Positions 1 through 64,000 of a DNA stretch of 64,000 nt are shown one piece after another; positions within the stretch are counted from its first letter, which is position 1, and every line of letters begins with the position of its first letter. Location: the NCBI GenBank assembly GCA_045106275.1, contig JBGCEK010000005.1:89-64088 (forward strand), written 5' to 3'. The notes beneath the pieces were generated by a model that had not been told where the DNA came from, did no database searches, and saw only the letters and a list, made by a program, of their open reading frames with translations. The DNA is from Pseudohongiellaceae bacterium (GTDB taxonomy: Bacteria; Pseudomonadota; Gammaproteobacteria; Pseudomonadales; Pseudohongiellaceae). The position numbers and the translations under genes are program-made.

Positions 1-1228
1 AAGTTGGAGTCATCGTGTCGCCCGCGCCATTGAAGGACTGAATAATTGCCATGCCTATTCCCCAAGGAATGTAACCTAAAGCAAATATCCATAAAGCTTG
101 AACTGCGTATTGCGAAGCCACCGAATCTTCGATAAAAAAGGCCACAAGAGGTTTCGCGAATAACAGCATCATTGCGGAAGCAAAGGCCATATAGAAACCG
201 TTGTATTTAACAATTTGCCAGACTGACTGCTCTGCTCGATCCGGTAGTTTAGCGCCTAGGTTCTGCCCCACTAAAGTTGCAGCAGCGTTACTCAGTCCCC
301 AGGCAGGAAGGATAGTAAACATGACAATCCTCACGCCAATTGTATAGCCAGCTACGGCATCACTGCCGAAACCAGACACAATCTGAACCAAGAACACCCA
401 ACTCGCTGTGGCCACCAGAAATTGCGCGATACCGCCTAAAGAAATACGCACTAGCGCGGCTATTGTTGACAAGTCGGGTGCCAAGTCGGCTAGATGCAAA
501 CGTATACGACCTCCTCCACCACTAATATGGTAAAGCCCGTAAACAACACCTACACCTCTTCCGATGTTAGTAGCAACGGCGGCGCCAGTTAGACCCAATT
601 CAGGAAACGGTCCATAGCCGTAAATCAAACAAGGGTCGAGAACGATGTTGATGCAGTTTGCTAGGGTCAATGCTCGCATGGCCAAAGTTGCGTCCCCTGC
701 TCCACGAAAAATTCCATTGATTAGGAACAGAAACAAAATGGTAAATGACCCAGCAAACATTAATCGAGTATAAGGAACACCAATCGCCAAAACGCGATCA
801 TCCGCTCCCATGGCCATGAGGATATTTGGGGCAAATAGTATCCCAATAACTCCAACTATTGCTGAGACCAATACACCAAGCCACATAGCCTGAGCGGCCG
901 CAAGCGATGCCCCCTCACTGTCTTCTTCTCCGATACGTCTTGCAACCATCGCAGTGGTACCCATACTCAATCCAATAGCAATGGCATAGAGTAATGTGAT
1001 CATAGCTTCAGTTAAGCCCACTGTAGCTACAGCTGCTGTGCCTAGACCAGCAACGAAAAATATATCGACCACTGCAAAAACTGATTCCATAGCCATTTCC
1101 AAAATCATGGGAATGGCTAACAAAATAGTGACTTTCGCAATTGAACCTTCGGTGTAATTAACTTCTGAGTCTCCTGCCACCGATTGCTTGAAGAGACTCC
1201 ATGCGCTTTTAAATTTTTCTATTATCAT
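1..1228 (-). CDS. MATE family efflux transporter (partial; 3' end runs off the window)
   Basis: Absent from the ORF track because it has no in-window stop. My translation of the minus strand from the ATG at 1228 gives MIIEKFKSAWSLFKQSVAGDSEVNYTEGSIAKVTILLAIPMILEMAMESVFAVVDIFFVAGLG...MVARRIGEED...YTRLMFAGSFTILFLFLINGIFRGAGDATLAMR...AATLVGQNLGAK. The frame stays open for ~409 codons to position 1 and shows the typical MATE (NorM/DinF-like) repeat pattern. Confidence 0.85.
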   Translation of the reverse strand, partial: MIIEKFKSAWSLFKQSVAGDSEVNYTEGSIAKVTILLAIPMILEMAMESVFAVVDIFFVAGLGTAAVATVGLTEAMITLLYAIAIGLSMGTTAMVARRIGEEDSEGASLAAAQAMWLGVLVSAIVGVIGILFAPNILMAMGADDRVLAIGVPYTRLMFAGSFTILFLFLINGIFRGAGDATLAMRALTLANCINIVLDPCLIYGYGPFPELGLTGAAVATNIGRGVGVVYGLYHISGGGGRIRLHLADLAPDLSTIAALVRISLGGIAQFLVATASWVFLVQIVSGFGSDAVAGYTIGVRIVMFTILPAWGLSNAAATLVGQNLGAKLPDRAEQSVWQIVKYNGFYMAFASAMMLLFAKPLVAFFIEDSVASQYAVQALWIFALGYIPWGIGMAIIQSFNGAGDTMTPT

Positions 1229-1729
1229 TGCAAATTCCAAAATAAACCTTAAGGACACGAAAGTTCCGTGACGCGATTATACGAAGGTTGGGGTAGGAGA
1301 TTTGACTGACTCAGGCGTAATGCGAGCGAGTCTTAAGGACTATGGCAACTAGGTAATTACCAAATGGCTGTAAAAGAAGCTAACGCTTCCCTTAACCGGC
1401 GGGTGTCTGCTGATGTTCGCTGATTAAGAGTCTCCGCGTAGGGGTAGCTACGACTCAAATAGCGATTTTCGATTAAGCAATTGTGCGGCCACCAAAAACT
1501 GAGAGTGCATGATTGCAAGCGGACTACGCCTTAGACCTTAACTCCAAAAGAGACTAAAAGATTCATTTTACTGTCCTCTTCTTCAATTTATTTTAATAAT
1601 ATTTGTTGCAATAGGCTGTGCTTTAAGCCAAAAGAAGCTTTATTGTATCTAAGAGTATTTAGGAAGTCTCATCTTTTCTCAGCAATTGCGCTCGCGCTTA
1701 ACCCCGCTCTAGCGAACAAGCCTCTGATA

Positions 1730-2653
1730 TTATTTAGGCAACCGAACTTGCCTTTGCCTGTTTAGCTTCTCTTGCTTTAACACCCAAGGGTCACTCAGTA
1801 AATCCCTCGCCATTGCACCCGCTGCGCTCTTATCTGTTGAATCAATCATGTGTTGAACAGTTCTATTTCCCAAATCAGCATTATGAGTTATACCCGCCTC
1901 AACTTCCTGTAGTACATAATCGCTAAGGCCTGTCGGTAATTCCAGCGAACTTACTCTTTCCGCGAGGTCACGGGATTGGGTTGACACTACATTAAGAGAG
2001 CGCTCTGAGCGACTCAGCTCTCTGGTTGGATTAAGGGCTCGATAGACTAAGTTTCTTTCAACCGGTCGGTATTCTAGCTCTCCAACTGACGAGTCACTTC
2101 CCCCACTGCAGTCCTTAATGCCTGCTTCCTCTTCCAACGGATTGCAGCTATAGGAATACAGCTGAGAACGAGATGAATCTCTGATCTGGCGGAGAGATTC
2201 TTGAACAGTGAGTACGGACGGAGCCTTTGTGCGTGGAGAGTCATAAAGCACGGGTGGCAATTCTAAATCTTGTTCGCCCGATTCTGAATATTCGGTAGAA
2301 AGTTGTTCGGGGGCCACCTCGATGGCTATCTGTTCCGCTTCAGTGGGCAAATCTAATGGAGCAACCTGATCTTCCAATTGAATCTCGCTCTCTAGATTTT
2401 GGGGGTTCGGTTCAAACAACTCTGGTGGTTCTTCTGGCGAATCTGCTTCTTTGAGGGGCAAAGATTTGGGAGTATAAAATTTAACGGCAAGTGTCGCTTT
2501 TCGATCTTCCACCGGCATATTGATAGGCCTAGTCAACACCCCCATCAAAATTAGCCCATGTAGCACTATACTTATGCCTAGGGCCGGTAAGAATTGGGTC
2601 CAGCGTGAATCCGGCTCGACCAGGTCTTCGTTTTTTCCCGCGGTTAAAATCAT
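1730..2653 (-). CDS. hypothetical membrane-anchored, highly acidic protein (TonB-like N-terminal layout, no TonB C-domain recognised)
   Basis: 307-aa ORF. It has a single N-terminal TM (FLPALGISIVLHGLILMGVL) followed by a Pro/Glu-rich stretch (EADSPEEPPELFEPNPQNLESE). The rest is acidic with no motif I recognise. Confidence 0.5.
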   Translation of the reverse strand: MILTAGKNEDLVEPDSRWTQFLPALGISIVLHGLILMGVLTRPINMPVEDRKATLAVKFYTPKSLPLKEADSPEEPPELFEPNPQNLESEIQLEDQVAPLDLPTEAEQIAIEVAPEQLSTEYSESGEQDLELPPVLYDSPRTKAPSVLTVQESLRQIRDSSRSQLYSYSCNPLEEEAGIKDCSGGSDSSVGELEYRPVERNLVYRALNPTRELSRSERSLNVVSTQSRDLAERVSSLELPTGLSDYVLQEVEAGITHNADLGNRTVQHMIDSTDKSAAGAMARDLLSDPWVLKQEKLNRQRQVRLPK

Positions 2654-2866
2654 AGGGATTCCAGCCTCATGGGGAAAAACATGCGATCGGCCATTGAACT
2701 TCTTGACGAATCACAATAGGCCGCTGATTGTTGAGCACCGGTTGAGATGGTTTTACCTATGAAGAAATACTAATGGTAATGCTTGCGACAACCAAGCCGC
2801 TACAGAGTTCCCCTATGGGAGCTAGATTTTAGTCTTTTCTCCTTGTTAACAAAAAGAGTCTTGCAC

Positions 2867-3364
2867 TTAACCGAATAGGTCAGGTGCCCTCCGGTTAGAT
2901 TCCAGATTCAATAAGGTTTCTTTAGTCTCCAAGCCCCCACCAAAACCTGTCAGCTTTCCCGAACTACCAATCACTCGATGGCAAGGAATAATAACAGGGA
3001 TTGGGTTAACTCCGTTTGCCGCACCGACAGCTCGGGAAGCCTTTGGTTTATTAATATATTTCGCGAGCTCGCCGTAGCTCCATGTTTCCCCGTAGGGAAT
3101 CTGTAAGAGCGCTTGCCAAACTGATCGCTGAAAATCTGTGCCAACTGGGTCTAATTGCAAAGTAAATTTTTCCAACTCGCCCGAAAAATAGTTATCCAAC
3201 TGGTCTACAGCATCGCGAAATGGCTCTTCCTCTCTCTGCCATCCACTTTCATGACGTCTTTGCATTTTCCCTTGGGGAAACCCTAACAAAGAAAGCCCTT
3301 TATCTGTGCCTGCCAATAACAACGACCCTATTGGTGTCGTGTGGTACGTATAATAAGTTTTCAA
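2867..3364 (-). CDS. ogt: methylated-DNA--protein-cysteine methyltransferase
   Basis: Active-site motif IPCHRVIGSSGKLTGFGGG plus the upstream SYGELA/ASRAVGAANG helix-turn-wing region. The ORF extends to 3427 (TTG). I prefer the TTG at 3364 (MKTYYTYHTTPIGSLLLAG) because a GGAGGA Shine-Dalgarno (plus-strand tcctcc, 3371-3376) sits 6 nt upstream. An ATG at 3388 is a further alternative. Confidence 0.9.
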   Translation of the reverse strand: MKTYYTYHTTPIGSLLLAGTDKGLSLLGFPQGKMQRRHESGWQREEEPFRDAVDQLDNYFSGELEKFTLQLDPVGTDFQRSVWQALLQIPYGETWSYGELAKYINKPKASRAVGAANGVNPIPVIIPCHRVIGSSGKLTGFGGGLETKETLLNLESNRRAPDLFG

Positions 3365-3449
3365 AATCCATCCTCCATAACAAACCATAGCAATAGCGAC
3401 GCAAAGGAATTCGACCTTAGCAACCAACGGACGTTTTGCTCTTCTTTGT

Positions 3450-4937
3450 CTATTTGTGTTTCATTTTATCTAACAATGGCTTGTGCACCCGACCGTAGTG
3501 AGCCCATAGCAAGAGTACTGCGTAAGAACGCCAAGGCCTCCAGTTTTCAGAAAGTTGCAGCAGCTCTTTTGGACTCAACGTTTCACCGGGCTCTGTCGCC
3601 GCTCTGCGTAAAATAAGATCTGAATAAGGAAAAGCGTCAGGGTCGCTCAAAGCTCTCATGGCTATATAATAAGCCGTCCATTCTCCGATACCCTTTATTG
3701 AACATATCGTTTTGACAAAGTCTTTAGTAGAAGTCACGCTGCTAATTCTTAAACTGCTTTCATCAACCAGTCGGGCTATTTCTTTAATCGCGTAGATCCG
3801 CTGATTCACGATACCTAAACCGCTGAGCTCTGAGTTACTCAAACACGCTGCGGTTGGGAAAACTCGATTTAAAGCAATATTGTCACAGTGATAATCATCA
3901 CCAAAGGTAGAGGCTATTCGTCCAACTAAAGTGGTCGCTGCTTTTACGGTTACCTGCTGACCAAGAACTGCTCGTACAGATACTTCAAAACCATCCCAAC
4001 ATCCCGGCACTCTCAATCCACTGTGATTTTTAACCATGGGTCCCAATACTGAGTCTTGAGCGAGCTGCTGATGGATACTTTCGCTGTCCGCTCTTAAATC
4101 AAAAATCGATCGTATGCGTTCCACTATTTGAGACAAAAAACGGGTGTTAGGGAAATTGATCTTCACCGTGACTTGATTCGACCCCTCCGTGAAGGACACT
4201 AAAAAATCCCCAGCAACCCCCTCAATGCTAATCGTCCTAGCATAGGAGTTACTTGTCACCTGTTCCACACCAGGTATGTGGCGATAAGCAAGAAACGCCA
4301 ACATAGACTGCCAATCAAAAGGAGGCCTAAAAGACAGGCTTAGCTCGATATGGCTGCTCACCCCATTAGTTTTGCCAGCTTTTTTTTGCCTTAATTCTTT
4401 TGGGGTTTTGCCATAGGTTTCAATAAACACCGCATTAAACCGACGAACACTTCCGAATCCCGAAGCGAAGCAAATGTCCGACAAGGACAGATTTGTTTCA
4501 TCGAGTAATTTTTTCGAAAAATGTAATCGTCTCGTTTGGGCGACTTCAATCGGAGACGCACCAATTCTCTCTTGAAACAACCGAGACATCTGTCGTGAGC
4601 CAACATCAAGTTCAGCGGCCAAGTCTTCAACCGAGCGATCGTCAAGATAACCCTGATCAATAAGCTGAAGCGCTCTTGACACTTTCCATGATGAGCCACT
4701 CCAGGCCGGCGTACCAGGCGAAGATTCGGGGCGGCAGCGAAGGCAGGGTCGAAATCCCGCTGTTGCCGCTGCTGCTGCAGTTGAGAACAGCTGGATATTT
4801 TTCTTCATGGGAATCTTTACTGGACAAACCGGACGGCAATAAATTCCGGTAGTCACCACCCCGACGAAAAACCTGCCATCAAAGCGAGGATCTCGACTCT
4901 GACGTGCCTGCTCCAATTCAGCAGTGTTTTCTAGCAT
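3450..4937 (-). CDS. Ada-type methylphosphotriester sensor/AraC regulator fused to AlkA-type DNA-3-methyladenine glycosylase II
   Basis: N-terminal Ada zinc domain (RFDGRFFVGVVTTGIYCRPVCP...FRPCLRCRP). An AraC-type HTH follows (SVEDLAAELDVGSRQMSRLF...SDICFASGFGSVRRFNAVF). The C-terminal HhH-GPD glycosylase part reads IKGIGEWTAYYIAMRAL.DPDAFPYSDL. It lies directly upstream of ogt on the same strand. Confidence 0.85.
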   Translation of the reverse strand: MLENTAELEQARQSRDPRFDGRFFVGVVTTGIYCRPVCPVKIPMKKNIQLFSTAAAAATAGFRPCLRCRPESSPGTPAWSGSSWKVSRALQLIDQGYLDDRSVEDLAAELDVGSRQMSRLFQERIGASPIEVAQTRRLHFSKKLLDETNLSLSDICFASGFGSVRRFNAVFIETYGKTPKELRQKKAGKTNGVSSHIELSLSFRPPFDWQSMLAFLAYRHIPGVEQVTSNSYARTISIEGVAGDFLVSFTEGSNQVTVKINFPNTRFLSQIVERIRSIFDLRADSESIHQQLAQDSVLGPMVKNHSGLRVPGCWDGFEVSVRAVLGQQVTVKAATTLVGRIASTFGDDYHCDNIALNRVFPTAACLSNSELSGLGIVNQRIYAIKEIARLVDESSLRISSVTSTKDFVKTICSIKGIGEWTAYYIAMRALSDPDAFPYSDLILRRAATEPGETLSPKELLQLSENWRPWRSYAVLLLWAHYGRVHKPLLDKMKHK

Positions 4938-5263
4938 CCTTCGTCCTCCCGCATTGCCAAACTATCTAATCAAATCAAACCCAATCTTTGCAATTAAAAC
5001 TACCTAGGGCATGCCGTTAAAAACCACCTTATCATACCTCTTCATGAATACTTTACTGGCCATTTTCGGACGTCATTAAAATATTCCTCCCTCGAAGACA
5101 TCCATCAATCTAAAACCTTCACCCGCTGCTATGCGAGCATCGCTCGGCTAGTGTATATTAGACCAGAAATTAGGTAGATAGATTTCTTTGGGCTGTATGA
5201 CCTTGTCTTTACAGTCACCTCCTACTACTAACAACATTTGAATATTAAAGAAGCGGAATAACA

Positions 5264-6943
5264 ATGTCAGATAAAGACCTTAGAAAATTTTCAAAAATCG
5301 TAGTCGATGGATTTGAACAAGCACCAAGCCGCTCCATGCTCCGAGCAGTGGGCTTCGATGATGAAGATTTTAAAAAGCCTCAGATAGGAATTGCATCAAC
5401 CTGGAGCATGGTGACTCCCTGTAACATGCACATCAATACGTTAGCAGAGGAAGTTAATAAAGGAACTGACGCCGCTGGTGGCAAAGGGGTCATCTACAAC
5501 TGCATCACAATCTCGGATGGCATTTCCATGGGCACCGAGGGTATGAAGTATTCCCTTGTATCGAGAGAGGTGATCGCAGACAGTGTTGAAACTGTCTCCG
5601 GCTGCATGGGCCACGATGGCATTATCACTATAGGTGGTTGCGACAAAAATATGCCAGGGTTACTAATGGGGATGGCTCGACTAAATAGACCTTCGATTTT
5701 CATTTACGGAGGTACAATCCAACCAGGCCCAAACCACACCAATGTGGTGTCTGTATTCGAAGCGGTGGGTGGACGAGCTGTCGGCACCGTCTCTGATATT
5801 GAGCTTAAGAACATTGAAGAAACCGCTATACCCGGCCCCGGTTCCTGTGGAGGCATGTATACCGCCAACACGATGGCTTCAGCCATTGAAGCGATGGGGA
5901 TGAGCCTACCCAATAGCTCGGCGCAAGATGCAATATCCGCTGATAAAGTTGACGATTGTTTAAGTGCCGGCGCCGCCATTATGAATTTGTTAGAAAAGGA
6001 TATTAAGCCTTCTGACATCATGACCCGCTCGGCCTTCGAAAACGCGATCAAGGTCGTAATTGCTCTCGGAGGTTCCACTAATGCCGTATTGCACCTTCTC
6101 GCCATGGCACACACTATTGGTGTGGAACTCGAACTGGATGACTTTACAACCATCGGTAAGAAAACACCGATGGTTGCTGATTTGAAACCCAGCGGTAAAT
6201 ACTTAATGTCCGAGTTAATCAAAATTGGTGGCATCCAACCTCTGATGAAAACTATGTTAGATGCAGGGATGCTCGATGGTAATTGCATGACCGTCACTGG
6301 CAAGACCTTAGCGGAGAATCTAGCGAACGTTGCCCCTTACCCAGCTGACCAAGATATCATCAAGCCCTTCGACAAGCCGATAAAAAAGGATAGCCACCTT
6401 GTAATTCTCAAGGGCAATTTGGCTCCCGGAGGCGCAGTGGCAAAAATAACAGGCAAGGAAGGACTGAACTTCACCGGCAACGCTCGAGTCTTTGAATCAG
6501 AAGAAGAATGTCTGCAAGGGGTTCTGAATGGTACCGTTGTCAAAGGAGATGTTTTAGTCATTCGCTATGAGGGACCAAAAGGCGCGCCGGGAATGCGGGA
6601 AATGCTTAGCCCAACCTCAGCTATCATGGGCAAAGGCATGGGTGAAGACGTCGCCTTAATCACCGATGGACGGTTTTCGGGTGGCTCCCATGGCTTTGTA
6701 GTCGGGCATGTGACACCGGAAGCGGTCGAAGGAGGCCCCATTGCTATTATCGAAACTGGTGACAGGATCTCTATTGACGCTGAAAACAACACCGTTAATG
6801 TCGAACTAAGCGAGGAAGAAATTTCAGCACGGTTAAGCAAATGGCAAAAGCCTGCGGCCCGATATACCCGCGGTGTTTTAGCAAAATTCGCCGCCTCAGC
6901 TGCATCGGCATCTGAAGGCGCGGTAACTGACAAGTATCTCTAA
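5264..6943 (+). CDS. ilvD: dihydroxy-acid dehydratase
   Basis: 559 aa. IlvD/Edd family signatures are present: APSRSMLRAVGF, PCNMH, SDGISMGTEGM, CDKNMPG, GSCGGMYTANTM, ITDGRFSGGSHG. Confidence 0.95.
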   Translation: MSDKDLRKFSKIVVDGFEQAPSRSMLRAVGFDDEDFKKPQIGIASTWSMVTPCNMHINTLAEEVNKGTDAAGGKGVIYNCITISDGISMGTEGMKYSLVSREVIADSVETVSGCMGHDGIITIGGCDKNMPGLLMGMARLNRPSIFIYGGTIQPGPNHTNVVSVFEAVGGRAVGTVSDIELKNIEETAIPGPGSCGGMYTANTMASAIEAMGMSLPNSSAQDAISADKVDDCLSAGAAIMNLLEKDIKPSDIMTRSAFENAIKVVIALGGSTNAVLHLLAMAHTIGVELELDDFTTIGKKTPMVADLKPSGKYLMSELIKIGGIQPLMKTMLDAGMLDGNCMTVTGKTLAENLANVAPYPADQDIIKPFDKPIKKDSHLVILKGNLAPGGAVAKITGKEGLNFTGNARVFESEEECLQGVLNGTVVKGDVLVIRYEGPKGAPGMREMLSPTSAIMGKGMGEDVALITDGRFSGGSHGFVVGHVTPEAVEGGPIAIIETGDRISIDAENNTVNVELSEEEISARLSKWQKPAARYTRGVLAKFAASAASASEGAVTDKYL

Positions 6944-6981
6944 ACGGTTTTTGATCATAGTTCTTGGGAACTGAGAAACTT

Positions 6982-7509
6982 ATGCCTGAGTTTTTTACCA
7001 ACATTGCCGGTTTGCTAGATGGCTCTTTTCTGCAATCGGCCGCGTTGTGGACTCTACGCTCAGTGCCAGGGTTCCCTCCCATCATTCAAACGATACATAT
7101 ACTTGGCATTGCCGTTCTTATGGGCACCATTGTAATGCTAAATCTCCGCGTTCTTGGATTGGCTGTACGCTCACAGCAGATTACTGAGATGGCGGACCGC
7201 ATCATGCCTTGGGTTTGGTGGGCACTGGCAAGCAACTTTGTATCCGGTGCTTTTTTTCTGTTTGCACGCCCCTATCGGTATTTCAATAATCCAGTGTTTG
7301 GCTGGAAAGTGGGCTTCTTAATCCCTGCTCTTCTGTTAACACTAGGCTTTTATTGGATGCATAAAAGAGAGCGAGGATTTTGGGAACGAAACCCTGCCAA
7401 CCTTTGGTTAGGAAGAGGACTGGCTTTGCTGTCTTTATGTTGTTGGATCATGGTCGCAATGGCCGGACGGTGGATAGCTTACGTTGAATATCTTTACTAC
7501 CCTGCCTAG
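6982..7509 (+). CDS. conserved multi-pass membrane protein (first of a pair; paralog of 39825-40358)
   Basis: Four predicted TM helices with a conserved His in TM1 (IQTIHILGIAVLMG...LRVLGL) and a C-terminal AGRWIAY motif. The ORF opens at TTG 6964; ATG 6982 is preferred. Confidence 0.6.
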   Translation: MPEFFTNIAGLLDGSFLQSAALWTLRSVPGFPPIIQTIHILGIAVLMGTIVMLNLRVLGLAVRSQQITEMADRIMPWVWWALASNFVSGAFFLFARPYRYFNNPVFGWKVGFLIPALLLTLGFYWMHKRERGFWERNPANLWLGRGLALLSLCCWIMVAMAGRWIAYVEYLYYPA

Positions 7510-7549
7510 ATATATCTATGAACTCGACAATTAGCCGGTAACGATTATC

Positions 7550-8050
7550 ATGATTTACGATTTCTTAAGGGCTCCATTTTGGATTGATATCGAAAACTGG
7601 CCAATTAGCTGGGAGATTGGTGGCACAGCCTGGTTTCCATTTTTGGAATCTGTCCATGTTATTGCTGCTGCAATGGTCTTGGGATCTATCCTCTTCGTCG
7701 ATTTAAGACTACTCGGCTTAGCCGCCAGAAATTATCCAGTATCGACTCTTTCAAAAGAATTAGTGCCATGGTCTTGGTTGGCGTTTTTTGTGGCCACCAT
7801 CACAGGCTTAGGCATGTTCATCACTCGAGCCGCTTCTCATGTTGTTAACCCTGCATTTCAGTGGAAAATAGCCTTGCTGGCCTGCGCCGGTATCAACATG
7901 CTCTATTTTCACAAAAAGATTTATAGCCAAGTAAGGGAGTGGGATACCGCTGAACTCATCCCGCTTAGAGTAAAAATGACTGGAGGTTTATCTCTAGTCC
8001 TGTGGTCCGGCGTTATGCTTGCAGGGCGCTGGGTAGGTCACATCATTTAA
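7550..8050 (+). CDS. conserved multi-pass membrane protein (second of a pair; paralog of 40367-40873)
   Basis: 166 aa. It aligns by eye with the 168-aa protein at 40367: ESVHVIAAAMVLGSILFVDLRLLGLA vs ESLHFVGLCLLFGTVGVFDLRLLGIA; NPAFQWKIALLACAGINMLYFH vs NPAFQTKLVLMLFAGINMLVFH; AGRWVGH vs CGRLITY. Confidence 0.6.
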   Translation: MIYDFLRAPFWIDIENWPISWEIGGTAWFPFLESVHVIAAAMVLGSILFVDLRLLGLAARNYPVSTLSKELVPWSWLAFFVATITGLGMFITRAASHVVNPAFQWKIALLACAGINMLYFHKKIYSQVREWDTAELIPLRVKMTGGLSLVLWSGVMLAGRWVGHII

Positions 8051-8139
8051 AGGGCACCGATGATTAAACTGCAGGTTACTTAGAGCATGTTCTGCTGTTT
8101 AATCACCAGTAGCACTTTAATCACCGGCAACACCGGCAG

Positions 8140-8301
8140 CTACTTAGTCACTAACCAAATGCTGTGAATTATGCCTGGCACATAGAAGAACAAGCACAGC
8201 ACAATGTTGATGATCAAATCCTTGCCTACCCCTTTTTTCAAAAAAACCGCAACTGGCGGTAGAAAAATCGCGAGTATTATAAGAACTAGTTTGTTATCCA
8301 T
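8140..8301 (-). CDS. Pmp3/YqaE (UPF0057) family stress-induced small hydrophobic proteolipid
   Basis: Below the 60-aa cutoff of the ORF track. My translation gives 53 aa: MDNKLVLIILAIFLPPVAVFLKKGVGKDLIINIVLCLFFYVPGIIHSIWLVTK. This matches the family pattern (ILAIFLPPxAVFL...IN..L....YxPGxIHAxYV). Confidence 0.8.
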   Translation of the reverse strand: MDNKLVLIILAIFLPPVAVFLKKGVGKDLIINIVLCLFFYVPGIIHSIWLVTK

Positions 8302-8504
8302 TGAGTTACCCTCTTAGTTAATTATTATTGCAGCCCCAATAAGCGCTTACATAGTCATTTCGGCATAACAGCCATGTTAGTCAGCCAAAAACTCTACCCT
8401 GTTCAATTTATATCCGTAAACGGAACACGGTATAATGCGGCAACGACTATGAAAGACAGTCAACAAATATGCAAGTGCCAATTTACCCAGAGAACTAATT
8501 CTTC

Positions 8505-9269
8505 ATGAACAAAGCTGAATTCAAAACCATGTGGGAAAACATGCAGACAAATGGTTATTTTTCCAACCACCCTCATTATGAAGATTACTTTGGTAAAGCA
8601 CCCACCGAGCAAGATAAAAAATTAGATGAAATCATTTTATCCTTGGATTTTAGTCAGCCCGATATCTACATACCCATCCCCTATTCGGAAGCATTAGAAC
8701 GGAGCGCAAAGAGGACAGAACCTATCTGGCTACCAAAGACGTTTGATCTACCTCAGTCTGGAGTAGCACTTGATTTGGGCTGCGGCTTTGGCCGCTCAGT
8801 CAGGTGGCTTAGCCAGCAATATCAGCGAGTGATTGGCACTGACATCTCTGCGCAAGTTATCGGCACTGCCAAGGAGCTTTGCAAAGACATTAGCAATGTT
8901 GATTTTTACGTTAATGAAGCCGATTCTCTGCCACCGGAAGTGACTCCCAACAGCATAAACATGGCTTATATATTCACCGTTTTTCAGCATATACCCCGGC
9001 AATACACGCTGGAACTTCTGAAGAAGATTCAACTGGCATTGAGTCCTGAGGGCGTGGTGGTCTTTAATTTAGTCTCCATGATTAACGAAAGTATCAACGA
9101 CGGTGCGGTAGAAACTGAGTGGGCTATTGGCTATAGCAAAGAGCAAGCGGAGGATCTGGTAAAACAAGCCGGGTTAAATCTGCAAAAAATCGTAAGTTGG
9201 TCTGGCCCGGAATCTGCAGCAAGCTGGCTATGGGTTGCCGCTAGCAAGACCCCTAACTCAACTAATTGA
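8505..9269 (+). CDS. class I SAM-dependent methyltransferase
   Basis: Motif I VALDLGCGFGR, followed by VIGTDIS and the post-I/II pattern typical of Methyltransf_11/25-type proteins. Confidence 0.8.
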   Translation: MNKAEFKTMWENMQTNGYFSNHPHYEDYFGKAPTEQDKKLDEIILSLDFSQPDIYIPIPYSEALERSAKRTEPIWLPKTFDLPQSGVALDLGCGFGRSVRWLSQQYQRVIGTDISAQVIGTAKELCKDISNVDFYVNEADSLPPEVTPNSINMAYIFTVFQHIPRQYTLELLKKIQLALSPEGVVVFNLVSMINESINDGAVETEWAIGYSKEQAEDLVKQAGLNLQKIVSWSGPESAASWLWVAASKTPNSTN

Positions 9270-9323
9270 AAATTCCCATTGTAGGTGACAGCGATGGAAC
9301 CTTACATTCGGTGAGGAAGCCTT

Positions 9324-9608
9324 TTGAATATTCCTAAAACCCAGCAACGCAGTCTTTTTAGAGTATGTGCGTTTCTATGCTTTGCATTGGTGATTCCTAG
9401 TTTTCTCGACGGAAATTATCGGTTAATTTTTGCACCCTTAGCCATTGCTTTTGGCAGCCTCAGCTACTCTTATGCAAAAGATGCACACCTGTTTCCCCTC
9501 GATGCCGCCGAAGCTGCGAAAATTGCGCTTAGTTCTGAGCAGCGTCATTTGGGTTTTTTAAGTTTAACTTGTGCGGTCATTGCCGCCGCAATTTGGTATA
9601 TTGGCTAG
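9324..9608 (+). CDS. hypothetical small membrane protein
   Basis: 94-aa ORF with a non-ATG (TTG) start and three hydrophobic segments. No family recognised, so coding status is uncertain. Confidence 0.35.
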   Translation: MNIPKTQQRSLFRVCAFLCFALVIPSFLDGNYRLIFAPLAIAFGSLSYSYAKDAHLFPLDAAEAAKIALSSEQRHLGFLSLTCAVIAAAIWYIG

Positions 9609-9673
9609 ATAAGCTTCCTAGTTAAATTCTGTTTCCTGCCGATTGATGATCCCAGCGAGAGTTCACTGATAAC

Positions 9674-10567
9674 ATGCCAAATCACACTGCCACTGTAGCG
9701 GGACCTACTTCACACAATTATTTCTCTCAGCGCCTGCGACTAAATTATGTAGACTGGGGCAACCACAGTGCTCCTCCCATGCTTTTAGTGCACGGGGGAC
9801 GAGATCATTGCCGAAATTGGGATTGGGTTGCCGAACGTTTTCGGGACGACTATCACATCATTGCACCGGATCTTCGCGGTCACGGCGACAGCGAATGGAT
9901 GGTAGGTGGCACTTACACCCAGCTAGACTATATCTATGATATTGCGCAGCTTCTCCACCAAAAAAAAATGCAGGATGTCACCATTATAGGGCACTCGCTC
10001 GGAGGCTCAATTTCTCTTCACTATACGGCTCTTCACCCACAAAATGTCAAGAAATTGGTTGCAATTGAAGGCATGGGGCCATCCCCAAAACTGGCTGCTG
10101 AAAATGCGTCCAAGCCAATTAACCAGAAAATACAAACATGGATGGATGGCATTCGAAAAGCTTCAGCACGCCTGCCTCGTCGCTACCCTTCACTCGAGGA
10201 AGCCTTTCAACGCATGCAGGACGAAAATCCCCATTTGTCTGAAACTCAAGCGCGCCATTTAACACTACATGGCAGTAATCAAAACGAAGATGGTACGTAC
10301 AGTTGGAAATTCGACAACTATGTCCGGTTTTTTGCTTTTAGCGGCATTCCGATTGAGCAACAACGAGAACTCCTGGGCGAAATTGTGTGCCCTACTTTAC
10401 TTATCCGCGGCACAGAATCCTGGGCGTCAGATCCAGTGGCCGATGGCAGAACGAAAAGCTTTAACTGCCCTGTTGAAGTGGAAGCGTTTGAAAAAGCAGG
10501 TCACTGGGTACACCATGACCAGCTGGATCATTTCGTTAACCGCGTAAAACTTTTCTTGAGCAATTAG
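9674..10567 (+). CDS. alpha/beta-fold hydrolase
   Basis: The HGG oxyanion region (LLVHGGRDH), nucleophile elbow GHSLGG and C-terminal GHWVHHD are typical of the epoxide hydrolase/haloalkane dehalogenase-like subgroup. Confidence 0.85.
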   Translation: MPNHTATVAGPTSHNYFSQRLRLNYVDWGNHSAPPMLLVHGGRDHCRNWDWVAERFRDDYHIIAPDLRGHGDSEWMVGGTYTQLDYIYDIAQLLHQKKMQDVTIIGHSLGGSISLHYTALHPQNVKKLVAIEGMGPSPKLAAENASKPINQKIQTWMDGIRKASARLPRRYPSLEEAFQRMQDENPHLSETQARHLTLHGSNQNEDGTYSWKFDNYVRFFAFSGIPIEQQRELLGEIVCPTLLIRGTESWASDPVADGRTKSFNCPVEVEAFEKAGHWVHHDQLDHFVNRVKLFLSN

Positions 10568-10569
10568 GC

Positions 10570-11130
10570 ATGCAAACCCTTTGTGTTTTTTGTGGATCAA
10601 GTTCGGGAAAAAACACCGAACATGCCCTCTTAGCCGAACGGTTAGGCAAAACAATGGCGCGTGAGAAAATCGCTCTCGTTTATGGTGGAGCCAGCGTCGG
10701 GCTCATGGGTACGGTAGCAGATGCTGCGATGGCCGAGGGTGGCCACGTTATTGGAGTAATTCCTGAGCAGCTCGTCGCTCGAGAAGTTGCACACAACTCG
10801 TTAAGCGAGCTAATCGTTGTTCAAGATATGCACGAACGAAAAGCCCGAATGGCAGATCTATCCGACGGCTTCATCGCGCTGCCTGGTGGACTAGGCACTC
10901 TAGAAGAGCTATTTGAAGTGCTTACTTGGGCTCAATTAGGCTTTCACAAAAAACCATGCGGCCTTCTAAATTCCGCAAACTACTATGATTCGCTCATTCG
11001 GTTTCTCGATGATGCCGTAAACGCTGGCTTTATAAGGCCCATCCACCGGCAAATGCTTCAAGTCGGAGACAGTGTTGACTCCCTTTTGGCGCTCTTTCAA
11101 GACTACCAACCACCTTCCTCCAGCAAGTAG
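10570..11130 (+). CDS. LOG family protein (cytokinin riboside 5'-monophosphate phosphoribohydrolase-like, TIGR00730)
   Basis: VYGGASVGLMG and PGGLGTLEE signatures. The size (186 aa) is typical. Confidence 0.9.
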   Translation: MQTLCVFCGSSSGKNTEHALLAERLGKTMAREKIALVYGGASVGLMGTVADAAMAEGGHVIGVIPEQLVAREVAHNSLSELIVVQDMHERKARMADLSDGFIALPGGLGTLEELFEVLTWAQLGFHKKPCGLLNSANYYDSLIRFLDDAVNAGFIRPIHRQMLQVGDSVDSLLALFQDYQPPSSSK

Positions 11131-11245
11131 TTACCCAGGCCCTCCCCCGAAAACCCACTTATAAAGCAGGCAATATAAAGGGCAAATGGCCTAAACTTAG
11201 CTACACTTGTGACTGACCGCTTCAAAATAGAAGAATACTAAAAAA

Positions 11246-11662
11246 ATGGAAGAGATTTACCGAGTTATTTATGTCAGTTCTGCCAGCAATCTTATGCAAG
11301 AGGAGCAGTTGATCGATATTTTGAAATCCAGTCAGCCTCGCAACGCAGCGGCGGATATTACAGGACTTCTACTCTACAAGGAGGGCAACATTATACAGGC
11401 CCTTGAAGGCCCCAAAGACAATGTTCAAAAATTGGTGAGTAAAATTAAATCTGATAACCGCCATCATGGCGTAATCGAACTTTTGCAAGAAACGAGCGGG
11501 GAACGCCACTTTCCCAATTGGAGCATGGACTATGGCAATGTATCAAAAGACACAGAGGTAGGATTTTCCGATTTCCTCCACCCAGATCAGTCGGAGCAAG
11601 AGGAAGAAATATGCGCCGGTAGCGCTAAAAAATTGATGCTTAATTTCAAAAAGTACATGTAG
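11246..11662 (+). CDS. BLUF domain blue-light FAD sensor (short stand-alone type)
   Basis: YRVIYVSSA...ILKSSQPRNAAADITGLLLYKEGNIIQALEGPKDNVQKLVSKIKSDNRHHGV matches the BLUF consensus, including the conserved Tyr, Gln and the RH motif. Confidence 0.85.
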   Translation: MEEIYRVIYVSSASNLMQEEQLIDILKSSQPRNAAADITGLLLYKEGNIIQALEGPKDNVQKLVSKIKSDNRHHGVIELLQETSGERHFPNWSMDYGNVSKDTEVGFSDFLHPDQSEQEEEICAGSAKKLMLNFKKYM

Positions 11663-11742
11663 GTTGCAAACACTGACCACTCTTTGTAGCACTTACCCTT
11701 TTTGCACTTACCCTTCCCCCCTTGTGATCTTTAGCGAAACCC

Positions 11743-12723
11743 TTAATCGTTGTGGCAGGCTTTTTTCAAGCGATCGTTCACAGCCAGCCATTCCTCAGTC
11801 TCTAAAGGCTGCTCAAACCAAATGACGTCTAACCCCAACTGATCTATTTCATTGAGCGTTCGGTAAAGAGACTGAGCAAAACGTTTGCTATCAGCAGGCA
11901 TCGCCACCACATTATGATGCGCGAGTTTGGAAACCTGCGGAAAATTAGCAGCCACTATATAAGCTTCGTTCTCGGAAGGGTTCTGCAGTTTCTCACGCAT
12001 AACATCCCTGTTCACAAGTCGCAGAGATGTTCGTGGCTGATAGTGATCTTCTACATTGCCAGACACGGAAACTGAATGATGCAGTGGAGCCGCCACAGGC
12101 CGACTTAGTACATGAGAAATCTCACTCGGTAAGATTGGACCTACTCGCAAAATTTGCGGCACCTTTCCACTTAAATCTAAAATGGTAGATTCTACTCCCA
12201 GTTGGCAATCGCCCCCCTCTAGCACCCCGTCAATTTTCCCGTCTAACTTCTCTAGCACCTGAGATGCACTGGTTGGACTTAGCTGCTTATACGGATTTGC
12301 CGAGGGTGCAGCTAATCCCAATCCGGTCTTTACTAATAGCCTGTGAAGCACCGTGTGTGAAGGCACGCGAAGCCCAATAGTGGACAATCCACCGGTGACG
12401 ACAGTTGGAACACGGTTGGCTTTTTTAAGCAATATGGTCAATGGCCCGGGCCAAAAGGCAGCGGCAAGAGCCTGGGCTTCAGGCGGAATATCCGTAGCCC
12501 AATTTTCCACTTCTTCAAAACTGGCGATGTGAACAATCAACGGGTGATCGGCGGGTCGGCCTTTAGCGGCAAAAATAGCGTTGACCGCTTCAGCGTTACT
12601 GGCATCTGCTGCCAATCCGTACACTGTCTCAGTTGGCACAGCAAGAAGCCCGCCTTCTCGCAGTATCGACTCTGCCCGTTGCAGGTCATCGGCGCTGCTG
12701 GCGTCTAGTTTTTGAGTAAGCAT
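11743..12723 (-). CDS. tsaC: L-threonylcarbamoyladenylate synthase, long Sua5/YwlC form
   Basis: YrdC domain (LLAVPTETVYGLAADA, RPADHPLIVH, WPGPLTILL, IGLRVPSH, LAAPSANP) plus a C-terminal Sua5 domain. Confidence 0.9.
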   Translation of the reverse strand: MLTQKLDASSADDLQRAESILREGGLLAVPTETVYGLAADASNAEAVNAIFAAKGRPADHPLIVHIASFEEVENWATDIPPEAQALAAAFWPGPLTILLKKANRVPTVVTGGLSTIGLRVPSHTVLHRLLVKTGLGLAAPSANPYKQLSPTSASQVLEKLDGKIDGVLEGGDCQLGVESTILDLSGKVPQILRVGPILPSEISHVLSRPVAAPLHHSVSVSGNVEDHYQPRTSLRLVNRDVMREKLQNPSENEAYIVAANFPQVSKLAHHNVVAMPADSKRFAQSLYRTLNEIDQLGLDVIWFEQPLETEEWLAVNDRLKKACHND

Positions 12724-13014
12724 TTAGAATCTTCAAAGCTGCGGATTTAGGAAGCCGCAGGCATTATAGACTCTCCAAGACGCAAGATCACAACCTATAT
12801 TGTTGGGATTTCATACTCTTAGCGTCCCGCGCTCGTTCAACATTCACCTTTATCACGATCATAGGTGCCCCCTAAGCAAACCCAGCTCATTGCGCCTCTC
12901 TTAGCCTCCAACAGCGAAATTGCGGAACTTTGCGATTGTTAGAGCTGTTACATTGCTAACAAATCCATGTAAGAATGCCGTCACAACAATAAATAAAGCA
13001 AACCCGATACTCGT

Positions 13015-13575
13015 ATGAATAAATCCCTTGTCTTGACCCTGTTGGCCGTTGTCACTCTGCTAGTTTTCCCTCTTGGATCCGCTGCTGAGTCTGACAGCAA
13101 CACCTATATTTTGCTAAACGTCACCAGCGATGGGCCGCTGATCACTCGACGTCTGGTTTTCGCTGCCCGCCGCTCAGACAATGAATATGTTGCTCAAGAT
13201 TTACAAAACTTAGGCCGTGGAGTCACCCGGTATATTCTTGATCCGGTGGAGCCAGGAAAATACTACCTCAGTAGCATCTATCCATCGCTCAACGACCGGG
13301 AAACAGGAAATAGAGTCGATGTTGATGACGAAAAAGGAGTAATAACACTAGTCAAAAATGCCATTAACTACATCGGTGACATCTACATCGAATCCGATGA
13401 AACTAGTATCAATGTCAATGAAATCGTAAATTTTAAATACGAACCCAACTCAGCAACCTTGATGGCTGCAGTCAGCGCCAACCGGCAACTCTTTGAAGAA
13501 CTAGACGTTGTTATAACTATTGCTGGAGGCAAACCGATGAAAGTGGATAAAAAGCTACTGGGTCTGGAAAACTAG
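13015..13575 (+). CDS. hypothetical secreted protein
   Basis: Signal peptide [25 protein letters not shown]. No recognisable domain. Confidence 0.5.
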
Positions 13576-13586
13576 GCCCCTGCACC

Positions 13587-14039
13587 ATGAATATCTGGGT
13601 AGATGCCGATGCCTGTCCTGTCGTGGTGAAGGAAATTTTGTTCCGAGCAGCAAGTCGCACTCACACCTTGACTACGTTGGTGGCCAATCAAGCCCTCAAG
13701 ACACCACCTTCTCCTTTTATAAAGTCCTTACAAGTAGCCTCTGGCTTTGATGTAGCTGATGATGAAATTGTACAACGGGCAGTAGCCGGTGATTTGGTCA
13801 TCACCAGTGATATACCCTTAGCCGCCGAGGTGATTGAAAAGGGAGCCCTCTCACTTTCACCCCGCGGGGAGCTATTTGATAGCAGCAACATAAAGGCGCG
13901 ACTAAATATGAGAGATTTCTTGGATACAATGCGCGCCAGCGGAGCAGATACCGGTGGTCCGCCCGCTTACACCCAAACCGACCGTAAAACGTTTGCCGAC
14001 AATTTAGATAGACTGTTGGCCAAGCAGCAAAAGGAGTGA
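13587..14039 (+). CDS. yaiI: YaiI/YqxD family protein (UPF0178/DUF188)
   Basis: N-terminus [18 protein letters not shown] and [12 protein letters not shown] match the UPF0178 signature. Confidence 0.85.
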
Positions 14040-14042
14040 ATC

Positions 14043-14438
14043 GTGAGCCTACTTAACGCTCAAATCAAATGGATAATGCTGGTTTCAGGGGTTTTTACTT
14101 GCAGCATGTTTTTAGCACTGTTTGCACCAACATCTGGTCTCGAAATGCTTTTCGGGCAGCAAGTCCTCGAGCAACCTTACACAGAAATAGTAGTGCGCAA
14201 CTGGGGCGGCCTGATAGGAATGGTCGGTGCGTTATTGATTTACGGTGCTTTTAAGACCCACTCTCGAAACTTAATCTTGGTGATAGCTGCAGGCAGCAAA
14301 AGCGTTTTTATCGCCTTGAATTTAATCTGGGGTCTGGATTATCTCTCAACCTCAATTGCAGCCATCGTTCTCGATAGCATCTGCGTCATTCTCTATGTCC
14401 TATTTCTAATTGGCCAGCGGTCCGCTCAGGGTAACTAA
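14043..14438 (+). CDS. hypothetical 4-TM membrane protein
   Basis: 131-aa ORF with a GTG start 4 nt after the yaiI stop. Four hydrophobic helices, no family recognised. Confidence 0.5.
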   Translation: MSLLNAQIKWIMLVSGVFTCSMFLALFAPTSGLEMLFGQQVLEQPYTEIVVRNWGGLIGMVGALLIYGAFKTHSRNLILVIAAGSKSVFIALNLIWGLDYLSTSIAAIVLDSICVILYVLFLIGQRSAQGN

Positions 14439-14464
14439 CTTGGCGAAAGACTTCAGGAATAGTA

Positions 14465-15100
14465 ATGCTTGACTACGGTCTAACTCACTGGCTCACCTTC
14501 TTTACCGCTTCTTTTTTGCTGACTCTCTCGCCAGGTCCAGATCTGGCATTTATCCTGGCCCAAACTGCCAGAGGAGGCAGACGCGCGGGGTTTGTTGCCA
14601 TGTACGGGGTTTGGACTGGGGCTTTTGGCCATGTTTTTCTTGCAGCAGCAGGGCTTTCAGCAATTATCGCGACCTCAACCTTAGCCTTCACCTTAGTGAA
14701 ACTAGGTGGAGCTAGCTATCTCATCTGGTTAGGTTTTCAAGCATTGAGAGCGAAATCTTCGGGGGATAAAGCAGAAAGCGAAATAGCAGCCAAAGGCAGT
14801 GTCTATTGGCAGGGAGTTTTAGTCGCCCTGCTAAACCCTAAAACCGCCATTTTCTTTTTATCATTCCTGCCCCAGTTTGTTGTTCCCAGCGCTGGACCTG
14901 CGACACTTCAGCTACTGCTCCATGGCAGCTTGGTGATCGCCACCGCGATTTTTGTCGAGCCTGCGGCCATTATAGCCAGTGCGACGCTGTCAGAAAAACT
15001 GAAAGAAAAATCGACTTTTGGCGCGTGGCTAGACAGAATTTTGGGTTCCGTCCTCATCGGAATGGGATTGCGCTTAATCCTGCAGGAGGGTTCTAGGTAA
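14465..15100 (+). CDS. LysE/RhtB family amino-acid exporter
   Basis: N-terminal LTLSPGPD motif, six TM helices, and LLNPKTAIFFLSFLPQF typical of LysE-type translocators. Confidence 0.85.
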   Translation: MLDYGLTHWLTFFTASFLLTLSPGPDLAFILAQTARGGRRAGFVAMYGVWTGAFGHVFLAAAGLSAIIATSTLAFTLVKLGGASYLIWLGFQALRAKSSGDKAESEIAAKGSVYWQGVLVALLNPKTAIFFLSFLPQFVVPSAGPATLQLLLHGSLVIATAIFVEPAAIIASATLSEKLKEKSTFGAWLDRILGSVLIGMGLRLILQEGSR

Positions 15101-15170
15101 CTGAACTCTGCTGAGCAGGCAAAGCCCCATTGCCGGTGCTAAATCACTCAATGGGTATAATTGGAATAAG

Positions 15171-15554
15171 TTAGCCGCCAACTTCGTGAAGTTCCTTTTT
15201 GCGCTGCCTGTAAAACTCTAATAGACCACCAAAGGCATAAGACAGGACAGCGGCACCTAATCCAGTAACAATGGCTTCAGCAGCCTCCGGCCCAAACATT
15301 CCATCATGAACAAAATAATCAACGAAACCGGTAATTACACCGAGGATAATAGAAATAGCTAAGCGATTCTTCGTGCGGGCGAGCACTAAAGCAACAGAGG
15401 CGAGAACACCAGCTAGGATCCCGGTTTGAGAGGCAATGATCCAATGACCAAGCCCAAGCGCCAATAAATTACCTTGCACCATGGTAACCAAACATGCAGC
15501 GGTGGACTCGCCAATATTTTCCAGCAATGGTGCAACTTTCTTTCCTTTACTCAT
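15171..15554 (-). CDS. hypothetical membrane protein
   Basis: 127-aa ORF with Gly/Ala-rich TM helices. No family recognised. Confidence 0.45.
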   Translation of the reverse strand: MSKGKKVAPLLENIGESTAACLVTMVQGNLLALGLGHWIIASQTGILAGVLASVALVLARTKNRLAISIILGVITGFVDYFVHDGMFGPEAAEAIVTGLGAAVLSYAFGGLLEFYRQRKKELHEVGG

Positions 15555-15686
15555 ACTATTCGCAGATTCCCAATATTTGTCGCGTTTAAGCAGTGCAGTG
15601 TCTCCACACCCTACTCGACCAAGGACCGCCGATACTCGCTGTCTATTTCAGCAAAACCTATTAATCGCTCAATTGGCGACAATAAC

Positions 15687-16598
15687 TTAGTCTACCGACA
15701 GCCAGTTTGCGATCAATTCCTCGCTCTTGCTCCATAGTTGGTCGGCTGCATCATCTGTAGCAAACTCAGCAATCGTGGGGTTTTGTCGATCGAAAAAGTA
15801 TTTTCCCTCCGCTTTTAGAACCCCTTCTTCCTCAGAGCTAGCCAACCAAATCAAGGTGTCAGCGCCCTTCTCTACATTCCACATAAAAGGATACATGACT
15901 ATGCCTAATAGCTTGGCAAGCAGACCACCTTTGCCCCAAATTTCCGTGCGCACTGCTCCAGGATGAAAAGAGCTGGCAATTATCCCCTTGTGGCGGTAAC
16001 GCTGATCTAAAGTCCGCGCCGTCAGAAGATTCATCAATTTAGACCTGCCATAGGCCTTTAGAGTCCCGTAGCCATTGGATAAATTCAAATCGTCAAAGTC
16101 TAATGGACTGTTCTTGTGCCCCAAGGAACTCGTAAAGATGACTCTTGCAGAGCCACCGGAATCAGATAGCAAGGCCGGAAGTAGCTTTTGAGTGAGCAGA
16201 AACCCACTGAGATGGTTTGCGGCGAGCGTAGTCTCAAAGCCATCGTCCGTGAGCACACGGTCGCTATTGGCAGAGCCTGCGTTGTTGCACAGCACGTCAA
16301 TGGACGGATAGGCAGACAGCAACGAACGAGCCACTGAAACAACATTTTCCATAGAACAAAAGTCAGCAATAAACAGTTGAAGTTGTTGATTTTTCGTTTC
16401 CTGCTTTAATTGTTCCAGTGCAATAGTGCCTCGGGTCTTATCTCGGCAAACCATGGCCAGTGTCGCTCCACGTTTGGCAAAGTTGCGACAGGCCTCAAAA
16501 CCAATCCCGCTGTTCGCGCCGGTGACAACAAATACTTTGCCTGTTAAATCTGTTAGCAAATCAGAATCCATCAATGGAATAATCCTTTTTAACTTCAA
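15687..16598 (-). CDS. SDR family oxidoreductase (retinol dehydrogenase/WW-domain oxidoreductase-like)
   Basis: TGANSGIG cofactor motif, NNAG, and catalytic YxxxK (YGRSK). Confidence 0.85.
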   Translation of the reverse strand: MKLKRIIPLMDSDLLTDLTGKVFVVTGANSGIGFEACRNFAKRGATLAMVCRDKTRGTIALEQLKQETKNQQLQLFIADFCSMENVVSVARSLLSAYPSIDVLCNNAGSANSDRVLTDDGFETTLAANHLSGFLLTQKLLPALLSDSGGSARVIFTSSLGHKNSPLDFDDLNLSNGYGTLKAYGRSKLMNLLTARTLDQRYRHKGIIASSFHPGAVRTEIWGKGGLLAKLLGIVMYPFMWNVEKGADTLIWLASSEEEGVLKAEGKYFFDRQNPTIAEFATDDAADQLWSKSEELIANWLSVD

Positions 16599-16884
16599 TC
16601 ATAAGAATGTCAGAGCCTTGGCCTAGCTCAATACGGTTGCCAGTTTACCCTTATTCAACGAGACATCCATTATTTAAATTACTTTAATTAACTACATTAA
16701 CTTACTGTTTTAAAATATTTTTTTATAAAATTTCCGAATTTCATTGCGCCCAGCAATAGCTGCTCAGATAGACATTATGCCTCAGGGGAAGACTGGCATG
16801 AATCGTCCGCTAATTCTTGTACAATATCCTCTAACAGCAGCCGCACCCAACGCCGCTCGCAAAATTAAGGGATTCAAACTAACT

Positions 16885-17427
16885 ATGAACAAACAAGCTA
16901 CCTTTACCCGTTTTGATGAATGCACCAAAGAAGACATAGACATAATTATGGAAAGCTATCAGGCATTTGCCAACGATCTCCCTAGCCGCGTTCTCAATCA
17001 CTTGCGCTTGCTTGATGGGGACTTTGGCGGCTTTAACATCGATCGTCTTCAGCATTGTTTACAAACAGCGACCCGAGCTCACAAGGATGGCCGAGATGAA
17101 GAGTACGTGGTGTGCGCATTGCTCCACGACATCGGCGACACCCTCGGTACATACAATCACGGCGCTTTAGCCGCAGCAATATTGAAACCCTTTGTTTCTG
17201 ACGCCAATCATTGGATGCTGGAAAAACACCCAGTTTTCCAAGGGTACTACTATTACCAACATATTGGGGCGGATAGAAACGCACGGGACGCGCTCAAAGA
17301 TAGTCCCCATTACGACCACACTCTCGAATTTATCGAAAAATATGATATGCCTTCGTTTGATCACGACTATGAGTCACTTCCTCTGACTTATTTCGAAGAC
17401 ATGGTTCACCGAGTATTAAGCAAATAA
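16885..17427 (+). CDS. HD-domain protein resembling the PhnZ/MIOX-type HD di-iron oxygenase group
   Basis: LQHCLQTATRAHKDGRDEEYVVCALLHDIGD resembles the PhnZ-type H...HD core as I recall it, and further His residues lie downstream (NHGALAA, HWMLEKH). The ORF opens at 16744, but the ATG at 16885 (MNKQATF) follows an AAGGGA box and removes an implausible leader. Confidence 0.65.
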   Translation: MNKQATFTRFDECTKEDIDIIMESYQAFANDLPSRVLNHLRLLDGDFGGFNIDRLQHCLQTATRAHKDGRDEEYVVCALLHDIGDTLGTYNHGALAAAILKPFVSDANHWMLEKHPVFQGYYYYQHIGADRNARDALKDSPHYDHTLEFIEKYDMPSFDHDYESLPLTYFEDMVHRVLSK

Positions 17428-17453
17428 ACCCGGCTCTTAACTAGGTACAAAAC

Positions 17454-17753
17454 ATGATTGTTGTAATAGGCAGCGTAACAATTCGAGAAGAATCCCAAGC
17501 AGAAGCGCTTCAACACAGTAAAGTTCACGTTAGCAGGTCTAGACTCGAACCGGGCTGTATTAGTCACGATGTTACAATTGATGCGGATAATCCAAATCGT
17601 TTGGTTTTTGTTGAGCGCTGGCAAACCATGGAAGACTTGGAACAGCACTTTCAAGTACCAGAATCCAGCGAATTTGTGGCCCTAATTGCGAAGCTGGCAA
17701 CCATTGCTCCTTCCATGCAACTTTACATTTCGGAAGAAGTGAAGCGCCACTAG
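17454..17753 (+). CDS. antibiotic-biosynthesis-monooxygenase (ABM) family putative quinol monooxygenase
   Basis: 99 aa, ferredoxin-like ABM pattern (IVVIGSV...EPGCISHDV...NRLVFVERWQTMEDLEQHF). Confidence 0.7.
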   Translation: MIVVIGSVTIREESQAEALQHSKVHVSRSRLEPGCISHDVTIDADNPNRLVFVERWQTMEDLEQHFQVPESSEFVALIAKLATIAPSMQLYISEEVKRH

Positions 17754-17804
17754 ATTTCGTGGTTAACTTATTGATATAAAAATCTATTTTAAGAGAATAT
17801 CCCT

Positions 17805-18377
17805 ATGATCAATCCACCAATCAGCCAATTTCCGGTACCGGATTTAGAGCAGTTACCAAGCGATATCAAAGAAAAAATCTTGGCAGTTCAAGAAAAAGCT
17901 GGATTTGTACCCAACATCTTTCTTGCCCTCGCCCACAGAGAACATGAGTTTCGCGCGTTCTTTGCCTACCATGATGCGTTGATGGAAAAAGATGAGGGGC
18001 TTTCAAAGGCCGAACGAGAGATGATTGTTGTCGCGACCTCAGGTTTGAATCAATGTTTATACTGCGTCGTCGCCCACGGGGCAATATTGAGAATTAGAGC
18101 GAAGAACCCCCTATTATCTGACCAGATAGCAACAAACTACCGCAAAGCAGCAATCACTGATCGCCAGCGAAAAATGCTCGATTACGCTGTGAAAGTTTCC
18201 CAGAATGCGGAGCTAGTCGATGAACGTGATCATGATGACCTAGAGAAGCACGGCTTTAGCACTGATGAAATCTGGGATATTGGTGCGATAGCCGCTTTGT
18301 TTGCTCTCTCAAATCGAGTGGCGAATATGGCAGCTATTCAGCCCAATACTGAATTCCACACGATGGCCAGAGAGTAA
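17805..18377 (+). CDS. peroxidase-related enzyme, carboxymuconolactone decarboxylase/AhpD-like family
   Basis: CMD core with the CxxC...H motif (LNQCLYCVVAHG). The size and the N-terminal region (PNIFLALAHRE) are typical of the TIGR01926-type subgroup. Confidence 0.8.
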   Translation: MINPPISQFPVPDLEQLPSDIKEKILAVQEKAGFVPNIFLALAHREHEFRAFFAYHDALMEKDEGLSKAEREMIVVATSGLNQCLYCVVAHGAILRIRAKNPLLSDQIATNYRKAAITDRQRKMLDYAVKVSQNAELVDERDHDDLEKHGFSTDEIWDIGAIAALFALSNRVANMAAIQPNTEFHTMARE

Positions 18378-18600
18378 AGCTTACAAAGACTAAGCAATAA
18401 TTTATATTAATTTAATCTTTTAAACTACTGATTAACATATACTAATTGAAAAGTATCCGGCTCTTTCCGCCCTTTGGCAGACAACGAATTGAACCCACTT
18501 TATGCCCCTGTTTTCGCTTCCCCTGCCTTTGCCTCCGAGTTAGTCTAAGGGCCAAGTGCTCCACTGAAGGGCACCCTAACTAACTATAAAGTGGTCCTAG

Positions 18601-20802
18601 ATGGCTATCAATCCTGCAAGCTTTCCCGCGAGTCGCCCCGGTAACGCCGCCACCATTATCCAACCTTGCCTTGGCAGCAGGCTCTATGAAGATGACAACG
18701 GCAGTATTCTTATAGGACAACCCCCCGAAGTGCTCAAAGGGTTGCTGCTACACGGTGTAAGTAACTTCGACACATTGGTTCTTCCGGATGTGAAAGAAAA
18801 AGGCGGATCACTGACGAACAGCCTCGAATTTCCACTTTATTTCTTCTTATTTGTCGCTAAAGGCCTCGAACAGAATCGAAAACTGAACATTGTTGGCGAA
18901 AAATCGGATATCAGTCACGCTCTCCGCTTATTACGAATTACTTTGTTTGGCCCTACCCGCCAAGAGCTCAACGGCTGGAACACGGAATCTGCTCTTAAAG
19001 AGGAATGGCTCGCTGCTTGCGCTGAACTTGCCCTCAAAGACAAGTACGGCGACACAATTCCAGTGCAGGATTTTTTCAACCTACACCCATTCGACGATGG
19101 TCGCGCAGTGGTCGGAAAGCAAACAATTCGCCACGTGGGCGAAGATGCCTATGCAATCACGTCCAAAGGCGTTAAAACTCCGGTTGACTTAAATGGAGAT
19201 ACAAGTACCCAACCTCCCTATCAAGTGTCCCCTGATTACGTGCCTGGCGGCCTTGTAAAACTAGGCATAGAAGTCCTCGGTGGCGCTTCCGGGTTCACTC
19301 CTACGGAAGCCTGTACCGGCCTCGCTCTCTGCTACAACGGCGAGTACATGCTGATCGACGCTATCCCTTTCTTAGATCAACATTTGTTCGCCAGAGGCAT
19401 ATCCAAGAACCAAGTCGCTTCGGTGTTTTTAACTCATCTTCACGATGATCACTCCTCACTTTTCCCACTTATGCTCATGCCCCACAAAATAGACCTGATT
19501 ACCACAAGGGAAATATTTTGTATGGCTATGGAAAAAGTGGCTTGCGGTTTAGGGTGGTCAGTAGATGCTGTTGCCGAGCATTTCAACCTCATTGAGGTAT
19601 GCATTGGCAAGCAACTAAACTATTTTGGCCTAACCATCACACCTCATGTTACAGTCCACAGCATACCCACTGTTGGAGCCACTTTTTCTACAGTAAACAA
19701 GGGTGTAGAGCGTGAAATTTGTGTTATAGGTGACAATCATTCCATGGCCGCCGTTCGCGATATGGGAGAGCGAGGGTTAATCCGTAATAGCACTATCCGT
19801 AATTTGGAGAGGCTCTACAGCGACAGCTATTCGCTTCTCGTGGCAGACGGGGGTGCTGGTGCAATTCACGGAGATCCGGCTGACGCCATCCAATCAGCAT
19901 CGGACAGGGTTGTGTTTGTCCATGTTGAAGAGCTTACCAACGAGTTCAACACTACCTTTTCCTTAGCCACCTCCGGCAAGCGCTACACTATTCTTGAGGG
20001 TGATTCTGCAATTTATACCTCTCAAATAAACCATTACTTAACTGAGTGGCTCGGCCGACCCTTTCCGAATCGATGGATGCGCAGCTTATTAGCGGATGAA
20101 GAGATTCGGCGTTACAACGCAGACGATGTATTACTTGTACAAAATGCGACAACGCGAGGTTATGTTTATCTCATTTTAACCGGTTACTGTGATGTGGTGC
20201 GCCATGACGGAGAACAGTTGCACAAAGAAGCAGAACTTCAAGCGGGCGATATCCTCGGTGAAATGGCAGTTATCACTGGCAAGGGGACGCGAAACGCCAG
20301 CGTAGTGGCTCGGACACCAGTGACTCTGTGCGTTTTTTCGGAAGAAACGTTTAAATCCTTTATAGTGGCCGAGGATTTTCAAGACAAACTTCTTAAGCAG
20401 TGGTCTCTGCGACCTGCAATCTCCCAGCAGCCACAATTGAAAGATATGAACTCGACAGTTGTCGAAAAACTCAGCCGCATTGCAGAAACTGAGACATTAC
20501 CCGCCGGCGGAAGTTTAGACCTAGATGCGAACCAATGGTGTCTGTTAAGCGAAGGCAATGCTGAGCTAGATGGAACTCCTATGACGCAAGACGATGACTA
20601 CGCAGCCAGACCATTTGCGGCAGAAAAAGTAGGGCTAGTTACAACCAAGCTAGGTTGTACACTATTACTATTCGACCAAAGCGCCCTTCACAACCTTCGT
20701 CTGGAATGCCCTCAACTGAACTATTACTTACGTAAGCTGCGAATCGAAGATTGGAGGCAGCAATTTGATTGGAAATTAGGGGTGGTCAATAGCCACGATT
20801 AA
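18601..20802 (+). CDS. MBL-fold metallo-hydrolase fused to a C-terminal cyclic-nucleotide-binding domain
   Basis: HxHxDH motif (FLTHLHDDHSSLF) in the middle. The cNMP-binding beta-barrel signature GDILGEMAVITGKGTRNASVVART lies near residue 560. The N-terminal ~230 aa are unassigned. Confidence 0.8.
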   Translation: MAINPASFPASRPGNAATIIQPCLGSRLYEDDNGSILIGQPPEVLKGLLLHGVSNFDTLVLPDVKEKGGSLTNSLEFPLYFFLFVAKGLEQNRKLNIVGEKSDISHALRLLRITLFGPTRQELNGWNTESALKEEWLAACAELALKDKYGDTIPVQDFFNLHPFDDGRAVVGKQTIRHVGEDAYAITSKGVKTPVDLNGDTSTQPPYQVSPDYVPGGLVKLGIEVLGGASGFTPTEACTGLALCYNGEYMLIDAIPFLDQHLFARGISKNQVASVFLTHLHDDHSSLFPLMLMPHKIDLITTREIFCMAMEKVACGLGWSVDAVAEHFNLIEVCIGKQLNYFGLTITPHVTVHSIPTVGATFSTVNKGVEREICVIGDNHSMAAVRDMGERGLIRNSTIRNLERLYSDSYSLLVADGGAGAIHGDPADAIQSASDRVVFVHVEELTNEFNTTFSLATSGKRYTILEGDSAIYTSQINHYLTEWLGRPFPNRWMRSLLADEEIRRYNADDVLLVQNATTRGYVYLILTGYCDVVRHDGEQLHKEAELQAGDILGEMAVITGKGTRNASVVARTPVTLCVFSEETFKSFIVAEDFQDKLLKQWSLRPAISQQPQLKDMNSTVVEKLSRIAETETLPAGGSLDLDANQWCLLSEGNAELDGTPMTQDDDYAARPFAAEKVGLVTTKLGCTLLLFDQSALHNLRLECPQLNYYLRKLRIEDWRQQFDWKLGVVNSHD

Positions 20803-20883
20803 GCTTCCCAGTTCAGCCCACCGTAGACCCGTCGAGTGCAACACGCGCCGTCTTTAACCTAATTCTTACAGTAGTTTCATTTC

Positions 20884-21702
20884 ATGAGTGTAGTAACGGC
20901 AACGATCGCAAACCAGCAAATTCTAGCGCTTAACGATGCGCAGGCATCAGAAAACCGCATCCATAGCGATGATATTGCGGAAAAATACGGGTTTGAAGGA
21001 GCCTTGGTTAGTGGCGTTAATGTGTTTGGCTACCTAACCCAGCCGCTGGTTAAAACTTACGGGGAAGAGATTTTAAGCAGAGGCATGCTAGACGTTTTGT
21101 TTATGAAACCCGCCTACCAAGACGATTTATTGACCCTCACCACAGAACAGCTTAAATCTGAGTCCAGCAAGCGAAATTGTGTGACGTCGGCAAGCAATGA
21201 AAAGGGTCGAATCCTTGCCAAGCTCGAATCATGGCTGCCGCTGGAGTTGCCTTCGGTCAATTCATTGGCGCATATGACGTGCTTAGAGCGAGAAATAGAA
21301 AGGCCTGAAATAAGCTGGGATAGGATTACTCTGAACGAGCCAGCACCTGCATTTCTTTGGCAGCCTACGATTGAAGAAAACCAAGAGCATATTAAAGTAC
21401 AGAGAGACCGGTCAGCGCTTTATCAGGGTGACAATGGGTTCATTCACCCCTATCTTTTTTTGGATGCCTGTAATCAAGCACTCATGCGCCTGTTTGTTTT
21501 GCCTGCCTGGATTCACACCGGTAGCAAAATCTGCTTGCGCAACCCCCTTAAAATTGGACAGTCAATTGACATGCGAACTATGCCTATCCATAAGTGGGAG
21601 CACAAAGGCCATCAATTCATAAAGCTATACATAGCGATGTGGGCCGAAGGGTCTGTGGCGGCAGAAATTGAACACACCGCAATATTTAAGATAGCGACTT
21701 AA
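20884..21702 (+). CDS. hot-dog fold protein, MaoC dehydratase-like
   Basis: N-terminal ENRIHSDDIAEKYGFEGALVSGV resembles the MaoC-like N.IH.D...A...GF motif. The rest is unassigned. Confidence 0.5.
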   Translation: MSVVTATIANQQILALNDAQASENRIHSDDIAEKYGFEGALVSGVNVFGYLTQPLVKTYGEEILSRGMLDVLFMKPAYQDDLLTLTTEQLKSESSKRNCVTSASNEKGRILAKLESWLPLELPSVNSLAHMTCLEREIERPEISWDRITLNEPAPAFLWQPTIEENQEHIKVQRDRSALYQGDNGFIHPYLFLDACNQALMRLFVLPAWIHTGSKICLRNPLKIGQSIDMRTMPIHKWEHKGHQFIKLYIAMWAEGSVAAEIEHTAIFKIAT

Positions 21703-21826
21703 ACCGGAGCTTATTCTCTACATAACTGGTCGTTAGTTTTCGCCCTTTCTCAATAAATGTTAGTCTCAAGTAAAACTGTCCTTGCAACCCATTGTTTTCT
21801 TTCACAGTTAATCTTGAGCCTACATT

Positions 21827-23185
21827 ATGACCGTCACCACACATGAATTTCTTAAAAAACTAGGCTGTATTTTTAGCCTGGCCCTACTCTGCACAGCGTC
21901 TAGTTTAGCTGCCGACCTCTCGACTAAAATTCTCCCCTTGCGGGAACAGGCGGAACTGACAAATTCCATCTTGACCAAACGCCTGGACCAAGTGGTTCCT
22001 CAAGTTATGCGCAGAGCAGGTGTTGATGCCTGGGTGATTATCGCTCGAGAATACAATGAGGACCCGGTTCTCAAAACAATGCTACCCGCAACCTGGCTCA
22101 ATGCTCGTAGACGCACCGTGCTTATGTTTATTGATCATGGCCCCGAAACAGGAGTCGAGCGAATGGCAGTCGCCCGCTATGCCGTAGGCGACCTTTTCCC
22201 CGGCGTTTGGAACCCTGAGGAACAACCAGACCAATATGAGCGAATCGCTCAAATTTTGAGTGACTTTGACCCTCAGCGAATTGCGCTAAATTACTCAGAC
22301 ACCTACGCATTAGCCGATGGTTTGACCTTCTCCGAGCAGCGAGATTTTAGTCAGGCCTTACCCCAAGCATTGCAGGAAAGGATAGTCTCAGCTGAGAAAG
22401 TCGCTGTAGGCTGGCTAGAAACCCGAATTCCCGAGGAAATTCACGCCTATAGGGATGTCATGGAAATTGCTCACTCAATAATCTCAGAAGGCTTTTCTAG
22501 CGAAGTTGTTAGCGCGGGTGAAACTTCTACCACAGACCTAGAATGGTGGTTTAGGCAACGGGTCTCTGATTTAGGCTTAGGGACTTGGTTCCACCCCAGT
22601 ATCGAAGTAGAGAGATCCGATCTATCTATCGCAGAAATCACCGCAAAGGGTTTAGACCCGGCAATCCTTCAAAAAGGCGATCATGTCCATATTGATTTCG
22701 GCATCAGCTACTTGAATCTACAAACAGACACCCAGCAAAATGCTTACATTTTAAGAGACGGTGAAATCGATGTACCAGCAGCTCTTAAAACTGCATTGAA
22801 AGCAGGCAATGAGTTACAGGATATCCTAACGAACAATTTTCAAGTTGGACGCACTGGCAACGACATCCTGCGGCGTACTAGAGAGGAATCGCTCACCCGA
22901 AGCATTGGCCCGATTATTTACACTCACCCCATCGGATTGCACGGCCATGCCGCCGGAACCACTATTGGCATGTGGGACAAGCAAGATGGCGTACCTGGCA
23001 CCGGTGACTATCCTATGCATGCCAATACTGCCTATTCAATTGAGCTGACAGCCTTAGTCGATGTCCCTGAATGGAGCCAACAACCAATGCGGATGAAACT
23101 AGAAGAAGACGGTTTTTATGATGGCGAAGGTTTCGAATATATCCAACCCCGCCAAACCGAATACCATATTATAGTTCCAAAATAG
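21827..23185 (+). CDS. secreted M24 family metallopeptidase (Xaa-Pro aminopeptidase-like)
   Basis: Signal peptide (LALLCTASSLAAD). Pita-bread metal ligand regions are present: GDHVHIDFG, HPIGLHGH, YSIELTA, LEEDG. Confidence 0.75.
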   Translation: MTVTTHEFLKKLGCIFSLALLCTASSLAADLSTKILPLREQAELTNSILTKRLDQVVPQVMRRAGVDAWVIIAREYNEDPVLKTMLPATWLNARRRTVLMFIDHGPETGVERMAVARYAVGDLFPGVWNPEEQPDQYERIAQILSDFDPQRIALNYSDTYALADGLTFSEQRDFSQALPQALQERIVSAEKVAVGWLETRIPEEIHAYRDVMEIAHSIISEGFSSEVVSAGETSTTDLEWWFRQRVSDLGLGTWFHPSIEVERSDLSIAEITAKGLDPAILQKGDHVHIDFGISYLNLQTDTQQNAYILRDGEIDVPAALKTALKAGNELQDILTNNFQVGRTGNDILRRTREESLTRSIGPIIYTHPIGLHGHAAGTTIGMWDKQDGVPGTGDYPMHANTAYSIELTALVDVPEWSQQPMRMKLEEDGFYDGEGFEYIQPRQTEYHIIVPK

Positions 23186-23215
23186 AGCAACCTCGCTCCC
23201 AGCTAGGATTAGAAA

Positions 23216-23779
23216 ATGCCATTGGATATTACGTTTACTCTCAGCGATCGAGACCTCGAACGCTTTAAAACTATTGTTAAACGAGTGCGCACGGAGTTGA
23301 ATTCGCCTCAAACTCAGGCAGATATCGAGCAAGCGGCTTATAGAATCGTAGATGTCGCAGTTAAAACAGATCTTCCTGATTTTATAGCCCATAGACTACT
23401 GCAGTTAAAATCTCTGCTAGACATGCTTAATGACTCAGAATGGGGCCCGAGTGACGCCGAACGAGAATCTATTCTTAAAGCCATGGCCTATTTTAATGAT
23501 CCGGTAGATCTAATTCCCGACCACATTCCTGGAATCGGCTTCTTAGACGATGCGATTTATATTGAGATCATAGTTCGGGAGCTTCAAGTCGAGTTGCAAG
23601 CCTACCAAGAGTTCTGTGAATACCGGCGCTTAAAAGAGGAGGAGTTATCCGCAGACGGGCTCGACCTCAAACACAACAGGTCGGAATGGATTGCGGCGAT
23701 AAGAGATAAACTACGTGGGGACATTGCCCGAGCCCGCGAAAATGCAGCGGAAGATGATTTTGTTTTCAAGATATTATAA
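23216..23779 (+). CDS. DUF1232 (YkvA-like) domain protein, paralog of 35004-35570
   Basis: DLIPDHIPGIGFLDDAIYIEIIV is the DUF1232 core. It is collinear with the 188-aa protein at 35004 (DVIPDHIPVIGFLDDAMYAEIVF) over the whole length. Confidence 0.7.
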   Translation: MPLDITFTLSDRDLERFKTIVKRVRTELNSPQTQADIEQAAYRIVDVAVKTDLPDFIAHRLLQLKSLLDMLNDSEWGPSDAERESILKAMAYFNDPVDLIPDHIPGIGFLDDAIYIEIIVRELQVELQAYQEFCEYRRLKEEELSADGLDLKHNRSEWIAAIRDKLRGDIARARENAAEDDFVFKIL

Positions 23780-23821
23780 TCCTAAGATTGCCATCGCTGC
23801 CCATAGGCTAACCACAATCAA

Positions 23822-25069
23822 ATGGAGTCGCGGATGACTTTCAGGCCCTACAATGCAAAATTAGACAAGGCAGCGAGCCGGCGAATTTGGCGCGAAATAG
23901 GCTGGATCGACTATGACGATAAGGATGATGAAAAATACCTGCACACTTTTCTTGCCTCATCTGATGTCATGGTTGCAGAAATCGATGGCCACGCGGAATG
24001 CTTAGTGGCTGCGGAAAACGGGTCAATTCGTCATTTAGAGAAAGATTTGCCACTAAATATTATTGCTGCGGTAACAACCAGTCACATCGCCCGTAAACAA
24101 GGTTTTGCCTCTCATTTAACAGCCCAGTTAATCGCGGCCGCCGCCGAAAAAGGTGCCGCCGTATCTGCGCTCGGTATGTTTGAGCAAGGCTTCTATAGTC
24201 GCTTAGGATTTGGCACTGGCCCCTATGAGCATACCGTGTCATTTGAGCCTGCAAGAATCAAAAGCCGGGTGCGAGCTAGGGTTCCGTTGAGAATCGGCAT
24301 CAAAGATTACAAAGATTGCCACAATGCGTTGATGAATCGATGGCGAGGGCATGGATCAGTTCAGGTTTTTCCCGCAAAAAGTTTCAAAGCCGAAATGGGA
24401 TGGACCGAGCAAGGGTTTGGACTTGGCTACCGTGACAGCAACGGTTGCCTTAGTCATTTCTTTTGGGGCTCAACAAAAGGCGAGCACGGCCCCTACAAAA
24501 TAACGGCCATAGCTTATCAAAACCGAGATCAACTTTTAGAACTCATGGCACTGATTAAAGGACTTGGTGATCAAGTCTATACAGTTGAAATGAATGAACC
24601 GGCCTTCGTCCAATTACAAGATATGATTGCTAGCCCTTTTCGAGGACAAGCGCGCAGTGAAAATTCTGAGCATGAGGAATACAACAGTGCCGAAGCCTAC
24701 TGGCAGATTAGAATCAATGATGTGTTGGAATGCATTGCCCAGACCTGTCTAGCCAACCGTTCCACACTATCGTTTAACCTTACTTTAACCGACCCCATCG
24801 ACCAGTACCTGGACAAATCCCAAGCTTGGCAAGGGGTAGCTGGACAATACACTGTTCACTTGGGTCCAAACAGCGAAGCAAAACGGGGAGTCCAACAAGG
24901 ACTACCGACTCTAACAGCCTCAGTTGGAGCCTTCTCTCGGTTATGGCTGGGCGCCGCCAGCGCCAATTCCATTGCTACGGCTGACGAGTTAACCGCAAGC
25001 CAACAGCTTCTAGATCAACTTGATGTTACTCTCGCTCTGCCCCTTCCCAAAGTCGGGTGGGACTTTTAG
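23822..25069 (+). CDS. GNAT N-acetyltransferase of the Eis-like type (GNAT + SCP2-like C-terminus)
   Basis: Acetyl-CoA binding segment TTSHIARKQGFASHLTAQLI. The size (~410 aa) and three-domain layout are typical of Eis-like enzymes. The start could be the internal Met at residue 5. Confidence 0.65.
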   Translation: MESRMTFRPYNAKLDKAASRRIWREIGWIDYDDKDDEKYLHTFLASSDVMVAEIDGHAECLVAAENGSIRHLEKDLPLNIIAAVTTSHIARKQGFASHLTAQLIAAAAEKGAAVSALGMFEQGFYSRLGFGTGPYEHTVSFEPARIKSRVRARVPLRIGIKDYKDCHNALMNRWRGHGSVQVFPAKSFKAEMGWTEQGFGLGYRDSNGCLSHFFWGSTKGEHGPYKITAIAYQNRDQLLELMALIKGLGDQVYTVEMNEPAFVQLQDMIASPFRGQARSENSEHEEYNSAEAYWQIRINDVLECIAQTCLANRSTLSFNLTLTDPIDQYLDKSQAWQGVAGQYTVHLGPNSEAKRGVQQGLPTLTASVGAFSRLWLGAASANSIATADELTASQQLLDQLDVTLALPLPKVGWDF

Positions 25070-25301
25070 ACGAACCCCTAACTCAAACCTAGGCTAGCCC
25101 AAAATCCCAACCTCCGAATGAGCCAACTTACCAGCCTAGGAATCCTGTTTATTACTTTGCCTCCAGCGTATAATTTAGTCCGTCTAACAAACACGTCACC
25201 TACTGGCACAAATAAGGTTTTTACACCTCTCTTTATAGCTATTACACTGCTGTCTTGGCTGGTATAAAACCAATAAATAGCGCTCACTAAGAGGTAAAAC
25301 T

Positions 25302-27740
25302 TTGGGACAGCCCCAGCACATAGAAAGTAGACTGACTAAATCCAAAGCGCTCGCTCTGGCAGTTCGCCAGGATACTTCAGCGCTCGTCGCCCAAGCTGCC
25401 CAGCTGCGCGATGGCTTCCACTCGAACACTATCAGCTACTCTCGAAAAGTCTTTATCCCTCTGACCCATCTTTGCCGTGATGTTTGTCACTATTGCACCT
25501 TTGCTAAGACCCCTAAGCGCATTGATAATCCTTATCTCAGCGTAGAGAAAGTGTTAGATCTTTGCCATGAAGGTGCCAAGATGGGCTGCCAAGAAGCACT
25601 GTTCACTCTGGGTGAAAAACCGGAACTGCGCTACAGAGCAGCCCGCGAAGCCCTCCAGGAATTAGGCTTTGAAACGACCATTGACTATGTTTACGCCGTT
25701 GCCAAACGCGTATTGGAGGAAACGGGCCTGCTACCTCATATCAACGCGGGCAATATGACCGCAGCTGAGCTGGAAAAAATGCGCACAGTGAGCGCATCGA
25801 TGGGTATTATGCTGGAATCCACTTCCACCAGACTCACCGAAAAAGGTATGCCTCATTACGGTTCTCCTGACAAAGACCCCGTAGTTCGGCTAGAGACACT
25901 GCGCCTTGCTGGTCAGGCTAAAATCCCCTTCACAACCGGCATTCTTATTGGAATAGGAGAAACCCGGCGAGAGCGGATAGAATCCTTACTCGCCATCAGG
26001 GAAATTCACGAAGAATATGGTCATATTCAGGAAATCATTGTTCAAAATTTTCGTGCTAAGCCTGAAACTAAAATGGCGCAAGCTCCCGAACCTGATCTGG
26101 AAGACCTATTATGGACAATTGCTGTTGCTAGATTAATTTTCGGCCCTGAAATGAATATTCAGGCACCGCCCAATTTAAGCCCCGGCGTCCTCCCAAAGCT
26201 GGTTGCAGCAGGGATAAATGATTGGGGGGGTGTATCTCCTTTGACACCAGATCATGTTAATCCAGAGGCGCCTTGGCCACACTTAGATAAATTGGCAGCA
26301 GAGACTTCCGCTGCCGGCAAGTTCCTTGAGCAACGCTTAACGGTTTACCCCAGTTATCTCAAAGAGAGCGAGCAGTGGATTTCTCCGGAGGCCCGACCCT
26401 CAGTGCTGCGCCTTGCTGATGCTAGCGGCTTCGCAAAGCGAGACAATTGGCAAACAGGAGAATCGAGTGAAACTCCCCTTCTTGAATCTGCCCTGCTCGC
26501 CAAGCCCATTATCGCTGAATCGGTCAGCCCTGAGGTAAAACAGTTTGTTAGCAAGTGCATTGAGAAACAAGAATTAACACAAGCGGAGGTCGCTCGGTTG
26601 TTTGAGGCTCGTGGCCCAGATTTCAGCTATGTGGTTCAACAGGCAAACCTGCTCCGCAAAAAATTGAATGGCGACACTGTTACCTACGTGGTCAATCGGA
26701 ACATTAACTACACCAACGTTTGCTACTTCAAATGCCAGTTTTGTGCTTTCTCAAAGGGCAAAGCCAGCGAGAACCTTCGTGGCAAACCCTATGATATTGA
26801 TGCTGAGGAAATAGCGAGACGCTGCCTAGAAGCATGGCAAAGAGGCGCCACCGAAGTTTGTCTACAAGGGGGAATCCACCCTGACTACACGGGACAGACC
26901 TATCTGGATATAGTGGCGACAGTTCGAGCAGCGACACCCGCCATGCATATCCATGCCTTCTCGCCTTTAGAAGTTTGGCAAGGGGCTAAGACTCTGGATA
27001 TCAGCCTCGAGCAATTTTTAGTCAAACTCAAGGATGCAGGCCTCAACACCCTGCCCGGCACCGCGGCAGAAGTGTTACACGATGATGTCAGGGAACAGAT
27101 TTGCGCTGACAAATTAAATTCGCGGCAATGGCTTCAAGTGATGGAAACCGCCCATCGAGTGGGTTTCAAGACCACAGCCACTGTAATGTACGGCCATGTT
27201 GAAACCAACGAACACCTTGCTGCACATCTTTTAAAGCTGCGGTGCTTGCAGCAGCGGACCCATGGTTTTACTGAGTTCGTGCCGTTGCCTTACGTGCCCA
27301 TGGAAGCACCAATGTACCTGAAGGGTAAGTCTCGCAAGGGGCCGAGCTTTCGCGAGGCTGTATTAATGCATGCAGTTGCCCGGTTGGTGTTTAACGATCT
27401 CATACCAAACATACAAACATCATGGGTTAAAATGGGCCGCGACGGAGTCCAAGCGTGCCTTAACGCTGGAGCTAACGATTTAGGAGGCACCCTGATGAAC
27501 GAAAGCATTACAAGAGCAGCAGGTGCCGACCACGGCCAAGAGTGGACCCCAGATCGGCTCAAGAAACTCATCGTGGAAAGCAACAGAAACCCGCGCGTAC
27601 GTAGCACTCTTTACGGGGAGGTTGACGCGAACCGTATCGCCGCCGCCGAAAATGCACACGAGTTAAGTGACTTAAAGAATACTGCCGCGCAAAAACTGCA
27701 GCGCAGCAAAAAAATGGAAAACCTCGCTCTGCAAGTTTAA
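25302..27740 (+). CDS. fbiC: bifunctional FO synthase (7,8-didemethyl-8-hydroxy-5-deazariboflavin synthase, CofG+CofH fusion)
   Basis: Two radical-SAM clusters, one per half: CRDVCHYCTF (CofG half) and CYFKCQFCAF (CofH half). The length (812 aa) is typical of FbiC. The TTG start given by the track is uncertain. Confidence 0.9.
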   Translation: MGQPQHIESRLTKSKALALAVRQDTSALVAQAAQLRDGFHSNTISYSRKVFIPLTHLCRDVCHYCTFAKTPKRIDNPYLSVEKVLDLCHEGAKMGCQEALFTLGEKPELRYRAAREALQELGFETTIDYVYAVAKRVLEETGLLPHINAGNMTAAELEKMRTVSASMGIMLESTSTRLTEKGMPHYGSPDKDPVVRLETLRLAGQAKIPFTTGILIGIGETRRERIESLLAIREIHEEYGHIQEIIVQNFRAKPETKMAQAPEPDLEDLLWTIAVARLIFGPEMNIQAPPNLSPGVLPKLVAAGINDWGGVSPLTPDHVNPEAPWPHLDKLAAETSAAGKFLEQRLTVYPSYLKESEQWISPEARPSVLRLADASGFAKRDNWQTGESSETPLLESALLAKPIIAESVSPEVKQFVSKCIEKQELTQAEVARLFEARGPDFSYVVQQANLLRKKLNGDTVTYVVNRNINYTNVCYFKCQFCAFSKGKASENLRGKPYDIDAEEIARRCLEAWQRGATEVCLQGGIHPDYTGQTYLDIVATVRAATPAMHIHAFSPLEVWQGAKTLDISLEQFLVKLKDAGLNTLPGTAAEVLHDDVREQICADKLNSRQWLQVMETAHRVGFKTTATVMYGHVETNEHLAAHLLKLRCLQQRTHGFTEFVPLPYVPMEAPMYLKGKSRKGPSFREAVLMHAVARLVFNDLIPNIQTSWVKMGRDGVQACLNAGANDLGGTLMNESITRAAGADHGQEWTPDRLKKLIVESNRNPRVRSTLYGEVDANRIAAAENAHELSDLKNTAAQKLQRSKKMENLALQV

Positions 27741-27949
27741 CCTCGCCGCCAAACCTAGATTGATACTAGAGATGAACTCTTCTAGTTAAAGGGTTTGCTT
27801 GTGCCGCGATTTAATTGCAGCTTTTGCTGAGCTCTACGCCGACGGTTGAGAGAAGCCCAGCGATCCCTGAGCTAACAAGGCATCCAGTGGCTGCATTTGA
27901 GCGTACTTAGGCGAAACGAACACTAACCATCACAGGAAAATAGATCGTT

Positions 27950-28840
27950 ATGAAAATTGCAATAACCGGCGCTAATAGCAGCGTAGGGAAAAATCTTTTA
28001 GCCCAGTTAGCCTCGCTTCCCGATACAAATATCATCGCCGGCGTGCGCTCGCCCTCTGCATTTGAGTCATTACCAAAAGCAGAATCGATTACCCCAGCGG
28101 TTATTTCTTATGATGATGCAGGCAAGTTAGCCAGGGTACTTGATGGCGCGGACTGCGTTATCCATCTAGCAGGCATCCTGATTGAGTCTAAACATTCTAA
28201 TTATGCGAGTGCGAATGTAGCAGCAACAGAAACTGTCATTGCTGCAGCCAAACTTAGCGGCGCTAAGCATCTTATTTTTATCAGTGTGGTAGGCGCCTCC
28301 GCGAACTCCAATAACGCCTACTTTCGATCAAAGGGAGCCGCTGAGGACTTAGTCAGCAATTCAGGTCTGGCTTCAAGCATCATTAGAACGCCGATTTTAT
28401 TAGGCATAGGCTCAGCTGGCAGCACTAGTCTTAAGTTTGCTGCCTCCAAAGAGAAGACGAAAGTACTTGGTGGCGGCCATTATGTGATGCGACCGTTGGA
28501 TGTGGACGACCTCAACAATGCGTTAACAGCGCTCGCAACCAACCCGGCAACCGGCTCTTCCACTTACGAGTTAGTAGGGCCAGAACCCATTGCCTACCGT
28601 GATTTGATAAAACTAGCCGCTGAAACTATGGGAAAAAGCGTAGAAGTTGGCAGCGCACCCGTGTGGCTAGCCAAAGCGGGGTCCGCTATCACCAGCATAA
28701 TTAAAGGTGGAGGCATGACACCAACCGTAATTGATGTGATAACCATGAATGAAAACGTTGCCAAGAATTCCGATAGCGACTTAGGTATAACCCTCACCCC
28801 GCTTCGCGAAACGTTAAGTAAAATACTCAAAGAGAAATAA
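27950..28840 (+). CDS. NAD(P)H-binding protein (atypical SDR/NmrA-like, NDUFA9-like)
   Basis: Rossmann N-terminus MKIAITGANSSVGKNLL. No classical YxxxK region was seen. Confidence 0.7.
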   Translation: MKIAITGANSSVGKNLLAQLASLPDTNIIAGVRSPSAFESLPKAESITPAVISYDDAGKLARVLDGADCVIHLAGILIESKHSNYASANVAATETVIAAAKLSGAKHLIFISVVGASANSNNAYFRSKGAAEDLVSNSGLASSIIRTPILLGIGSAGSTSLKFAASKEKTKVLGGGHYVMRPLDVDDLNNALTALATNPATGSSTYELVGPEPIAYRDLIKLAAETMGKSVEVGSAPVWLAKAGSAITSIIKGGGMTPTVIDVITMNENVAKNSDSDLGITLTPLRETLSKILKEK

Positions 28841-28842
28841 TA

Positions 28843-29844
28843 ATGACTGAACCTACTGAATCAAATTCTGCGGAAGACACCAGCGACATCAGCCAGGAAA
28901 ACGCCCCTAAGAAAAAAGGCGGCCCTCTAGGCAGGATTATCTTCTTAGCAATTACTGCTGCCTGCTTCGCTTACTTGTATTTTCGATTAAACGGCGCAGC
29001 AGCGAGAGAAGGCCTTGGGCTTATAGAATACATGAGTAATGTATTTTCGACGGTTGACTGGGTACCGTGGCTGGGATTAATGATTTGCTACTCTTTATTC
29101 TACTTTGTCATCGATACTCTTGTGGTTACCAAAGCGATGAATTGGTTTATCTCAGATATCAAGTACAAAGATATCCTGCCGGTTCGCGCGAGCGCCTACA
29201 TCATTTCAATTTTTAACGAGCAAATTGGTAAAGGTGCCATGGCCTTCTACCTCAATAAGCGCCATCAAATACCGGGCTGGGAAGTAGGTTCGGTAATGCT
29301 GTTTATCATGTTTTGTGAAATTTTTTACTTATTGATTTGGGCGACCATTGGCTTTGCTTTTGGCGGCGGTAGTCTACCGGAAGTTTTCTCAATAATGCCT
29401 TATATTAGCGCCGGTGCAGCTGTGGTATTGGTTGTATGGGTGTTGTATTTCCAAGGAACAATCCTACCCAACAATAAATTTCGCGAAAAGCGTGTGCTAC
29501 ATGCATTCAACAAAGCAAAACCTTGGCACTACGCGGCCTTCTTTTTGCTCCGATCTCCAGCTCTTTTGGCGGCGATCATTGTATACACAGTAGCCCTCAA
29601 CCTATTTGGAGTGGAAGCCTCTTTCCTGACTTTACTGCCGTTTTTGCCGGTAATCTTTTTTGCCGCTGCAGTACCAACACCCATGCGCGCCGCTGCGATC
29701 ACTTTCTGGGTGATCCTTTTTCCAGACAACGAAGGGCAAATGGCCGCTTTCGGGTTTGTGCAACACAATTTCTTTATTTTGTTTAATGCTGCAATTGGTC
29801 TTATATTTTGGCGCAAAGCCCAAAAAGATCTCTTTAGCGACTAA
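28843..29844 (+). CDS. multi-pass membrane protein, probably flippase-like/lysyl-PG-synthase TM-region family (UPF0104)
   Basis: Charged N-terminus with a KKKGGP motif, then ~8 TM helices. The start is 3 nt after the preceding stop. The family assignment is from overall architecture only. Confidence 0.55.
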   Translation: MTEPTESNSAEDTSDISQENAPKKKGGPLGRIIFLAITAACFAYLYFRLNGAAAREGLGLIEYMSNVFSTVDWVPWLGLMICYSLFYFVIDTLVVTKAMNWFISDIKYKDILPVRASAYIISIFNEQIGKGAMAFYLNKRHQIPGWEVGSVMLFIMFCEIFYLLIWATIGFAFGGGSLPEVFSIMPYISAGAAVVLVVWVLYFQGTILPNNKFREKRVLHAFNKAKPWHYAAFFLLRSPALLAAIIVYTVALNLFGVEASFLTLLPFLPVIFFAAAVPTPMRAAAITFWVILFPDNEGQMAAFGFVQHNFFILFNAAIGLIFWRKAQKDLFSD

Positions 29845-30383
29845 TGGCAAATTTTTTAACGGCCCTGCGGCTAATTTTGATAATGCCGATTGCGTACGGA
29901 TTGGCGAACCCCGGCTCCATGCCGGGGTTTTGGATAGTCATTCTTTTATTACTCGCCATTGCTAGCGACTTCTTGGATGGCAAAGTTGCGAGAGCACTTG
30001 GTACTGCCTCTGCGAGGGGGATGCTGTTCGATCACAGTACGGATTTTCTTTTTGTTACCTCCACGATGCTGGCTTTGGCTTTTGCCGGTATTCTTCCTTT
30101 CCTACTTCCGCTCCTAGTAATCATCGCGTTCAGTCAATACGTCCTGGACTCCTATCTTTGGTTCAAACAGAAACAATTAAAAATGAGTTTCTTAGGGCGT
30201 TGGAATGGAGTTTTCTATTTTGGACCTGCTTTGCTGTTTGCTCTGGCGTTAATCCCAACAACCAGCTCGATCCAAAATTTCTTCCAAGGATGTAGCCTAC
30301 TATTGGCCTATGGACTGATTGTTTCCACCGTACTATCTATCGCTGATAGAAGCCTCGCTCCTTTGCTTCAAAAAGAGTCTTAA
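29844..30383 (+). CDS. CDP-alcohol phosphatidyltransferase family protein
   Basis: Exact family motif D-G-x2-A-R-x8-G-x3-D-x3-D in DFLDGKVARALGTASARGMLFDHSTD. The start overlaps the upstream stop (TAATG). Confidence 0.85.
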   Translation: MANFLTALRLILIMPIAYGLANPGSMPGFWIVILLLLAIASDFLDGKVARALGTASARGMLFDHSTDFLFVTSTMLALAFAGILPFLLPLLVIIAFSQYVLDSYLWFKQKQLKMSFLGRWNGVFYFGPALLFALALIPTTSSIQNFFQGCSLLLAYGLIVSTVLSIADRSLAPLLQKES

Positions 30384-30399
30384 GCTCTTTTAAATTGAA

Positions 30400-32049
30400 C
30401 TAAGGTGTAAAGACACTCGTTTGGCTCTGCTTATAGCCTAGGCGATGAGCGATTGCGGCGACACGCTGTCCCTCATCCAAGCTGATCGGTTGGTTATAAA
30501 CTTGCCAACGATCTGACACTGTCTCTTCTTCTGACAACAGTTGGTAACCGATAGACGCACCTTCCGTGACAGTGTGAAGTGTGAGTTCTCTCCCCTCAAC
30601 TCTAAATTCTATCGGCCCGGTTATTGGTTGGATTTTTCCCGGCCAAACCGATTCAATGTAGTCAGCTTCCGGCATCAGACCTTTGTCTTGAATTTCGATC
30701 ATCCAACGGTCCATTTCCTGCCTCAATTCAATGAGCTTAGAAGCGTAAACGGGATCTCCGGCAAGATTCACCAACTCGTGCGGGTCGTTTGCTGTATCAA
30801 ACAGTTCTTCTTCATCCTTACTCCCTCTGAACCACTGAGCTTGAACAGCGTTAAGTTCTCCCGCGTCCCGGAGTCGCAGCAATTCTTGCATAATAGGCAT
30901 TTGTTCTCGGTATCTAAGCGGCAAGTAATACGGTTTTTCTGGATTGAAATTGCGTAAGTACTTGAACCGACCATCACCCACTGCCCTTATGGTGTCTGTC
31001 ACACTGTCAAAGCGATCAGCCGCAGCATGGATATAGTGACGAGGCTTTTGCTCTTCAAAGCTCCCAAGAAAAGCACGCCCATCTAAATCATTCGGCGGTT
31101 GAATGTTAGCGAGGGATAGAATTGTAGATTTAAAATCAACGAAACTGATTAACTGAGAATCACTTTCGCCGGCACGGTATTTATTCGGAAACCTCACAAT
31201 CAGAGGCAACCTCAGCCCAGAGTCGTAAAGTAACCTTTTCTGCCGAGGGAGCGGCCCCCCGTGATCCGTATACCAAAAGATTACCGTTTCTTCGAGCAGT
31301 CCATCTTCTTCCAGCTGATCTAAGATTTCACCGACCTGCTGATCCATCGCTACAATATTTGAATACACTTGACGGATATCTTGCTTAGCTATGTCCGTCT
31401 TCGGTAAATAAGGTGGAACTGGCACCTCCAAATCTTCATCCACAAGCAACGGATTGTTTGCCTGATTCCAAACCTGGGACTCATGAGTAATGCCAAAATT
31501 AAATATAGAAAAAAAAGGCTGACCTGGCGCCCTGTTACGCCAATGAGCGCTGGCGCTACTGTCATCCCAGGCCATCACAGGTGCTTCAAATTGATAGTCT
31601 TCTTTTGCGTTATTGGATGTGTAATAGCCTGCTTCTCTAAAATACTGACTATGCATCTTTACGGTGGCTGGGGGAACAGCCTCATAGGGCACGAAGCCAT
31701 CAGGTGCAAAACCGGCGAGACCTGAGGTACGCATATGCTGGGCACCAATTCTATTCTGATACATGCCTGTCGCGATCGCCGCCCGGCTAGGAGCACACAC
31801 ACCAGAGCTAGAAAAAACCTGCGTGAATCGGACACCTTCGTCTGCCAGCCGGCTTAGGTTAGGAGTTTCAACAGTCTCATCCCCAAAGGGCGGAATAATG
31901 GGGCTTAAATCTTCGGCCACTAGCCATAAAATGTTCGGAGTATTCAGTGACAATGGAACATCAAGCCCTGCCTCTTCTTTTGGCTCAGAGCCTCCACAGG
32001 ACAGCAGCGTAACAGCGATGGCAATGGCTAATCCTACTAATTTTCTCAT
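30400..32049 (-). CDS. Cys-type sulfatase (arylsulfatase family), probable lipoprotein
   Basis: Formylglycine motif C-x-P-S-R-xxxx-TG (SSGVCAPSRAAIATG), lipobox-like LLSCGG, and metal-binding regions NILWLVAEDL and WYTDHGG. Confidence 0.9.
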   Translation of the reverse strand: MRKLVGLAIAIAVTLLSCGGSEPKEEAGLDVPLSLNTPNILWLVAEDLSPIIPPFGDETVETPNLSRLADEGVRFTQVFSSSGVCAPSRAAIATGMYQNRIGAQHMRTSGLAGFAPDGFVPYEAVPPATVKMHSQYFREAGYYTSNNAKEDYQFEAPVMAWDDSSASAHWRNRAPGQPFFSIFNFGITHESQVWNQANNPLLVDEDLEVPVPPYLPKTDIAKQDIRQVYSNIVAMDQQVGEILDQLEEDGLLEETVIFWYTDHGGPLPRQKRLLYDSGLRLPLIVRFPNKYRAGESDSQLISFVDFKSTILSLANIQPPNDLDGRAFLGSFEEQKPRHYIHAAADRFDSVTDTIRAVGDGRFKYLRNFNPEKPYYLPLRYREQMPIMQELLRLRDAGELNAVQAQWFRGSKDEEELFDTANDPHELVNLAGDPVYASKLIELRQEMDRWMIEIQDKGLMPEADYIESVWPGKIQPITGPIEFRVEGRELTLHTVTEGASIGYQLLSEEETVSDRWQVYNQPISLDEGQRVAAIAHRLGYKQSQTSVFTP

Positions 32050-32066
32050 TTTAGCAGCCTACGCCG

Positions 32067-33380
32067 TTAGGCTAATTTCTTCATTGCATCGACGAGCACA
32101 CCAATCTCATCTGCAGATGTGAATACTTGAGGAGTAATTCGAACGCAGCTGCCACTGGCCAACCCAACCCGAATAACCGTGAATATGCCGAACTCTTTTT
32201 CTAGGCGCTGCTGTAATTCTTGGGAATCTGCTACGGTATTTTTGCCAGGTAACCGAAAAGATGCCATGCCAGTCCAAGACTCTTCATCCAGCCCTCCGAG
32301 TAATTCAATATGACTCATAGTTTCAGCTTCGGTAGTCCAAAGTTGCCTCAAATATCGCAACCTAGCTTCTTTATTTGCACCTCCTATTGATTCATGGAAA
32401 TCGATAGCATGGGGTATGGTGATAATAGATGCGAAATTTGAAGTCGCCATGTGCACGCGCTTGGATGCTTGGGAGTTTTCAAGATCACTTTCTCCTGGGT
32501 AAGGAGAAATTTTCTCCAATGACCCCTTCTTCATATATAGCGCGCCTACCCCGACTGGAGAACCTATCCATTTATGTAAATTGAATCCTGCCCAATCAAC
32601 CTTAAGGTCTGAAATTTTGTAGTCCAACAAACCCCATGATTGCGCACTGTCGCAGATTACATCAATGCCCCGCGCTTTAGCCTCTGCGGCGATATCTGCC
32701 ACAGGCACTACCAGTCCGTGCTGGTTGCTAACATGAGTAATCAACATCAATTTGAGATTGGGGTTGGCGTCAAATGCAGCAACGTACATGGCCAAAATTT
32801 GTGCCTGAGTGGCTCTTTGAGGTATTTCTACAGCCACTGAATTAACCCCATAGGCTTTCTCCAACCAGACCATGGTTTCCTTAAAGCTTGGGTAATCTAA
32901 ATCTGCATAGAGAACTGAGTCATTGGGATTTAAACCTACATATTGTCTAATAAGGTTATGAATGGCCTCAGTGGCGTTTCGTGTGATAACAATTTCTTCA
33001 TCATCCGCTCCCAACGCCTTCGCTATTCGATGACCACTAAAGCTGGCATCCTCGCCATATCCCTTGCGCGCATAAAATGAATTTTGAGCATTGATCATCT
33101 TTGTCGCTGCCACAAAGGCGTCTTGAACCGGATGGGCCATCTTGCCCCAGTATCCGTGCTCTAAATTGACTATACCTTCTGTCCGATCATAGTAGCCGGC
33201 AACCTCTCTCCAAAAGCTTTCATCTTTTGCTAAAGCCGAAGCACCTGCCGATTCTGAAGGGCTGGGGAGGTTCGGTTTCTGAGGTTTAGCGGACACGATC
33301 CCAGAAAGCCCTAGAGCCGCACCTGACGCCATAGCACTTAAAACATTTCGTCTTGTTAAACCCACCTTCTTAACTTCCAT
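32067..33380 (-). CDS. Tat-exported PLP-dependent class V aminotransferase-fold enzyme (cysteine desulfurase/isopenicillin-N epimerase-like)
   Basis: Twin-arginine signal (LTRRNVLSAMASGAALGLSG). PLP-lysine region FNLHKWIGSPVGVGAL, with ITHVSNQHGLV upstream. Confidence 0.75.
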   Translation of the reverse strand: MEVKKVGLTRRNVLSAMASGAALGLSGIVSAKPQKPNLPSPSESAGASALAKDESFWREVAGYYDRTEGIVNLEHGYWGKMAHPVQDAFVAATKMINAQNSFYARKGYGEDASFSGHRIAKALGADDEEIVITRNATEAIHNLIRQYVGLNPNDSVLYADLDYPSFKETMVWLEKAYGVNSVAVEIPQRATQAQILAMYVAAFDANPNLKLMLITHVSNQHGLVVPVADIAAEAKARGIDVICDSAQSWGLLDYKISDLKVDWAGFNLHKWIGSPVGVGALYMKKGSLEKISPYPGESDLENSQASKRVHMATSNFASIITIPHAIDFHESIGGANKEARLRYLRQLWTTEAETMSHIELLGGLDEESWTGMASFRLPGKNTVADSQELQQRLEKEFGIFTVIRVGLASGSCVRITPQVFTSADEIGVLVDAMKKLA

Positions 33381-33626
33381 GACAATCCTCGGTCAAAATT
33401 AACAGTGATTTTTAGCGTACGCTGGGTTCTATAGAAAAGCCACACTATTTGAGTGGCCTACTCCATCGATAGGCTGCAAGCCAGAAAAATAAAATTGTAG
33501 TATTGATAAATCCAGCAGTTTTTACCCAAAAAATTCGCTGGCTATTCAAAATAGTCACACATTTGTCACTGAAACACACTAAAGTAAACGCTCGAAAAGT
33601 AAGCCAAAAGAAGAGGCTCTAGCACT

Positions 33627-34850
33627 ATGTTTATTAGCCCCCTATGTTATTTTCACAATCGATTGGAATTTCTAACAGCCCACCTATCTCGACTTTTCGT
33701 TGCTTCGTTCCTCACTTGCCCATTGCTGGTTTTATTCAGTGCCGTTCCCTTGACAGCAACGTTTGCTCAAGAAACTTGTCCCAACGACAGAGATATTGAA
33801 CGGTTTTGCAGGGCACAAATTGACTCGTTTCCCATGAACTTTATCCAAACCGTGGGTTCTCATAATAGCTATAAGCAGGCCATTCCCGAAGCTGAGCTTG
33901 CATTAATCAGACAGTATCGAGAAACATCCGCCATTACCTTGGACTACAGCCACAGCACCTTGACTGATCAACTTAACCGAGGGATGCGTCAGATCGAGCT
34001 TGATATCCTCTATGACCCCGCAGGGGGACGCTATGCTGATCCCCTGCTAGCTAAACAAACCCGGGGTTTGAAAGGGTCAGAAAAATACAACAGTTCTCAA
34101 ATGCAGGCACCTGGTTTCAAAGTGCTTCATGCGCAAGACTTAGATGTTAGGTCCAGCTGTGCCACTTGGATTTCATGCTTAACCGAAATTAAATCCTGGT
34201 CTCAGAAGAACCCCTCTCATATTCCGATTTTAATACTGTTCAATGCAAAAACTGGCGGGTCAGCCTACCCCGAATCTCTCACAGCCCTCCCATTCGACAG
34301 TGCCGCATTCGAGGCCCTAGATGCGGAAATCCAATCTGTTTTTATGGCAGAGCAACTACTGACACCTGATGATGTAAGAGGCGACCACCCTACCCTGCGT
34401 GATGCCGTGCTGGCCAAAGGCTGGCCATCCCTGGCCAGCAGTCGAGGCAAGGTGTTTTTTGCACTCGATGAAGGGCCAGAAAAAGTGAAGATCTACAGCC
34501 GAGGTAACCCGTCCCTCGAAGGCTTACCTGTGTTCGTCAATTCAGTCAGCGAACATGCCGAACACGCAGCCTACTTCACAATCAACGATCCAATTCGTGA
34601 TCAGCTTCGGATTAGCGAAATGGTTACGCGCGGGTTTATCGTCCGCACTCGTGCCGATGCCAACACCTATGAAGCGCGCAATAACGAAACGAAGCGAAGA
34701 CAAGCTGCTTTTGATTCAGGAGCCCAATATATTTCGACGGATTACTACCTGCCGCGCCCAGATTTTAGCGATTACAGCGTTTCTTTGAAAAATGGCATTA
34801 TCGCACGCTGCAATCCCATTCTTTTAATTGAAGCTTGCTCGCGGCCTTAG
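33627..34850 (+). CDS. secreted PLC-like phosphodiesterase (Ca2+-dependent PI-PLC-like family)
   Basis: Hydrophobic N-terminus. The VGSHNSYK catalytic-His region followed by RQIELDILYDP is typical of PI-PLC X-domain/TIM-barrel phosphodiesterases. Confidence 0.6.
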   Translation: MFISPLCYFHNRLEFLTAHLSRLFVASFLTCPLLVLFSAVPLTATFAQETCPNDRDIERFCRAQIDSFPMNFIQTVGSHNSYKQAIPEAELALIRQYRETSAITLDYSHSTLTDQLNRGMRQIELDILYDPAGGRYADPLLAKQTRGLKGSEKYNSSQMQAPGFKVLHAQDLDVRSSCATWISCLTEIKSWSQKNPSHIPILILFNAKTGGSAYPESLTALPFDSAAFEALDAEIQSVFMAEQLLTPDDVRGDHPTLRDAVLAKGWPSLASSRGKVFFALDEGPEKVKIYSRGNPSLEGLPVFVNSVSEHAEHAAYFTINDPIRDQLRISEMVTRGFIVRTRADANTYEARNNETKRRQAAFDSGAQYISTDYYLPRPDFSDYSVSLKNGIIARCNPILLIEACSRP

Positions 34851-35003
34851 CGCTTGGCCTTTAACAAACCAAGTCATCAGTGCTTTAATGGGGGGTGGTT
34901 TCACTTCTGAGAGCCTTACGCAATCTCCATTGAAGCCTATTTTATTATTAACTAACAACCTATCCACGGCGATTCTTTTCGATGATGCCAGAATGGAGCT
35001 CAA

Positions 35004-35570
35004 ATGCCGATTGATGTAGTGATTACTCTGAACGATGATGACTTGGCAAAATTCCAAGACAGCATCGACAAAGGCAAACTAATTGTGAAAGACGCTGAGG
35101 CCTCTCGGAAAATCGAAGATGCCGCCTCCAAAATGATAGAAGAGTCCCAAGCATTAGACTTACCAAGTTTTGTCTCAGAGCGACTATTGAAATTGAGAAT
35201 ACTGCTCAACATGGTTCGCGATGATGAATGGCAACTTTCAGAAGAAGAAAAAATTAGCATTAGAGGGGCGCTGTATTATTTTGTCGACCCTGAAGATGTA
35301 ATCCCCGACCATATTCCGGTTATTGGTTTTCTTGATGATGCCATGTATGCGGAGATTGTGTTTAAAGAACTGAAAACCGAAATCAAGCTGTATCAAGAGT
35401 TTTGCCAGTTCCGTATTGGCGAGGAAAACCGGCGCCGCGAGCAAGGTCTCGAATTACATGTGGCAAGAGAGGACTGGATTGCTGATAAACGGGCAGTACT
35501 ACACGCACGAATGAGAGAGCGCCGACTTTTAAGAACCGGTGGCCGCGGTCTGCGGATGCGATTGTTTTGA
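35004..35570 (+). CDS. DUF1232 (YkvA-like) domain protein, paralog of 23216-23779
   Basis: DVIPDHIPVIGFLDDAMYAEIVF core. The N-terminus MPIDVVITLNDDDLAKF matches MPLDITFTLSDRDLERF of the paralog. Confidence 0.7.
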   Translation: MPIDVVITLNDDDLAKFQDSIDKGKLIVKDAEASRKIEDAASKMIEESQALDLPSFVSERLLKLRILLNMVRDDEWQLSEEEKISIRGALYYFVDPEDVIPDHIPVIGFLDDAMYAEIVFKELKTEIKLYQEFCQFRIGEENRRREQGLELHVAREDWIADKRAVLHARMRERRLLRTGGRGLRMRLF

Positions 35571-35610
35571 ATGATATAATTGCTGAGAAAATTTTTTTGG
35601 GAGTAGTTTT

Positions 35611-36924
35611 ATGCGTTTAGTAGTGGCTGGGTTTATCGTTTGTTTCACCGGAATGATAGGCACCATACAGGCCCAGCAAAATGTTGTGCCAATAGATCCT
35701 GAATTTAAAAATATTTTTTCTGAGTTAATGCAAAATCAGGCTGTCCAAGACGGACTAGACTACATTCTAGCCCGCGAACCGTCCTACATCGATGAGCAGT
35801 TCAGGCTTACTGAAATCCCAGCACCGCCGTTCAAAGAACAAAAACGTGCTGCTTATTTTCTTGAACAGATGAAAGCGCGCGGTCTTTCTGACGCCTACAT
35901 TGACAGCGAGGGAAACGCCGTTGGTATCAGAAAAGGACGCGGAAACGGACCGACTTTCCTCATATCTGCGCACCTCGACACAGTTTTTCCTGAAGGCGTA
36001 GATACGTCTGTCGAGCTGCGTGGAGGACGTTACTACGCTCCCGGTATCGGCGACGACACGAGAGGACTTGCAGCGTTACTTTCGCTAATTGATGCACTGA
36101 ACAATAGCGGGATAGAAACAGCTGGCGATATTATATTTGCAGGTAATGTGGGCGAAGAAGGTCGTGGCGATTTAAGAGGAATTAAAGCGCTGTTCAGGGA
36201 CTTCCCTCAAATAGACGGGTTTGTATCAATAGATGGGGTTAGGCTTAGACGAATTACAACGGGCGGCACTGGCAGCAGGCGCTTTGAATTTCATTTTAAA
36301 GGCCCAGGCGGGCATTCTTTTGGCGCGTTTGGTTTAGCAAGTGCAATTCACGCAATGGGTCGGGCAATCGCAAAAATTGCTGATATTGAGACCCCGCTAT
36401 ATCCCAAAACCACTTACACCGTTGGCACTGTACAAGGAGGCACTTCGGTGAATTCCATCGCCGCCGACGCAATCTTTGCTTTAGACATGCGTTCCAATGA
36501 TAAACAGGAATTAGCCAAGCTCGAACAGCAAATTAAAGCAGCCGCTTTAGAAGCCGTAGCTGAAGAAAATGCCCGCTGGAACGATGGAAAAATAACTGTG
36601 GACTTCAATTTGATTGGGGATCGTCCTGTCGGTAAAACTCCAGCATCTAGCCCCATAGTGCAAGTGGCTGCAATGGCCTTCGATGAAATTGGTTTGCCCT
36701 TAGATCAGCTTAGTATCTCAAGCACGGATTCAAATGTGCCAATGGCGCTGGGCATACCCGCTATTACCATCGCAGGCGGTGGAAACGGCGGTGGCGCCCA
36801 CTCACCTGATGAATGGTTTATTCCAACTGATTCTCATGTAGGGCCGCAAACGGCATTTTTAGTCACTCTCGCCCTTTCAGGAATTGCCGGCGAAGTTGAA
36901 GCGATACTCCAAGAACGAGACTAG
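35611..36924 (+). CDS. secreted M20 family metallopeptidase
   Basis: Signal peptide. Metal-ligand motifs SAHLDTVF, GIGDDTRG, GNVGEEGRGD and a C-terminal GGGAHSPDEW. Confidence 0.85.
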   Translation: MRLVVAGFIVCFTGMIGTIQAQQNVVPIDPEFKNIFSELMQNQAVQDGLDYILAREPSYIDEQFRLTEIPAPPFKEQKRAAYFLEQMKARGLSDAYIDSEGNAVGIRKGRGNGPTFLISAHLDTVFPEGVDTSVELRGGRYYAPGIGDDTRGLAALLSLIDALNNSGIETAGDIIFAGNVGEEGRGDLRGIKALFRDFPQIDGFVSIDGVRLRRITTGGTGSRRFEFHFKGPGGHSFGAFGLASAIHAMGRAIAKIADIETPLYPKTTYTVGTVQGGTSVNSIAADAIFALDMRSNDKQELAKLEQQIKAAALEAVAEENARWNDGKITVDFNLIGDRPVGKTPASSPIVQVAAMAFDEIGLPLDQLSISSTDSNVPMALGIPAITIAGGGNGGGAHSPDEWFIPTDSHVGPQTAFLVTLALSGIAGEVEAILQERD

Positions 36925-36987
36925 TCGCGTGCTATCAGGAATTGATACCTCCGGTAGCCTGCTACGCGTCAGATCTTTAGACCTTAG

Positions 36988-37575
36988 CTAATCGATATCT
37001 GCGCGCTTAGCCTTAAAGCCAAGTGGGTATTGAGGATACAATCTATAAAAAGCTGATAGGCTGAAGCTGTTTAACACTTTCTCGCTGTAACCACGACGCC
37101 GGTTTCTAAATTCTTCGTAGTTTTTGTAGCGTAGACTATGAAGGCAGTGTTTACACACTGTGAATCTTCGTGCAGTTAATAAATTCTCACCAGTGGCACT
37201 TAACTGCCTCAACTCATAGTCCTTACTAATTCTGGTTGTCGCCAACCACTTTTCGGCTGGCTTTTCCTTCGCCAGCTGTTCCAATTCACTGCAATTGGCA
37301 ACGTGATAGGTTGGCGTCACTGAAGAATTATTCGATTGCGCCTCATAGGGGGCATAAATTAACACCCGACTGTTTTTGAAAGCTAGGGTTTTATCTGGCA
37401 GTATCTTCAACTCACTCAATGCCAGAAAACGACCGCTCGAAGAAAGCTGTGAACGCTCCGCTCCATTCAAATGCTCAACTGGATCGAACAGTTCAAAATA
37501 ACCAAGCTGGGCGTTCCCCATTTTTTCCCGAAGAGAGTTAAAGGGAGCAAAGCTTTTGAAGTCAATAATTTTCAT
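36988..37575 (-). CDS. hypothetical soluble Cys/His protein, third gene of the MotAB-like operon (candidate effector)
   Basis: 195-aa ORF starting 12 nt downstream of the OmpA-like gene. No TM or signal peptide. Possible metal site H91/C95 (YHVANC) plus C141/C144/H146 (VCKHCLH), and a basic tail (RNRRRGYSEK, KAKRAD). No family recognised. Confidence 0.6.
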   Translation of the reverse strand: MKIIDFKSFAPFNSLREKMGNAQLGYFELFDPVEHLNGAERSQLSSSGRFLALSELKILPDKTLAFKNSRVLIYAPYEAQSNNSSVTPTYHVANCSELEQLAKEKPAEKWLATTRISKDYELRQLSATGENLLTARRFTVCKHCLHSLRYKNYEEFRNRRRGYSEKVLNSFSLSAFYRLYPQYPLGFKAKRADID

Positions 37576-37587
37576 AGAGAAGAAGGC

Positions 37588-38292
37588 TTAGTTCAATTCT
37601 TGGGTAATTCTGGAAAGTCGGGTTTCTGCATCTGTAACAACTACAAATTCAACCCTGCGAGAACTATCGGCATCCTCTTTGCCCTCTTCATCCAACACCA
37701 ATTGGGATGAAGACAGTCCATTAGCGGTTAATTTTTGACGCAGCCAGCCTTTATCATCGCTCACCTCATTCAAGCTGAGAAGCGTGCCAAGAGCCGCCCT
37801 CGTCCGTTCTTGCGATAGGGCCATATTACGCATGTAAGCATCATCACTACTACTCGCTTGGGACCATGAACTGGAAGTATGGCCCTCTATACGCACTTCC
37901 AGCACCTCATCGCGATAAGGTGCTGAGGTCAATATGTTCAAATAGCGGGGGAAAAAATCAGCCAAAATACTCACAAATTCTGGCCTAAGCTGAGAATCAC
38001 CTTCTTCGAACAGAAGCTCAGTATTGGTAAATCGAAATCTCAAATCCTCACTCAATGACGCTCCCCATTGAGGTAAATCTTCTTCAAACTCCCGCAACAA
38101 GTCTTGATACAGTTCTTCTTTTAAATCTTCGTAGAGTAAGACAACTTGTTCTATTTCTTCATTCTTCCGCTCTACGATGACTAGGTACAAAACAGCTATC
38201 AGCAAAAACAGCATCATCAAACCACTCATCAGATCGCTTACTGCGATCCAATGCTCTTCTGAATCATGTTCAATTTCGGATTCAAACATCAT
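37588..38292 (-). CDS. MotB/OmpA-family stator-like protein (ZorB-like architecture)
   Basis: Single N-terminal TM with a MotB-type conserved Asp (HWIAVSDLMSGLMMLFLLIAVL). C-terminal OmpA-like peptidoglycan-binding domain (LEVRIEGHTSS...NMALSQERTRAALGTLL...SRRVEFVVV). Confidence 0.8.
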   Translation of the reverse strand: MMFESEIEHDSEEHWIAVSDLMSGLMMLFLLIAVLYLVIVERKNEEIEQVVLLYEDLKEELYQDLLREFEEDLPQWGASLSEDLRFRFTNTELLFEEGDSQLRPEFVSILADFFPRYLNILTSAPYRDEVLEVRIEGHTSSSWSQASSSDDAYMRNMALSQERTRAALGTLLSLNEVSDDKGWLRQKLTANGLSSSQLVLDEEGKEDADSSRRVEFVVVTDAETRLSRITQELN

Positions 38293-38298
38293 CGGATT

Positions 38299-39525
38299 CT
38301 ATTTAGTTGGCTGCTTTGAATTCGCCTGGTTTTCAGCAAGAGCCACCACTTCCTTAAGACGATCGGTTAGGGGCATATAATCGTTAACAAACTTCTCAGA
38401 CAATGCTGTTAGCTGATACCCAAAAGTTTGCAAGGCTTGGGTTAGCTCCTTTTCCATTGACTCATCCAACATCTGCATTTGTTGCTGAGTTTTGCTAGTC
38501 ATAGCTTCCACATGTTGAGCTAGTCCGCTATGAGCTTCTTTTACAGACTTTGCCAGATCCAAATTAACTTCCTCGACAGTGCCTGAAATATTAACCGCTG
38601 CTTGGCTAAGAACTTCTTGCAACACTTCGTTATTCTGCTCGATGCTTTTGCTTAGCTTCACGGTTAATTCTTCCACATAACTTCCTAGTGCTGGCAGCCC
38701 TTCTGTGGCTTGGCCAACCAGCCCAGACAGTCCAGAAAGATAACCCTCAAGACCACTGGTTTGACTCTCAAGCCCCTTTAGCAAATCACCTAACGAACTT
38801 GCTATAGCGTTAAATTCCTTAGAATGGGAGATCATCGCTTGGTAAGACTCACTGGCGTGATCTATAACTTTCAAACTAGATTCTTGCGCCTTCAACATAT
38901 CATTGAGCTGCGAGGAATAGCTTCGTTGCCATTCCAAAAGCTTGCCGAGCGATGCATTAAATTCTTTAAAGTTTTCGCCATACTGAACTTCAATTCGACT
39001 ATTGAATTCTGTCACCACCGCAGTCACTGCCGCTGTTAATGCGTCTGTGTTTGAATCCACAAGTTGAGACTGATAAGTTCTGTGCAAATCTAACATGGCC
39101 GCCGATTGCTGGGCGTTTTCCTGCCGTAGCGACGTAAAATTCTGGTTAAGTTCCTCCAGTGCTTCATGCAGCTGCTCTGCCCCTATTGAGCTTTCTGAGG
39201 AAGACTTTGCGTGGTTAATAGACTGAATGGCAAAGCGTAGACGAATACTTAAGGCACCTAGAATTCCGGTTATTGACGACCACACAGCCACACCAAGACC
39301 GTCAATCATCATCGGAACGCTGGTCTCAATATCAGCACTGTCGAACTGCATCAGTCCAAATGCTATGCCTAAAAAAGTGCCAAAGATTCCAAAGCTGGTC
39401 AGAATTGAAGGAGCATTCTTGATTGTTTGTAAGGAATAACTAGGACCATGGAAATAGCCTACAAGCAACAACATGAAGACAACTAGAATCCAGGTGATTG
39501 TAGTCAATTCGCCAAAACCTTCCAT
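38299..39525 (-). CDS. MotA/TolQ/ExbB-family channel protein with ~300-aa C-terminal helical tail (ZorA-like architecture)
   Basis: Three N-terminal TM helices carry the family signatures ILTSFGIFGTFLGIAFGL and GLGVAVWSSITGILGAL. Residues ~100-408 are Q/S/L/E-rich with very few prolines and look like extended helix/coiled coil. Confidence 0.75.
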   Translation of the reverse strand: MEGFGELTTITWILVVFMLLLVGYFHGPSYSLQTIKNAPSILTSFGIFGTFLGIAFGLMQFDSADIETSVPMMIDGLGVAVWSSITGILGALSIRLRFAIQSINHAKSSSESSIGAEQLHEALEELNQNFTSLRQENAQQSAAMLDLHRTYQSQLVDSNTDALTAAVTAVVTEFNSRIEVQYGENFKEFNASLGKLLEWQRSYSSQLNDMLKAQESSLKVIDHASESYQAMISHSKEFNAIASSLGDLLKGLESQTSGLEGYLSGLSGLVGQATEGLPALGSYVEELTVKLSKSIEQNNEVLQEVLSQAAVNISGTVEEVNLDLAKSVKEAHSGLAQHVEAMTSKTQQQMQMLDESMEKELTQALQTFGYQLTALSEKFVNDYMPLTDRLKEVVALAENQANSKQPTK

Positions 39526-39824
39526 AATCCCTGTATATCGCCCTTATAATTCGATTTTGTATTCATTGCCTCAGAACTGGTTAAACTGAGTGAACCGTTC
39601 GCAGCAGTTGACAGTATTCATCACTTCTATTGGAAGTCTATTGAAAGTGTTTCGATAGACTACCACAGGAGTAATCCGAGAACCGCCCCTTAGAATCTAG
39701 GTTGACAGGCATACCGCCTACGCCCAGACTGAGACTCATCCTCGCCAGCTTTCACCATTACTATCCGCGAAAATGGCAGCTAAATAAAGTTCAACAAAAC
39801 ACACTATTACAGAGAAACTTCGCC

Positions 39825-40358
39825 GTGTATTTCTTAGCTAGACTAGAAGAGACTGAACTGAGCACGGTCCTACGAGAATCTGGACTCGCCTTTTTTTCTT
39901 CGCTGAGCATTCACGCCGTTGCTATGGCCTTAGTGGTAGGAATAAATATTGCGATTAGCTTAACTATCTTAATGCAGCCTCCTAGATATAACCTCTCTAC
40001 TTTAATCAAATTCTTTCCGTTACATTGGCTCGGTGTCGCGTTAATTTTTATCTCCGGCATCGGGTTACTGCTGGCTTATCCTGCTAAAGCTTTAAGCAAT
40101 CCAGTTTTCTACCTCAAAGTAGTAGCTCTAATCTTAGGCCTCTGTATTGCTCGCCGCTTTGAGCGAACTTTTAACAAGCAGTTGAGCAGCCATTTAAGCA
40201 CTAACACCAAGGCAGAGAGTGAATCAGATCTGCCAGCCCCGTCTCAGCTCCTTCGACCCCTTGCGATAGCTAGCCTAGCGGTCTGGTTCATTACTATTAG
40301 TGCTGGCAGGTTTCTCGCCTATACCAACAGCATTTTACTCGCCTCTAGGCTTTACTGA
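39825..40358 (+). CDS. conserved multi-pass membrane protein (first of second pair; paralog of 6982-7509)
   Basis: SLSIHAVAMALVVGINIAISL aligns with QTIHILGIAVLMGTIVMLNL, and C-terminal SAGRFLAY with AGRWIAY. The ORF opens at TTG 39702. The in-frame GTG at 39825 gives a length comparable to the paralog, but the start is uncertain. Confidence 0.55.
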   Translation: MYFLARLEETELSTVLRESGLAFFSSLSIHAVAMALVVGINIAISLTILMQPPRYNLSTLIKFFPLHWLGVALIFISGIGLLLAYPAKALSNPVFYLKVVALILGLCIARRFERTFNKQLSSHLSTNTKAESESDLPAPSQLLRPLAIASLAVWFITISAGRFLAYTNSILLASRLY

Positions 40359-40366
40359 GACTCAAT

Positions 40367-40873
40367 GTGATAGAGCAGCTAAGCTATTTTTCGCAAATCA
40401 CCGGCATTTATGCGTTTATGAATACGCCTTGGGGTTGGCCAATAATCGAATCTCTACACTTTGTCGGGCTCTGTTTACTGTTTGGCACAGTGGGCGTTTT
40501 CGATTTAAGACTGCTAGGAATCGCGAGTGAAGTTTCCTACTACGAGCTTTCCCGACTTATTCCGTTTGGCGTCGCGGGCTATTTTATTAACGTGACTACA
40601 GGAATCATGTTTGTTTCTTCCGCTCCGGATCAATATCTCTACAACCCAGCCTTTCAAACTAAGTTGGTTTTAATGCTTTTTGCCGGCATCAATATGCTGG
40701 TATTTCATCGCTGGTTCAGTCAAACCGTATATGAAACGCCCCTATCTTCCCCCCTGCCCTCTAACGCAAAAGTAATTGGTGCACTATCGTTACTTGCGTG
40801 GACCGCTATCATAGTTTGCGGCCGCCTGATCACTTACTACCGCCCGCCCTATCATTGGTGCATTTGGTGCTGA
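40367..40873 (+). CDS. conserved multi-pass membrane protein (second of second pair; paralog of 7550-8050)
   Basis: See 7550-8050. GTG start 9 nt after the preceding stop. Confidence 0.6.
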   Translation: MIEQLSYFSQITGIYAFMNTPWGWPIIESLHFVGLCLLFGTVGVFDLRLLGIASEVSYYELSRLIPFGVAGYFINVTTGIMFVSSAPDQYLYNPAFQTKLVLMLFAGINMLVFHRWFSQTVYETPLSSPLPSNAKVIGALSLLAWTAIIVCGRLITYYRPPYHWCIWC

Positions 40874-40991
40874 TCGACGAAACCTAAGACCCTCGCAAAA
40901 CTAGACAGTGTACTGACGCTTCCGAGATTAGAGAGTTGAATTGTATAATCGAGTCCATTAGTCTGAGGCCGCTATTTCTCAGGACAGCAAC

Positions 40992-41762
40992 ATGCAACTT
41001 CGACAAGACTTCTCCCTCGGTATATTTACTATTCGAATCAACTGGCTCATCGCAGCGTGTGCGCTGATGACGTCTTTCACTTTCGGCTCGCTAGGTTTGT
41101 GGCAACTTGATCGAGCAGCGGAAAAAGTAGACGCTCAACGGGCCTTAGAAGAGCGCTTGGCAGTGAGCGCCGGACCGCTTGAAGAAATACCATCGGGCCA
41201 TCTTCATGCAGCAAACCCGGAGATGCAAAACCGGCATGTGTCTTTGAGCGGCGAATATATCAATGAAAAAACGGTGCTCGTGGTTGCTGAGTTTTTTGAA
41301 AGCCAAATTGGCTATGGGGTTGTTACTCCATTTCGCCTATCCAGCAATGGGCAGCTAGTCCTCGTTCACCGCGGCTGGACCACTGGCATTTTACCTCCAG
41401 GCGCCGAGCCGGATATTAGGCCTGTAGAGGGCCCGGTTTCGGTCACCGGTCAAATTTTTGTGCCAGATGGCAAAACTCGAGTGATTACCTCTGAGATAGA
41501 TGCTGGCCAATGGCCATTAAGGGTCAGAACTTTGGAAATTTCGGTAATGGAGGAGATACTGGGTGAGCCACTTTTTCCCTTTGAAGTTCGACTCACTGAC
41601 GCTCAAGCTGGCACACTCGTGCGCCACTGGCCAGCGGTGAATGTGAACGTTAATCAAAACCTTTCTTACTCCTTGCAATGGTTCAGCTTCGCTTTACTCG
41701 TACTGTTTGTCTGCCTCCTGGCAAGCAGCAATTTGTGGGCGATTATCAAGGGTGATGAATAA
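40992..41762 (+). CDS. SURF1 family protein (cytochrome oxidase assembly factor-like)
   Basis: Two terminal TM helices around a periplasmic domain. N-terminal SLGLWQLDRAAEK and C-terminal LSYSLQWFSFALLVLF match SURF1/Shy1 signatures. Confidence 0.8.
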   Translation: MQLRQDFSLGIFTIRINWLIAACALMTSFTFGSLGLWQLDRAAEKVDAQRALEERLAVSAGPLEEIPSGHLHAANPEMQNRHVSLSGEYINEKTVLVVAEFFESQIGYGVVTPFRLSSNGQLVLVHRGWTTGILPPGAEPDIRPVEGPVSVTGQIFVPDGKTRVITSEIDAGQWPLRVRTLEISVMEEILGEPLFPFEVRLTDAQAGTLVRHWPAVNVNVNQNLSYSLQWFSFALLVLFVCLLASSNLWAIIKGDE

Positions 41763-42013
41763 CCTCAAATCCCACCAACTTAAAGATAAAAGCGCTTTCA
41801 AAATCTAGTTATTGATTATCAAACACTCTGAGCTGCGCTCAACATTGATAAATACCCACTTCTCAGAACTCTATCCCTGATACTTTGTATTTTGACGCAA
41901 ACTAAGGGCCTAGAACGTTCAAAAATCTCCTGTTTAATGGTACAGTTCTGCCGGTTAAGCATCAGCAATTCAACAGAAAGTATTACAATTTTAGCGACGA
42001 GGAGAAGCGTTCA

Positions 42014-43471
42014 ATGCGCATTGTTTCTGGAAAATCTCTTATCAGTAGTGTGTTTGCACTAACCACTAGCTGGTTGTTAGCGGGCACAGTATCGGCCCAA
42101 TCATCAGATGTCACTTTTCACAAGGATATCGAACCAATTTTGCAGCGAAGCTGTCAAAACTGTCACCGAGATGGCGGTGCTGGCCCAATGCCTCTGATCA
42201 CTTATGATCAGGTGGCTCCTTATGCAGGCCTAATCGAATACAAAACGGGCTTACGAGATCGCGCCGGTGCCATGCCTCCTTGGTACATGGAAAAAAATAT
42301 TGGCATTCAGTCTTACAAGGACGATCCTTCATTGAGTGATGAAGAAATTGCCGCAATTTCCACGTGGGCTCGCTCAGGAACACCAAAAGGCGACGTCGCC
42401 GACGCGCCAGAGTCGTTGGTATTTGACGACAGTGTTAAATGGCAGGCAGGTCAACCTGACCTAGTTGTTGTTATGAACGACGTGACCAAGCTAGCTGGAA
42501 CACCAGACTGGTGGGGTGAGATTGATTACCGTCCAACGGGCCTCACCGAAGATCGCTACGTTAAGTCAGTTGAAGTGGTTGAAGTTAATGATGTAGACAA
42601 TCAGACTGGTACCGGCAGAGAAACAGTGGGTGGGCGCTATATTTTTCATCACATGATTTGGGGCACAGCCCAGCTCGACGAGAATGGAGAGCGTGCAGCC
42701 GGCCAAATCTCTACTCCTTGGCCAGTGCATGAAGTTGGCCGTAATGCAGATATCTTTGATGAAGACGCGGGCCGTCTGCTTAAAGCCGGCTCTTGGATTG
42801 TTTCAGACTCTGTTCACCTCCACTCAAACGGGCGAGATACTACCGGTCACTTGGAAGTGGGCTTTACCTTCCACGACAAAGACTACGAACCCAAATACCA
42901 AAATGCCTTCATCGGTTTAGGTAATGGGTCGGATATCAGCATCCAGGGAAACAAGAAAGACCAAGAGCTCCACGCTTACACCGTGCTTAACCAACATACT
43001 AAGGTCATTACCTTTGAACCTCACCTTCATGCACCGGGTGAACGTATGTGCCTAGAAGCAATTTGGGGTTATACGATTGAGACTTTGTCTTGCGTTGGCT
43101 ATGACCACAACTGGGTTCGTGGCTACCCTTATTCTGATGATGCAGCCCCTCTTCTTCCGAAGGGCACAATTCTTCATATCACAGGTTACATGAACAACAC
43201 TGACACTAACCCCAATGTTCCAGACCCCAGAAATTGGCAGGGCTCAGGCAATCGCTCTGTGACTAACATGTTTATCGATCTAGGTATTCGCGTCACGATG
43301 ACTGACGAGCAATTTGCCGAAGCCATGGAAGAACGCAGACAAACCCTAAATCTCGGTCCAAACGATCACGTTATTGGCTGCCCACTGTGCCTTGCGCCTC
43401 TGGTTGCGCCGATCGCTGAAGAAAGCGACAGTGACGACAAGGCCGGCAATGAAGTGGCTGCTAGGGACTAG
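42014..43471 (+). CDS. secreted cytochrome c domain fused to a PHM/DBH-like copper monooxygenase-type domain (putative)
   Basis: Signal peptide. Heme c site CQNCH lies in FHKDIEPILQRSCQNCHRDGGAGPMPL with a downstream AMPPWY. His/Met clusters are spaced as in copper type II ascorbate-dependent monooxygenases: IFHHMIWG, SVHLHSNG, PHLHAPGERM, and a late Met (TNMFIDLG). Confidence 0.55.
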   Translation: MRIVSGKSLISSVFALTTSWLLAGTVSAQSSDVTFHKDIEPILQRSCQNCHRDGGAGPMPLITYDQVAPYAGLIEYKTGLRDRAGAMPPWYMEKNIGIQSYKDDPSLSDEEIAAISTWARSGTPKGDVADAPESLVFDDSVKWQAGQPDLVVVMNDVTKLAGTPDWWGEIDYRPTGLTEDRYVKSVEVVEVNDVDNQTGTGRETVGGRYIFHHMIWGTAQLDENGERAAGQISTPWPVHEVGRNADIFDEDAGRLLKAGSWIVSDSVHLHSNGRDTTGHLEVGFTFHDKDYEPKYQNAFIGLGNGSDISIQGNKKDQELHAYTVLNQHTKVITFEPHLHAPGERMCLEAIWGYTIETLSCVGYDHNWVRGYPYSDDAAPLLPKGTILHITGYMNNTDTNPNVPDPRNWQGSGNRSVTNMFIDLGIRVTMTDEQFAEAMEERRQTLNLGPNDHVIGCPLCLAPLVAPIAEESDSDDKAGNEVAARD

Positions 43472-43478
43472 TTGATTG

Positions 43479-44408
43479 ATGAATGTGTTCACAAGAGAAT
43501 TTGACGCCAAAGCCTTGCTAGTGGCTGCGGCGTTAGCATTACTTGCCCCGCTGAGCGTTATGGCAGAGTCATATCAGACTGGCCAGCATGTGGAGCCCGC
43601 CTATGAAGGCTGGCGCCCCAACCCTGACGGCACTTTTAGCCTTATGTTTGGCTACATGAACGAAAACTGGCTAGAAGAACCAAACGTGCCAGTAGGCGCA
43701 GAGAACTTCTTTTCACCCGGAGATGCTGATCGCGGTCAGCCTACCCATTTTCTGCCTCGGCGTAATCGCTTCAATTTCGAAGTGGTAGTACCGGCAGATT
43801 GGGGAGACCGGGAATTAGTATGGACTCTCAATGTAAACGGTGTCGAGCGAAAGGCATACGCTACCCTGCAACAGGATTATCAGGTAGATAATATTGTCAT
43901 CGCCTCTGAAACTGGCTCGCTCGGAGCTGGCACAAGCAGCCCTGAATCACGTGCCAATATCCCTCCGGTAGTCACAGTTTTAGGGGATGCTATTCGAACT
44001 GTGCGAGTGGGCGAACCTTTAGAACTTCGTACCAGAGTTGAAGATGACGGTCTTCCTAAACCAAGACGGGAATCAACAACATCGGAACGCGCGTTAAAGG
44101 CTCGCATGATGCGGCCACCTACACGTATCACTGTCGGCAAGGTAAACGGATTATTCTTGTCATGGAATGTTTACCGGGGTGAAGGAGAAGTTACCTTCGA
44201 CCCACCGCTCCCGAAGCCTTGGGAAGATACCCGCACCTCTGCCAACTCTCCTTGGGGAGCTCTTTGGTTGCCACCCGAAATTCCAGAAGACGGAATCTAC
44301 GAAGTGACTGCAACATTCGATAAGCCGGGCACTTATATTTTATGGAGCAGAGCTGACGATGGCGGCCTATACCACGACGGCTACATCACAGTAAATGTCA
44401 CGGAATAA
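43479..44408 (+). CDS. hypothetical secreted protein, likely co-transcribed partner of 42014-43471
   Basis: Signal peptide (ALLAPLSVMAES). The start is 8 nt after the upstream stop (TTG at 43476 or ATG at 43479). No family recognised. Confidence 0.55.
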   Translation: MNVFTREFDAKALLVAAALALLAPLSVMAESYQTGQHVEPAYEGWRPNPDGTFSLMFGYMNENWLEEPNVPVGAENFFSPGDADRGQPTHFLPRRNRFNFEVVVPADWGDRELVWTLNVNGVERKAYATLQQDYQVDNIVIASETGSLGAGTSSPESRANIPPVVTVLGDAIRTVRVGEPLELRTRVEDDGLPKPRRESTTSERALKARMMRPPTRITVGKVNGLFLSWNVYRGEGEVTFDPPLPKPWEDTRTSANSPWGALWLPPEIPEDGIYEVTATFDKPGTYILWSRADDGGLYHDGYITVNVTE

Positions 44409-44439
44409 GCCATATTTCTAGCCATAGTGCTAATTTTAC

Positions 44440-44464
44440 AAAAAGGGGCGTAAGCCCCTTTTTT
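44440..44464. terminator. bidirectional Rho-independent terminator between convergent genes
   Basis: aaaaaGGGGC-gtaa-GCCCCtttttt: a 5-bp GC stem extended by A/T pairs, with a GNRA-like loop, a T-run on the plus strand and an A-run (T-run on the minus strand). Confidence 0.7.
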
Positions 44465-44497
44465 GTGGACGCTAACTTATCGCCTCAGGGGTTTAAA

Positions 44498-45064
44498 TTA
44501 TTCTGGTGGCTCAAGCTGAATAGTGAAAGGTGGGTCGAACTGAGGAGGCTCTGTTCCCAATATAATTTCTGTTCGGGGAGGTCTAACATAGCGAATAGTT
44601 GGATCACCGTAACGCTGCTGAAGTAACAGTTCATCCGCCGCCCGTGTTACCGAAGGCCGCTGGGCCTGTTCACCAAAGGCAAAGCTAAAACTGCCTTTTA
44701 CCAGCCTGTCATTAGCGGCGAGAACAGCCCAATCGGCAGTGTAGTAGGCAGATTCAGATAAAATTGGAAGTTGTAATGTATAATGTGTCTCCTGCACTGG
44801 GTCGTAGCGAAACTGAATATCTACCCATCCTCTGGACTCATCACGTAAGGTAAATTTAACCAAGCGAGCACGCTCAGGGAAATCCAAGCTAATGGACCCA
44901 GGGGCTGATTCAAGCACCGAATCATCCGCCGGAGCGGTTTCTGTTTTTTCTACAAATCCGGTAGTATCTGCGCTCACTTGATAAACAGTGGGGCTCGGCA
45001 CTTGTGCAGTCGCCACTGAAAGCCAACTTAAAGCAATGAGTGGGATTCGAATTTTATAAGACAT
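44498..45064 (-). CDS. secreted CopC-like (YobA/CopC fold) domain protein, divergent
   Basis: Signal peptide. SVLESAPGSISLDFPERARLVKFTLRDESRGWVDIQFRYDP...YYTADWAVLAANDRLVKGSFSFAFG has the CopC beta-sandwich pattern (...V.L.F...V....V.L......; W.V.S.DGH...G.F.F.V), but lacks the N-terminal His and the DGH motif. Confidence 0.5.
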   Translation of the reverse strand: MSYKIRIPLIALSWLSVATAQVPSPTVYQVSADTTGFVEKTETAPADDSVLESAPGSISLDFPERARLVKFTLRDESRGWVDIQFRYDPVQETHYTLQLPILSESAYYTADWAVLAANDRLVKGSFSFAFGEQAQRPSVTRAADELLLQQRYGDPTIRYVRPPRTEIILGTEPPQFDPPFTIQLEPPE

Positions 45065-45199
45065 TAATTCAGTCGCTTACAATTAAGACTCTATTTAAAA
45101 ATGCCAGGGACCACAACCTGAGATGCCCCTAATGATTCAGAAAGAATACCATAGACTTTAAGCTAATCAGAGACAGATAGTAGGGAAAACTACGCGGCT

Positions 45200-45997
45200 A
45201 TGTCAGATTCAAATTTTCAAGAAATACTCACAGAACTCTCCGACAATAAGTTAAACCAAGTGAACTTTGGGGAATCATGGTCCCAAGGTCGCGCCGCCTT
45301 TGGTGGCCTCGCTGCTGCATTTGCCACTCGCAGCATGACGAAGCTTCTTGAACGACCGGAACCCATCAGGTCGCTTATGGTCTCGTTTATTGGACCTTTG
45401 CCACCAGGGCAAGCGACTGTAGAGGCCGCCCTCCTTAGGCAGGGAAAGAACGTTACCCAAATGAGTGCTAATGTGTTTGGTGGAGACAAACTTTGCCTTC
45501 AGGCTATGGGTGTATTTGGCCAAGCTAGGGAGTCGCTTTCAGTACCTACACGCAACTGCTTTAAGCCTGTGGATAGAGCCAGCGGTATATCTTTTGCTCA
45601 AAATAGCAAAAGAATGCCCGCTTTTTTGCAGTACTTTGATGGCTGTTGGGTTAGCGAAGGCCTGCCCTTTTCAGGAAACCCTGCCGTCGAGTTAAATATG
45701 TGGGTTAAGCATCAGACCTGCGTCGACCAATACCCTATAGAAAAAATCGTGGCCATCGCAGACATGCCACCTCCATTGATTCTGTCTCATTTTACTGAAC
45801 CACCAGTACCTGCAAGCTCGTTAACGTGGTCATTAGAATTTCTTATTCCCCCAGAAGAAGTCAAAACTGATTGGTTCTATCTGGAATTTACAATTGAGGC
45901 TGCAGCAGATGGCTACACTCAGCAATCTGGAAAAATTTGGACAGAAGATGGAAAGCTTTGCGCTCTGTCTCGGCAATGCATGGTGTACTTTGGCTAA
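45200..45997 (+). CDS. acyl-CoA thioesterase (TesB-like double hot-dog family)
   Basis: GRAAFGGLAAAFATRSM and the overall 265-aa two-lobe layout resemble PF13622-type thioesterases. Confidence 0.6.
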   Translation: MSDSNFQEILTELSDNKLNQVNFGESWSQGRAAFGGLAAAFATRSMTKLLERPEPIRSLMVSFIGPLPPGQATVEAALLRQGKNVTQMSANVFGGDKLCLQAMGVFGQARESLSVPTRNCFKPVDRASGISFAQNSKRMPAFLQYFDGCWVSEGLPFSGNPAVELNMWVKHQTCVDQYPIEKIVAIADMPPPLILSHFTEPPVPASSLTWSLEFLIPPEEVKTDWFYLEFTIEAAADGYTQQSGKIWTEDGKLCALSRQCMVYFG

Positions 45998-46106
45998 CCT
46001 CTGAGGCGTTAAAATAGCTTTAAGCTTGAGACAAACCGTGAAGATTACCGGCTAAACATTCGGTTTCTTTCAGTACTCTCTCTGTAGATTTGATAGACTG
46101 TTTGTT

Positions 46107-46598
46107 ATGAACACAACATATTCAACAAACTTAAAAACTAGCAGTTTAGCAGCCATACTTAGCCTTCTGTGGTGCTTAAATGCCACCGCCCAACACAGTC
46201 ATGGCATTCTAACTCCCGGTGTAACTTTCCCCAAAGATGATTCAGTACTAAACGATTCACCCCGAATGATTACCATGAGTTTCAGAGTTGATGTAAAACT
46301 GTTGAAGCTGGCTCTTTTTACTGATGAAGGTGCTTGGATAAATATTGGTTTTCAATATGACCCCGCCCGACTTAGCCATAGTTTTGTATACCCTATTCAA
46401 GGAGATCTTCCTGAGGCGGATTTCTATGTGGCGCGCTGGTCGGTCACAGACAACGAAAGGCGCCTGCTCAACGGAGAGTTCAAATTTTCGTTCGGCCCTG
46501 GGGCTATACCACCTTCTGAAATCATTGAAAGCAGAGTCAGCAATAAAGAAGAAGTTCTGCCCTCAACAGGCGCGTATAGAACAGGGACGCAGGAATAG
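46107..46598 (+). CDS. secreted CopC-like domain protein, paralog of 44498-45064
   Basis: SVLNDSPRMITMSFRVDVKLLKLALFTDEGAWINIGFQYDP...FYVARWSVTDNERRLLNGEFKFSFG is collinear with the protein at 44498. The mature N-terminus (AQHSHG) contains His. Confidence 0.5.
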   Translation: MNTTYSTNLKTSSLAAILSLLWCLNATAQHSHGILTPGVTFPKDDSVLNDSPRMITMSFRVDVKLLKLALFTDEGAWINIGFQYDPARLSHSFVYPIQGDLPEADFYVARWSVTDNERRLLNGEFKFSFGPGAIPPSEIIESRVSNKEEVLPSTGAYRTGTQE

Positions 46599-46600
46599 CA

Positions 46601-47338
46601 CTACTTAAATTTGAAGCCCTTTGAGGCTAGAAATTCTTTCATGTGTGGACGGGCTTTTTGTGAAAGTAAATCAGCAACCTGCTCGGTCCAACTAATGCCA
46701 TGACCACCGCCGGTCCGTGTTTTATAATATTCACGAATCGCGTCATCATAGTCAGCAATAGCAGCCTTGTCTCCTTCCTCGTTATATACCTCTTGTTTCA
46801 TAATCACCGACACAGGCAATCTCGGTTTCACCTCTGGGTCTTGATCAGGGTAGCCTAAACAAAGTCCAAATACAGGGTAAACCCCCTCTGGCAATTCAAG
46901 TAACTTTGAAACCGAATCTGGATTGTTTCGAATTCCACCGATATAGCAAATACCCAAACCTTCCGACTCAGCAGCAGTGACCATGCTCTGAGCCATAAGA
47001 GCGACATCCACAGTGGCAATGATGAAATGCTCGGTGAAATCCCCTTCGAATTCTTTACCATACTCCCGACAGTAATTCCCAGGTCGCTTCAAATCAGCAC
47101 AGAAAACGAGAAATTCGGCTGCTGTTTCCACATACTTCTGGTTGCCAGCGAGTTCCGCAATTTTAGCTCGTGTTTGGCTATTCGATACCCGAATAATAGT
47201 GGAACCCTGTAAAAAACTTGAAGTCGCCGCCGCCTGCCCTGCTAATACCAATTCGGTCAGTAAACTAGGAGCTATTGCTTGCTCACTAAATTTGCGGATA
47301 CTACGGTGGGACTTTAATAACTCAATAACAGAACTCAT
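46601..47338 (-). CDS. nfsA: oxygen-insensitive NADPH nitroreductase
   Basis: LLKSHRSIRKF N-terminus. The size and the GIRN, PVFGLCLGYPDQ segments match NfsA-type FMN reductases. Confidence 0.85.
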   Translation of the reverse strand: MSSVIELLKSHRSIRKFSEQAIAPSLLTELVLAGQAAATSSFLQGSTIIRVSNSQTRAKIAELAGNQKYVETAAEFLVFCADLKRPGNYCREYGKEFEGDFTEHFIIATVDVALMAQSMVTAAESEGLGICYIGGIRNNPDSVSKLLELPEGVYPVFGLCLGYPDQDPEVKPRLPVSVIMKQEVYNEEGDKAAIADYDDAIREYYKTRTGGGHGISWTEQVADLLSQKARPHMKEFLASKGFKFK

Positions 47339-47385
47339 CGCTTTTTTCCTAGCTGTTTAATTTGCGCGAGTGCAATCTCGCGCCT

Positions 47386-48588
47386 CTATAGATTTTCTGT
47401 GAGACCATTTAGAAAGGTCGGAACCACCTCGTTAGCTAATGTGGTCTCGGCGTTAAATAAGAGAACTAAGCCAATATTCGCATCTGGGACGAATACCATT
47501 TCAGAACGATAGCCCCTCACCCCGCCGCCATGATGAATTGCGCGAATTCCCTTATAGTCGAAAACGCGCCAACCGGTCGCATAATAGGCTTTCTCGAGAC
47601 CGCGCCAGCGGTTAAAATAATTTCCTCTTGGTGTAGAGATAATGGGCTCATGCAAGTTGCTTAAAAACTCTTTTGGTAATACCTCAGGGAATGCCCCTAA
47701 GTTGGCCCGCAGCCATAATGTCATATCAAAAATGCTCGCATTGACTCCCGATGCGGGTGCTACCGAGTAGTAAGCAGCATTGGTCGATGTAGGGCGCCAA
47801 CCACTTCGAAACTTTCTATGGGGTGCAGTCGCATGCTTATTGGATTCGTAACCTTCTAATCCAACAGTTGCAGTCACCATACCCAGGGGCTTGAATAAAT
47901 TTTCCTCAAGATATTTCTCATAGCTATCACCGGTACTTTTCTCCACCACATCCGCCGTGAGTGAAAAAACTACATTTTGGTAGCCATAGCAATCTCCCGG
48001 CTGACAAACTGTCGGGATCTGATCGAAGCGCTCCTTGATTCTATTGTAAGGGACTCCGTCGTCGAGCATGTTTGAATAGCTATGCGGCATCAAACCCGTT
48101 GAATGGCTAACTACATGCTTCAGCGTAATATTATGGGAACTAGCCCTGGTTCCTAAGTCCATGCGGGGAAAAAGATCTGTTAACAAAGTGTCCCAAGACA
48201 CCAAGTCTTCTTCCACCAACAATGCAGCAGCAGTCCCTGCAAATGTCTTTGACATCGAGGCTATTCTAAAGATGGAATCAGAACTCACTAGCTCCGACTC
48301 ACCCACTTTCTTTACACCCCAGGTTTCGAGATGGGACACACCTTCCTTGGATACGATCGCCAATGCACCGCCGGGGATTTTATTTTCGGCACTTTCTTGA
48401 TGTAACCACGCTATGAAGTCGCCGGTCTCATAGTTATAAGAAACTTCTTGAGAAACGATTTCCGGCTCTTCTCCATAAACAAATACAGACATGCAGAAAC
48501 AGGTTATAGCGGTTATGAATCTAACGTATGACTTTGGCGGGTATTGCAAAGTTAGTAATCTCTCTCGTATTCTCGCGTAACTGCTCAT
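47386..48588 (-). CDS. serine hydrolase of the beta-lactamase/class C esterase family
   Basis: S-x-x-K (ASMSKTF), Y-x-N (YSN) and a C-terminal HHGGG box in the expected order. Confidence 0.85.
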   Translation of the reverse strand: MSSYARIRERLLTLQYPPKSYVRFITAITCFCMSVFVYGEEPEIVSQEVSYNYETGDFIAWLHQESAENKIPGGALAIVSKEGVSHLETWGVKKVGESELVSSDSIFRIASMSKTFAGTAAALLVEEDLVSWDTLLTDLFPRMDLGTRASSHNITLKHVVSHSTGLMPHSYSNMLDDGVPYNRIKERFDQIPTVCQPGDCYGYQNVVFSLTADVVEKSTGDSYEKYLEENLFKPLGMVTATVGLEGYESNKHATAPHRKFRSGWRPTSTNAAYYSVAPASGVNASIFDMTLWLRANLGAFPEVLPKEFLSNLHEPIISTPRGNYFNRWRGLEKAYYATGWRVFDYKGIRAIHHGGGVRGYRSEMVFVPDANIGLVLLFNAETTLANEVVPTFLNGLTENL

Positions 48589-48697
48589 CGGAATTTCACG
48601 GTCAAAAGTACGTTATCCAGTATTCTCTCTGCGTAGTGCTGTAAAAGAGAAATCTCGCTGGGACTATAAGTACTTTTCCAATAAAAACCTAGCAGAT

Positions 48698-48732
48698 AAA
48701 AAAAGGCCGACTTAACTTCTATTAAGTCGGCC
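48698..48732 (-). terminator. Rho-independent terminator downstream of the Do-family protease gene
   Basis: 11-bp perfect stem GGCCGACTTAA/TTAAGTCGGCC (48705-48715 / 48722-48732) with a 6-nt loop, followed on the minus strand by a T7 run (plus-strand A-run 48698-48704). Confidence 0.75.
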
Positions 48733-48791
48733 AAACGGGGGCACATTTTAGCGCACCAAGCCTCAAAAAACGGTTAAGCTTTAGGAGGTCC

Positions 48792-50228
48792 TCATGCTCT
48801 TGGAATGAAAAGCAGCATCTGCCGCCCTTCTCTAAAAACCGTAACTGCTGAAAATCGATCAGTTTCATTAATTTCTGCATCTAAGGAGGCAATCGACGTC
48901 ACTGGCTGACGGTTAACTTCAACAATCAAATCTCCCTCGCGAAGACCAGCTAAAGCAGCTCTGCTACTTGGCTCTAAGCGATCGACTTTGAGGCCTGATT
49001 GCTTTACACCATTAGTTTCAGCAGTCACTTCACTCAGGGCAGTGCCAGCAATCCCAGCGGGTTGAACGGAGCCCGAAGAATCACTGACTAACTCACCAGA
49101 CTCTCCACCAATCGTCACCTTTAGAGCCGATCTCTTTCCGTCTCTAAAGAGCACCAAATCCACTTCCTTTCCCTGTCTCATTAAGCCAACGGTATTTCTG
49201 AGCTCGCGACTGCTATCGATGGCTCTACCGTCTATTTCTACGATGATGTCCGACACTGCTATCCCTGCTTGTTCTGCAGCACTTCCCTCTAAAACACTTG
49301 TGACAATGGCCCCATTCTTTAGCTGCGCACCCAAAGATTCTGAAATTTCCGGCGTAGCGGTGGCGATGGTGACGCCGAGCATACCGCGCCTCACTTCTCC
49401 ATCACGTTCGAGATGGCCCACAACCCTTGCTACCATGTCGGCTGGTACAGCAAATCCAATTCCATTGCTGCCGCCACCATTACCGCTTATGATCGCCGTA
49501 TTTATACCCACCAGATTCCCTTCCAAATCCACTAAGGCACCGCCCGAGTTGCCGACATTTATCGCGGCATCTGTTTGGATAAAGTCTTCATAGTTTTGGT
49601 TGTTCAAACCCGCCCTGCCCAAAGCGCTCACGATTCCAGAGGTGACTGTTTGCCCGATGCCGAATGGATTACCAATAGCCAGGACATAGTCACCGACTTG
49701 GACAGATTCCGTGTCGGCAAACTGCACTTCGGATAGATCTGGCGCGTCGATCTTGAGCAAAGCGATATCAGTCGCTTGATCACTACCTACCAAGGTGGCT
49801 TCAATAACCCGCTGATCTTGCAGCTGAACGGATATATTACTGGCCCCCTCCACCACATGATGATTGGTAATGATGTATCCCTCTTCACTGTCAATGATTA
49901 CGCCTGAACCGGCGCCTGTGGCAAAGGGCTGCTGTCGATTACGAGGACTTAAATCGGGCCGTCTCTCGAAAAACCTTCTTACTTCATCGGGAATGTTTTC
50001 AGTCCCGAATGAGAATTGGGTGCTCGTTGGAACTTGCTTGGTTACCCTGATGTTCACCACAGCAGGAGTTGTCATTTCAAGCATGGGTGCCAATGACGGT
50101 AACCCCGCCTGTAGGGCTTCTTTACTGATAGCAAATGAGTGATTGCTCAGCGATACAGTGAGCGATAAAACAAAGACTATGCCGCATATCCGGCCAAAAA
50201 TACTGTTCTTAGCACTGTTCATGGTCAT
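48792..50228 (-). CDS. degQ: periplasmic serine endoprotease, Do/DegQ family with two PDZ domains
   Basis: Signal peptide and the catalytic triad regions TNHHVV, TDIALLKI, GNSGGALV, then two PDZ-like segments. DegP and DegQ cannot be distinguished from sequence alone. Confidence 0.9.
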   Translation of the reverse strand: MTMNSAKNSIFGRICGIVFVLSLTVSLSNHSFAISKEALQAGLPSLAPMLEMTTPAVVNIRVTKQVPTSTQFSFGTENIPDEVRRFFERRPDLSPRNRQQPFATGAGSGVIIDSEEGYIITNHHVVEGASNISVQLQDQRVIEATLVGSDQATDIALLKIDAPDLSEVQFADTESVQVGDYVLAIGNPFGIGQTVTSGIVSALGRAGLNNQNYEDFIQTDAAINVGNSGGALVDLEGNLVGINTAIISGNGGGSNGIGFAVPADMVARVVGHLERDGEVRRGMLGVTIATATPEISESLGAQLKNGAIVTSVLEGSAAEQAGIAVSDIIVEIDGRAIDSSRELRNTVGLMRQGKEVDLVLFRDGKRSALKVTIGGESGELVSDSSGSVQPAGIAGTALSEVTAETNGVKQSGLKVDRLEPSSRAALAGLREGDLIVEVNRQPVTSIASLDAEINETDRFSAVTVFREGRQMLLFIPRA

Positions 50229-50549
50229 TCTCCGTTAAATGATGGTGGCGCTAGGTTCATTACCTGCGCTGACCTGGAGAATGTAGCGGGTTGAAGACTC
50301 AAAAAACCTGAATGAGAAGTGAAAAAAATGTCCAGAAAACGTCCAAAGGCCGGGATTTGCTGGATATTCTAGAGCGGGGTTTCATAACATACAGTGAACA
50401 TTTTAATAGAAACTTTTTTAATAAAAGTTCGTCTAATTGATCGTGAAATGAGAATTTGGGCGTGGGCACTCAACCCAATCATAAAATTGAATGTAGCTTA
50501 ACTTTAGCCTTTAACTAATTGTTATAAAACAAGTATTGGTAATTTAATA

Positions 50550-51560
50550 ATGAAATCAAGTGAGACTACAGAGCAGAGCGACTCAAACTCAAATGGGTTT
50601 TCACCCCCTTTGACCCAGCCTTTTCAGCTAGTTGATTGGCATGTTATGCCGGATCGCAATGTGGTTAAGCACCGAAGCAACACGAAGCCTCGATCAATAG
50701 AGCCTCGCTTAATGCAGTTGCTTTGCTTCTTCGCTGCGAACCCACTCACGGTAATTGACCGAGATACCCTGGTTCAATACCTATGGCCAAACGTAATTGT
50801 TAACGAAAATTCTTTGACTCGAGCTATTTCGGAACTCCGTAAACAGCTGAAGGGAGGCTGTGATAAGCAAACAATCGAAACGATCCCCAAACGAGGCTAT
50901 CGGCTTAGTCAAACGATCAGCATCTGCAATAGGGTTCCAGAAGAGAGTCCGAATCCCTCGCTACCACGAAACCAGAGTACGACTCTCTACCGCGCGATAA
51001 CAACCGGCGAATCAAACTGGAAATACCCTCAGCTACCTGTCCTAACGCTGGCTTTTGCTGCCTTACTCTCGGTTGGTGTTGCTAGTAATTCAGGTGTACT
51101 CCCCACAAGAGCGATCACGAGCACGGCTCCAATTGCTGATGAAGTCCTAGCAAGCACACCGGATTTTCTAGGAGGCGAATTAGAACTGAGCTCCACGGAA
51201 ACCGAGTTTCAAGTAAAAGCGTCAATTAGCGAGCCTATCGTATCTCACGACGGCAGAGATATTGCCTACGTATCCTATAATCACGCGGGGTCGACAATAT
51301 ACATCGGCACACTGAATCAAATGGGTGAACCCTATCCGGTTTATCACGACTCGGAAAAACTCATTAACCTGTCTTGGTCTCCAGTTGGACGATCATTGCT
51401 CTTTACTAAAAAGCCAAATATCACAGCAGCTGCCTTATTCGAGGCTAAGTCAGTGAACGAGCTATTGGTATTGGATGTGGCGACGGGTGAAGTGCAGCGG
51501 TTAGTGGAAGATAGCCTTCCCAGAACTGGTCAGACTGTTAGCGAGAGCAACCTCACCTAA
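50550..51560 (+). CDS. CadC/ToxR-like membrane-bound transcriptional regulator (winged helix + TM + periplasmic TolB-like domain)
   Basis: OmpR/PhoB-type winged helix (EPRLMQLLCFFAANPLTVIDRDTLVQYLWPNVIVNENSLTRAISELRKQL...PKRGYRL). One TM (LPVLTLAFAALLSVGVA). The C-terminus has beta-propeller-like repeats (HDGRDIAYVSY..., WSPVGRSLLFT). Confidence 0.7.
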   Translation: MKSSETTEQSDSNSNGFSPPLTQPFQLVDWHVMPDRNVVKHRSNTKPRSIEPRLMQLLCFFAANPLTVIDRDTLVQYLWPNVIVNENSLTRAISELRKQLKGGCDKQTIETIPKRGYRLSQTISICNRVPEESPNPSLPRNQSTTLYRAITTGESNWKYPQLPVLTLAFAALLSVGVASNSGVLPTRAITSTAPIADEVLASTPDFLGGELELSSTETEFQVKASISEPIVSHDGRDIAYVSYNHAGSTIYIGTLNQMGEPYPVYHDSEKLINLSWSPVGRSLLFTKKPNITAAALFEAKSVNELLVLDVATGEVQRLVEDSLPRTGQTVSESNLT

Positions 51561-51608
51561 AGTCACCTTCACAGTAAAACGGTAGCACCCCCCGACACCT
51601 CTCGCTAG

Positions 51609-52559
51609 CTAGTGATCCATGCTCATGGGTCCGATAACGGTAGAGAAATAGGCTGTGACAGAAAGAATCAACACAGCGAACACAGCCTCGACTCTCAACG
51701 AGCGCCTAAATGCTGCCACCCCCCTTTCACCTGTGAGGTTTGGCACTAACTTGAGCTTGTTAATCGCTGCTATTGCTAAAATGCCTATCACCAGAGCAAT
51801 CTTGGCTAAAACACTGAGGCCATAGGCACTGCCAAACAGCTCCTCCCAAGACTGAAACAATTCCAAAACCAACAATCCGCCGGCTGAAATTAGTAAGGCA
51901 ACAAGGAATATAGCGTGCTGGCCAAAAAGCCTCAGCTTTGCTTGGACAAACTCCACTTTAGGGACATTAATTAGAACGGTTAGGGGATACAAAATACCAA
52001 TCCAGAACCCAAAAGCCACCACATGAACCGCAATTGCCAGTTGAGCGAGTGTACTGAGAACAGACACGTGGCCAATTAAGCGAAAACTGAGACTTAGACT
52101 CATCAAAGCGAAACAGTTCAGAGTGAAAAGCCGCCGGTAAAACAGCTTGCTCGGTGACACTGATACTTTCTGTAGAGCCCAAACTGCCCACAGATTCACA
52201 AGGAAAGCCGCGCCAAAACCAAGCAAGCGATAAAGGGTTGCATCGCCTAACTGGGTATCGATCAGCATTTGAGACATGGCTAAATCGAACATACCGCTGA
52301 AGCCTGCCCCGTTTATCTGCCCGATTTGAGCCAAAAAGCTCACAATCGATCCTTGAAAGCCAACGAAGGCACCCACTCCAGAGTAAATGAGAATCCGAGT
52401 CGTTGTCTGCCTACTGCCATCAGAGTAAGCAACTAAAAATAGACTGCCACCAGCGATACTCGCAAGACCAAAGTAGACTGATAATTTGCAAAAAATGCTT
52501 AAGGTTTCCCAAACACTTGGGATTAGAAAGGAATCCATAGGGAGTGCAGCTAGATCCAC
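51609..52559 (-). CDS. copD: copper resistance protein D family membrane protein
   Basis: 316 aa, ~8 TM helices, directly downstream of copC. The layout is typical of CopD. Confidence 0.75.
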   Translation of the reverse strand: MDLAALPMDSFLIPSVWETLSIFCKLSVYFGLASIAGGSLFLVAYSDGSRQTTTRILIYSGVGAFVGFQGSIVSFLAQIGQINGAGFSGMFDLAMSQMLIDTQLGDATLYRLLGFGAAFLVNLWAVWALQKVSVSPSKLFYRRLFTLNCFALMSLSLSFRLIGHVSVLSTLAQLAIAVHVVAFGFWIGILYPLTVLINVPKVEFVQAKLRLFGQHAIFLVALLISAGGLLVLELFQSWEELFGSAYGLSVLAKIALVIGILAIAAINKLKLVPNLTGERGVAAFRRSLRVEAVFAVLILSVTAYFSTVIGPMSMDH

Positions 52560-52586
52560 TTTGCGCGGATCTAGCTGCGCGCAAAA

Positions 52587-52970
52587 TTACTGGCTAATTG
52601 AAGCTGTGCTAGCTGGATCTACTTCAAACTCAAAGGAATCAGTCAACGTGTGTCCATCAGCACCAATTGCTGCCCAATTCACCGTAAATTTACCAGGATG
52701 CATACCAGGAGTTTCAAATGTGTAGGTTGCTTTAGCAGCGGTACTTGGCTCAAACGAAGTTGGCATTTCGTGACCTACCCCCATCAACTCAAGCTTTATA
52801 AGCTTTACATCGCCGGAAAATGTCAGTGTTATCTCGTTAGGTGCAGTGCTAATGGTAGTGCCATCGGCAGGCATGGATTCTTTCAGCCCCGTATGAGCAT
52901 GAGCCGCCAGCTGTACAAACGCTGCAGTGACAACAAATATCATTGATTTGACTAAAAGCTTCATCTTCAT
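52587..52970 (-). CDS. copC: periplasmic copper-binding protein CopC
   Basis: The signal peptide ends in AAHAH, giving an N-terminal His after cleavage. ITLTFSGDVKLIKLEL...FTVNWAAIGADGHTLTDSFEFEV matches the CopC consensus, including the DGH motif. Confidence 0.85.
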   Translation of the reverse strand: MKMKLLVKSMIFVVTAAFVQLAAHAHTGLKESMPADGTTISTAPNEITLTFSGDVKLIKLELMGVGHEMPTSFEPSTAAKATYTFETPGMHPGKFTVNWAAIGADGHTLTDSFEFEVDPASTASISQ

Positions 52971-53077
52971 AAGTATGTCCAGAATTAAGTAAATTAAGAG
53001 CTAATTATCTCACGAAGACTGAGCTAAGAATGCCAACCAGCTGCGACAAATTGTCACAGCACATCTACCTCAAAAGG

Positions 53078-53818
53078 CTATTTCCGCTGCCAAACATGGG
53101 TCATCGGAGACATATTCAGTTCTTCGAAAACGGTCTCTGGGCGAGCCTCCATAACCATTAGCAATGCACGAGCCACATCTTCCGGTTCTATTGCATTCGC
53201 CGAACTAGGACCCGGTTCAAAGTGAAGATCATCAAAAAAGGGGGTTCGAACCGCCCCAGGATTTAACAAAGTTACCCTGATCCCTGATTTACCGCACTCT
53301 TCTCTAAGGGCTTGAGAAAACCCTCTCAGTGCAAATTTGCTCGCGCAGTAAACGCTCCCTTGTCTTGCTCCTTTGAGTGCCGCTTCTGACCCAGTGTAGA
53401 CAATGTCTGCGGATACAGCTTGACTCTTCATACGAGGCAACAGAGCTTTGGTAAGGACCGCATGGCTGGTGAAATTAGTATCCATCACCAACTGTAAGTC
53501 CGAAACCGAAAGCTGCTCCAGAAAAGCCATTTTACCTATCCCTGCATTACTCACTAACGCTCTAATTGGCCCTTCTATAGAGTCAATCAGTGTTTTTATA
53601 GAGACAGTTAACGAGCCAATATCGGCCAAGTCTATGCTTTTGAATGTAAAATTCCCGGAATTATTAAGAGCAGTCAAATCCGGACTTGCCTTCTTATCGA
53701 TTCCTAAAACCCGGTATCCTCTGTTCAAGAGCTCGATTGTCATTGCCAAACCTATTCCAGAACTACAACCTGTCAAAATCACTATGCCGTCATTAATCCC
53801 GCTCTGGTTTTTATCCAT
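53078..53818 (-). CDS. SDR family oxidoreductase
   Basis: TGCSSGIG, NAG and YCASK catalytic motifs. Confidence 0.85.
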   Translation of the reverse strand: MDKNQSGINDGIVILTGCSSGIGLAMTIELLNRGYRVLGIDKKASPDLTALNNSGNFTFKSIDLADIGSLTVSIKTLIDSIEGPIRALVSNAGIGKMAFLEQLSVSDLQLVMDTNFTSHAVLTKALLPRMKSQAVSADIVYTGSEAALKGARQGSVYCASKFALRGFSQALREECGKSGIRVTLLNPGAVRTPFFDDLHFEPGPSSANAIEPEDVARALLMVMEARPETVFEELNMSPMTHVWQRK

Positions 53819-53842
53819 TGTTATATTCCTTTAGCCTTACTA

Positions 53843-54841
53843 TCAAGCACAGCGATAATACTGTTCTGGAGAAATATATTGGTGTACCAAATTCTCTAGA
53901 CGTTCAATCGTGCTCTTGCAATCTTCATCCTTACCTTTATCCCTCAGCGACACCATACCGTCGCGCACCTTAATAGGCTGAGCATAGAGGGCCTCATCGG
54001 GATAAAGCTTGGTAATTGTTTTGTGAAATTCTGTCGGCATGCGAAATTCGCCTAGTGAGACAGAGTGAATCTGTTGCGCGTCAAGCATCGAAAACACTTT
54101 TTCAAACAGCGCCACATACTCTTCAATTACGGTCTCTGAAAATACGATGGGTTCAAACCTCAGTGCAATGGGCCAACCTTTCGCCTGCAGTTTCACTAAC
54201 GCATCAAGCCGCTTATCAATAGAAGGGACTTTGTGCTCCCACCTCTTTGAAGCCATTTCGCTTGAGAAGCTCATGGCAGTCACGACATTAGGAATTGCGG
54301 AGCGCTCTAGCAGCCCTCTAACCTGTGTACTCTTAGTTCTAATTTCCATCACAGCATTAGGGTAGTCGTGGAAAAGAGGCAAGAAGAATTCGCAAAAGTG
54401 GCTTATGGGCTCTAACGCCAGACTATCGCAATCATAGCCACTGTAGTAGTTACCTTCCCCTTGGGCCGCGACAATATGCTCTTTTATCCCCTCGTAAAAA
54501 TCTTCATAGTTAACAAATAGAACTGTGTTTGAAGAGCGATACATTCCCTGCAAGAAGCAGTAGCGACAATCGTAAACACAGTTCAACATATGAGAAAAAT
54601 AATAACTCTCTTTTCCATCAAAACCATATCCTTCCGGTGTAGGAAGCACTAGATTACCGTGCTTTTTAGCAAGAATTAACGCGGGCAGTGATTTTTGGAT
54701 CCGAAAATTTTGACCATTCCGATTAAAAACCTCCCCATAGCGTTCGCACTCTATGATAGGCAAACCGCTGAAACGGGCGCGAATTTCCATCACTCTGGGG
54801 TGATCTCGAACTTCTTTTTCAATATAAATCGCTGAAAACAT
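53843..54841 (-). CDS. spore-photoproduct-lyase (SPL) family radical SAM protein
   Basis: Begins IYIEKEV like SplB. The CxxxCxxC cluster (CVYDCRYCFLQ) is near residue 90, and the length and layout resemble SplB. No sporulation genes are present, so the protein function is unknown. Confidence 0.8.
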   Translation of the reverse strand: MFSAIYIEKEVRDHPRVMEIRARFSGLPIIECERYGEVFNRNGQNFRIQKSLPALILAKKHGNLVLPTPEGYGFDGKESYYFSHMLNCVYDCRYCFLQGMYRSSNTVLFVNYEDFYEGIKEHIVAAQGEGNYYSGYDCDSLALEPISHFCEFFLPLFHDYPNAVMEIRTKSTQVRGLLERSAIPNVVTAMSFSSEMASKRWEHKVPSIDKRLDALVKLQAKGWPIALRFEPIVFSETVIEEYVALFEKVFSMLDAQQIHSVSLGEFRMPTEFHKTITKLYPDEALYAQPIKVRDGMVSLRDKGKDEDCKSTIERLENLVHQYISPEQYYRCA

Positions 54842-54861
54842 TGCGGTAGGAAGTCTCTTTT

Positions 54862-55689
54862 TTAAAGAACAAGTTTATCTAAACGCGCTTCTAACTGTTG
54901 CAATAGGTCCTTCGAGCTCAATTTTTTCATAGTTAAAAAGCACTCAAGCTCGTGTTCTATTCCGGTTGCTTTAAACCGCTGGCAGGCTCGCTTGAGTTGA
55001 AGACTTTGGGTTACGCTGAACTGGAAATTATTACGTAATTCAAAAAAACTATCCGGTAAGGACTGTGCCGCATAATAGTGTGCGGCTATCTCTTGCAGTC
55101 TGCCCACAACCTCATCTAAGTTTTCACACAGCCCCTGCATGATTTTACTTATCTCTGATTTAGTTAAGGTATCAATTCCTTGGTCTCGATTATCTGAAAC
55201 CACTTTTAAGAGTTGCACTAATTCTAAGCGTGAAAATTTTCGCGCCGTCTCCCAAAACGCCCACCCTTCCATATCATAAGCCACATCGAGAGGATAATCC
55301 CGCTCAGGAACATCTACGGTAATCAATTCGCACGACACTATAGTCGATGGAATGGGAAACGGGTACTGGACGGAATCCGTGCTCGCTTCTCTCACTTTGT
55401 GAATAACTAAAGTTTCTCCTACCCTTAGACTTTGATGGCCAGCAATCCCCAAATTTATCCAAATTGACTCTTCAATTGAATTGTTTTGACCAACAGTCGC
55501 CAAGTACGCTGTGCCAGCTGCAGCGTTAACCTTTCCCATGCCGCAAACCACTAGCTTGAATCGCCCCGCTTCGTAGATAGGGAATGCGGTGTTCTGTTTG
55601 ACCTTGCGCAATCGAAATTTTTCTATTACTGGCGCCGCCTCTAAAGAGTGCGCAACTACAAAATTAACTATTGGGTTCGTATTCGTCAT
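54862..55689 (-). CDS. PNP_UDP_1 (MTA/SAH nucleosidase-like) phosphorylase family protein with C-terminal helical extension
   Basis: FKLVVCGMGKVNAAAGTAYL and INLGIAGH are typical of Pfs/nucleoside phosphorylase family 1, and DMEGWAF is the substrate-binding acid region. The ~90-aa C-terminal extension is unassigned. Confidence 0.65.
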   Translation of the reverse strand: MTNTNPIVNFVVAHSLEAAPVIEKFRLRKVKQNTAFPIYEAGRFKLVVCGMGKVNAAAGTAYLATVGQNNSIEESIWINLGIAGHQSLRVGETLVIHKVREASTDSVQYPFPIPSTIVSCELITVDVPERDYPLDVAYDMEGWAFWETARKFSRLELVQLLKVVSDNRDQGIDTLTKSEISKIMQGLCENLDEVVGRLQEIAAHYYAAQSLPDSFFELRNNFQFSVTQSLQLKRACQRFKATGIEHELECFLTMKKLSSKDLLQQLEARLDKLVL

Positions 55690-55702
55690 CTTAGAGGCCG
55701 CT

Positions 55703-56593
55703 CTAACTGATAATTAAGGCTTCGAATTTCCTAGCCATTGTGTAATTGTCTCGTTTGAGAGCACCGTTTACCAAAATGTTACATTTTTTCCGTAGCACCA
55801 ACTTAGCAGAATTCATTTCAGCTTGGCTAAGCTGCTCAGCTCTCTCCGAACAGAGAAACCGATTCAGTGCGGCTACTCTAAACCGGTCAAGTCCCCAGTG
55901 AATGGTTGATAACTGGTCAGAAGCACCGCCAAATTTATTGAGCAGTGGTTTATTGACGCATAGTGTTGGGTGTTCGCAGCAAATCTTAAGCCAAAGATCA
56001 TAGTCTTCACAGGCGGGAAGCTTCTCATCAAAACCACCTACTTCAAGAAGTAAGGTTTTTTCTATTAGCACAGATGAAGGCGAAATAGCACAAAGCTCAA
56101 GGCAATCTTCAAATAGTCGCCCGCCGCGTTTTCTATACCTCTGCGTTTTGTTCACTTGCTTACCGTTTCGAAACCACACTTCATCGGTATGAACAAGTCT
56201 GTGCTCACGTTCTTTATCCAAAGCTCTAAATTGCAGTTCCAATTTTTCTTTATGCCACTCGTCATCGGAATCTAACAAGGCTATCCAATGGCTTTTTGAT
56301 AAACGAATACCTTTATTGCGGGCACTGCTTACTCCGCAATTCGGTTGATAAATATACCTTACGGTGGGATAGTAAGTGTTAACCAGTGATTCTGTATTAT
56401 CGGTTGAACCGTCATCAACTACGAGAATTTCATCAACAGCCCAAGTCTGCGCCATCACGGAATCTAATGCCCTCGCGAGCGTATGCTCCCTGTTGTAGCT
56501 GGGAATTACGACAGATACTGTATCCAAGATTCCCTCACCCATTGAGCTTCCTGACAAAAACCCGGCAAAAAAAATGGGAACCGAAGTTCCCAT
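55703..56593 (-). CDS. family 2 glycosyltransferase
   Basis: VSVVIPSYNREHTLARALDSVMAQT...EILVVDDGSTDNT and the DSDD acid motif (LLDSDDEW). The start may be the internal Met at residue 18. Confidence 0.85.
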   Translation of the reverse strand: MGTSVPIFFAGFLSGSSMGEGILDTVSVVIPSYNREHTLARALDSVMAQTWAVDEILVVDDGSTDNTESLVNTYYPTVRYIYQPNCGVSSARNKGIRLSKSHWIALLDSDDEWHKEKLELQFRALDKEREHRLVHTDEVWFRNGKQVNKTQRYRKRGGRLFEDCLELCAISPSSVLIEKTLLLEVGGFDEKLPACEDYDLWLKICCEHPTLCVNKPLLNKFGGASDQLSTIHWGLDRFRVAALNRFLCSERAEQLSQAEMNSAKLVLRKKCNILVNGALKRDNYTMARKFEALIIS

Positions 56594-56610
56594 TTTCCGC
56601 TTAAGACATT

Positions 56611-57828
56611 CTAGGCATATTTCGCCAATTCTTTTCTAGCAATAACTCGGCGATGAACTTCATCTGGGCCATCCGCTAAACGCAGCGTTCGTTGGCTTGT
56701 CCAAAGTGATGCCAATGGAAAGTCTTGTCCTACTCCTGCTGCACCGTGCATTTGAATTGCTCGGTCGATGACCCGTAATGCCATGTTAGGAACAGCGACT
56801 TTGATTTGCGAAATAGCATCTCGGGCAGCTTTATTACCAATGGTATCCATCAAATAAGCCGCTTTAAACGTGAGCAGCCTACACATTTCAATCTCAATGC
56901 GACTGTCCGCTATTACATCATAGTTACCGCCCAATTCAGCGAGAGGCTTACCGAAGGCTTCACGACTTGTTGCTCGTTGGCACATTAAGTCCAAGGCTTT
57001 TTCGGCTGCTCCGATTGATCTCATGCAATGGTGAATACGGCCCGGCCCAAGTCTCCCTTGAGAGATTTCAAAACCTCGGCCACGGCCTAAAATAATATTG
57101 CTCTCCGGCACGCGGACATTATGGAATTTAATGTGCATATGGCCGTGCGGGGCATCATCTCGACCAAACACGTGCATTGGTCTTACGACCTCAACACCTT
57201 CAGCATCCATTGGCACTAAAATTTGGGATTGGCGAGTATGCTTAGGCGCATCGGGATCTGTTTGCACCATCACAATCATTATTTTGCAGCGCGCATCACC
57301 AGCACCGGAGATGTAAAATTTTTCGCCACTAATAACCCATTCATCTCCGTCAAGAACGGCTCTAGTCGCAATATTTGTCGCATCCGAAGAAGCAACGCCC
57401 GGTTCCGTCATGGCAAACGCAGACCGAATTGTGCCGGCCAAGAGCGGCTCTAACCATTGCTGCTTTTGTTCCTCAGAACCATAGCGTTCAAGCACTTCCA
57501 TATTACCTGTGTCAGGGGCACTGCAATTGAATGCTTCTGAAGCTAGGCGACTTCTTCCCATAATCTCTGCAAGATGAGCATATTCTAGATTGGAGATACC
57601 CGCTCCACCTTGGCTTTCCGGTAGGAAAAAGTTCCACAAGCCTAAGGCTTTCGCTTTATCTTTCAGGCTTTGCATAATTTCATCTTGACGAGGCGTATGT
57701 GACCATCTCTCTCCCACACTCACTTCGTCGTGATATTCTTGTTCTACGGGTTCAACCTCCTCATTGACGAATTTGCGAATTTTTTCGCGCACTTCAACAA
57801 GTTCTTCTGAAAGTCCTAAGTTCATCAT
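56611..57828 (-). CDS. acyl-CoA dehydrogenase (FadE2/ACAD10-11-like)
   Basis: [23 protein letters not shown], and a C-terminal QMHGAAG...DGPDEVH pattern. Confidence 0.9.
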
Positions 57829-57903
57829 GTGCTATTTCCTCTAATACTGCTGTCTTTTTAAAAGTAATCTAGTGTGCTGCTAACAAGAAATTGTACAGCT
57901 TGC

Positions 57904-58668
57904 TTAACTCGCTATAGTGCCACCACCATCAATCACGATAGTTTGACCGGTTGTAAAACTGCCAGCGTCGGACGCTAAAAATACGGCGGCACCAGCGATT
58001 TCATCAGGCTCGCCAATGCGTCGCATGGGGTATTTGGACACTGTTGCTTCGTAAATTTCTGGGTTTTCCCAAAGCGCCTTGGCGAAATCCGTACGAATGA
58101 GACCTGGAGCAATGCAATTCACTCTAATATTTTTAGGTCCCCACTCTACCGCCAGATTACGCGCGATCTGCATATCAGCCGCCTTCGAAATCGCATAGGC
58201 CCCTAAGGCGTCAGTTCCTTTGAGCCCACCGATAGATGACACTATGATAACGGCACCACCACCAGTCTCGGCCATACCAGGCATCGCTAATTGGCAAAGC
58301 TTATGAACACTACCAATGTTGGCATGCATCACTTTATCAAAGGCTTCATCTGGAATATCTTGGGACTTGCCGAAGTAAGGGTTTAGAGCCGCATTGCAGA
58401 CTAACACGTTAATTTTCCCTAACTGTTCTTCCGTCTTGGCCACGAGAGCCTGAAGCTGCTCTTTGTAATTTATGTTGCAAGCAATAGCGATAGCTTCGTT
58501 TCCCGCTGCTTTGATTTCATTAGCCACATCATCACAGGCGCTTTGGTTGCGGCTTGAAATCACAACTTTTGCACCCTGCTCGGCCATTCTAAAGGCGATC
58601 GCCTTACCAATTCCTTTTGTAGAACCAGTAATCAGGACAACTTTGCCCTCGAGGCTAAATAGACTCAT
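57904..58668 (-). CDS. SDR family oxidoreductase (3-oxoacyl reductase-like)
   Basis: TGSTKGIGKAIA, NAA and YAISK motifs. Confidence 0.9.
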   Translation of the reverse strand: MSLFSLEGKVVLITGSTKGIGKAIAFRMAEQGAKVVISSRNQSACDDVANEIKAAGNEAIAIACNINYKEQLQALVAKTEEQLGKINVLVCNAALNPYFGKSQDIPDEAFDKVMHANIGSVHKLCQLAMPGMAETGGGAVIIVSSIGGLKGTDALGAYAISKAADMQIARNLAVEWGPKNIRVNCIAPGLIRTDFAKALWENPEIYEATVSKYPMRRIGEPDEIAGAAVFLASDAGSFTTGQTIVIDGGGTIAS

Positions 58669-58846
58669 GTTTTCTCCGAACTAAATAGTTGTATTTTGAG
58701 CGCACGCTAGACAGCGGCGCTTCACGTTTAGTGGATTGAAAAAGAGGGTTGTTTTCCTCTTTAGCAAACCCTGAAAACCGGCAGCTAAACTAACAAGCAG
58801 GACGCTTAAGAACAAGAAGTTTAAAGGAAAAAGAACCCATCGCCTC

Positions 58847-59683
58847 CTACTCAGTCCAATCTCTTTTCCCTTTAGAAATACTGGTTCCGCCGTCAACAGG
58901 GATAACCGTCCCATTGGTATAGGCTCCCGCTTGAGAGGCCAGATAGGTCACTATTCCCACGATTTCCTGTGGATGGCCTACTCGATGAAGAGGACAGTCG
59001 TCCTTAATATCCTCTAAATAGTGCTCAAAAACATAGTCCGTCATTCTGGATTCAAAAAAACCAGGGGCAATGGCATTTACAGTAATATGTTTTGGCGCAA
59101 GATCCACGGCTAATGATTTCGTCAGATGATGCAGTGCGGCCTTACTCGCGGAATAGGCAAAAGTGGGCACTCGCTGCACAATTGGCACATGAATTCCATC
59201 CATAGACCCAATGTTGATGACCCGTGCCGGATCAGCTGCAACCCCCGCTTTAGAGAGCAAATCTATGCAATCTCGAGTCAAAGAAAAGACTGCATTTAAA
59301 TTGGTACTGACTACTTTCTCAAACCCAGCGTCTGGGTAATCTTCTAACTTTGCCCCCCAATTAGCGCCTGCATTATTGAGTAAAATAGACAGCTCTCCAA
59401 ACCGCTCTTGCACATGGGCTACCAGTGACTCCCGTTGCTCTGCAATGGTTACATCAGCGGAAAATGCAGACACATCTCCGTAAGGTTTCAGCTCTGATAG
59501 CGCCATGTTGCATTTTTCTTGGCTTCGAGAGGAAATAACAACCTTAGCGCCGTTCTCAAGCAGTCCTTGCGCCATTATTAGTCCAAGACCGCTGCTTCCC
59601 CCAGTAACTAGAGCAGTTTTCCCCGCTACCGAAAACAAACTCCCTATTTTGTAGCCGGATTCGCTTAACGCGTTAGAAGCCAT
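58847..59683 (-). CDS. SDR family oxidoreductase
   Basis: TGGSSGLG, NNAG and YSASK motifs. Confidence 0.9.
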   Translation of the reverse strand: MASNALSESGYKIGSLFSVAGKTALVTGGSSGLGLIMAQGLLENGAKVVISSRSQEKCNMALSELKPYGDVSAFSADVTIAEQRESLVAHVQERFGELSILLNNAGANWGAKLEDYPDAGFEKVVSTNLNAVFSLTRDCIDLLSKAGVAADPARVINIGSMDGIHVPIVQRVPTFAYSASKAALHHLTKSLAVDLAPKHITVNAIAPGFFESRMTDYVFEHYLEDIKDDCPLHRVGHPQEIVGIVTYLASQAGAYTNGTVIPVDGGTSISKGKRDWTE

Positions 59684-59688
59684 GACTA

Positions 59689-60711
59689 CTAATTCTCGTC
59701 GGAAACTTTAACTAGTTGCTTACCGAAATTTCGCCCTTTTAGTAAACCGCGAAAGAGCTCGGGCGCATTTTCAAGGCCCTCGCCGATGCTTTCCCGATGT
59801 ACTAATTGCCCTGACTTCACCCACTGTCCCAACTGCTCAGTTGCCTCTAACCATGTCTCACGCCACTCTGTCACTACAAAAAACCGATGTTCTGGTATGG
59901 GATCCAGTTTTTTCAGCATGTGGAAGGGGGTTTCGGATTTAGTGATATCCTCATCATTGTAGTTGGACACATAGCCGCAGATTGGAACTCTAGCTCCAGT
60001 GTTCAAAAGTGGAGTCACAGCCCGGGTTACATCACCTCCAACGTTTTCAAAATAAACATCAATCCCATCAGGGCATGCTGCGGTCAGTTTTGCCGCCAAA
60101 TCACCAGCCTTATAATCGAGACAATCATCGAATCCAAGCACATCCTTAACATAGGCACACTTTTCTGGCCCACCTGCTATGCCCACTGCGCGGAGGCCCA
60201 ATATTTTAGCCATTTGTCCTACCACCGAACCAACAGCCCCGGAAGCTGCTGCCACAACAAGGGTCTCGCCCGATTCGGGCTTACCCACATCACGTAAGCC
60301 AAAGTAAGCCGTTCGACCAGGCATACCCACCACACCCAGATGCTCCGATAAAGATCCATTATCTAAATTTACCTTCATTAGACGTTGATCATCATCGTCA
60401 GCAACAATATGAGACTGCCAGCCCATATGCGCTGCCACTCGGTCACCGACAGCATACTTACTCGAGTTCGATTTAATAACGATACCGGAAGACTCGCCAG
60501 TTATTACATCGCCGATCTGTAAAGGCGCGGCATACGATTCAACGTCATTCATCCTGCCACGCATATAAGGGTCCAATGATAACCAGCACACCTGAATCAA
60601 AAGTTGATTTTCTTGCAGTTCGGGAATTTCAGCCTTATCGACCTTAAAACAGTCATCAGTGGGTTCACCCAAAGGGCGTTTAGCTAACAGTATGCGAGTA
60701 TTAAGAGTCAT
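59689..60711 (-). CDS. NADP-dependent alkenal/enone oxidoreductase (MDR family, YncB/CurA/PTGR-like)
   Basis: AASGAVGSVVGQMAK cofactor motif. The N-terminus MTLNTRILLAKRPLGEPTDDCF is typical of this subgroup. The ORF extends to 60774, but the Met at 60711 fits the family. Confidence 0.85.
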   Translation of the reverse strand: MTLNTRILLAKRPLGEPTDDCFKVDKAEIPELQENQLLIQVCWLSLDPYMRGRMNDVESYAAPLQIGDVITGESSGIVIKSNSSKYAVGDRVAAHMGWQSHIVADDDDQRLMKVNLDNGSLSEHLGVVGMPGRTAYFGLRDVGKPESGETLVVAAASGAVGSVVGQMAKILGLRAVGIAGGPEKCAYVKDVLGFDDCLDYKAGDLAAKLTAACPDGIDVYFENVGGDVTRAVTPLLNTGARVPICGYVSNYNDEDITKSETPFHMLKKLDPIPEHRFFVVTEWRETWLEATEQLGQWVKSGQLVHRESIGEGLENAPELFRGLLKGRNFGKQLVKVSDEN

Positions 60712-60784
60712 GAACGTTCCGTATGGATGATTTTTGAAAGGCAGCCATAGTACCTTACCTACATTCAGCTGCACAGGGTGGCAT

Positions 60785-61987
60785 CTAAGCGGCAGAAGAC
60801 AAATCTGCCAAAGAGTCTTTAAATAAACTGAGGCCTTTGACTAGCTCTTCAAGCGACACGGTCAAAGGTGGAATCAATCTCACTACCGCATTTCGTGTTG
60901 GTACAATTAAGAGCCCACGATCTATTGCTGAATTGGTTAAAGTGTCCACTAAGGGTTGACTCTTTAGCTGAATCCCCCACAACATACCTCTTCCACGCAC
61001 CTCCACCAGAAGGTCAGAAAATTCTACTTCAAGACTCAATAGGAAATTCTCCATATACTGGCCTTTCGCCGCTATGCTCTTCGCGAATTCGTTTCTAGCC
61101 AGATAAGGAATCACCTCAGCCACGACCGCACACCCCAGCGGATTACCACAAAAAGTTCCCCCATGATCCCCAATTTCAATCTGATCTTTTATGCGTTGAG
61201 AAACAGCAAACGCAGCAATAGGGAAACCTCCAGCCATACCTTTACCCATGGTTAAGAAATCAAAATCGAAAGAGGCCTCGTTATGCTGGAATGCGAAAAA
61301 ACTACCAGTACGAAGAAAACCAGTTTGAATCTCGTCGACAATTAAAAATACGCCGCGCCTTTTGCAAAGCTTTGAAAGACTAATCAGATAATTTGAAGGA
61401 GGCACACGAGCCCCTCCTTCACCCTGTATCGGTTCAACAATTACCGCTGCAGTATCATTATCGATAACCTGCTCCATTGCATGCAAATCACCAAACTCAA
61501 CAAATTCTGCCGCCTGATCTAGGCTAGAAAAACTGGCCGCATTGGCTGGGCTAGAAGAAACAGCTAACGTGTTTAGAGTACGACCATGAAAGGAATTCAG
61601 GGTAGAAACTATTTTAGAACGCCCAGATATTTTCCTTGCCAGCTTTATTACTGCATCGTTCGCTTCTGCGCCGCTATTGACAAAATAGCTTGAGACTAAA
61701 TGTTCTGGGAGCACTTTATTCAACTCTCGCAGTGCCGCGGCTCTGGTCGGCGAATACAGAAATCCGGAATTAGGGCATTGCAGCAGTCGTCCGGCTTGTT
61801 CAGTAATGGTTCTCGTAATCAGTGGATGGGCATGCCCTAGAGAGGTGACACCCCAACCAGAAGTAAAATCTAAAAAGCGTACGCCGTCTTCTGTCCACAC
61901 GGTGAGTCCGTTGCCGCGTTCAATTACCAAAGGATATCTTACGCAAAATGTTAACCCCAATGATTCTTCAGTCTCGATGGTATTCAT
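60785..61987 (-). CDS. class III (acetylornithine/omega-amino acid) PLP aminotransferase
   Basis: LIVDEIQTGFLRTG and the PLP-lysine segment LTMGKGMAGGFPI, with N-terminal GWGVTSLGHAHP. Confidence 0.9.
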   Translation of the reverse strand: MNTIETEESLGLTFCVRYPLVIERGNGLTVWTEDGVRFLDFTSGWGVTSLGHAHPLITRTITEQAGRLLQCPNSGFLYSPTRAAALRELNKVLPEHLVSSYFVNSGAEANDAVIKLARKISGRSKIVSTLNSFHGRTLNTLAVSSSPANAASFSSLDQAAEFVEFGDLHAMEQVIDNDTAAVIVEPIQGEGGARVPPSNYLISLSKLCKRRGVFLIVDEIQTGFLRTGSFFAFQHNEASFDFDFLTMGKGMAGGFPIAAFAVSQRIKDQIEIGDHGGTFCGNPLGCAVVAEVIPYLARNEFAKSIAAKGQYMENFLLSLEVEFSDLLVEVRGRGMLWGIQLKSQPLVDTLTNSAIDRGLLIVPTRNAVVRLIPPLTVSLEELVKGLSLFKDSLADLSSAA

Positions 61988-62257
61988 AGTTTTCTCGTCA
62001 ATTATTCATTGTGTAAATGCTCATGTTTTCTCCTTTTTCCTCTCTCATTTAAAATAGCCCGAAGGCAGTTGGACCCGCAGAGTGGTCAATTTTTAGCAGC
62101 ATGGTCCTTGTTCTTTCGCATAAAGAAACTAGCGCGGATAACAGGCAGCAAAGCGCTTGCTCGCCTCTTGTTACTGTGTGGTCCACTAATACATCGGCAT
62201 CAATCATTTGTGACGATACCAGCAAGTTATTCGACATTTTCAGTCCTTATATCGGGC

Positions 62258-62296
62258 AAAAAAAAACCCCTAAAGCCAGAGACTCTAGGGGTTTTT
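62258..62296. terminator. Rho-independent terminator (strong on the minus strand, weaker on the plus strand)
   Basis: A9-CCCCTA-13 nt loop-TAGGGG-T5. On the minus strand the hairpin is followed by T9. It lies downstream of the ABC operon and small ORF. Confidence 0.6.
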
Positions 62297-62316
62297 GGAT
62301 TCTATGATTTAGCTAG

Positions 62317-62442
62317 TTAAAACCGAGTTCTCACACTTTTTGGACACGTACGCGAGGCACGCCCAAATGCCGCGAATGCGGCAAAAGCGGCAAAAGCGGC
62401 AAGAGCGATAAATCGAGTTGCAAATACGTTTAATAAAGTCAT
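62317..62442 (-). CDS. possible 41-aa hydrophobic peptide with (AAF)n repeat
   Basis: My translation gives MTLLNVFATRFIALAAFAAFAAFAAFGRASRTCPKSVRTRF. It lies between the ABC operon and the terminator. There is no clear Shine-Dalgarno, so coding status is unproven. Confidence 0.3.
   Translation of the reverse strand: MTLLNVFATRFIALAAFAAFAAFAAFGRASRTCPKSVRTRF
62369..62404. repeat. imperfect 9-bp tandem repeat (4 copies)
   Basis: gccgcgaat gcggcaaaa gcggcaaaa gcggcaaga, read directly from the sequence. It encodes the AAF repeats on the minus strand. Confidence 0.85.
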
Positions 62443-62522
62443 TGCGAGAATGAGCCCGTCAGAGATTAGTTTGAACTAGAGAACATTTAAGGTAATAAGA
62501 AAAAGCCTGCATGTCAATGAAG

Positions 62523-62708
62523 CTACTCCATGAATGTCTCGTTCAGATTTCGAAGCTCTTCTACATTGAGCTCAAAAAGAGAGTTATCAAAGCGAAGAAG
62601 ATCAGGTTGCCTGTCGGTCACCAACCCCTCTACGACCAGTAAGCTAACATAGGCGAGGAGAACAGTCAGCAGCAACGTGAATCGGTTTTTAAATACTAAA
62701 TTTTTCAT
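62523..62708 (-). CDS. hypothetical small signal-anchored protein downstream of the ABC-2 permease
   Basis: The ORF opens at TTG 62747, overlapping the permease stop. The ATG at 62708 (MKNLVFKNRFTLLLTVLLAYVSLLVV) is preceded by AAGG. Confidence 0.4.
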   Translation of the reverse strand: MKNLVFKNRFTLLLTVLLAYVSLLVVEGLVTDRQPDLLRFDNSLFELNVEELRNLNETFME

Positions 62709-62743
62709 AGGTCTGACCTTAAATCCAATCGTTGAGTCAATAA

Positions 62744-63592
62744 TCAATCTACATAGCGGCGCATATAAACGGCACCAGTAATCAGCAGCGAGCCCACTAT
62801 ACAGCCAACAAACATCTCGTAGCTAAAAAAGCGATCTGCAATGCCGGTAAAGTCGATAATTAAAAAATTGTCTGGATCGAATCGGGTTTGAGCCCAGTTG
62901 GAAACAAATTGAGTGCTGAAAATAAATTCTTCTGCAAAACCAATGGCAAAATACACACCTACTGCCCAAAGCATAGGCGCCCTCCTCGCAAATGAGGAAA
63001 ACAACAGCAACCAACCCATCAAAGGCAACAGCCAGAGGGCCGATGTTGCCAGAAAGAAGTACACCACCACTACATTAATCCAAGCGGCAGTAAGCATATA
63101 TAGAAAGCCGACCTGAGTTTCAGTTCCTAACCCTGAAAAAGCAAGAAACACAATCATCAAGGAATACAAGAGACCCATTATCAGCGCGGTCAATGCGGGG
63201 CTGACAACAATCACTGTTACTAATTTGGAAATAACGGTTTGCAAATTTGAGACAGGCATTGACTGCCAAAATAGAATACTCATATCTTTGCGGTCTTGGT
63301 ACAGAGAGTTCAGCAAATAAATCGCGCTACAGAAGAAAAACACCAACACAAAAGGTAACGACCAGAGCGTTAAAATAGGATTGGTAGAAAACGGATTCTT
63401 ACCGTCAAACCAACGAAGGGAAAAATCAATAGCTAGAGTCTTTTCATCGACTCCCAACTGGGACCCTATTAAAAAATTCACAACGAAAATAACTATCGCC
63501 ATTACCATAGGAGCACCTATGATGAGGTTACGGTTCTCCCACAACTCTTTTTGTTGCAGGGTAATAGTCTGGCGAACCTTAAACCTGTTCAT
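62744..63592 (-). CDS. ABC-2 type transporter permease
   Basis: 282 aa, six TM helices with a large first loop. The start overlaps the upstream ATPase gene by 14 nt. Confidence 0.7.
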   Translation of the reverse strand: MNRFKVRQTITLQQKELWENRNLIIGAPMVMAIVIFVVNFLIGSQLGVDEKTLAIDFSLRWFDGKNPFSTNPILTLWSLPFVLVFFFCSAIYLLNSLYQDRKDMSILFWQSMPVSNLQTVISKLVTVIVVSPALTALIMGLLYSLMIVFLAFSGLGTETQVGFLYMLTAAWINVVVVYFFLATSALWLLPLMGWLLLFSSFARRAPMLWAVGVYFAIGFAEEFIFSTQFVSNWAQTRFDPDNFLIIDFTGIADRFFSYEMFVGCIVGSLLITGAVYMRRYVD

Positions 63593-64000
63593 GTTTGCTC
63601 CTCTTCATTTTTGCCACAAATAGATCAGCCACAGAAGGTGTATGAAGCTCGCCAAGATTCGCTAACTGCGCCCTCGGTACTGATTCAAACGTATACGACT
63701 GTTGCCCGAGTAAACTTCGAATGTGAATTGGATTTAGCTCATCAGCGAGCGAAATTTTATCTGGGCTTACCAAGACTTCTGTGTAAATCTGTTCGATGTC
63801 GCTCATCTGGGCATTTAGAGCGATCTTGCCTTTATTGATGAAGATCAAATGAGAAAGCAAGGTTTCGATTTCCTCAACCTGGTGAGTGCTAATCACAATA
63901 GTCCTGTTACCATCGTAATAATCATTGAGCAAACGATCATAGAATTCTTTTCGATAGATAATATCCAAACCCAAAGTGGGTTCATCTAGTACCAAAAGGC
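63579..64000 (-). CDS. ABC transporter ATP-binding protein (partial; 5' end outside the window)
   Basis: The frame is open to the window edge. Walker B/D-loop (AF)LVLDEPTLGLD, then the H-loop VISTHQVEE. Confidence 0.85.
   Translation of the reverse strand, partial: LLVLDEPTLGLDIIYRKEFYDRLLNDYYDGNRTIVISTHQVEEIETLLSHLIFINKGKIALNAQMSDIEQIYTEVLVSPDKISLADELNPIHIRSLLGQQSYTFESVPRAQLANLGELHTPSVADLFVAKMKRSKHEQV

Follow-up and report, generated by a model that had tools for sequence, protein, structure and literature searches.

Three tightly packed genes in a Pseudohongiellaceae bacterium raise the question of what a Zorya-like membrane motor does when its soluble partner has no obvious nuclease. The genes lie in a window of 64,000 nucleotides, the whole stretch of DNA that was analyzed (GCA_045106275.1, contig JBGCEK010000005.1, positions 89 to 64,088), and coordinates below refer to this window. 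The original prediction described a module of three minus-strand genes separated by 6 and 12 nt, made up of a tailed MotA/ExbB-type channel protein (gene 1), a MotB/OmpA-type partner (gene 2), and a soluble protein of no recognizable family (gene 3). The ORF map reproduces this layout exactly, with ORFs of 408, 234, and 195 aa. The features are as follows.

36988..37575, minus strand: short zorE-like gene, 195 aa (gene 3; PF26739/DUF8245, PADLOC ZorE2)
37588..38292, minus strand: zorB-like gene, 234 aa (gene 2; PADLOC ZorB2 PDLC00641, PDB 8vvi_A)
38299..39525, minus strand: zorA-like gene, 408 aa (gene 1; PADLOC ZorA2 PDLC00637, PDB 8vvi_F)
39526..39701, no strand: 176-nt intergenic region between zorA and a divergent gene for a CopD-like membrane protein (ORF map)

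From its position, the 176-nt region is presumed to hold the promoter of the module. Consensus scans for promoters and terminators returned sites no more numerous than expected by chance. An Rfam scan of the window gave no match and no tRNAs were found.

Type II Zorya profiles (PADLOC) match all three proteins, and the zorA-zorB-zorE order, with tight packing on one strand, is that of type II Zorya. This order is constant across all related loci. In gene 1, three transmembrane (TM) helices that form a MotA/ExbB-type channel lead into a cytoplasmic tail, helical and about 300 aa long. It matches PADLOC ZorA2 (PDLC00637) from end to end (E 2e-88, residues 12-400 on positions 13-419 of the 420-position profile), and it matches the 378-aa type II ZorA of S. 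kujiense (PDB 8vvi_F; E 2e-41) in three stretches that span both the TM region and the tail. Gene 2 encodes a MotB-type TM helix with Asp19 and an OmpA-like peptidoglycan-binding domain. Its MotB_plug and OmpA Pfam matches are sub-threshold and its matches to MotB families are weak. PADLOC ZorB2 (PDLC00641) covers it from end to end (E 1.9e-88) and PDB 8vvi_A aligns to residues 8-232 (E 2.9e-49); the alignment preserves both the TM Asp (VSDLMSG) and RIEGHTSS...SQERT of the OmpA-like core. By homology, genes 1 and 2 are identified as ZorA2 and ZorB2, related to the solved ZorA5B2 complex of S. kujiense (8VVI). The original prediction was right about both proteins and about the Zorya type of the module as a whole, in which a soluble partner accompanies a MotA-like ZorA with a tail and a MotB/OmpA-like ZorB. 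It took the short ZorA as a sign of an undescribed subtype; this length is normal for type II, as the S. kujiense protein illustrates. The GIFGT channel motif is common to gene 1 and the E. coli ZorA, the latter reported to be H+-driven.

Gene 3 is soluble, as had been noted, but it does have a family. Precomputed annotations assign it to Pfam PF26739 (DUF8245), a zinc-site domain that forms the N-terminal domain of ZorE and that here stands alone. The family name comes from those annotations; PF26739 is missing from the local Pfam copy, and gene 3 and its homologs have no match there. The PADLOC ZorE2 profile matches gene 3 at E 1e-27, covering positions 3-182 of 282, and the NCBIfam ZorE match is likewise restricted to the N-terminal part of the profile. 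The zinc-site residues H91, C95, C141, and C144 are invariant in 127 short and long sequences. In the alignment, the HNH module of the long relatives (CxxC..HHxNG..N..CxxCH..H) starts after about residue 185, a point that neither gene 3 nor any other short form reaches; a Pfam search for an HNH domain in gene 3 gave no match. The earlier suspicion that the partner is not an HNH-type ZorE is borne out. Just 63 non-coding nt lie between the stop codon of gene 3 and the convergent gene for the M20 peptidase, too little for a missing exon or a frameshifted HNH domain. We also considered, and ruled out, a ZorE split into two genes with its HNH domain encoded nearby, the flanks in all inspected loci being metabolic or transport genes.

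We modeled gene 3 twice with AF2, from 25 sequences (pLDDT 68) and from 127 sequences (pLDDT 90.1). Foldseek searches of the PDB with both models gave nothing better than E 0.39 with TM <0.2, and the function of DUF8245 is therefore not inferable from its fold. A sequence search of the PDB with gene 3 returned chance matches only. An argument for DNA binding from charge was dropped; the pI of gene 3 is 9.5, but the median of the short clade is 7.6.

Type II Zorya consists of ZorA, ZorB, and ZorE and is known from the system of E. coli ATCC 8739 and the S. kujiense structure (PDB 8VVI; Mariano et al., 2025, PMC11890865). Anti-phage activity has been tested for the E. coli type II system only (PMC11890865, PMC13192584). 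There, defense requires the HNH catalytic residues of ZorE (H226 and others), is abolished by the Zn-site mutation H90A, and depends on the RecD context of the host (PMC13192584). The module shares with type II Zorya the gene order, a ZorA of three TM helices and a ~270-300-aa cytoplasmic helical tail that is homologous to 8vvi_F over its full length, a ZorB with the TM Asp and OmpA-like domain homologous to 8vvi_A, and a third protein with an N-terminal DUF8245 carrying the H/C/C/C zinc site. It differs in its third protein, which has no central HNH nuclease domain and whose DUF8245 is relaxed at many residues conserved in HNH-bearing forms, and in the fixed housekeeping contexts that it occupies in place of islands or plasmids. 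All three proteins also score far under the NCBIfam equivalog cut-offs (ZorA2 129 bits versus 700, ZorB2 208 versus 400, ZorE 39.9 versus 600), and weak profile matches extend to ZorA1 and ZorB1.

From these comparisons, the module is a real nuclease-less variant of the known type II Zorya, apparently functional, and is not a wholly new Zorya subtype. The original prediction raised the possibility of an undescribed minimal subtype and held that placement by profile searches in a described type would make the module real but not novel. The type II profiles and the homology of gene 3 to the DUF8245 of ZorE speak against a new subtype; the placement holds for all three proteins, but gene 3 matches the N-terminal part of ZorE and the HNH domain is missing. 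We did not find a published description of a nuclease-less Zorya II variant in the literature. The study in PMC13192584 retained only ZorE proteins with a recognizable endonuclease domain.

Other known systems share parts of this architecture. With ZorABCD, the type I Zorya (Hu et al., 2024, PMC11946911), the module would share a ZorA5B2 peptidoglycan-anchored, ion-driven motor whose cytoplasmic tail signals to soluble partners. ZorA1, however, is about 700 aa long with a much longer tail, and its partners are ZorC and ZorD (helicase/nuclease); the 10 flanking genes that were tested include no homologs of ZorC or ZorD. Some ZorE variants associated with Druantia III have an extra C-terminal nuclease-like domain (PMC13192584). 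These share the N-terminal DUF8245 with gene 3, which indicates that ZorE is modular around DUF8245, and they lie at the opposite end of this modularity, with DUF8245, HNH, and a further nuclease-like domain as opposed to DUF8245 alone. The C-terminal modules on other DUF8245 proteins vary as well (HNH, HNH with an extension, or HNH with a SprT-like domain), and this variety fits an adaptor role of the N-terminal domain.

The short form of ZorE is widespread. The best 150 representatives include 69 short and ~68 long proteins, and a neighbor-joining tree of 50%-identity cluster representatives, which is crude (midpoint-rooted, BLOSUM distances), places gene 3 in a pure short clade of 49 members. 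Gene 3 is thus not a truncation, since it belongs to this clade of HNH-less representatives. In the clade the Zn site and the ~70 N-terminal residues are kept, and conservation is lost at YIRD 74-77, T97, M101, R106, R109-Y110-V111, G118, F120, and L138, the same positions that are >80-100% conserved in HNH-bearing forms. Matched by numbering, Y110 corresponds to Y109 of the E. coli ZorE, which faces the DNA (PMC13192584). The HNH-bearing relatives are carried by mobilizable plasmids or occur in island-like surroundings; we found no short-clade members on plasmids or phages. The HNH-less clade is large, old, and actively maintained.

Loci were examined via homologs of the window protein. Across ~44 Pseudohongiellaceae species, the module occupies one fixed slot, with SURF1 on one side and an M20 peptidase gene on the other; it is intact in ~38 of the 44 species loci (between SURF1/DUF6644 and M20/DUF1232). 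The homolog search would miss genomes with a clean loss of the module, so that this retention rate is an upper bound. Identities across the family (ZorB 64-89%, ZorA 60-81%, ZorE 48-67%) are within the range of the neighboring genes, and the divergence of the module parallels theirs. The best-conserved module gene is zorB, with 70-89% identity in most species, and it is more conserved than many of the flanking housekeeping genes. In other marine Gammaproteobacteria the module is usually directly downstream of oadGAB, the genes for a Na+-pumping oxaloacetate decarboxylase. Outside Pseudohongiellaceae, oadB lies directly upstream in 9 of 13 informative contexts and the remaining ones are housekeeping too; the sampled oadGAB-adjacent genomes are related and are non-independent observations. 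Overall, synteny and parallel divergence point to vertical inheritance of the module, with housekeeping genes around it.

The same loci bear on the expectation that gene 3 homologs would be co-conserved with the motor pair and enriched in defense islands. Co-conservation proved strict. Six Pseudohongiellaceae species show in-place decay or deletion that hits all three module genes together, and where zorA and zorB are lost, zorE carries premature stops. The rapid gain of stops in zorE once zorA and zorB are deleted implies that selection maintains zorE in other genomes. Retention of zorE alone after loss of zorAB, considered for three loci (L041, L043, and L045), was rejected, zorE having premature stops there. 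Selection was gauged by ORF integrity, invariant residues, and comparison with flanking genes, synonymous sites being saturated at 50-67% amino-acid identity. The expected island enrichment was not seen. Short-clade loci lie in housekeeping neighborhoods, often beside oadGAB, and defense or mobile-element neighbors were absent from >55 loci. In the window, no PADLOC defense genes flank the module apart from a generic match to the cysteine-desulfurase fold. The module shows neither the patchy distribution nor the defense or mobile neighbors that are typical, if not strictly defining, of mobile defense systems.

On balance we favor the reading that the module branched off from type II Zorya, lacks the nuclease, is inherited vertically, and has an output other than DNA nicking catalyzed by ZorE. 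[quoted passage not shown] The motor would still turn an envelope event into a cytoplasmic signal via the ZorA tail. The DUF8245 protein is likely to be the partner coupled to this tail, because the three genes stay together and decay together, and it may act as a non-enzymatic adaptor or binder and not as a DNA cutter. Given the fixed housekeeping position throughout the family and the frequent oadGAB adjacency in other families, the module seems somewhat more likely to serve a conserved cellular role than the classic mobile anti-phage one. The cellular role might be a response to the state of the envelope, or a "core" immunity with a host enzyme supplied in trans. The absence of a DNA-cutting domain, together with vertical inheritance among housekeeping genes, means that the function is probably other than the published DNA-nicking defense of ZorE. 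Several points run counter to the favored reading. The DUF8245 domain could be active on its own without HNH, as the loss of defense in the E. coli H90A Zn-site mutant suggests. Gene 3 may contain a hidden catalytic site, its AF2 model being without a fold match. The oadGAB adjacency could be inherited gene order without a functional link. The module is also lost in ~6 of 44 species and is dispensable in this respect, like defense systems.

That dispensability, amounting to loss in ~14% of the species loci found, is what would be expected of accessory defense genes, and it agrees with a working anti-phage type II Zorya. In such a system, ZorAB would sense phage-induced envelope damage and recruit the short ZorE to the site of entry; the nuclease would act in trans (a host enzyme, e.g., RecBCD, or an unlinked HNH protein), or DUF8245 would block incoming DNA by binding it. 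The homology of all three proteins to an experimentally validated defense system points the same way, as do the needs of E. coli Zorya II for the DUF8245 Zn site and the host RecD context. The >55 loci without defense or mobile-element neighbors, the failure to find short-clade members on plasmids or phages, and the relaxation of DNA-facing or HNH-adjacent residues of canonical ZorE all weigh against it, and a core-genome slot fixed across the family, with oadGAB adjacency at deeper divergence, is unusual for defense systems. The conserved position could nevertheless mark a very stable "core" defense locus. We consider an anti-phage role possible but doubtful. A further reading, which we regard as speculative and rather unlikely, is that the short-ZorE clade represents a domesticated or ancestral, pre-defense Zorya motor with a housekeeping role. 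Its ZorA5B2, peptidoglycan-anchored and ion-driven, would work in functional connection with the Na+-pumping oxaloacetate decarboxylase whose genes lie directly upstream in most lineages, e.g., using or sensing sodium-motive force or envelope state, and would signal via the ZorA tail to a zinc-binding, nuclease-free DUF8245 adaptor.

Loss of the nuclease could also have left a decaying, non-functional remnant of a canonical type II Zorya, in keeping with the missing effector domain and with the further in-place deletions and pseudogenization in several species. The conservation data largely refute this. At 50% identity the HNH-less clade spans no fewer than 49 clusters, whose ORFs are intact and whose Zn ligands do not vary. 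Most of the Pseudohongiellaceae species keep the three ORFs intact, with ZorB well conserved, and the stops that zorE quickly acquires after deletion of zorA and zorB imply selection elsewhere. A remnant is very improbable. The general similarity of the channel core and of the B-subunit TM Asp and OmpA-like domain to the 5:2 motors MotAB/PomAB and ExbBD/TolQR leaves an orphan stator for motility, Tol-Pal, or TonB-type transport, with gene 3 unrelated. Those motors have neither the long cytoplasmic tail nor a counterpart of gene 3. The ZorA2 and ZorB2 profiles and 8VVI are by far the best matches, the Zorya-specific tail included, and TolQ matches gene 1 only at E ~0.5. The 10 genes tested in the flanks of the module in the window are without flagellar, Tol, or Ton domains, in line with the original prediction, and no rotor, TonB, or TolA partner genes were found among them; the best matches being Zorya profiles, membership in flagellar MotAB/PomAB, where a cytoplasmic loop of MotA engages FliG, does not apply. 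Moreover, wherever the pair is conserved so is gene 3, and where the pair decays gene 3 decays too. Profile and synteny data contradict an orphan stator, which we consider extremely unlikely.

The present mechanistic model of type II Zorya ends with DNA nicking by the HNH domain of ZorE, and annotation of the PADLOC type will give these loci the label "Zorya type II," a name that claims more than is known. A maintained clade that keeps the motor and the domain without the nuclease means that DUF8245 has to do something by itself, and coupling to the ZorA tail is the simplest candidate. The short clade is a natural "effector-less" system in which the motor and the DUF8245 domain can be studied. 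Vertical housekeeping inheritance and recurrent oadGAB adjacency make non-defense roles, or a non-defense origin, of Zorya-type motors a testable possibility. A housekeeping Zorya motor, if true, would be the first non-defense function for a motor of this type and would hint at the origin of the defense system.

The module consists of three closely packed genes, and the ORF map returned them just as the original prediction had described them, in strand and size as well as in their intergenic gaps of 6 and 12 nt:

38299-39525, minus strand, gene 1 (zorA-like), ORF of 408 aa
37588-38292, minus strand, gene 2 (zorB-like), ORF of 234 aa
36988-37575, minus strand, gene 3 (short zorE-like), ORF of 195 aa

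PADLOC profiles assigned all three to type II Zorya, which removes the earlier suggestion of a wholly new Zorya subtype. Gene 1 matches ZorA2 (PDLC00637; E 2e-88, residues 12-400 against profile positions 13-419 of 420), gene 2 matches ZorB2 from end to end (PDLC00641; E 1.9e-88) and gene 3 matches ZorE2 (PDLC00643; E 1.2e-27). Full-length homology also links genes 1 and 2 to the chains of the type II ZorA5B2 complex solved from S. kujiense (8VVI). Gene 1 aligns with 8vvi_F (E 2e-41), tail included, and gene 2 with 8vvi_A (E 2.9e-49), the TM Asp and the OmpA-like core being conserved. Gene 1 had been thought oddly short, but the S. kujiense ZorA has 378 aa, so such a length is normal for type II. 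Scores against the NCBIfam Zorya equivalogs, which are E. coli-centred, fall far under the curated cut-offs. The module proteins are thus distant family members, hence the label 'hypothetical protein' on the public record of the exact gene 3 protein, from a Pseudohongiellaceae MAG. Placement of the module in the Zorya-II lineage, with an apparently intact motor, is firmly supported.

In canonical ZorE, DUF8245 with its Zn site (H90) forms the N-terminal domain and an HNHc nuclease (Y189, H226, K231, N234/H235, H247/H253) the central one; some members have an additional C-terminal nuclease-like domain, and H226A and H90A each abolish defence (PMC13192584, a 2026 preprint). Upon infection, ZorAB brings ZorE, a nickase, to the membrane (PMC11890865). 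Gene 3 covers the N-terminal part only of the ZorE profiles (positions 3-182 of 282 in PADLOC and 58-170 of 358 in NCBIfam). When it was aligned with short (HNH-less) and long (HNH-bearing) family members, the long relatives carried an HNH module (CxxC...HHxNG...N...LCxxCHA...HxH) past about residue 185; the short forms, gene 3 among them, end just past a conserved YPxYPL motif. The convergent M20 peptidase gene lies only 63 nt from the gene 3 stop codon, so a frameshift cannot be concealing an HNH-coding sequence. The N-terminal Zn site (H91, C95, C141, C144) is invariant across 127 short and long sequences. The AF2 model of gene 3 is of high confidence (pLDDT 90.1, pTM 0.82), and nothing in the PDB resembles it significantly (best E 0.39); the fold is therefore uninformative on function. 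That the ZorE-family partner consists of DUF8245 only is firmly supported.

Gene 3 is not alone in this. A word-indexed protein search recovered 138 homologues, and every one of the 120 listed is 172-219 aa long and annotated DUF8245. An exhaustive profile search gave 713 matches among 1.84 billion cluster representatives; the best 150 comprise 69 short forms (152-230 aa), about 68 long forms (248-538 aa; inspection by eye shows an HNH motif in nearly all) and 12 fragments. A neighbour-joining tree built on the shared domain, crude and approximate, puts gene 3 in a clade made up purely of short forms: 49 representatives, one for each 50%-identity cluster. The remaining short sequences are scattered singletons. 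The size and purity of this clade argue for one old HNH-less lineage. The pattern of conservation agrees: positions conserved at 80-100% in the long forms (Y-I-R-D at 74-77, T97, M101, R106, R109-Y110-V111, G118, F120, L138) are all relaxed in the short clade, which retains the Zn site, D61/T63/K67/R70 and an N-terminal MxLxDF...LR...M segment. Y110 is Tyr in 100% of long forms and, matched by residue number alone, may be the DNA-facing Y109 of E. coli ZorE (PMC13192584). Two other proteins from the profile search may be further ZorE effector variants. P0246 (515 aa) combines DUF8245 and HNH with a SprT-like metalloprotease-type domain, and P0224 (401 aa) joins DUF8245 to a C-terminal region of about 230 aa that has neither an HNH motif nor a family. 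Such varied C-terminal modules fit the idea of DUF8245 as a common adaptor with exchangeable effectors.

The module sits among ordinary genes. On one flank are genes for a sulfatase, a class-V aminotransferase, PI-PLC, DUF1232 and an M20 peptidase; on the other are a CopD-like membrane protein, DUF6644, SURF1 and two uncharacterised conserved proteins. GC content is 0.42-0.45 in the module region and 0.42-0.51 across the window, so that composition is not anomalous, and the 64-kb window has no tRNA genes and no Rfam matches. PADLOC found no defence proteins among the flanking genes except for one generic match:

32067-33380, minus strand, class-V aminotransferase with a generic cysteine-desulfurase fold (PADLOC SspA, E 4e-23; DndA, E 2e-21)

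Since the fold is generic and no other Ssp or Dnd genes lie nearby, an automated defence annotation here would be a false positive. Two adjoining genes next to SURF1 are among the most conserved of the neighbourhood:

42014-43471, plus strand, 485 aa, 76-95% identity across Pseudohongiellaceae
43476-44408, plus strand, 310 aa, 72-88% identity in most Pseudohongiellaceae species

Pfam assigns no family to either, and the first shows nothing beyond a cbb3-type cytochrome c motif below threshold. The two are possibly an uncharacterised pair that acts in respiration or in oxidase assembly.

Scanning GTDB species, one genome each, yielded 49 loci (L numbers denote individual loci throughout), 44 of them from Pseudohongiella or Pseudohongiellaceae-type MAGs. 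All 44 hold the module or a remnant of it in one slot, with SURF1/DUF6644 on one side and M20/DUF1232 on the other. Because the lineages sampled are related, these counts are not independent observations. The genomes are mostly MAGs, and clean losses of the module are invisible to the scan. Identities to the window proteins at intact loci (ZorB 64-89%, ZorA 60-81%, ZorE 48-67%) lie within the range of the flanking genes (45-95%). The fixed slot and these identities are the mark of vertical inheritance at a position within the core genome. The related loci L001 (20459-20606) and L003 (17471-19696) also encode, about 7-10 kb from the module, a protein of 733 and 741 aa, respectively, with cNMP-binding and metallo-beta-lactamase domains and matches to the Anti-Pycsar Apyc1 family, weak in L001. 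It could be a host cyclic-nucleotide phosphodiesterase, with a possible window counterpart at 18601-20802.

The module is dispensable, as it has decayed in place in 6/44 Pseudohongiellaceae species, the slot lying at about 5-10.6 kb of each locus. L050 and L051 keep a ZorA N-terminal stub fused to the last third of ZorE, and ZorE residues 137-191 are the sole remnant in L053. L041, L043 and L045 have lost most of zorA and zorB, and their zorE is interrupted by premature stops, joined in L041 by a substituted Zn ligand; the gap in L045 is filled by unrelated genes (aldo-keto-reductase-like and secreted-protein). That the three genes are kept and lost together argues that they form one functional unit.

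Outside the family, the recurrent neighbour is oadGAB, encoding the Na+-pumping oxaloacetate decarboxylase. The order dus/oadA/oadB/zorA/zorB/short zorE is found in Reinekea blandensis, two Saccharospirillum species and Aestuariirhabdus. Downstream of the module, R. blandensis, both Saccharospirillum species and a Granulosicoccus-labelled MAG whose contig begins inside zorA have a TRAP transporter. Divergent metagenomic members of the short clade (29-36% identity to gene 3) lie directly downstream of oadG-oadA-oadB, with different genes following. Where upstream sequence suffices, oadB is directly upstream in 9/13 non-Pseudohongiellaceae contexts; in L046-L048, L052, L055, L057-L060 and L074 it ends 100-400 nt before zorA on the same strand, and the genes downstream of oad-adjoining modules are variable. 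In L059 an Arc-family repressor gene (5354-5686, minus strand) lies between oadB and zorA on the opposite strand, which suggests that this zor module has its own regulation. No oad genes occur in the 64-kb window. Of the other four contexts, L072 has no oadB within 2.4 kb upstream. A third recurrent context is a same-strand thioredoxin-reductase-like flavoprotein gene upstream in two unrelated metagenome contigs (L071:3075-4157, L073:3018-4028; ZorE of 157-158 aa), and in L063 the context consists of DAG kinase, PAP2 and glycosyltransferase genes. The contexts of L063, L071 and L073 are thus likewise housekeeping. The oadGAB adjacency may reflect co-transcription or a functional link through a Na+ cycle common to both; it may equally be inherited gene order.

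The HNH-bearing relatives present a contrast. One is in an island-like context beside a PD-(D/E)xK gene, another has HipA/DUF3037 and DinJ genes as its neighbours on a Vibrio plasmid, and a third (L094) is the sole cargo of the 7.4-kb mobilizable Psychrobacter sp. plasmid pA17BP1 (NZ_MN657036.1, 7461 bp). The last set is compact (zorA-zorB-zorE of 363, 223 and 291 aa), the rest of the plasmid being genes for replication and mobilisation plus a single small hypothetical one, and it would serve well as a minimal canonical type II Zorya in comparisons. The plasmid collection contained no close short-clade members, and the phage collection no relatives of any kind. That the short clade is maintained, vertically inherited and outside defence islands is firmly supported.

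All of the evidence is computational. In the literature searched, whose coverage is incomplete, we found no description of the short clade and no mention of Zorya together with oxaloacetate decarboxylase; DUF8245 appeared in the 2026 preprint only (PMC13192584). A stator for motility, Tol or Ton is hardly credible, being at odds with both the profile and the synteny data. Marginally less improbable is a non-functional relic, a reading that the conservation data contradict. With a DUF8245-only partner in a maintained clade, the published effector step of HNH nicking, judged from the sequences, cannot be how the module works. As the main alternative, the module might still be an anti-phage system that relies on a nuclease in trans or on DNA occlusion, which we consider possible but rather doubtful. 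We favour, with some reserve, a motor that would still pass an envelope event on to the DUF8245 protein by way of the ZorA tail; that protein is itself probably a non-enzymatic adaptor or binder. The module would then serve a conserved cellular function rather than classic mobile defence.
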